Shown here one piece after another: positions 1-64,000 of a stretch of DNA of 64,000 nucleotides (position 1 is the stretch's first letter; each line of letters opens with the position of its first letter). The position numbers were made by a program, and so were the translations under genes. The stretch lies in the IMG/VR virus record IMGVR_UViG_3300035663_000001, positions 1 to 64,000 of that record; one strand, given 5' to 3'. The notes beneath the pieces were generated by a model. That model saw only the letters and a list, made by a program, of their open reading frames with translations, had not been told where the DNA came from and did no database searches. The DNA comes from a virus.

Positions 1-20447: not shown

Positions 20448-21103
20448 TTTATCCCTCTACTTCTCTCCCAAGCTAAGTTAATATCTTGACTGATAGTAAA
20501 ATACGCCATCCCGGGCGCCTCCGTCAATTGGACCGCAATCCCCACTAATCGACCCTCCCGATCAAAAGCCCCACCTCCACTATTGCCATACCACACCGCC
20601 CCATCCACTTGGATAAATCGCTCCCAGTCCACACGATACCCACTCACTAGTCCATGAGTGTAACTCCAAGGCATTCGGGCCGGATGCCCCACTATGTGCA
20701 CCTCCTCCCCAATCCGAGGCAACCCCGGCCGAATCTCCGCCACTCCATGACTCTTATCCCCATAACTCCTCAAAATACTCACGTCCCGCAAGACATCATA
20801 ATACACCACCTCCGCCTCTCTCCCTCTCCCTTGAACCTCTAACCCCTTAATCTCATTATTCTTAATGTATAAGACCTTCTTCTTCTGGTCTCGAACGCAA
20901 TGCGCCGCTGTCACTATCTCATAATCACTAATCCAGACCCCAGCACAGTTAATTCGTAACTTCCCGCCCATCCACTGCACTAACGCCACCGTCTGATCAC
21001 TCCCTCCTTGATAAATCTCCTCCCCACTCTTAATCACTACTTCCCCTCCTCGTTGACATCCCATCATCATTAGCATCCATAACATTAACATCATCTTCTT
21101 CAT
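20444..21103 (-). CDS. Trypsin-like serine protease, predicted lipoprotein
   Basis: TAAHC, GNSGG; signal peptide ending MGC. Confidence 0.88.
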   Translation of the reverse strand: MKKMMLMLWMLMMMGCQRGGEVVIKSGEEIYQGGSDQTVALVQWMGGKLRINCAGVWISDYEIVTAAHCVRDQKKKVLYIKNNEIKGLEVQGRGREAEVVYYDVLRDVSILRSYGDKSHGVAEIRPGLPRIGEEVHIVGHPARMPWSYTHGLVSGYRVDWERFIQVDGAVWYGNSGGGAFDREGRLVGIAVQLTEAPGMAYFTISQDINLAWERSRGIK

Positions 21104-21333
21104 CTAGAACCTCCGGCTCGACATAATAAATCTACCACCCGTCTCCCATCACGTAGACATAAACCCAATCTCTCCTCTCTCCTCAGTTCTTCTGGTCTCC
21201 AATTACTAGCTTCACTAGCTTTACTAGCTTCACTAGCTTTACTAGCTTTACTAGCTTCACCAAAATTAACAGAATAACTTGTATTAATACATCCGACTAA
21301 CAAAATTAAACTAATCCTCAGCAAAATAAGCAT
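21100..21333 (-). CDS. Small predicted lipoprotein with (E/K)AS repeats
   Basis: Signal ending LVGC; GGAG RBS. Confidence 0.6.
   Translation of the reverse strand: MLILLRISLILLVGCINTSYSVNFGEASKASKASEASKASEASNWRPEELRREERLGLCLRDGRRVVDLLCRAGGSR
21205..21258. repeat. 9-bp tandem repeat ACTAGCTT(C/T) x6
   Basis: Read directly. Confidence 0.9.
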
Positions 21334-21349
21334 TTTTTACTCCTTCGGA

Positions 21350-22015
21350 CGCGCTATAAAAATATGCCTCGTTATTTACAATTTTGAAACGTGATAAGAT
21401 ACTTTATCGTTTTTAACGTTTTTTTTTCTACCACTTTGTCCCACTTTTTACCATTTTTAGTGGATGATTACCTCTTTTTTGAGGCGTTTTGAGACCCAAA
21501 AAGTTCAATTGGCCCATTTTGAATTTTCAAAACACCTCTTTTGAAATTATTTAGTCAATCTATTGGGGAGTCCTAAGTTTAACTATGTACTTAGTTGAGA
21601 GTAGTAAGTTAATTTACTGCTCCAGTTGAGAATCTTAAGTTTCCTTAGTTAACTCTTTCACTTTTTACTTATTTTTAGTTGCTTAGTTAACTCTTTAACT
21701 CTGTTCTTATTTTAAGAGTTCTAAGTTTAAGAGTTCTAAGTTTACATATTTACTTATTTGCTTATTTAACTATTTGCTTATTTGGGAGGCCCCAAACCAG
21801 CCTGTCCCCCGAATCCCCCACCTTTTTCCAGCCCGGGAACCCATTAGGCATTCTTCTTGATTCTTAGCAAGAATCAAACCAACAACTAATCAAAGAATAA
21901 CTAACTATTAATTAATAACTTTATTAAGAAGTATTAACTTATTATTAATTAATTGCTTGGCATATTAATTGTTTTTTAGCAAGAAGCTTGCCAAGACTAA
22001 GTAATCTAGTCTTAG
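21350..22015. other. AT-rich non-coding region at strand/skew switch (candidate replication origin or genome end)
   Basis: No ORFs; divergent gene orientation; C-rich plus strand on the left, G-richer on the right; short repeats such as CTAAGTTTA and CTTAGTTAACTCTTT. Confidence 0.55.
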
Positions 22016-22053
22016 TTGGCATTGGTTTTGCTGACTAGCAAGGGACGGACCCT
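21845..22053. promoter_or_regulatory. Three head-to-head pairs of sigma54-like -24/-12 sites
   Basis: Pairs at 21845-21882, 21957-21994, 22016-22053 with GG-N10-G(C)-N6-GC-N10-CC spacing. Confidence 0.6.
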
Positions 22054-22254
22054 AGGACGAAGCGACCTTAAGAGAGCTCGCTTCGCTCTTTTCCCAGCGA
22101 CTAAGTTTTGTCACTGCTCCCTAGGGACGAGCCGTGTCTCTCTCGCCCGAAAAGGGCGCCCTGCTCCTCGCTGGAAAGCTCCCAGCGACTAAGTTTTGTC
22201 GCTCGGTCCTAGTGGTGAGCCCCAGTTCCTTCCCCTCTCACAGTGAGGTGTCTC

Positions 22255-22896
22255 ATGTCCGATGCCATCGATCGTCTACTCTCCGGTTTCGTCTCGGCCT
22301 ACGCTTCGCCCGAACCCACGAAGCAGCTGGTGGAAGTCAAGCCTCCCAAGACTCCAGCCTTCCGCAAGGCCAATAAGGAAGCTCCCACTTCCAGCCTGCT
22401 ACCTCGTGCGGAGCAGATCGACCATCGCGAGTACTTGGCGCGAACCAAGGTCGCAGGCTACATGACAGATCCTGCTGAGGTTCGTCACTTCAACCAAGAT
22501 GCTCATCGCAGCGACATGATCGCAGCGATCAACGCTTTCATCGGCTACGATGTCAGCAAAGACTTCGGCTCTCAGGAATTCCAGGCTCGCAGCCTGGCTG
22601 CTCGTCAGGCTCGCCAAGAGCGAGGGGAGCATCTTCCGGCGGTCTCTAAAACTGAGAAGCAGGAAGCGGCTCGACTCCAGGCTTCGATCCAGGGGTACGT
22701 TTCGGGAGTGCCTGACACGGTCAGCACGCATCGGAACAACCTGGAAGCGAGAGAGCGGCTGGCAGTGGCGGCCATCATTCAGCACGAGCGAGAGGCGGAA
22801 GCGGCTCCGCTCTTCTCGGAAGCGCGCGCCAAGGCAACTGCCCTGGCGCAGTTGGAGCGGGAACGTCTGGTGGAGATCCGCAAGGATCTGTACTGA
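22255..22896 (+). CDS. Hypothetical early protein
   Basis: GAGGTG RBS before MSDAIDR; follows repeat motif. Confidence 0.75.
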   Translation: MSDAIDRLLSGFVSAYASPEPTKQLVEVKPPKTPAFRKANKEAPTSSLLPRAEQIDHREYLARTKVAGYMTDPAEVRHFNQDAHRSDMIAAINAFIGYDVSKDFGSQEFQARSLAARQARQERGEHLPAVSKTEKQEAARLQASIQGYVSGVPDTVSTHRNNLEARERLAVAAIIQHEREAEAAPLFSEARAKATALAQLERERLVEIRKDLY

Positions 22897-23053
22897 GACG
22901 AGCCAGAACAGGAAAGTTATCTCCCATGCCTGACTAACCATTACGCTGGTGCTCAACTTCTTGAGCGTCAGCGGTGGCCGACTCAGCTGTTGCAGACAAG
23001 AACAGGAGCCCTGGCTGATCACCAGGATCTCCTGTTTGGCTTTTTGTTGTTGA

Positions 23054-23168
23054 TTGGCCTAAGAATTGCTAATCTCAATTCTGGTGCCAGTTAAGACTTC
23101 ATTCTAAACTCATGTGGTTGGATGTTTAAGGTTGGCCTATTCATTGCTAAGAGCAGGAAGCAAGCCAG
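23054..23168. promoter_or_regulatory. Two head-to-head sigma54-like site pairs
   Basis: 23054-23090 and 23132-23168. Confidence 0.6.
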
Positions 23169-23352
23169 GAAACATGAGTGCATGAGAGAGCTCGAAGCGA
23201 GCTTCCCAGCGACTAAATTTTTTCACACACCCCTAAGGTTGCCGATGTGGCACGGAACGAAAGGATGGTTTGCAGATTGCTCGGGCAATCTCCCAGCGAC
23301 TAAGTTTTTTCTCGCAGTCCTAGTAGTGAGCCTAGCGCTCAGAAGGATTCAC

Positions 23353-23592
23353 ATGTTGTTCCTGAATGAGGAAGACTACTACGATTGGTTGGAGGAAACT
23401 TCCTTTCCCAATGATACTTGGGAGGAAGAGCGGCGTATGGCGCACCAGTTCGCCAAACAAGAGCGGCTGCAAGAGGAAGCGGAAGAAGAAGAGCGGTTCC
23501 AGGCGCAGCAACGAGATCCGTGGAGAGCGGTGTGTCGAGCCTGGGGACCTTGGGAGCCGGTGTGTCAAGAGGAGCATCCGATTCCGTTCTGA
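23353..23592 (+). CDS. Acidic hypothetical protein
   Basis: AAGGA RBS before MLFLNEED; flanked by repeat motif. Confidence 0.7.
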   Translation: MLFLNEEDYYDWLEETSFPNDTWEEERRMAHQFAKQERLQEEAEEEERFQAQQRDPWRAVCRAWGPWEPVCQEEHPIPF

Positions 23593-23636
23593 CTCCCAGC
23601 GACTAAGTTTTTTTCTCGCAGCCTGAGAGGTGTCTC

Positions 23637-23924
23637 ATGAAGATGGAATATTTGGTCATCAATCCTCTGTTTCCGAAGTGGGATCCGTTGCTGCCGACGG
23701 TGGAGCGGAAAAAGTGGATTCTTCCCAATCATCGAATGGCCAACCAAGTGATGATGCGCCAGATCCAGAAACTGGATCCGTTTCAAGCTTGGGAGGAAAA
23801 TAGACGCTCAGAGGAAGAGAGAGAGGAAGAGGAAGCAGAGCGTTGGATATTCGAGGAATCTCGTGTCCAGAGGGAAACAATGGCGCTCGCGGAAGTTGCC
23901 CGTAAGAGAAACCTCTGGAAGTAA
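23637..23924 (+). CDS. Hypothetical protein
   Basis: GAGGTG RBS; follows motif. Confidence 0.7.
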   Translation: MKMEYLVINPLFPKWDPLLPTVERKKWILPNHRMANQVMMRQIQKLDPFQAWEENRRSEEEREEEEAERWIFEESRVQRETMALAEVARKRNLWK

Positions 23925-23930
23925 AAAGGA

Positions 23931-23960
23931 GAGCCGGTTAGCCGGCTTTCTTGTTTTTCT
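23931..23960 (+). terminator. Intrinsic terminator
   Basis: GAGCCGG-TTAG-CCGGCTT plus T-rich tail. Confidence 0.7.
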
Positions 23961-23963
23961 GTC

Positions 23964-24071
23964 TTGGTCTATTAATTGCAGTCTGCATAATAGATGCCAA
24001 TTGAGTTCTGACTTTTTACCTGGGATGTACTTGTTGGCACACAAATTGCAGCCTAGCAAGGCTCATGCCAG
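23964..24071. promoter_or_regulatory. Two head-to-head sigma54-like site pairs
   Basis: TTGGTCTATTAATTGC-AGTCT-GCATAATAGATGCCAA and TTGGCACACAAATTGC-AGCCTA-GCAAGGCTCATGCCAG. Confidence 0.65.
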
Positions 24072-24286
24072 ACTCCCAGTCACCTTAAGAGGGAGCTCAG
24101 GTTTTCCCAGCGACTAAATTTTTTCGCACACCCCTAAGGTTGCTGATGCGGTACGGATGAACGAAAGGATGGTACGCGGATTGGGGCAATCTCCCAGCGA
24201 CTAAGTTTTGTCACCTACACCTAACGATGTAACACGATGCGTTAGGTTCCCAGCGACTAAGTTTTGTTTCACATGCCTATGATTGA

Positions 24287-24360
24287 GGCCCGGTGACGGA
24301 ATGGCAGACGTGGCGGTTTTAAAAACCGCTTTCTTGTGGGTTCGACTCCCACCCGGGCCA
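24287..24360 (+). tRNA. tRNA-Leu(TAA), short variable region
   Basis: GGCCCGG/CCGGGCC acceptor, GCGGT-TTTAAAA-ACCGC anticodon arm, GTGGG-TTCGACT-CCCAC T arm. Confidence 0.85.
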
Positions 24361-24394
24361 CCCAGCGACTAAGTTTTGTCAAAGGAGACTACAG

Positions 24395-24568
24395 ATGAGC
24401 AAGTTGTTGGTGGTGGTAGCGGCCATGTTTGGGGTGGTGATGGCGATCAAGATGTTTGCTCCTGCGGCCTGGGTCGCAGGGTTCACCATTCCGATCGGCA
24501 GTGGGATTCAGTTCCCCTGGGCGCTGGTCATCCTGGGAGGGTTCTTCTATCTGGTGTGGACCAAGTGA
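24395..24568 (+). CDS. Small membrane protein (57 aa, not in ORF track)
   Basis: AAGGAG RBS; MSKLLVVVAAMFGVVMAIKMF...FFYLVWTK. Confidence 0.7.
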   Translation: MSKLLVVVAAMFGVVMAIKMFAPAAWVAGFTIPIGSGIQFPWALVILGGFFYLVWTK

Positions 24569-24711
24569 TCTATCGCTTGGTAATCAAACATCCCACGGGA
24601 GTACTCCGTCTAGACTACTCCTCTCTGTCAGCTGCCCAACAAGAGCTGTCCCGTTTCCAACGGGACCACTGGGAGGGTTGGATTCAACCCATTCCACAGA
24701 GGAAGTCATGA
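24565..24711 (+). CDS. Small hypothetical protein
   Basis: GTGA overlap with upstream stop. Confidence 0.5.
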   Translation: MIYRLVIKHPTGVLRLDYSSLSAAQQELSRFQRDHWEGWIQPIPQRKS

Positions 24712-24809
24712 TGCGTGAGGGTGCGGTGCTGGTGTTGGTGGCGGTCCTGCTGTCTTTGCTGGTGGGCTGGTGTTTGGGGAACGCCTTTCTGTGGTCCCTT
24801 GGCGGATGA
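24708..24809 (+). CDS. Small single-helix membrane peptide
   Basis: GAGG RBS, ATGA overlap, hydrophobic. Confidence 0.5.
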   Translation: MMREGAVLVLVAVLLSLLVGWCLGNAFLWSLGG

Positions 24810-24847
24810 CTCCCAGCGACTAAGTTTTTTCTCCCGGAGGTTAAAAG

Positions 24848-25213
24848 ATGAATGCACTCCAGTTGAATCAACTCTTGGACGAATGTCCTCGTGAGACCCG
24901 ACATCTGGCACAAGCTTGGTATCAAGCCTCGCAACAGATTCGGAAGATGTCTCATGGCATCGATCCAGATCACATCCGACCCTTGGGCGATGACGAAACC
25001 GTTCTTTTGGTGGAACGTGCGGAAGGCTTGTGTGTGTGGCAGCAACGAGAAGCGATGGTCAATCTCTTTGCGGCTCCTCACATGAGTCCTCCCAAGTTCT
25101 TCATCATCGAATGTCTGAAGATCGATCAACAGATCGAATTCCACCTGGCTGTCCAGCGGGTGCAAGATCTGGGTCCAGACTACGTTTTTCGAGAGCTGTG
25201 TAAGTCCAAGTAG
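24848..25213 (+). CDS. Hypothetical protein
   Basis: GGAGG RBS; follows motif. Confidence 0.75.
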   Translation: MNALQLNQLLDECPRETRHLAQAWYQASQQIRKMSHGIDPDHIRPLGDDETVLLVERAEGLCVWQQREAMVNLFAAPHMSPPKFFIIECLKIDQQIEFHLAVQRVQDLGPDYVFRELCKSK

Positions 25214-25598
25214 TCAAACCTACTACTGGCGTTGACTCAACCTCCTACGTATAGGAATAAGTGATGCCACCGCGCTAGGATAGTTTCGTCATCCCTCCGG
25301 ACCACCAGCTCGTAAAGTAGGCTGCGGTGGCTGACGAAACGATAACCCTGATAGTTTACCTGGTCCAGATGTGAACAATCAAAAAAGTGTGTGTTTTGGT
25401 GTAAAACTCTATCACAGATAATAATAGGGTTATCGATATGTGAAGTTCACATTACATAGTTGCATCCTCGGGAAGCATCCGCTACGCTGACAGTCTCAGG
25501 TAGCTCTAGGTGTTAATCCCCTTCTGTCCCATGAGACGCCGGACATATCTGGGTCATTGTCGTGACAGCCCCTAATCCATTAACCCTAAAACGGGTGG
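25214..25598 (+). ncRNA. Candidate large structured ncRNA
   Basis: ORF-free, several long-range complementary segments, ends at a terminator. Confidence 0.5.
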
Positions 25599-25631
25599 GC
25601 CTCGCTTCTCTTCGGAGAGCGAGGCTTTTTT
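25599..25631 (+). terminator. Intrinsic terminator
   Basis: GCCTCGCT.CTC-TTCG-GAGAGCGAGGC plus T6. Confidence 0.85.
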
Positions 25632-25641
25632 CGTTTCTACC

Positions 25642-25815
25642 TTGGCCTTGTCTTTGCATTCTGCAATCTGTAGACCACTTACTTGATTCCTCTCATCTAT
25701 CACACATACTCTTACCTTGGCATACCTATTGCTAATAACAGGAAGTAGACCAGTAAAGTTTTACCAGGAATGCACTTAATGGCATCTTAATTGCAATTAG
25801 CATAAAGTGAGCCAC
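25642..25815. promoter_or_regulatory. Three head-to-head sigma54-like site pairs
   Basis: 25642-25678, 25717-25753, 25779-25815. Confidence 0.65.
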
Positions 25816-25904
25816 GGAGTCACTCACCTAATACGCGTAAAGGGAATTCCCAGCGACTAAATTTTGTCACCTACCCCTATGGTTGCCGATGCGACACGAT
25901 ACGA

Positions 25905-25920
25905 TGGCACGCAGGTTGCT
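25905..25920 (+). promoter_or_regulatory. Consensus sigma54 site TGGCACGCAGGTTGCT (second copy 26076-26091)
   Basis: Exact match to TGGCACG-N4-TTGC(A/T). Confidence 0.65.
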
Positions 25921-26152
25921 AAGTCAACTTCCCAGCGACTAAGTTTTGTCACACTCTCCTAAGGGTGCGAGACGATGCGAAAGGATGAACGCGCTACTGG
26001 CACGCTACTGGCTGACACGGTTTCCCAGCGACTAAGTTTTGTCACTCTCCCCTAAGGATGCAAGACGCGAGCGGATGGCACGCAGGTTGCTAAGTCAACT
26101 TCCCAGCGACTAAGTTTTGTCGCTCTTCCCTCATGATGCGAGACGGTAACTA

Positions 26153-26204
26153 AGGCGAAACCATCTGAGATGGTCTAATGGTAGGAACCATTACTGACGA
26201 GCCT
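26153..26204 (+). ncRNA. Type II hammerhead ribozyme (minimal)
   Basis: AGGC-GAAA-CCATC/GATGG-TC^-TAATGGT/ACCATTA-CTGACGA-GCCT; predicted cleavage after 26175. Confidence 0.85.
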
Positions 26205-26296
26205 AACTAGTCTACGAAACACCAGCACTAGTCTTAAGTGTCGTGTTGGTCACTAGGAGGGATCATACCCTCGGCAGTGGTGATACTACTTGGCCA

Positions 26297-26362
26297 GTCT
26301 TCTGGCATGACGGAGCCTTGGTGTGGTAACCAAGCCAGGTTCGATACCTGGAGAAGACCCCA
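26297..26362 (+). ncRNA. Minimal tRNA-like element
   Basis: GTCTTCT/AGAAGAC acceptor, CCAGG-TTCGATA-CCTGG T arm, non-canonical D and anticodon arms, ends C-CCA. Confidence 0.6.
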
Positions 26363-26426
26363 GCGACTAAATTGTGATCTCGAAGTCTGACATGGTGTGA
26401 GACTTCCCTACAGAAAGGATACCAGT

Positions 26427-27041
26427 ATGACGCCCAAGATGTTTTTGCACAAGTCGGGAACCAAAGCGGCGGCTTCGGCCAGTGCCTTCCTGGCGGCTCA
26501 CCGGACCTTTCTGGAAACGGGAGAGCTCTATCCGGTCACCGGCCCGATTCTGGCCAAGTTGGATGCCAAAGAGCTGATGCCGACTCCGGCCTTGTCGGAA
26601 TTGCGTCAAGTGATTCTCAATCACATGATTGCCTCCGAAGTGTCCAAGTTGGAGCGAGCGCACGAAGTGACGGAGCGCACGCCCAAAAACTGGCAAGTCA
26701 CCATCTATACCTCCGAAGGCAAGGTGGCGCAACGTTTCAAGACCGAGGACCAGGAATGGGTGGATCTGGTGGCCGAATTCGACCAGCCCCAAGAGGCCGA
26801 TCGTTGGGCGGACCGACGATTGTTCGAGGGTGAGCACGATTGGTTTGCCGTGGTGTCTCATGCCACGCAACTCAACAAGCATGGTCAACTGCTCTCCTCT
26901 ACCATCACTCGTCAGGATGCCATGGCACGAGTCTTGGCATCCAAGCCTGGACCCGTGATCAAGGGTCAAGCCAAGTCGTCGGGTCGGTTGGGATGGGGCG
27001 TCAAGTCGAAACCCAGTGTCAGCAAGTTTTCGGCGGGCTGA
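26427..27041 (+). CDS. Hypothetical protein
   Basis: AAGGA RBS; flanked by repeat motif. Confidence 0.75.
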   Translation: MTPKMFLHKSGTKAAASASAFLAAHRTFLETGELYPVTGPILAKLDAKELMPTPALSELRQVILNHMIASEVSKLERAHEVTERTPKNWQVTIYTSEGKVAQRFKTEDQEWVDLVAEFDQPQEADRWADRRLFEGEHDWFAVVSHATQLNKHGQLLSSTITRQDAMARVLASKPGPVIKGQAKSSGRLGWGVKSKPSVSKFSAG

Positions 27042-27148
27042 GTCCCAGCGACTAAATTTGGTCGCACTTTCCTGTCTGACACGAGACGACAGGTAGTGAC
27101 ACGGTTTCCCAGCGACTAAGTTTGGTTACACTTCCCTACAGGTGGAAC

Positions 27149-27337
27149 ATGCAAACCCGGGAACAAGGCAACTGGTATCCAGCCAATGGTGGGACGGAAG
27201 AGGAATTCGTTACCCGGACGGGCAGAAGGCTGCTCTATTGTTGGCAACCGAGCACTGGGCGCCATGCCTATCTCGACTGCTCCACCGACCTGATCCTCTC
27301 CGAGGAGGAAGCTTCTCAAGTTCTTAATCTCTCTTAA
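27149..27337 (+). CDS. Hypothetical protein
   Basis: AGGTGG RBS before MQTREQG. Confidence 0.65.
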   Translation: MQTREQGNWYPANGGTEEEFVTRTGRRLLYCWQPSTGRHAYLDCSTDLILSEEEASQVLNLS

Positions 27338-27384
27338 CAACAACAACAACAACAACGGTTTCAGGTTTCAGAGGAGATACGCAT

Positions 27385-27819
27385 ATGTCCAGTTTTTCGA
27401 TCAACGTGGTTCTGGTTCGTGATGAGGTGACGGGTGAGGTGGATGAGGCTGCGACCACGCAGGCATTCCAGATGGCACTGAGCCGCTACAAGGCCCAGCG
27501 TGAGCTGGAGGACACCACCATCGGATCGAATGTCCATGCGGCTTTCGATCAGTATCCCGGTGTGTTTCTGCCGATGGAGAGTCTGATCAGTGGGGTGGTC
27601 CAGGCTCTCAATCCGACTCCGGAGAACTTCTCGGTGCTGAAGGAGAAGGTGACGGCCTACATCCACGACAACGCCGACCGTCAGGAGAAGAAGGATCGCA
27701 AGTCGGGTGAGGTCATCCAGCTGGCTGAGCCTCCTCGCACCCGAGCTTTCGGGATTCGCAGGGGCAAGGGTGGTGGGATCTGTCGGTGGTCCGACGTGAA
27801 GGAGAAGGCGGAGAAGTGA
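27385..27819 (+). CDS. Hypothetical protein, paralog of 47410..47829
   Basis: GAGGAG RBS; shared AEPPRTR.FGIR.G.GGG.CRWSD. Confidence 0.8.
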   Translation: MSSFSINVVLVRDEVTGEVDEAATTQAFQMALSRYKAQRELEDTTIGSNVHAAFDQYPGVFLPMESLISGVVQALNPTPENFSVLKEKVTAYIHDNADRQEKKDRKSGEVIQLAEPPRTRAFGIRRGKGGGICRWSDVKEKAEK

Positions 27820-27828
27820 AGTGACACA

Positions 27829-27873
27829 TCCACCAGGTTCCTAGGTTCACTCTGGTGAACCTGGTGGGTTTTC
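27829..27873 (+). terminator. Hairpin / probable terminator
   Basis: CCACCAGGTTC...GAACCTGGTGG followed by TTTT. Confidence 0.55.
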
Positions 27874-27874
27874 T

Positions 27875-28023
27875 GACTCAATGACAGAATGGTTTCTGTT
27901 TCCAATTAGTACTGATTGGAAGTGAATACTCAGGGTGAGTGTTCACCGACTCAGTATGTTGGCCAAAGGATCGATACGATGGTCAGCATATCTATGAGTG
28001 TAGGTTCGATTCCTACCTGAGTC
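27875..28023 (+). ncRNA. Expanded tRNA-like RNA, copy 1
   Basis: GACTCA/TGAGTC acceptor, ACAGA-ATGGTT-TCTGT D-like arm, three internal hairpins, GTAGG-TTCGATT-CCTAC T arm. Confidence 0.7.
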
Positions 28024-28028
28024 TCCCC

Positions 28029-28140
28029 CCCGACAGAATGGTTTCTGCTGTTTATCTACAGGTTCGCTGAGCTTGATTCTGAGGTACGGGTCGACACGAC
28101 TCAGAGTTAAGTCTTGGTGTAGGTTCGATTCCTACTCGGG
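28029..28140 (+). ncRNA. Expanded tRNA-like RNA, copy 2
   Basis: CCCGA/TCGGG closing stem, same D-like and T arms. Confidence 0.6.
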
Positions 28141-28149
28141 CTTTTTTTT

Positions 28150-28319
28150 GACTCAATGACAGAATGGTTTCTGTTTCCTGTAATTAGTTCACATTAGTTC
28201 ACACAGGAAGTGAACACTCAGGTGTACCCTCAGTGTTTGCCGACTCAGTTAGGTTCTGGTTAAAAGGTACACGTTTGCCAGCATCTAGCTGAGTGTAGGT
28301 TCGATTCCTACCTGAGTCA
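28150..28319 (+). ncRNA. Expanded tRNA-like RNA, copy 3
   Basis: Acceptor, D-like and T arms identical to copy 1, divergent internal hairpins. Confidence 0.7.

Positions 28320-64000: not shown

Follow-up and report, generated by a model that had tools for sequence, protein, structure and literature searches.

In the early region (21.8-26.1 kb) of a huge uncultured lake phage, we found ten elements of 35-36 bp, each consisting of two opposed sigma-54 promoter cores. The elements form four clusters (dyads 1-3, 4-5, 6-7 and 8-10), one heading each early gene unit; they are enriched over chance and recur in other phages. The explanation that we favor, with a probability of roughly 0.4, is that they are docking sites for host sigma-54 (RpoN) polymerase and function as early promoters, arranged in tandem, two-way and dependent on an enhancer. 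In the following, the window is the 64,000-nucleotide stretch that was analyzed; it belongs to a contig of 128,541 bases, which represents 28% of the phage genome.

The elements and their fit to the sigma-54 consensus

The original prediction had listed ten such elements, with a 10-nt spacing kept in all 20 half-sites and the GC of four of them changed to GA or GT. All ten are indeed present at the places named (Table 1), and both statements on the half-sites are correct: the N10 spacing between the doublets is intact in 20/20 half-sites, 16 of which carry GG and GC and four GA or GT. The exact pattern GG-N10-GC-N5/6-GC-N10-CC occurs in six of the ten dyads, and in the other four one GC is replaced (left half of dyads 1 and 2, right half of dyads 4 and 9). 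In addition, the left half of dyad 1 begins with AGG and the right half of dyad 3 with GGG. The gap between the halves is always 5 or 6. Alignment of the four clusters revealed conservation of TTGG(C), TTGC, AGCA and CC, with differing bases between them.

Table 1. Dyads, hairpins, solo sites and CCCAGCG motifs. Dyad coordinates run from the T of TGG to the A of CCA; numbers following the halves are weighted sigma-54 consensus scores.
Feature	Position	Strand	Details
Dyad 1 (cluster 1, at divergent junction)	21846..21881		plus half AGGCATTCTTCTTGAT 10.5; gap 6; minus half TGGTTTGATTCTTGCT 12.0
Dyad 2	21958..21993		plus half TGGCATATTAATTGTT 11.5; gap 6; minus half TGGCAAGCTTCTTGCT 14.0
Dyad 3	22017..22052		plus half TGGCATTGGTTTTGCT 13.5; gap 6; minus half GGGTCCGTCCCTTGCT 11.5
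CCCAGCGACTAA motif, 18 of the 26 copies in the contig	22093..28331	+	
Terminator-like hairpin with U run, before cluster 2	23000..23045	+	-22.6 kcal/mol; z -2.5
Dyad 4	23055..23089		plus 12.5; gap 5; minus 11.5 (GA for GC)
Dyad 5	23133..23167		plus 12.5; gap 5; minus 12.0
Solo site TGGTTTGCAGATTGCT	23266..23281	+	C(-12)+12 is the first C of CCCAGCGACTAA at 23292
Terminator-like hairpin, T runs on both strands, before cluster 3	23927..23958	.	z -4.5
Dyad 6	23965..23999		plus 11.5; gap 5; minus 12.5
Dyad 7	24035..24070		plus TGGCACACAAATTGCA 14.0; gap 6; minus TGGCATGAGCCTTGCT 14.0
Terminator-like hairpin with U run, before cluster 4	25597..25633	+	z -4.5
Dyad 8	25643..25677		plus 12.5; gap 5; minus 11.5
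Dyad 9	25718..25752		plus 13.5; gap 5; minus 8.5 (GT for GC)
Dyad 10	25780..25814		plus 13.5; gap 5; minus 12.0
Solo perfect site TGGCACGCAGGTTGCT	25905..25920	+	10 nt ahead of CCCAGCGACTAA at 25931
Solo site TGGCACGCTACTGGCT	25998..26013	+	10 nt ahead of motif at 26024
Solo perfect site TGGCACGCAGGTTGCT	26076..26091	+	10 nt ahead of motif at 26102
Late solo site TGGCACGGTTCGTGCT	47178..47193	-	between stop codon at 47177 and CCCAGCGACTAA at 47203
Late solo sites beyond the window	contig 71084	both	
	contig 73496	-	
	contig 79152	-	

Each dyad half fits the sigma-54 -24/-12 core TGGCAC-N5-TTGC(W), the plus-strand halves fitting best, and 13 of the 20 halves reach a weighted consensus score of at least 12 (of 14.5). 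Full matches were scored against the extended sigma-54 consensus TGGCACG-N4-TTGCW; four 16-mers in the contig meet it, at positions 25905, 26076, 73496 (minus strand) and 79152 (minus strand). In a passage of PMC8743547, the sigma-54 consensus is printed as TGGCACnnTTnTTGC. Compared with shuffled sequence, both exact dyads and sites with a high weighted sigma-54 score are enriched. Exact dyads with a gap of 5-6 occur eight times in the whole contig (mean 0.78, maximum 4 in 300 block shuffles) and six times in 21.8-26.1 kb (0.19 expected, maximum 3 in 2000 shuffles). Scores of at least 12 are reached by 42 sites in the contig, as compared to 17.5 +/- 3.8 (maximum 28) in 100 shuffles, and 17 of these 42 sites fall within 21.8-26.1 kb. 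A fixed-gap pattern with up to two mismatches was weakly enriched (4 vs 1.36; 4 was reached in 7 of 100 shuffles), and sigma-70-type promoters were not enriched near the clusters (3 found, 5.6 expected). At cluster 1, which occupies the only divergent junction, the better half is the minus half in dyads 1 and 2 and the plus half in dyad 3; in clusters 2-4 the plus half scores at least as high as the minus half in six of seven dyads.

Surroundings of the clusters and gene content

Terminator-like hairpins precede clusters 2, 3 and 4, as had been predicted for three of the four clusters, and no U-run hairpin was detected ahead of cluster 1 (z +0.3). The tandem motif said to follow all four clusters was recovered as well: for each cluster, CCCAGCGACTAA (CCCAGCG) lies 44-51 nt beyond the start that its last dyad would specify. 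All 26 copies in the contig are on the plus strand, and those at 22093..28331 come after every dyad cluster and in front of all early genes and small non-coding units. In addition to the dyads, solo sites are present, including the two perfect ones that had been reported. In all four solo plus-strand sites of the early region, the position 12 nt past the -12 C is exactly the first C of the next CCCAGCG motif; the 10-nt spacers share one length and have three different sequences. Each of three late minus-strand solo sites is flanked by a stop codon on one side and by the next CCCAGCG motif on the other. All three face oncoming transcription, pointing back into the end of the preceding gene, and form no RNA hairpin. 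These three backward-pointing sites are left unexplained if the elements are promoters. A block, TTTTACCWGGRATGYACTT, is common to the regions ahead of dyads 7 and 10; no repeated dyad recognizable as an activator site was found upstream of the clusters.

A search of the contig and of 20 further pair-bearing records, including three that are 97-100% complete, detected neither a sigma-54 DNA-binding domain (Sigma54_DBD) nor the AAA+ domain of its activators (PF00158), and a six-frame translation of the contig contained no GAFTGA motif. Therefore, the activator is unaccounted for if the elements are promoters; dependence on an activator would also be an odd choice for early genes. None of nine early-region proteins scanned from the window belongs to a Pfam DNA-binding family, as judged from this 28% of the genome. 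For the phage EF-Ts, the closest Atlas clusters belong to Planctomycetota and Chlamydiota, which serves as a host lead only.

Recurrence in other phages and relation to known systems

Scans of viral contigs detected face-to-face pairs in many records, with at least two pairs in 17 of 119 loci. In these phages the GC-to-GC gap ranges from 3 to 7 and is mixed within single arrays, whereas the half-site interior is strictly N5. We examined positions left free by the search pattern in 72 pairs with gaps of 3-7 (144 half-sites), and these match the sigma-54 consensus: A5 in 133, Y6 in 137, R7 in 130 and W16 in 119 of 144. For control pairs, whose gaps were 8-24, the corresponding counts were 42, 55, 65 and 56 of 104. 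Solo half-sites are likewise abundant; outside the seeded pairs, 211 other phage loci contain 247 copies of TGGCAY-N5-TTGC, as compared to at most 20 for any other N2-N9 spacing. The likeness to sigma-54 sites claimed originally is thus strongly supported, both in the window and in other phages.

Pair clusters lie at diverging gene arms in 15 of 24 cases, as opposed to 127 of 724 random positions. Arrays of 2-5 pairs occupy divergent control regions, and periods of 41-47 bp are seen in packed arrays; in large phage genomes, pairs are spread over 4-90 kb. In other phages, the stronger half-site is not tied to gene direction: the left half is stronger in 7, the right in 4 and neither in 1 of the ++ contexts, and the respective numbers for -- contexts are 7, 7 and 5. 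This pattern counts against a promoter function. At 20 loci the array is adjoined by genes for a 128-aa AT-hook/DUF5681 protein and the large terminase, and in one group of phages it is directly upstream of a likely small terminase gene and the large terminase gene. No relative of the 128-aa protein was found among the open reading frames at 19-29 kb of the window.

Enhancer-dependent sigma-54 promoters of bacteria, such as glnAp2, nifH and pspA, share with the phage elements the bipartite core with its rigid GG-N10-GC spacing, the T before GG, A-Y-R after GGC and W after GC. In contrast, the cores of the phage are opposed at a distance of 5-6 bp, with two or three such pairs in every cluster. 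Neither an activator gene nor upstream activator sites were recognized in the contig, and recognition by sigma-54 is putative. Among phages, the record of Pseudomonas phage YuA (NC_010116) annotates three active '-24/-12 consensus' promoters, and a passage of PMC10914365, citing Ceyssens 2008, describes YuA as dependent on sigma-70 and sigma-54. For some of its promoters YuA is reported to draw on host sigma-54, but its sites are single, lie in the structural gene region and lack pairs, arrays and early-region placement; by our weighted score, the annotated fragments gave no strong match. The same face-to-face element is present in a cultured isolate, Pseudomonas putida phage phiPMW (KU862660), which carries a pair at 8495-8528 (gap 4) that is unannotated in the record and a solo site 120 nt beyond it. 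The pair follows a terminator and precedes a small gene, amid small genes for which the record gives no annotation other than hypothetical protein. A term search of the text of the phiPMW paper (PMC5587285) returned no mention of sigma-54. In contrast to the ten dyads of the window, phiPMW has one pair by the strict pattern, and a sigma-70-type promoter rather than a CCCAGCG motif follows between sites and genes. The same arrangement is seen at a further locus, L117, and it follows that the sites need not be working promoters; in the window phage, the CCCAGCG motif could fill the role of the sigma-70 promoter.

In phage T7, the tandem early promoters A1-A3 are followed by RNase III cuts between the early genes. 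The layout is similar in that stacked host-polymerase promoters head an early unit and a repeated signal follows between genes, but the T7 promoters are of the sigma-70 type, one-directional and activator-free. Finally, the lambda operators (OR1-3) have a fixed 17-bp geometry with one contiguous half-site. They resemble the phage arrays in that two to five dyad-symmetric sites follow one another, in many cases between divergent gene arms, whereas the half-sites described here are 16-bp bipartite units with a variable gap, which also occur alone. A literature search found no paper describing face-to-face sigma-54 pairs, in agreement with the original statement that no described phage system of this kind was known; the arrangement itself is widespread among phages.

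Possible roles of the paired sites

The sequence of the elements points to sigma-54 holoenzyme as their probable reader. Each element would then present two -24/-12 cores nose to nose, with the -12 GC doublets 5 or 6 bp apart, and tandem enhancer-dependent promoters would head the four early transcription units. Transcription is predicted to start about 12 nt past the -12 C, once closed complexes have been opened by a host activator or possibly by an unrecognized phage one. Assembled RNA contigs revealed no transcription starts. The plus halves would serve the rightward early genes. The minus halves would drive leftward transcription at cluster 1, and at clusters 2-4 they would give rise to short leftward transcripts only, ending in the hairpins directly upstream. 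According to the original prediction, face-to-face sites cannot both be productive. This part of the interpretation, as opposed to the sigma-54 likeness, is unsupported as stated, since the predicted starts flank the dyad center and point outward, and a single element could hence fire either way. The two halves would not be productively occupied at once, so that the element would be a two-way promoter used by one polymerase each time. The -24/-12 promoters of YuA and the pair and solo site of phiPMW are precedents that we count for this function.

Closed complexes of sigma-54 holoenzyme are stable without an activator, and the pairs might accordingly be parking sites on which the holoenzyme stays in such complexes, as originally proposed. 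They could form an insulator or roadblock at unit borders, a polymerase store adjacent to the actual promoters, which would be the CCCAGCG units here and of the sigma-70 type in other phages, or a sponge withdrawing sigma-54 from responses of the host. We regard parking as possible but doubtful. It would fit sites that come after terminators and before another conserved promoter-like motif, the position and direction of the hairpin-free late solo sites, the sigma-70-type promoters downstream of the sites in phiPMW and L117, the failure to find an activator gene in 21 records and the 41-47-bp periods elsewhere. However, half-site strength tracks gene direction in the window, the starts predicted from the solo plus-strand sites coincide exactly with the beginning of the next motif, and the enrichment at divergent junctions fits two-way promoters at least equally well. 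A broader possibility, which we consider rather improbable, is that the pairs are a widespread, undescribed class of phage control elements capturing host sigma-54 polymerase on the incoming genome. Here, the nose-to-nose geometry may have a function of its own, beyond the reach of a single core: a pair of -12 distortions separated by 3-7 bp could assist DNA opening in the absence of a conventional enhancer-binding ATPase, or the geometry could lock polymerase in place next to phage promoters, as a reservoir and switchable barrier.

It is unlikely that the elements are operators of another phage or host DNA-binding protein which resemble sigma-54 sites by coincidence, e.g. of a repressor silencing the early units or of a winged-helix protein binding in tandem to 11-bp-spaced TKGCA repeats. 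Dyad symmetry, the lambda-like arrays at divergent control regions, solo sites in either orientation beside the CCCAGCG motif and the 128-aa protein and large terminase next to the array would all suit an operator. Yet this requires a coincidence with the sigma-54 consensus at 12 positions, including some outside the search pattern, and the two boxes of a half-site (TGGCA and TTGC) differ systematically, unlike repeats for identical subunits. A dimeric repressor would call for a fixed distance between half-sites, but the gap is 5/6 here and 3-7 elsewhere, varying within arrays in which the spacing inside the half-site is rigid. This variation and the many solo half-sites make a rigid dimer, which the original prediction had offered as an alternative, less likely. 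Moreover, within the 28% of the genome covered, the nine early-region proteins scanned lack a Pfam DNA-binding family, and the 128-aa protein lacks a relative among the open reading frames at 19-29 kb. Location just upstream of likely terminase genes in one group of phages would also be compatible with packaging or replication signals, i.e. an array bound by small terminase or origin iterons. We judge this highly improbable, since the window contains four separate clusters, each heading a unit of small genes without known family, solo sites extend over 80 kb rather than marking a single pac/cos-like locus beside the terminase, pairs are scattered over 4-90 kb in large phage genomes and the motif matches sigma-54.

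Unlike every other bacterial sigma factor, sigma-54 depends on an ATP-driven activator to initiate transcription, and to our knowledge phages do not base their early programme on it. The core is known from bacteria; we found no published description of its opposed pairing in phage arrays. If sigma-54 polymerase reads the pairs, many uncultured phages, huge ones included, would tie their early genes to the physiological state of the host, or else would build on the stable closed complex, as barrier, reservoir or sponge. Either of these would mean new phage biology and a compact, portable two-way control element. The question is directly testable, as a phage that can be cultured with its host, phiPMW on Pseudomonas putida, carries the same element.

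Ten opposed sigma-54-like elements in an early region

The ten elements of the original prediction are all present, between positions 21846 and 25814, in four clusters comprising dyads 1–3, 4–5, 6–7 and 8–10. Each element measures 35–36 bp and consists of two facing half-sites, TGG-N10-GC and GC-N10-CCA, separated by 5 or 6 bp. Six match this form exactly, and in each of the remaining four a single GC is replaced by GA or GT. The enrichment over background that such a system should display was indeed detected: six exact elements are found in a 4.3-kb region versus 0.19 by chance (maximum 3 in 2000 shuffles). Using a weighted consensus score, 42 sigma-54-like sites were counted in the contig as compared to 17.5 ± 3.8 in shuffles, and 17 of these 42 fall within 21.8–26.1 kb.

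The plus-strand halves read TTGGCMT-N5-TTGCW, while the minus-strand halves are looser, yet keep GG and GC. Alignment of the four clusters leaves TTGG(C), TTGC, AGCA and CC invariant, with differing bases in between; as these intervening bases do not pair, the pattern is that of protein recognition rather than of an RNA hairpin. A hairpin with a U run precedes clusters 2–4 and is lacking at cluster 1, and the first copy of a second motif, CCCAGCGACTAA, follows every cluster 44–51 nt past the predicted start of its last element, in agreement with the terminator-like hairpins and downstream motifs reported initially. Half-site quality tracks gene direction in the window. Cluster 1 separates a leftward operon from the rightward early genes, and here the minus half is better in dyads 1 and 2 and the plus half in dyad 3, whereas in clusters 2–4 the plus half equals or exceeds the minus half in six of seven dyads. 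The dyad region shows no enrichment of sigma-70-type promoters (3 versus 5.6 expected), and TTGGCA was rejected as a sigma-70 −35 box, since reading the sequence by eye revealed no −10 box at the proper distance. Just upstream of dyads 7 and 10, a common block, TTTTACCWGGRATGYACTT, is the sole candidate seen for an upstream activator or bending site.

Two DNA sequencing runs represent the same strain with identical dyads and thus provide no natural variation to exploit. RNA contigs from two studies span portions of the early genes as well as one gene-free stretch; being assembled, they carry no start sites, and they do not reach the dyads, the uncovered stretches proving nothing. The gene-free stretch ends at a strong terminator, is represented by RNA-library contigs of 400, 193 and 152 nt from two different studies, and is a candidate for an abundant non-coding RNA.

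CheckV rates the 128,541-base record, whose first 64 kb form the window, as 28% complete, and the phage must therefore be very large. The runs holding the stretch derive from lake-water or freshwater metagenomes. Genes run rightward from 22.2 kb on, and the small genes at 22–28 kb have no Pfam family, as is usual in phage early regions. The contig encodes ThyX with an intein, GMP reductase, a helicase, a class II aminoacyl-tRNA synthetase, EF-Ts, RNA ligase, a Ro60-like protein and numerous repeat proteins, and its genes use the Shine-Dalgarno signal GGAGG. Blastn of 21.5–29 kb against the phage collection gave no match, and the 629-aa and 213-aa early proteins, used as search seeds, recovered no relatives. 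In relatives identified by means of the helicase, TGGC-N7-TTGC is not in excess.

Several further features of the contig deserve mention. The intein that splits the ThyX gene has an HNH endonuclease, the contig contains two genes of the TnpB/Cas12f-like type (OrfB_IS605), and GC skew reaches −0.59 to −0.70 over 3 kb spanning genes of both strands. A tRNA with CTA anticodon, named tRNA-Pyl by ARAGORN and scoring 52 bits to the Rfam tRNA model, is possibly an amber suppressor, with the phage genes read by the standard code. The genome also combines a Ro60/TROVE-vWA protein with tRNA-like RNAs. In bacteria, Ro associates with tRNA-like Y RNAs, and in Salmonella the corresponding operon is sigma-54-dependent. 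The Rfam search returned no Y RNA here; tRNAs alone passed the threshold.

The second motif and solo half-sites

The contig contains 26 copies of CCCAGCGACTAA, every one of them on the plus strand, even though roughly a quarter of the genes run leftward. The motif extends to TCCCAGCGACTAARTTTTKTC and, in most copies, also to CCTARG, 27 nt past the motif start. Copies are located 34–74 nt ahead of start codons, occur in tandem around non-coding units of 45–90 nt, and in three cases directly follow the 3' end of a tRNA or tRNA-like sequence. No other record in two collections has CCCAGCGACTAA more than once. Elsewhere, CCCAGCGACTAARTTTT was matched only once in any record, at 3 loci of viral contigs and 49 of metagenome contigs, and these matches were dismissed as chance. 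The second motif could serve as a promoter for some polymerase or factor; alternatively, at the RNA level, it could be a processing site or a 5' leader.

Half-sites also occur alone. For all four plus-strand solo sites of the early region, counting 12 nt from the −12 C leads to the first C of the next CCCAGCGACTAA motif; their spacers are uniformly 10 nt long and comprise three different sequences. As the surrounding non-coding units are paralogous, these cases are not fully independent. Four more strong sites, located late, lie 6–15 nt upstream of a CCCAGCGACTAA motif directly past the stop codon of the preceding gene, and four of the six strongest sites outside the array occupy this position, a placement that cannot be chance. 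The idea that the late sites are RNA hairpins was abandoned, because they fold no better than shuffles.

Coordinates of solo sites and other features (numbering of the 128,541-base record unless indicated)
Feature	Position	Strand	Location or remark
Solo sites, early region	23266, 25905, 25998, 26076	+	inside short non-coding units between CCCAGCGACTAA motifs
Late solo sites	47193, 73496, 79152	-	between stop codon and CCCAGCGACTAA motif
Late solo site	71084/71100	both	between stop codon and CCCAGCGACTAA motif
CCCAGCGACTAA copies	22093-61574 (window), to 96215 (contig)	+	
CCCAGCGACTAA at tRNA or tRNA-like ends	24362, 26360, 28321	+	directly 3' of the ends
TTTTACCWGGRATGYACTT block	24005-24034, 25753-25779		upstream of dyads 7 and 10
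Gene-free stretch	25184-25583		
ThyX gene with intein	5343-7088	-	
GC-skewed stretch	18001-21000		
tRNA-like RNAs	27875-28319		
tRNA, CTA anticodon	55943-56018		
Ro60/TROVE-vWA protein	92936-94489		L077:10936-12489
TnpB/Cas12f-like gene	99275-100534	-	
TnpB/Cas12f-like gene	118043-119191	+	
phiPMW gap-4 pair	8495-8528 (KU862660)		
phiPMW perfect solo site	8649 (KU862660)		

Pairs of the same kind in other phages

A first scan of viral contigs with the pattern TGGC-N7-TTGC-N5/6-GCA-N8-GCCA returned at least 119 loci; among the matches listed, 17 have two to seven relaxed pairs. Counting over whole records detected 2–9 pairs in each of 16 pair-bearing records and none in any of them with the reversed-pattern control. 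In records of 88–433 kb, the pairs are grouped within a few kilobases. Six other phage records (1.7 Mb), namely five named or uncultured (978 kb) and LR756501 (735 kb), are devoid of pairs.

In a second scan the central gap was left free from 0 to 24, which yielded a sharp excess at 4 (29 loci), followed by 5 (10), 7 (8), 3 (6), 8 (6) and 6 (5), against a floor of 0–7 loci at other gaps. In the 72 pairs with gaps of 3–7, the free positions match the sigma-54 consensus (A5 in 133, Y6 in 137, R7 in 130 and W16 in 119 of 144 half-sites), whereas the same positions look random in pairs with gaps of 8–24 (42, 55, 65 and 56 of 104, respectively). Outside the seeded pairs, TGGCAY-N5-TTGC occurs at 247 more sites in 211 loci, as compared to at most 20 for each other internal spacing. 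The 16-bp half-site thus has a rigid internal spacing and is found alone or paired, with gaps of 3–7 bp tolerated even inside one array; judged by these sequence patterns, it is the recognition unit.

Pair clusters lie between leftward and rightward gene arms in 15 of 24 cases versus 127 of 724 random positions in the same loci, according to a crude dominant-strand measure and with several loci related to one another. This placement fits two-way promoters and likewise operator arrays. Two findings in the other phages count against reading the pairs simply as promoters. First, the stronger half bears no relation to gene direction. Second, about 20 loci form one group in which a 128-aa AT-hook/DUF5681 protein and the large terminase are encoded immediately to the right of the array; in L117, sigma-70-type promoters are located between the array and these genes. 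In loci L102, L107, L085, L143 and L166, many pair centres read TGCT-CCCC-AGCA or TGCT-GGGG-AGCA, which gives the dyad polarity and recalls the CCCAGC start of the second motif of the window phage. A small phage, L086 (record G024, 43.6 kb, rated 100% complete), has a three-pair array and encodes a PurZ-like adenylosuccinate synthetase and a dATP/dGTP pyrophosphohydrolase; from these genes, its DNA may contain 2-aminoadenine, which, if true, bears on protein reading of the sites.

Within a gene-free gap of 700 nt, the Pseudomonas putida phage isolate phiPMW carries a gap-4 pair and a perfect solo site; both lie past an annotated terminator, with a sigma-70-type promoter and gp21, a small gene, downstream of them. 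The pair is without annotation in KU862660, and a term search did not find sigma54 in the text of the phiPMW paper (PMC5587285). In phiPMW as in the window, the order is terminator, sigma-54 sites, another promoter-like signal and small gene.

Candidate readers of the elements

Searches for a sigma-54 DNA-binding domain and for an activator AAA+ domain were negative in the contig and in 20 further pair-bearing records, of which three are 97–100% complete. Hence, if sigma-54 reads the elements, it and any activator would be made by the host, or the activator would be of an unrecognised kind. The lack of a match to T7-type polymerase has little weight, as control genomes gave none either. Phage-encoded proteins include no sigma-70 region 2, and region 4 is represented only by a weak match in a GIY-YIG/HTH protein. 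We consider host sigma-54 polymerase the probable reader (probability about 0.7). Regarding the host, the GMP-reductase gene matched solely one 4.4-kb contig of a metagenome bin, and the nearest Atlas clusters of EF-Ts belong to Planctomycetota and Chlamydiota, which is only a lead.

It is possible, at somewhat less than even odds, that host sigma-54 polymerase uses the elements as productive two-way early promoters, as suggested by their placement, by the direction bias in the window and by the solo sites, whose predicted starts are in exact register with the next motif. Face-to-face halves had been predicted not to be productive together. With the −12 C's 6–7 bp apart, however, the predicted starts would flank the centre and face away from each other, a geometry that allows both halves to be real promoters. 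Polymerase on one half would melt the core of the other, so that binding would be either-or. A plain promoter reading leaves the backward-facing late sites unexplained. These sites would rather suit host sigma-54 polymerase that is parked, i.e. bound without initiation. Parking would also fit the downstream presence of a second promoter-like signal, the failure to find an activator and the dense spacing of arrays in other phages; we regard it as possible, if somewhat less likely than productive initiation. Recognition by another protein appears improbable: a rigid half-site that occurs alone and pairs at variable gaps is expected of two separate sigma-54 cores, not of a rigid dimer.

Sigma-54 promoters as such are textbook knowledge. 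Their phage precedent is YuA, according to PMC10914365. The original prediction knew of no comparable phage system, and our literature search likewise found no description of face-to-face pairs or arrays in phages in the accessible text of sources including PMC10914365, PMC7693777, PMC3844500, PMC4804229, PMC8743547 and PMC5587285. What the window contributes is the largest array so far within one early region, the gaps of 5–6, and the fixed link of the array to a second, phage-specific motif.

What the first reader, a model, noticed from the sequence alone, without database searches (positions are those of the whole stretch)
25214..25631. Candidate ~400 nt pseudoknotted ncRNA
Seen: ORF-free region ending at a strong terminator. 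GCCACCGC (25266-73) pairs with GCGGTGGC (25324-31) and crosses GTTTCGTCA (25283-91)/TGACGAAAC (25332-40), a pseudoknot order. Also CGATAACCCT (25340-49)/AGGGTTATCG (25426-35), GGACCA (25299)/TGGTCC (25361), and possible loop-loop GTCTCA (25493)/TGAGAC (25532). I cannot assign it to a known class. Inference: a novel large structured RNA or ribozyme.
Basis: partly seen in the sequence, partly recalled or inferred. Interest (0 to 1): 0.7.

Follow-up and report, generated by a model that had tools for sequence, protein, structure and literature searches.

The report
Orphan structured RNA in lake phage
A roughly 450-base stretch without genes in a large lake-water phage folds better than chance and turns up in RNA libraries, so it is probably a new non-coding RNA, but no relatives were found to test its proposed fold or show what it does.

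Summary
All five complementary pairs are at the stated coordinates, no ORF covers 25214-25512, and a strong intrinsic terminator sits at 25596-25631. Perfect inverted repeats of 8 nt or more: 5, against 0.73 in shuffles (0 of 2000 reach 5). The two 6-mers (GGACCA, GTCTCA) are at chance level.

New here: a bulged helix (25184-25202 with 25453-25476) closes a 293-nt domain. This domain folds better on the + strand (z -4.05) than on the - strand (z -2.46).

Contigs from three metatranscriptome runs of two studies lie on 25184-25595 at 99% identity or more.

No Rfam family matches, GOLLD and ROOL included. No relative was found in phage, viral, metagenome or genome collections, so covariation cannot be tested. 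A rough energy estimate puts the pseudoknot (helix A crossing helix B) level with or slightly below the nested fold, so it stays unproven. Nothing points to a ribozyme.

Best reading: the structured, non-coding 3' part of an early phage transcription unit that also carries tRNA-Leu. That is a new orphan instance of the abundant, tRNA-adjacent phage ncRNAs of unknown function.

The scan has not noted this sequence on other DNA.

The parts
24811..24833 (+). Copy of the phage's repeated motif (TCCCAGCGACTAAG TTTT...), the last copy upstream of the RNA; a possible phage promoter or processing signal
   Evidence: 20 matches in the window against 0.08 expected. 26 copies of the 10-nt core in the genome, all on the + strand. 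Its function was not tested.
24848..25213 (+). Upstream ORF of 121 aa with a GGAGG ribosome-binding site and a TAG stop; its last 30 nt form the 5' arm of helix P1
   Evidence: The only match among 5.8 billion proteins is itself.
25184..25476 (+). Domain I: 293 nt closed by P1, holding five hairpins including B and C
   Evidence: MFE -91.4 kcal/mol, z -4.05, 0 of 200 shuffles as good. Reverse strand z -2.46, 2 of 200.
25184..25202 (+). P1, 5' arm
   Evidence: Pairs with 25453-25476 (10 + 9 bp, five G.U, 5-nt bulge). Pair probability 0.83-0.97 whichever 5' limit is folded, including the whole transcript from 24829. Best bulged helix is 20 bp; 0 of 300 shuffles reach 20, shuffle maximum 19.
25453..25476 (+). 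P1, 3' arm
25266..25273 (+). Helix A, 5' arm (GCCACCGC); competes with the local hairpin 25227-33 / 25263-69
25324..25331 (+). Helix A, 3' arm (GCGGTGGC); crosses helix B
   Evidence: Duplex energy -16.0 kcal/mol. Probability 0.004 in the nested ensemble, because it crosses B. Opening cost 14.5 kcal/mol.
25283..25291 (+). Helix B, 5' arm
   Evidence: Pair probability 0.87-1.0
25332..25340 (+). Helix B, 3' arm, directly following A'
25340..25349 (+). Helix C, 5' arm, directly following B'
   Evidence: Perfect 10-nt repeat. Probability about 1.0 for the 8 inner pairs; the end pairs 0.13 and 0.62.
25426..25435 (+). Helix C, 3' arm
25438..25452 (+). Perfect 7-1-7 palindrome ATGTGAA-G-TTCACAT: a 6-bp hairpin in the RNA, or a protein-binding site in the DNA. 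A third ATGTGAAC lies at 25369-76.
   Evidence: I8, I11; probability 0.84
25477..25596 (+). Domain II: hairpin 25481-25504 and long hairpin 25507-25588; weakly supported
   Evidence: z -1.73, 13 of 200 shuffles as good
25596..25631 (+). Intrinsic terminator: GC-rich stem, UUCG loop, T6
25642..25732 (+). Two -24/-12 (sigma-54-like) TTGG-N8-TTGC sites that open the next unit, 11 nt after the terminator. Context, not part of the RNA.
   Evidence: 13 sites in the window against 2.29 expected, 0 of 100 shuffles. 9 lie in 21.8-25.8 kb, three pairs of them just after terminator-like sites.

Best explanation
A structured non-coding RNA segment of about 410-450 nt (about 25184-25631, + strand). It forms the 3' end of an early transcription unit of a large lake-water phage.

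Shown:
- The stretch has no coding capacity.
- It carries more long self-complementary segments than chance.
- Its first 293 nt form a domain closed by a bulged 19-20-bp helix (P1) that needs G.U pairs and so exists only on the + strand.
- It ends in a strong intrinsic terminator.
- It is present in RNA libraries.

Inferred:
- It is transcribed with the upstream genes. The unit starts after the terminator at 23927-23952 and also carries tRNA-Leu(UAA).
- The compact domain I and the terminator hairpin make this part outlast the coding part.
- The RNA then acts as an RNA, most likely as a scaffold or decoy for a host or phage protein or RNA. This would resemble the abundant, tRNA-adjacent phage ncRNAs (GOLLD, ROOL, the phage K lncRNAs), whose functions are also unknown.
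- The A/B pseudoknot is one possible conformer, not an established feature.
For: - Non-coding.
- Excess complementarity: 5 repeats of 8 nt or more against 0.73; 0 of 2000 shuffles reach 5. About the 98th-99th percentile of the genome.
- Domain I: z -4.05 on + (0 of 200), -2.46 on - (2 of 200).
- P1 is stable to the choice of 5' limit; 0 of 300 shuffles reach it.
- Whole stretch: z -3.0.
- Terminator.
- RNA libraries: X17 contig 25184-25583 (400 nt), X18 25377-25595, X19 25213-25405 and 25439-25572. All are 99% or more alike. That is 4 of the 9 RNA pieces laid on 3601 nt; by bases 400 of 564 (X17), 219 of 377 (X18) and 327 of 592 (X19), on a stretch that is 11% of what was laid. It has the highest contig depth in each of the three runs.
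- The X17 contig starts at 25184, the first base of P1.
- Context: tRNA-Leu at 24287-24362 lies in the same unit. -24/-12-like sites follow the terminator.
- Precedent: ROOL and GOLLD are phage-encoded, often near tRNA islands, with no function described (passages of PMC12286853). Phage K has two abundant lncRNAs beside tRNA genes (passages of PMC9241854).
Against: - No homolog was found, so no covariation: the fold rests on one sequence.
- In 200-nt windows the region's z is only -0.4 to -2.3, while other parts of the early region score -3.6 to -7.8.
- Domain II is not significant.
- 8 of 184 genome windows do as well in the repeat test.
- The RNA runs were found with this very stretch as bait, so their presence is partly selected.
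- Contigs give neither strand, ends nor level. Contig depths are low (2-6). The tool warns that DNA can sit in RNA libraries.
- No promoter of its own was recognised.
- Nothing shows action in trans.
Confidence: 0.5

Rival explanations
1. A structured 3' UTR that works only in cis. It protects the upstream early mRNA from 3' exonucleases and, with the terminator, insulates the next unit. The RNA-library signal is a degradation-resistant tail with no role of its own.
For: It shares its terminator with the upstream ORF, and no promoter of its own was found. P1 starts inside the ORF. Another early unit also has a strongly folded stretch between its stop codon and a terminator-like site: 22900-23099, z -6.9.
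Against: About 380 nt is long for a stabiliser. Two other early units end with a terminator within about 25 nt of the stop codon (terminators at 23927 and 27841), so a long tail is not a general need. The contiguous 26-nt strand that pairs with three partners looks more elaborate than a protective hairpin.
Confidence: 0.27
2. Non-functional spacer. The complementarity is a statistical tail, and the RNA contigs reflect ordinary read-through transcription of an early region.
For: 4% of genome windows reach a similar repeat excess (8 of 184). Local z-scores are modest. Conservation cannot be shown. The RNA runs were selected with this stretch as bait.
Against: 0 of 2000 shuffles reach the repeat count. 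Domain I z is -4.05 with an asymmetry between strands. The three long helices share one continuous strand. Three RNA runs of two studies place contigs on the same 400 nt. The rest of the early region is tightly packed with genes, motifs and tRNA-like elements.
Confidence: 0.15
3. A DNA-level element, such as operator sites for a phage regulator on the ATGTGAA(C/G) repeats, or another protein-binding region, with transcription incidental.
For: A perfect 7-1-7 palindrome at 25438-25452 plus a third ATGTGAAC at 25369-76. A 1-nt spacer suits a dimeric DNA-binding protein better than an RNA hairpin.
Against: The long helices A, B, C and P1 span 50-290 nt, which is not how operator sites are laid out. 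P1 needs G.U pairs. The GC-skew turn and AT-rich repeats that would mark an origin or genome end lie at 21.3-22.0 kb, not here.
Confidence: 0.05
4. A self-cleaving or other catalytic RNA.
For: Size and a possible pseudoknot only.
Against: No ribozyme family of Rfam matches at E <= 10. The CUGACGA in 25331-37 is not followed by a hammerhead-type stem II and GAAA (my reading). No joints or sharp ends were seen in the laid contigs (tables 5 and 6), though contigs could hardly show them.
Confidence: 0.03

Closest known systems
ROOL and GOLLD RNAs (Rfam RF03087, RF02032)
   Same: Large structured ncRNAs encoded in phages and prophages, often near tRNA islands, with no function described; ROOL's predicted fold has multiple pseudoknots, and GOLLD is named 'lake-derived' (passages of PMC12286853). 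Here: a phage from lake-water metagenomes, with tRNA-Leu about 820 nt upstream in the same unit.
   Different: Neither covariance model matches anywhere in the 128.5-kb record at E <= 10 or in the region. This RNA is shorter, about 410-450 nt, against a 574-position ROOL model and GOLLD members that often exceed 800 nt (passage of PMC12286853). No multimer-forming features were tested.
Phage K (Kayvirus) lnc001 and lnc002
   Same: Abundant phage non-coding RNAs beside tRNA genes, one made from the promoter of the neighbouring tRNA gene, functions unknown (passages of PMC9241854).
   Different: No sequence comparison was made. Those RNAs are 635 and 1154 nt by the coordinates in the paper's Table 1, and the host is Staphylococcus. 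No similarity to any GenBank phage was found for this stretch.
3' UTR-derived bacterial small RNAs, and exonuclease-resistant 3' RNAs (flavivirus sfRNA/xrRNA); recalled, not from a call
   Same: The RNA shares the terminator of an upstream gene. A compact, possibly pseudoknotted fold at its 5' side could make it outlast the coding part.
   Different: No processing site or stalled 5' end was shown. Bacterial 3' UTR sRNAs are mostly under 150 nt. No xrRNA-type fold was tested.
Y RNAs bound by Ro60/TROVE (recalled)
   Same: The 5' and 3' ends of domain I pair into a long bulged stem. The phage carries a TROVE-like ORF at 93.1-93.8 kb (24.5 bits against a cut-off of 23).
   Different: No Y RNA family matched. 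Domain I is several times larger than known Y RNAs. The gene lies 68 kb away. No Ro-binding motif was tested.

Membership tests
ROOL (RF03087) | Match to the family covariance model | tested here: not met
   No match at E <= 10 in the whole 128.5-kb record, and none in 24800-26300 at E <= 10. The control genomes did not ring either, so the search shows no match rather than proving absence.
GOLLD (RF02032) | Match to the family covariance model | tested here: not met
   No match at E <= 10 in the record; 17 candidates were scored. None.
ROOL/GOLLD-like kind (phage lncRNA by tRNAs) | Encoded in a phage, close to tRNA genes | tested here: met
   Virus record. tRNA-Leu at 24287-24362. tRNA-like T-arm elements at 26330-26360 and 27998-28320.
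ROOL/GOLLD-like kind (phage lncRNA by tRNAs) | Conserved, covarying secondary structure across many members | not testable with these tools
   No homolog was found.
Any Rfam 15 family | Match at the gathering score or at E <= 10 | tested here: not met
   In the window only 4 tRNAs reach the gathering score. The 5 matches in 24800-26300 have E 1.3-5 and lie 24 bits or more below their cut-offs.
H-type pseudoknot | Two helices in crossing order | tested here: met
   A 25266-73/25324-31 and B 25283-91/25332-40.
H-type pseudoknot | Both helices form at the same time | tested here: inconclusive
   Estimate 1: with the A bases unpaired the MFE is -77.4; helix A stacks add about -21; a penalty of +9.6 (recalled) gives about -89, against -91.4 for the nested fold. 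Estimate 2: opening 14.5, duplex -16.0 to -20.1, penalty 8.1 (recalled), net +2.5 to +6.6. The loop between A' and B' is 0 nt, and the 9-nt loop 1 would have to span 17 bp. By my own geometry estimate this is unusual but not impossible.
Intrinsic (rho-independent) terminator | GC-rich hairpin directly followed by a U run | tested here: met
   25596-25631: 9-10 bp plus 3 bp stem, UUCG loop, T6.
3' UTR-derived sRNA | Shares the terminator of an upstream coding gene | tested here: met
   The ORF ends at 25213 and the only terminator before the next unit is at 25596-25631.
3' UTR-derived sRNA | A defined 5' end from processing or an internal promoter | not testable with these tools
   Contigs show no ends. 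No sigma-70-like site was found there.

The most novel reading that the evidence does not exclude
A founding member of a new class of large phage RNA that acts as an RNA machine. Three possibilities: an exonuclease-resistant, knotted 3' RNA that a phage builds up as a decoy (a bacterial-virus counterpart of flaviviral sfRNA); an RNA-only assembly like the ROOL and GOLLD cages; or a partner of the phage's own Ro60-like protein. In any of these, helices A and B would form a true, unusually wired pseudoknot (zero-length junction, one 26-nt strand shared by three helices).
Probability: 0.12. Interest if true: 0.8.

Novelty: new variant of a known kind. Interest (0 to 1): 0.45.

Why it matters
Large structured phage RNAs near tRNA genes (GOLLD, ROOL, the phage K lncRNAs) are among the least understood abundant RNAs, and each new unrelated example narrows down what they have in common. 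This one sits in the earliest-looking region of a phage that appears rich in RNA biology: tRNAs, tRNA-like elements and a Ro60-like gene. It is small enough for probing and cryo-EM, and it already has metatranscriptome support. Its weakness is that it is an orphan. Without relatives the fold, the pseudoknot and any function remain hypotheses, so for now it is a well-defined candidate rather than a discovery.

Tried and rejected
- Flanks in RNA runs. In the three RNA runs laid, no contig covers 23963-25172 or 25657-26140, while DNA run X16 covers parts of both. The 5' starts of RNA contigs in two studies (25184 and 25213) are 29 nt apart, and DNA run X16 goes on across that place in two contigs. 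That is at most a weak hint of a 5' limit. At the 3' side X19 has a loose end (adapter letters after 25572) and X16 has no cover, so there is no hint. As I recall, those adapter letters are the read-2 type, which in a dUTP-stranded library would mean a + strand RNA. The library type is unknown, so I do not count it.
- DNA variants for covariation. X16 showed no differences in the region (table 3).
- Coding readings. With TAG=Q the upstream ORF only extends 17 aa, to a TGA at 25262-64. No other frame exceeds 54 aa on +. The 110-aa TGA=W frame on the - strand is not credible, since neighbouring genes end in TGA.
- Recoding stimulator. No slippery site and no downstream frame (my reading).
- Anti-RBS idea. 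The CCUCC boxes at 25241 and 25294 are not predicted to pair with the ORF's ribosome-binding site in the full transcript.
Only ATTACAT occurs here (25451), and that 7-mer is common in the genome through a coding repeat.
- Paralogues. No similarity to any other part of the genome or to seven other non-coding stretches.
- Sliding 200-nt z-scores do not single the region out.
- Searches for relatives, all empty:
  - blastn against phages;
  - the proteins at 24848, 26397 and 28677 in viral contigs;
  - the protein database, which returned only the query itself for the 121-aa ORF, and for the 629-aa protein its own cluster plus two DUF6745-domain matches;
  - the motif in viral contigs (21 single matches), metagenome contigs (17) and genome contigs (16), with no further similarity to the window apart from one weak tblastx match at 49042-49218;
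  - tblastn of the 629-aa protein against phages;
  - the best helicase relative, Rctr197k, at 38.7% identity, which lacks the motif.
- Hammerhead reading of CUGACGA at 25331-37: rejected by eye; no Rfam match.
- PF00940 (single-subunit RNA polymerase): no match in the record, but the controls did not ring either, so this says nothing.
- Papers. One literature search only. I saw passages of PMC12286853 and PMC9241854, no supplements. I did not search print for this RNA, so I make no claim that it is unpublished.

Full report
Context. The window is the first 64 kb of a 128,541-nt IMG/VR virus record that CheckV rates 28% complete. Near-identical DNA is held by lake-water and freshwater metagenome runs.

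Bases 22.0-28.4 kb look like an early region on the + strand, built of short transcription units. Each unit has the same parts:
- -24/-12 (sigma-54-like) TTGG-N8-TTGC sites just after the previous terminator: 13 in the window against 2.29 expected, 9 of them in 21.8-25.8 kb;
- copies of a 23-nt phage motif: 20 in the window against 0.08 expected, and 26 copies of its core in the genome, all on the + strand;
- small orphan ORFs, a tRNA-Leu(UAA) at 24287-24362, and tRNA-like elements;
- an intrinsic terminator.

The stretch in question is the last element of the unit that starts after the terminator at 23927-23952. It lies between the TAG stop of a 121-aa ORF (24848-25213) and the terminator at 25596-25631.

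Observation. A (8 nt), B (9 nt) and C (10 nt) are more than chance. The stretch without its terminator has 5 perfect inverted repeats of 8 nt or more against 0.73 in shuffles, and 0 of 2000 shuffles reach 5. Exactly-6-nt repeats (D and E belong here) number 9 against 9.3 expected. A', B' and the 5' arm of C are one unbroken 26-nt strand (25324-25349) that pairs with three separate partners.

The signal is strong but not unique in this genome. 8 of 184 windows reach p <= 0.01 in the same test, and the region's excess sits near the 98th-99th percentile. No ORF of 40 aa or more lies in 25214-25512, and recoding TAG or TGA opens nothing credible. The stretch is single-copy.

Structure. Nested folding gives z -3.0 for 25214-25631 on the + strand and -3.5 on the - strand. 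That comparison includes the terminator, which is symmetrical between the strands.

25184-25202, the last codons of the ORF, pairs with 25453-25476 in a bulged helix of 10 + 9 bp with five G.U pairs (P1). P1 keeps pair probabilities of 0.83-0.97 whether folding starts at 24829, 25100, 25150 or 25184. No shuffle reaches it: best bulged helix 20 bp against a shuffle maximum of 19, 0 of 300.

The 293-nt domain it closes has z -4.05 on + (0 of 200 shuffles) but -2.46 on - (2 of 200). This argues for an RNA of the + strand. Inside the domain, B and the inner eight pairs of C have probabilities of about 0.9-1.0. The 3' part, 25477-25596, is not significant (z -1.73). In 200-nt windows the region is unremarkable, because its helices are long-range.

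Pseudoknot. A crosses B, so nested folding cannot show it (probability 0.004). Forcing A in a nested fold instead of B costs 3.8 kcal/mol.

Two rough estimates price the knotted form:
- with the A bases kept unpaired the MFE is -77.4; the helix A stacks add about -21; a recalled penalty of 9.6 gives about -89, against -91.4 for the nested fold.
- ensemble opening cost 14.5, duplex -16.0 to -20.1, a recalled penalty of 8.1; net +2.5 to +6.6.

So the knot is level with or slightly worse than the nested alternative, in which 25263-69 pairs with 25227-33. Its wiring is also unusual. The junction between A' and B' is 0 nt, so the 9-nt loop 1 would have to run the length of a 17-bp stack. By my own geometry estimate this is possible but strained. 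A and B may equally be alternative conformers. D as a loop-loop contact is also not favoured.

Transcription. The run search listed four metatranscriptome runs that hold 9-17% of the sampled words of 24300-26400. I laid three of them, and a DNA run, on 23600-27200.
- RNA-library contigs at 99% identity or more lie on 25184-25583 (X17, 400 nt), 25377-25595 (X18), and 25213-25405 and 25439-25572 (X19). These come from two studies.
- They are 4 of the 9 RNA pieces laid. By bases they are 400 of 564, 219 of 377 and 327 of 592, on a stretch that makes up 11% of what was laid.
- In each of the three runs they have the highest contig depth (5.9, 5.97, 6.2, against 2-3.1 for the other pieces).
- The other RNA pieces lie on 23600-23870, 26201-26358 (a tRNA-like element) and 27000-27200.

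Caveats: the runs were found with this stretch as bait; contigs show neither strand, ends nor level; depths are low. I take this as fair support that the stretch exists as RNA and is among the better-represented parts of the early region, and no more than that.

Known families and relatives. No Rfam 15 family matches at the gathering score or at E <= 10. The ROOL and GOLLD models find nothing in the whole record. Every search for relatives was empty:
- phage DNA;
- neighbouring proteins in viral contigs and in 5.8 billion proteins;
- the phage motif in viral, metagenome and genome contigs;
- GenBank phages by protein.

Interpretation. The evidence fits a non-coding, structured RNA segment at the 3' end of an early unit. 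It is most likely co-transcribed with the upstream genes and tRNA-Leu and ended by the terminator.

Whether it acts in trans or only in cis is open. In trans it would be a stand-alone ncRNA. In cis it would be a protective or insulating 3' UTR. I favour the first moderately, for three reasons: its size, the elaborate shared-strand arrangement, and the precedent of abundant tRNA-adjacent phage ncRNAs (ROOL and GOLLD, passages of PMC12286853; phage K lnc001 and lnc002, passages of PMC9241854).

The phage also carries a TROVE/Ro60-like ORF. That makes an RNA-protein partnership conceivable but is no evidence for one. A DNA-level reading is suggested only by the 7-1-7 palindrome at 25438-25452. 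A ribozyme reading has no support.

Verdict. This is a real and reasonably well-bounded candidate for a new, orphan phage ncRNA. The boundaries move to about 25184-25631. The pseudoknot and any function are unproven. Interest is moderate: it could feed the open question of what large phage RNAs near tRNAs do, but at present nothing can be tested comparatively.

Noticed in passing
window 22092-28333, also 47202, 54881, 61562; genome 71108-96216: A bipartite motif, TCCCAGCGACTAA(G/A)TTTT... followed about 15 nt later by CCTA: 26 copies of its core, all on the + strand and nearly all between genes (one core-only copy at 45873 lies inside an ORF). Several start right at the 3' end of a tRNA or tRNA-like element (24360, 26358, 28322). 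It forms tandem arrays with 56-93-nt spacers that resemble each other. It could be a promoter for a phage-directed polymerase or an RNA processing signal; undecided.
   Followed up: partly
window 21867-25732: TTGG-N8-TTGC (-24/-12, sigma-54-like) sites: 13 in the window against 2.29 expected. 9 are clustered in the early region, three pairs of them on the + strand just after terminator-like sites. Sigma-54-type early promoters would be unusual for a phage.
   Followed up: partly
window 26150-26360 and 27900-28320: tRNA-like elements with GGTTCGAT(T/A)CC T-arm boxes that ARAGORN and Rfam do not call as tRNAs. An RNA-library contig (X18) covers 26201-26358. 27800-28299 folds very strongly, z down to -7.8.
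   Followed up: partly
window 55943-56018; 25211-25264: A tRNA with anticodon CUA, a TAG suppressor that ARAGORN labels Pyl. The ORF upstream of the RNA ends in TAG. Read-through would add 17 aa and stop at a TGA one base before helix A. Whether the phage recodes TAG late in infection was not examined.
   Followed up: no
window 1-64000: GC content is 0.30-0.46 over 1-22 kb, jumps to 0.54 at 22 kb, then falls steadily to about 0.36 by 62 kb. The + strand is extremely C-rich at 18-22 kb (GC skew down to -0.67).
   Followed up: no
window 22900-23099: The stretch between the stop codon at 22896 and a terminator-like site also folds strongly: z -6.9, with a 13-bp perfect hairpin and a long bulged hairpin. 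It may be a second structured 3' element; it has no sequence similarity to the one studied.
   Followed up: partly
window 25900-36200: Other first-stage notes place hammerhead ribozymes at about 26175, 30603, 31549 and 35954. A permissive Rfam scan of this stretch found no hammerhead or other ribozyme family at E <= 1.
   Followed up: partly
genome 93107-93832 (beyond the window): A 520-aa open frame matches Pfam TROVE (Ro60) at 24.5 bits against a cut-off of 23. A phage-encoded Ro60-like protein suggests partner RNAs somewhere in the genome.
   Followed up: partly
window 5343-7088 (- strand): A ThyX thymidylate synthase interrupted by an intein with an HNH endonuclease domain.
   Followed up: no
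window 28677-52759 and many other places in the genome: Many proteins carry short DUF6745 matches and a repeat whose DNA reads ...AAATTACATCGAGAAGATGGTCC..., seen dozens of times across the genome. This is a large expanded repeat-protein family.
   Followed up: no
window 24104-24209: Contigs of DNA run X16 break or carry loose ends at the motif copies, and show a 3-nt insertion after 24183. This is assembly ambiguity or real variation between the motif arrays.
   Followed up: no

What the first reader, a model, noticed from the sequence alone, without database searches (positions are those of the whole stretch)
26153..26362. Promoter array -> hammerhead -> structured spacer -> mini tRNA-like element
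Seen: downstream of four tandem motifs, a minimal hammerhead (cut after 26175) is followed by hairpins (ACCAGCAC/GTGTTGGT; GAGGG/CCCTC) and a ~66 nt cloverleaf ending in CCA. Inference: a small RNA whose 5' end is set by self-cleavage and whose 3' end is set by tRNA-processing enzymes (RNase P would release ~26176-26296). This resembles a natural precise-end RNA expression cassette, or a Y-RNA-like tRNA mimic.
Basis: partly seen in the sequence, partly recalled or inferred. Interest (0 to 1): 0.75.

Follow-up and report, generated by a model that had tools for sequence, protein, structure and literature searches.

The report
Hammerhead, folded RNA, mini-tRNA phage cassette
A huge uncultured lake phage carries a gene-free unit, also kept by a related phage, in which a self-cutting hammerhead RNA is followed by a folded RNA and a stripped-down tRNA look-alike, so it probably cuts out its own small RNA, whose job is unknown.

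Summary
26153-26204 is a complete type II hammerhead that would cut after C26175. It has every core base and three stems. None of 100 shuffled genomes gave a match as good. It is also the top hit (42.1 bits) of a model built only from hammerheads of other phages.

26297-26362 is a 66-nt tRNA look-alike. It has a 7-bp acceptor stem, a T arm, a 3-bp D-like hairpin, a 6-nt "anticodon" loop and an encoded CCA. tRNA models reject it.

A related phage contig (L023) has the same cassette:
- the spacer is 92 nt in both;
- the distance from the cut to the acceptor end is 183 nt in both;
- 12 of 29 comparable base pairs changed on both sides and still pair;
- the loop CUACGARAC is conserved.

That stretch instead pairs with the hammerhead's own 3' half in both phages, which suggests refolding after the cut.

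The "promoter array" is three sigma-54-type cores, each placed to start transcription at a CCCAGCGACTAA motif.

No RNA ends were mapped. Cleavage, RNase P processing and function are inferred. This scan has noted similar cassettes in other lake phages. None turned up in the papers or Rfam 15 as I searched them.

The parts
25600..25634 (+). Intrinsic-terminator-like hairpin plus T run. It ends the upstream operon; about 800 gene-free bases follow.
   Evidence: No ORF of 60 aa or more starts between 25735 and 26367.
25849..25863 (+). Motif copy 1 (CCCAGCGACTAA...), the first of four tandem copies.
25905..25945 (+). Exact sigma-54-type core TGGCAC-N5-TTGCT (25905-25920), followed by motif copy 2 (25931-25945). 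The -12 GC lies 12 nt before the motif's first C.
   Evidence: The predicted start site rests on sigma-54 promoter geometry as I recall it.
25998..26038 (+). Sigma-54-type core with 1 mismatch (25998-26013), then motif copy 3 (26024-26038), at the same spacing.
26076..26116 (+). Exact sigma-54-type core (26076-26091), then motif copy 4 (26102-26116). This is the nearest likely transcription start, 51 nt before the hammerhead.
26153..26204 (+). Type II hammerhead ribozyme. [quoted passage not shown] The predicted cut lies between C26175 and U26176.
   Evidence: Model R1 scores it 42.1 bits, E 2.2e-11, the top hit in the window. The homologue L023:3744-3790 scores 47.9 bits.
26207..26256 (+). 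Conserved spacer domain. An outer helix (26207-11 with 26252-56) encloses the conserved loop CUACGAAAC (26212-20) and hairpin P1 (26221-28 with 26243-50).
   Evidence: L023 has the same layout at the same distances from the cut, with unrelated stem sequences and the loop CUACGAGAC.
26257..26296 (+). Distal spacer. In the window it can form GAGGG/CCCTC and a second hairpin. Alternatively it pairs with the 3' strand of stem I plus CUGA (26180-26204).
   Evidence: The hairpins are not conserved in L023. The alternative pairing is present in both phages.
26297..26362 (+). Mini tRNA look-alike.
- acceptor: 26297-303 with 26352-58
- D-like hairpin: 26304-06 with 26315-17
- arm: 26317/18-22 with 26329-33/34, 6-nt loop
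- T arm: 26335-51
- discriminator: C26359
- CCA: 26360-62
   Evidence: Rejected by tRNA models. The homologue is L023:3883-3945.
26359..26373 (+). Fifth motif copy. It overlaps the discriminator and CCA of the tRNA look-alike and heads the next gene.
   Evidence: The same tRNA(-like)-then-motif junction occurs at 24361 and 28320.
26427..27041 (+). Downstream gene (P0003, 204 aa, no Pfam family). I used it to find related phages.

Best explanation
This is a conserved, self-processing non-coding RNA cassette of a group of huge freshwater phages.

1. Transcription starts in the tandem sigma-54-type promoter and motif array, with the nearest start at about 26102.
2. The first 52 nt of structure (26153-26204) fold into a compact type II hammerhead as they are made. 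The hammerhead cuts after C26175. This removes a leader of about 74 nt, which ends in a 2',3'-cyclic phosphate, and leaves a 5'-hydroxyl on the downstream RNA.
3. The downstream RNA runs 183 nt to the end of the acceptor stem, or 187 nt with the encoded C-CCA. It then refolds. The 3' strand of stem I and the CUGA box pair with the distal spacer. This locks the product and leaves an apical domain that displays the conserved loop CUACGARAC.
4. Its 3' part is a mini tRNA look-alike without a D arm or a standard anticodon loop. It keeps only what host tRNA-end enzymes read: a 7-bp acceptor stacked on a T arm, plus CCA.
5. The look-alike most likely marks the 3' boundary of the small RNA and the 5' boundary of the next message. 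That message begins with the same CCCAGCGACTAA motif as promoter-started transcripts. RNase P may also split the unit at 26296/26297 into a 121-nt RNA and a 62-66-nt mini-tRNA.

Shown: the sequence fit, statistical rarity, membership in a phage hammerhead class, and conservation of the whole unit with compensatory changes.

Inferred: transcription start, cleavage, refolding, processing by tRNA enzymes, and any function of the RNA.
For: Hammerhead:
- All core bases and three stems are present.
- The descriptor finds 4 sites on + and 0 on -. With a descriptor as strict as the observed site, 0 of 100 shuffles gave a site.
- Model R1 was built from 7 hammerheads of 5 other phage contigs. It ranks 26153-26204 first of 23 matches in the window (42.1 bits, E 2.2e-11). 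The window's three other hammerheads follow, and the fifth match scores only 12.4 bits.

Conservation:
- The P0003 family led to L023, where P0003 is 60% identical.
- L023 holds a hammerhead at 3744-3790 (47.9 bits), then a 92-nt spacer, then a 63-nt mini tRNA look-alike.
- The distance from the cut to the acceptor end is 183 nt in both.
- Of 29 pairs comparable in register, 15 are the same, 2 changed on one side, and 12 changed on both sides and still pair.
- The outer helix and P1 sit at the same relative places with unrelated sequences, and the loop CUACGARAC is kept.

Refolding:
- Cognate 5'-segment/distal-spacer duplexes are -20.4 and -22.9 kcal/mol.
- That energy was reached by 18 and 5 of 1000 shuffles, and by 39 of 3213 and 10 of 3478 natural 40-nt windows.
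- Swapped partners give only -9.4 and -14.1 kcal/mol.

tRNA look-alike:
- T arms with a G53-C61 pair number 13 on + and 0 on -. Nine lie in tRNAs. The other four are all in this early region.
- All 3 tRNA or tRNA-like 3' ends in the early region that are followed by a gene abut the motif directly.

RNA: one metatranscriptome contig covers 26201-26358 and stops at the last acceptor base, while a DNA contig (26302-26709) runs on. This falls below even the tool's 'weak hint' standard.

Context: self-cleavage of three type II hammerheads in vivo and in vitro is reported in PMC8782182, and phage hammerheads flanking genes in PMC3088659 (passages read).
Against: - No RNA 5' or 3' end was mapped. Logan contigs cannot show ends, and only one RNA run at depth 3 covers the element.
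- That contig runs unbroken across 26296/26297, so at least some molecules are not cut there, if it derives from RNA at all.
- Rfam's Hammerhead_II model does not score this site. It also misses the window's three covarying hammerheads and all of the compact ones in 10 other phage loci.
- The hammerhead has no evident loop-loop or pseudoknot contact of the kind Perreault et al. found critical for fast cleavage. It may therefore be slow.
- The conservation rests on one relative only.
- The alternative pairing was noticed first and tested afterwards, and its register differs by about 5 nt between the two phages.
- The L023 look-alike has no encoded CCA, and it sits after a different gene.
- The tRNA-like descriptor alone is not rare. 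Shuffles averaged 0.44 hits per genome, and 66 of 200 had at least one.
Confidence: 0.6

Rival explanations
1. Pure punctuation. The hammerhead and the tRNA look-alike are only cutting signals that free the downstream P0003 message from its long multi-promoter leader. The RNA between them is a by-product with no role of its own.
For: - The window's other three hammerheads sit directly before ribosome-binding sites.
- So do most of the 18 hammerheads in the 11 other phage loci.
- Perreault et al. proposed that such hammerheads process long phage transcripts (PMC3088659, passages).
- tRNA or tRNA-like 3' ends abut the motif and a gene at 24361, 26359 and 28320.
- Plant mitochondrial t-elements work this way (PMC1920247, passages).
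Against: - The spacer keeps its exact length (92 nt), its helix positions and a 9-nt loop sequence across phages that differ in most stem bases. Cutting signals alone do not need that.
- In the window no gene lies upstream to be separated from, because the previous operon ends at a terminator.
- The alternative pairing covaries.
Confidence: 0.2
2. Regulated ribozyme switch. The alternative pairing between the distal spacer and stem I plus CUGA competes with the hammerhead fold before cleavage. Cutting, and with it expression or stability of the downstream message, would then be tuned by folding kinetics or by a factor that binds the CUACGARAC domain.
For: - The alternative pairing is present and cognate-specific in both phages.
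- In L023 the uncut precursor's lowest-energy fold is the alternative one, -75.1 against -68.1 kcal/mol with the hammerhead enforced.
- Perreault et al. raise regulated cleavage for phage hammerheads (PMC3088659, passages).
Against: - In the window the uncut precursor's lowest-energy fold is the hammerhead itself.
- The hammerhead is transcribed about 60-90 nt before its competitor, which favours cutting first.
- No ligand or protein is known.
Confidence: 0.1
3. Y-RNA-like partner of the phage's own Ro60 protein. The 5'/3' stem made by refolding, together with the tRNA-like module, would tether or gate Ro60, as YrlA does in bacteria.
For: - The record encodes a Ro60 ortholog (517 aa; TROVE 37.5 bits, vWA_Ro60 65.3 bits).
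- No T arm other than the tRNA cluster's, and no Rfam match other than tRNA-clan matches and two far-sub-threshold cis-regulatory matches, lies next to it.
- The only non-tRNA T arms in 128 kb are this element and three others at 27.9-28.3 kb.
- M. smegmatis YrlA has a 7-bp acceptor, is cut by RNase P and receives CCA (PMC4201824, passages).
Against: - The element lies 67 kb from the Ro60 gene, whereas nearly all YrlA genes lie within 4 kb of it (PMC4201824).
- The GNCGAAN0-1G motif is not conserved. The nearest strings are UACGAA and UACGAG.
- There is no tRNA-like D arm, and the tRNA module is terminal rather than internal.
- The 480-kb relative has Ro60 but no hammerhead of this class.
Confidence: 0.07
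4. Relic. A decayed tRNA gene lies next to a chance or dead hammerhead-like string, and neither is functional.
For: - tRNA models reject the look-alike.
- The acceptor-plus-T-arm descriptor alone occurs by chance 0.44 times per shuffled genome.
- The hammerhead lacks a recognisable tertiary contact.
Against: - 12 base pairs changed on both sides and still pair, at identical spacing, in a relative whose neighbouring protein is only 60% identical.
- The hammerhead scores 42 and 48 bits in the two phages.
- None of 100 shuffles gave a site as good.
Confidence: 0.03

Closest known systems
Type II hammerhead ribozymes flanking genes in phages and prophages (Perreault et al. 2011, PMC3088659; Rfam RF02276)
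   Same: It has the same catalytic core, the same permutation (stems I and III closed, stem II open), a phage setting, several copies per genome and the gene strand.
   Different: - It is compact: a 4-bp open stem II and a 7-bp stem I with a 3-4 nt loop.
- It lacks the loop I/3'-tail pseudoknot of the published consensus.
- It scores below Rfam's cut-off.
- It is followed by a conserved non-coding RNA and a tRNA look-alike, not by a ribosome-binding site.
t-elements of plant mitochondria (PMC1920247)
   Same: Both are non-canonical cloverleaves that keep the T arm and acceptor stem. In plants their ends coincide with mRNA ends, and they are cut by RNase P and RNase Z and receive C/CCA additions.
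   Different: - Those are organellar and are not paired with a ribozyme.
- No ends are mapped here.
- The T loop here fits GGTTCRANYCC at 10 of 11 positions.
HDV-like theta ribozymes next to phage tRNAs (PMC10879173)
   Same: A small self-cleaving ribozyme is linked in cis to a tRNA-shaped RNA in tailed phages, and is proposed to make an RNA end without a host nuclease.
   Different: - Theta ribozymes are HDV-like.
- They lie downstream of real, often suppressor, tRNAs and trim the 3' trailer.
- Here a hammerhead lies 121 nt upstream of a non-decoding mimic.
- The word 'hammerhead' does not occur in that paper.
Bacterial Y RNAs of the YrlA type (PMC4201824)
   Same: Both are non-coding RNAs with a tRNA-like module. 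The M. smegmatis form has a 7-bp acceptor, is cut by RNase P and gains CCA. Some phages encode Ro60, and this phage does too.
   Different: See the membership test. The location and the Ro-binding motif were tested and not met, and a D arm and an internal tRNA module were read from the sequence and not found.
MALAT1/mascRNA, T4 stable RNAs in the tRNA cluster, and synthetic ribozyme-guide-ribozyme or tRNA-guide arrays (all recalled, not looked up)
   Same: They share the logic of defining RNA ends with a tRNA-shaped signal and/or a self-cleaving ribozyme.
   Different: They are eukaryotic, lack a ribozyme, or are man-made. None combines a natural hammerhead with a tRNA mimic in one conserved phage unit.

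Membership tests
Hammerhead ribozyme, type II | Core bases C3 U4 G5 A6 N7 G8 A9, G12 A13 A14, the A15.1-U16.1 pair, and H17 at the cut site | tested here: met
   CUGACGA lies at 26194-26200, GAA at 26157-59, the A26160-U26174 pair is present, and C17 is 26175. The L023 copy has the same core with CUGAUGA.
Hammerhead ribozyme, type II | Three helices around the core, with stems I and III closed by loops and stem II open | tested here: met
   The unconstrained lowest-energy fold gives exactly this, both for the element alone and within a 259-nt context.
Hammerhead ribozyme, type II | Conservation with compensatory changes in relatives | tested here: met
   Stem I has 2 pairs changed on both sides and 1 on one side against L023. 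A model built from 7 hammerheads of other phages scores it 42.1 bits. Only one true relative was available.
Hammerhead ribozyme, type II | Score at or above Rfam RF02276's gathering cut-off (37 bits) | tested here: not met
   There is no match at E <= 10. The same search misses the three covarying hammerheads of this genome, and Rfam finds none in 10 other phage loci. The model therefore does not cover this compact class.
Hammerhead ribozyme, type II | Tertiary contact between stems I and II (a loop I/3'-tail pseudoknot in the published type II consensus) | tested here: inconclusive
   By eye, UAGG (26182-85) could pair with CCUA (26202-05), but only by breaking stem II. Nothing equivalent exists in L023 or in the compact class.
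Hammerhead ribozyme, type II | Self-cleavage | not testable with these tools
   This needs in vitro transcription or RNA-end mapping.
Canonical tRNA | Detection by tRNA models | tested here: not met
   ARAGORN makes no call. RF00005 gives no match at E <= 10.
Canonical tRNA | A 7-bp acceptor stem, a 5-bp T stem and a 7-nt T loop of the TTCRA type | tested here: met
Canonical tRNA | A 4-bp D arm, bases 8-9 and 26, a 7-nt anticodon loop with U33, and a variable loop | tested here: not met
   The D-like hairpin has 3 bp and follows the acceptor directly. The loop has 6 nt, GUGGUA here and UUAGUC in L023, so no anticodon is conserved. The variable region is 0-1 nt.
tRNA-like processing signal (t-element kind) | A non-canonical cloverleaf that keeps the acceptor stem and T arm | tested here: met
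tRNA-like processing signal (t-element kind) | RNA ends coincide with the element's ends | not testable with these tools
   The only data are one RNA contig ending at 26358, where a DNA contig runs on. Contigs cannot show ends.
YrlA-type Y RNA | Encoded within about 4 kb of the Ro60 gene on the same strand | tested here: not met
   The Ro60 gene lies at 92936-94486 of the record, on the same strand but 67 kb away.
YrlA-type Y RNA | A GNCGAAN0-1G motif near the 5' end | tested here: not met
   I read the sequences of both phages. No such string is conserved. The conserved loop reads CUACGARAC.
Sigma-54 promoter | TGGCAC-N5-TTGCW core | tested here: met
   Exact cores lie at 25905 and 26076, and a core with one mismatch at 25998. 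The window has 44 matches with up to 2 mismatches, against 22.95 expected.
Sigma-54 promoter | An enhancer-binding activator | tested here: inconclusive
   No PF00158 match was found in the 128-kb record. The record is an estimated 28% of the genome, and the host may supply the activator.

The most novel reading that the evidence does not exclude
The roughly 187-nt product is the missing RNA partner of the phage-encoded Ro60 protein, a new terminal-tRNA-module kind of Y RNA. Its 5'-hydroxyl end would be made by a ribozyme and its 3' end by tRNA enzymes.

A bolder companion idea is that the leader cut off by the hammerhead, which ends in a 2',3'-cyclic phosphate, feeds an RtcR-like sigma-54 activator that drives the phage's own sigma-54 early promoters. 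RtcR is activated by RNA fragments ending in cyclic phosphate (PMC7790460, passages read).
Probability: 0.07. Interest if true: 0.85.

Novelty: new variant of a known kind. Interest (0 to 1): 0.62.

Why it matters
What bacterial and phage hammerheads are for is still called unclear in the 2019 review (PMC6765202, passages read).

This unit pairs a ribozyme with a tRNA-shaped signal, conserved as one piece. That arrangement makes a direct test possible: the RNA between two defined cuts can be detected, deleted or pulled down.

It would also be a natural counterpart of the ribozyme and tRNA tricks that engineers use to make RNAs with exact ends. It would show that phages use minimal tRNA mimics as processing signals, as plant mitochondria do.

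Tried and rejected
Searches for relatives that found nothing useful:
- blastn and megablast against 50,697 phage records found no match.
- The exact stem I/core pattern gave 0 hits in viral contigs.
- The motif pattern gave 2 single hits in viral contigs, which I did not pursue.
- P0003 alone found no relative in viral contigs.
- Two metagenome scans gave 0 hits and one apparent chance hit, L011.
- The cassette pattern in viral contigs gave L023's contig again plus one chance hit inside a gene, L026.
- The P0003 family gave no hit in genome contigs.
- The neighbouring 144-aa protein has only one homologue, on a 984-base contig.

RNA-structure steps that failed or were set aside:
- RNAalifold on the MAFFT alignment of the two cassettes was out of structural register in the spacer.
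- A script that used that alignment failed. I replaced it with helix-by-helix coordinates.
- A second hammerhead around CGAAAC at 26216 was rejected, because A15.1 and U16.1 cannot pair.

RNA runs:
- Parts of the stretch without cover in the three RNA runs say nothing.
- No 'place where many molecules begin or end' was reported.

Other negative results:
- Rfam at E <= 10 over 25500-26600 gave only a narK match of 15.7 bits, which I took as chance.
- No RtcB and no sigma-54 activator were found in this 28%-complete record.
- No Y-RNA-like RNA or T arm lies beside Ro60 in the 480-kb relative.
- The first domain of P0002 has no homologue in the length range searched.

Not-in-print claims rest on the searches. 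Supplements were closed. Perreault's Dataset S1 and Chen's supplementary tables could hold this compact hammerhead class or phage Y RNAs.
Full report
SETTING. The window is the first 64 kb of a 128,541-base IMG/VR virus record, judged 28% complete. Its DNA is held by many lake-water runs. A P0003-bearing phage record of 480,838 bases (L024, 45% identity over P0003) suggests a very large phage. An intrinsic-terminator-like hairpin ends an operon at about 25600-25634. About 800 bases follow with no ORF of 60 aa or more and no sigma-70-like promoter. They run up to the gene at 26427 (P0003).

THE "PROMOTER ARRAY". CCCAGCGACTAA occurs 21 times in the window (up to 2 mismatches) against 0.2 expected, all on +. 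It occurs 26 times on + and 0 times on - in the whole record. Four copies stand in tandem at 25849, 25931, 26024 and 26102, and a fifth at 26359.

Copies 2 to 4 are each preceded by a sigma-54-type core: exact at 25905 and 26076, and one mismatch at 25998. The -12 GC lies 12 nt before the motif's first C. By the usual sigma-54 geometry, which I recall rather than looked up, transcription would start at the motif.

The relative L023 uses a variant motif, CCTAGCGACTAA. It has 15 copies on + in 10.6 kb and none on -. The more distant L024 shows a different recurring string before its genes (by eye). I cannot tell whether the motif is itself a promoter or a common 5' leader.

THE HAMMERHEAD. 26153-26204 has every conserved core base and three helices, and C26175 is the cleavage base. 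A descriptor scan of the whole record finds four sites, all on +. The other three (30603, 31549, 35954) are mutual homologues with covarying stem III and sit just before ribosome-binding sites.

Shuffled genomes gave a mean of 0.06 sites with the lax descriptor (6 of 100 had one). A descriptor as strict as the observed site gave none in 100.

Rfam does not see any of the four. To test membership another way, I searched viral contigs with the stem I/core string of the other three hammerheads:
- 11 contigs matched.
- They hold 18 descriptor-positive compact type II hammerheads, most of them between a stop codon and the next ribosome-binding site.
- Rfam recognises none of these either.
- I used the 7 of the 18 that are exactly 52 nt long, from 5 contigs, to build model R1.
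- In that alignment 12 of 17 pairs changed on both sides. The 100% pairing is by construction, because the sequences were picked by the descriptor.

R1's best match in the window is 26153-26204, full length, at 42.1 bits and E 2.2e-11. The other three hammerheads follow (34.7, 34.5 and 31.0 bits), and the fifth match scores only 12.4 bits. So this is a member of a compact type II hammerhead class common in phages. Type II hammerheads near phage genes are in print (PMC3088659). Three bacterial ones were shown to cleave in vivo and in vitro (PMC8782182).

A RELATED PHAGE HAS THE WHOLE CASSETTE. P0003 has 74 homologues. An alignment of 35 of them found two viral loci.

L023 (60% identity over P0003) has a hammerhead at 3744-3790 (47.9 bits). 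It shares stem II and the core with the window's copy, but stem I is different and still paired. After it come 92 nt, then a 63-nt mini tRNA look-alike.

Helix by helix:
- The spacer is 92 nt in both.
- The distance from the cut to the acceptor end is 183 nt in both.
- An outer helix lies at relative positions 32-36/77-81 in the window and 31-36/75-80 in L023.
- Hairpin P1 starts at relative position 46 in both, with unrelated sequences.
- The loop between them reads CUACGAAAC in the window and CUACGAGAC in L023.
- Of 29 pairs comparable in register, 15 are the same, 2 changed on one side, and 12 changed on both sides and still pair.

In L023 the cassette follows a different gene, the homologue of the window's 27385-27816 gene. 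It is followed by a further T-arm element before the next motif, so the module has moved or been duplicated. The 480-kb relative has no hammerhead of this class.

REFOLDING. In both phages the lowest-energy fold of the cut product pairs the 3' strand of stem I plus the start of the CUGA box with the distal 40 nt of the spacer.

| Measure | Window | L023 |
|---|---|---|
| Cognate duplex energy (kcal/mol) | -20.4 | -22.9 |
| Shuffles reaching it, of 1000 | 18 | 5 |
| Natural 40-nt windows reaching it | 39 of 3213 | 10 of 3478 |
| Own 5' segment with the other phage's distal spacer (kcal/mol) | -9.4 | -14.1 |

This test was made after I had seen the fold, and the register differs by about 5 nt between the phages, so I rate it as suggestive. 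In the window the uncut precursor prefers the hammerhead fold. In L023 it prefers the alternative by 7 kcal/mol. Cutting during transcription followed by refolding is the simplest reading. A switch is the rival reading.

THE tRNA LOOK-ALIKE. 26297-26362 folds without constraints into these parts:
- a 7-bp acceptor stem;
- a 3-bp D-like hairpin directly after the acceptor;
- a 5-6 bp arm with a 6-nt loop;
- a T arm;
- discriminator C and CCA.

tRNA models reject it. The loop is not conserved (GUGGUA here, UUAGUC in L023), so it does not decode. What is kept is the acceptor/T-arm minihelix. By established knowledge, that is the part read by RNase P, the 3'-end enzymes and the CCA-adding enzyme.

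The record has 13 T arms with a G53-C61 pair, all on +. Nine lie in tRNAs. The other four are this element and three at 28000, 28119 and 28295. L023 holds two further mini forms of 51 and 63 nt, one with an encoded CCA.

In the window, tRNA-Leu (24287-24360), this element and the 28242-28318 element are each followed at once by the motif and a gene. Cutting at the tRNA 3' end would therefore give the next message the same 5' sequence as a promoter start. The closest described analogue is the plant mitochondrial t-element (PMC1920247).

The acceptor-plus-T-arm descriptor alone is not rare by chance, at 0.44 hits per shuffled genome. The case rests on the comparison with L023.

RNA DATA. Three metatranscriptome runs hold small parts of the region as Logan contigs. 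One contig (158 nt, depth 3) covers 26201-26358, runs across 26296/26297, and stops at the last acceptor base. A DNA contig runs on from 26302 to 26709. This is one run only, and contigs cannot show ends. I take it as no more than a hint that the unit is transcribed and not fully split.

Y-RNA IDEA. The record encodes a Ro60 ortholog at 92936-94486, and so does the 480-kb relative. The Rfam matches in the 12-kb region around the record's Ro60 gene are tRNA-clan matches 1.9-4.7 kb downstream, the lowest-scoring of them (tRNA-Sec model, 33.3 bits) below its cut-off, and two far-sub-threshold cis-regulatory matches 1 and 3.1 kb downstream. The only T arms on the gene's strand belong to the tRNA cluster 3.4-4.7 kb downstream, with two loose T-arm pattern matches on the opposite strand about 4.2 kb upstream. 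The 3.3-kb loci around the relative's Ro60 gene gave no Rfam match and no T arm. The YrlA criteria I could test, proximity to the Ro60 gene and the GNCGAAN0-1G motif, are not met (PMC4201824, passages read). I keep this as a low-probability bold reading.

PRIOR NOTES AND LITERATURE. This scan's earlier notes describe a hammerhead, folded RNA and tRNA-mimic cassette, and ribozyme- or tRNA-mimic-punctuated operons, in other lake phages. None shares sequence with this one. I did not test those notes. My paper searches found no description of a hammerhead linked to a tRNA mimic in phages. The theta-ribozyme paper is the nearest, and it does not mention hammerheads.

VERDICT. This is a new variant of known kinds: phage type II hammerheads and tRNA-like processing signals, joined here in one conserved unit with a structured RNA of unknown function.

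Noticed in passing
G000:C1:92936-94486 (L028:4936-6486), outside the window: The phage encodes a Ro60/Rsr ortholog (TROVE 37.5 bits, vWA_Ro60 65.3 bits). The 480-kb relative has one too. No Y-RNA-like RNA was found beside either.
   Followed up: partly
window 28677-30566: P0002 (629 aa) has two tandem copies of a domain with a GGAVR(D/E) motif. The ESM Atlas places the first copy with Gad2-like (Gabija anti-defence 2) nucleotidyltransferases at 0.95. Pfam PolyA_pol scores only 13.4 bits, below its cut-off. The gene lies just after the tRNA look-alike cluster.
   Followed up: partly
L012-L022 (11 viral contigs): These hold a compact class of type II hammerheads: a 4-bp open stem II, a 7-bp stem I with a 3-nt loop, and no pseudoknot. 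There are 18 copies, most of them between a stop codon and the next ribosome-binding site. None reaches an Rfam 15 gathering score.
   Followed up: partly
window 27875-28319: Three tandem elements each end in a unit of about 75 nt made of an acceptor stem, one long hairpin and a T arm (27948-28023, 28070-28142, 28242-28318). Each is preceded by a D-arm-like hairpin. In L023 an element of this kind directly follows the hammerhead cassette.
   Followed up: partly
L023:990-1040 and L023:2760-2822: L023 has two further mini tRNA look-alikes, of 51 and 63 nt, with the same acceptor sequence. One has no middle arm at all. The other has an encoded CCA and is followed directly by a ribosome-binding site.
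   Followed up: no
window 24249-24375: A real tRNA-Leu (24287-24360) is flanked on both sides by the CCCAGCGACTAA motif, and the 3' copy starts right after the discriminator base.
   Followed up: no
L028:8210-8580 (record 96210-96580): A motif copy and a textbook sigma-70-like TTGACA/TATATT pair precede two tRNA-shaped genes that ARAGORN-type models score poorly. One scores 33.3 bits on the tRNA-Sec model, below its cut-off. They sit at the head of the tRNA cluster.
   Followed up: no
L024:4000-4960: The 480-kb relative repeats a different short string (GCTCCCATTCACGG) before its genes, where this phage has CCCAGCGACTAA. This suggests lineage-specific promoter or leader motifs.
   Followed up: no
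window 55943-56018: There is a tRNA with anticodon CTA (amber-reading). Recoding of TAG was not examined.
   Followed up: no
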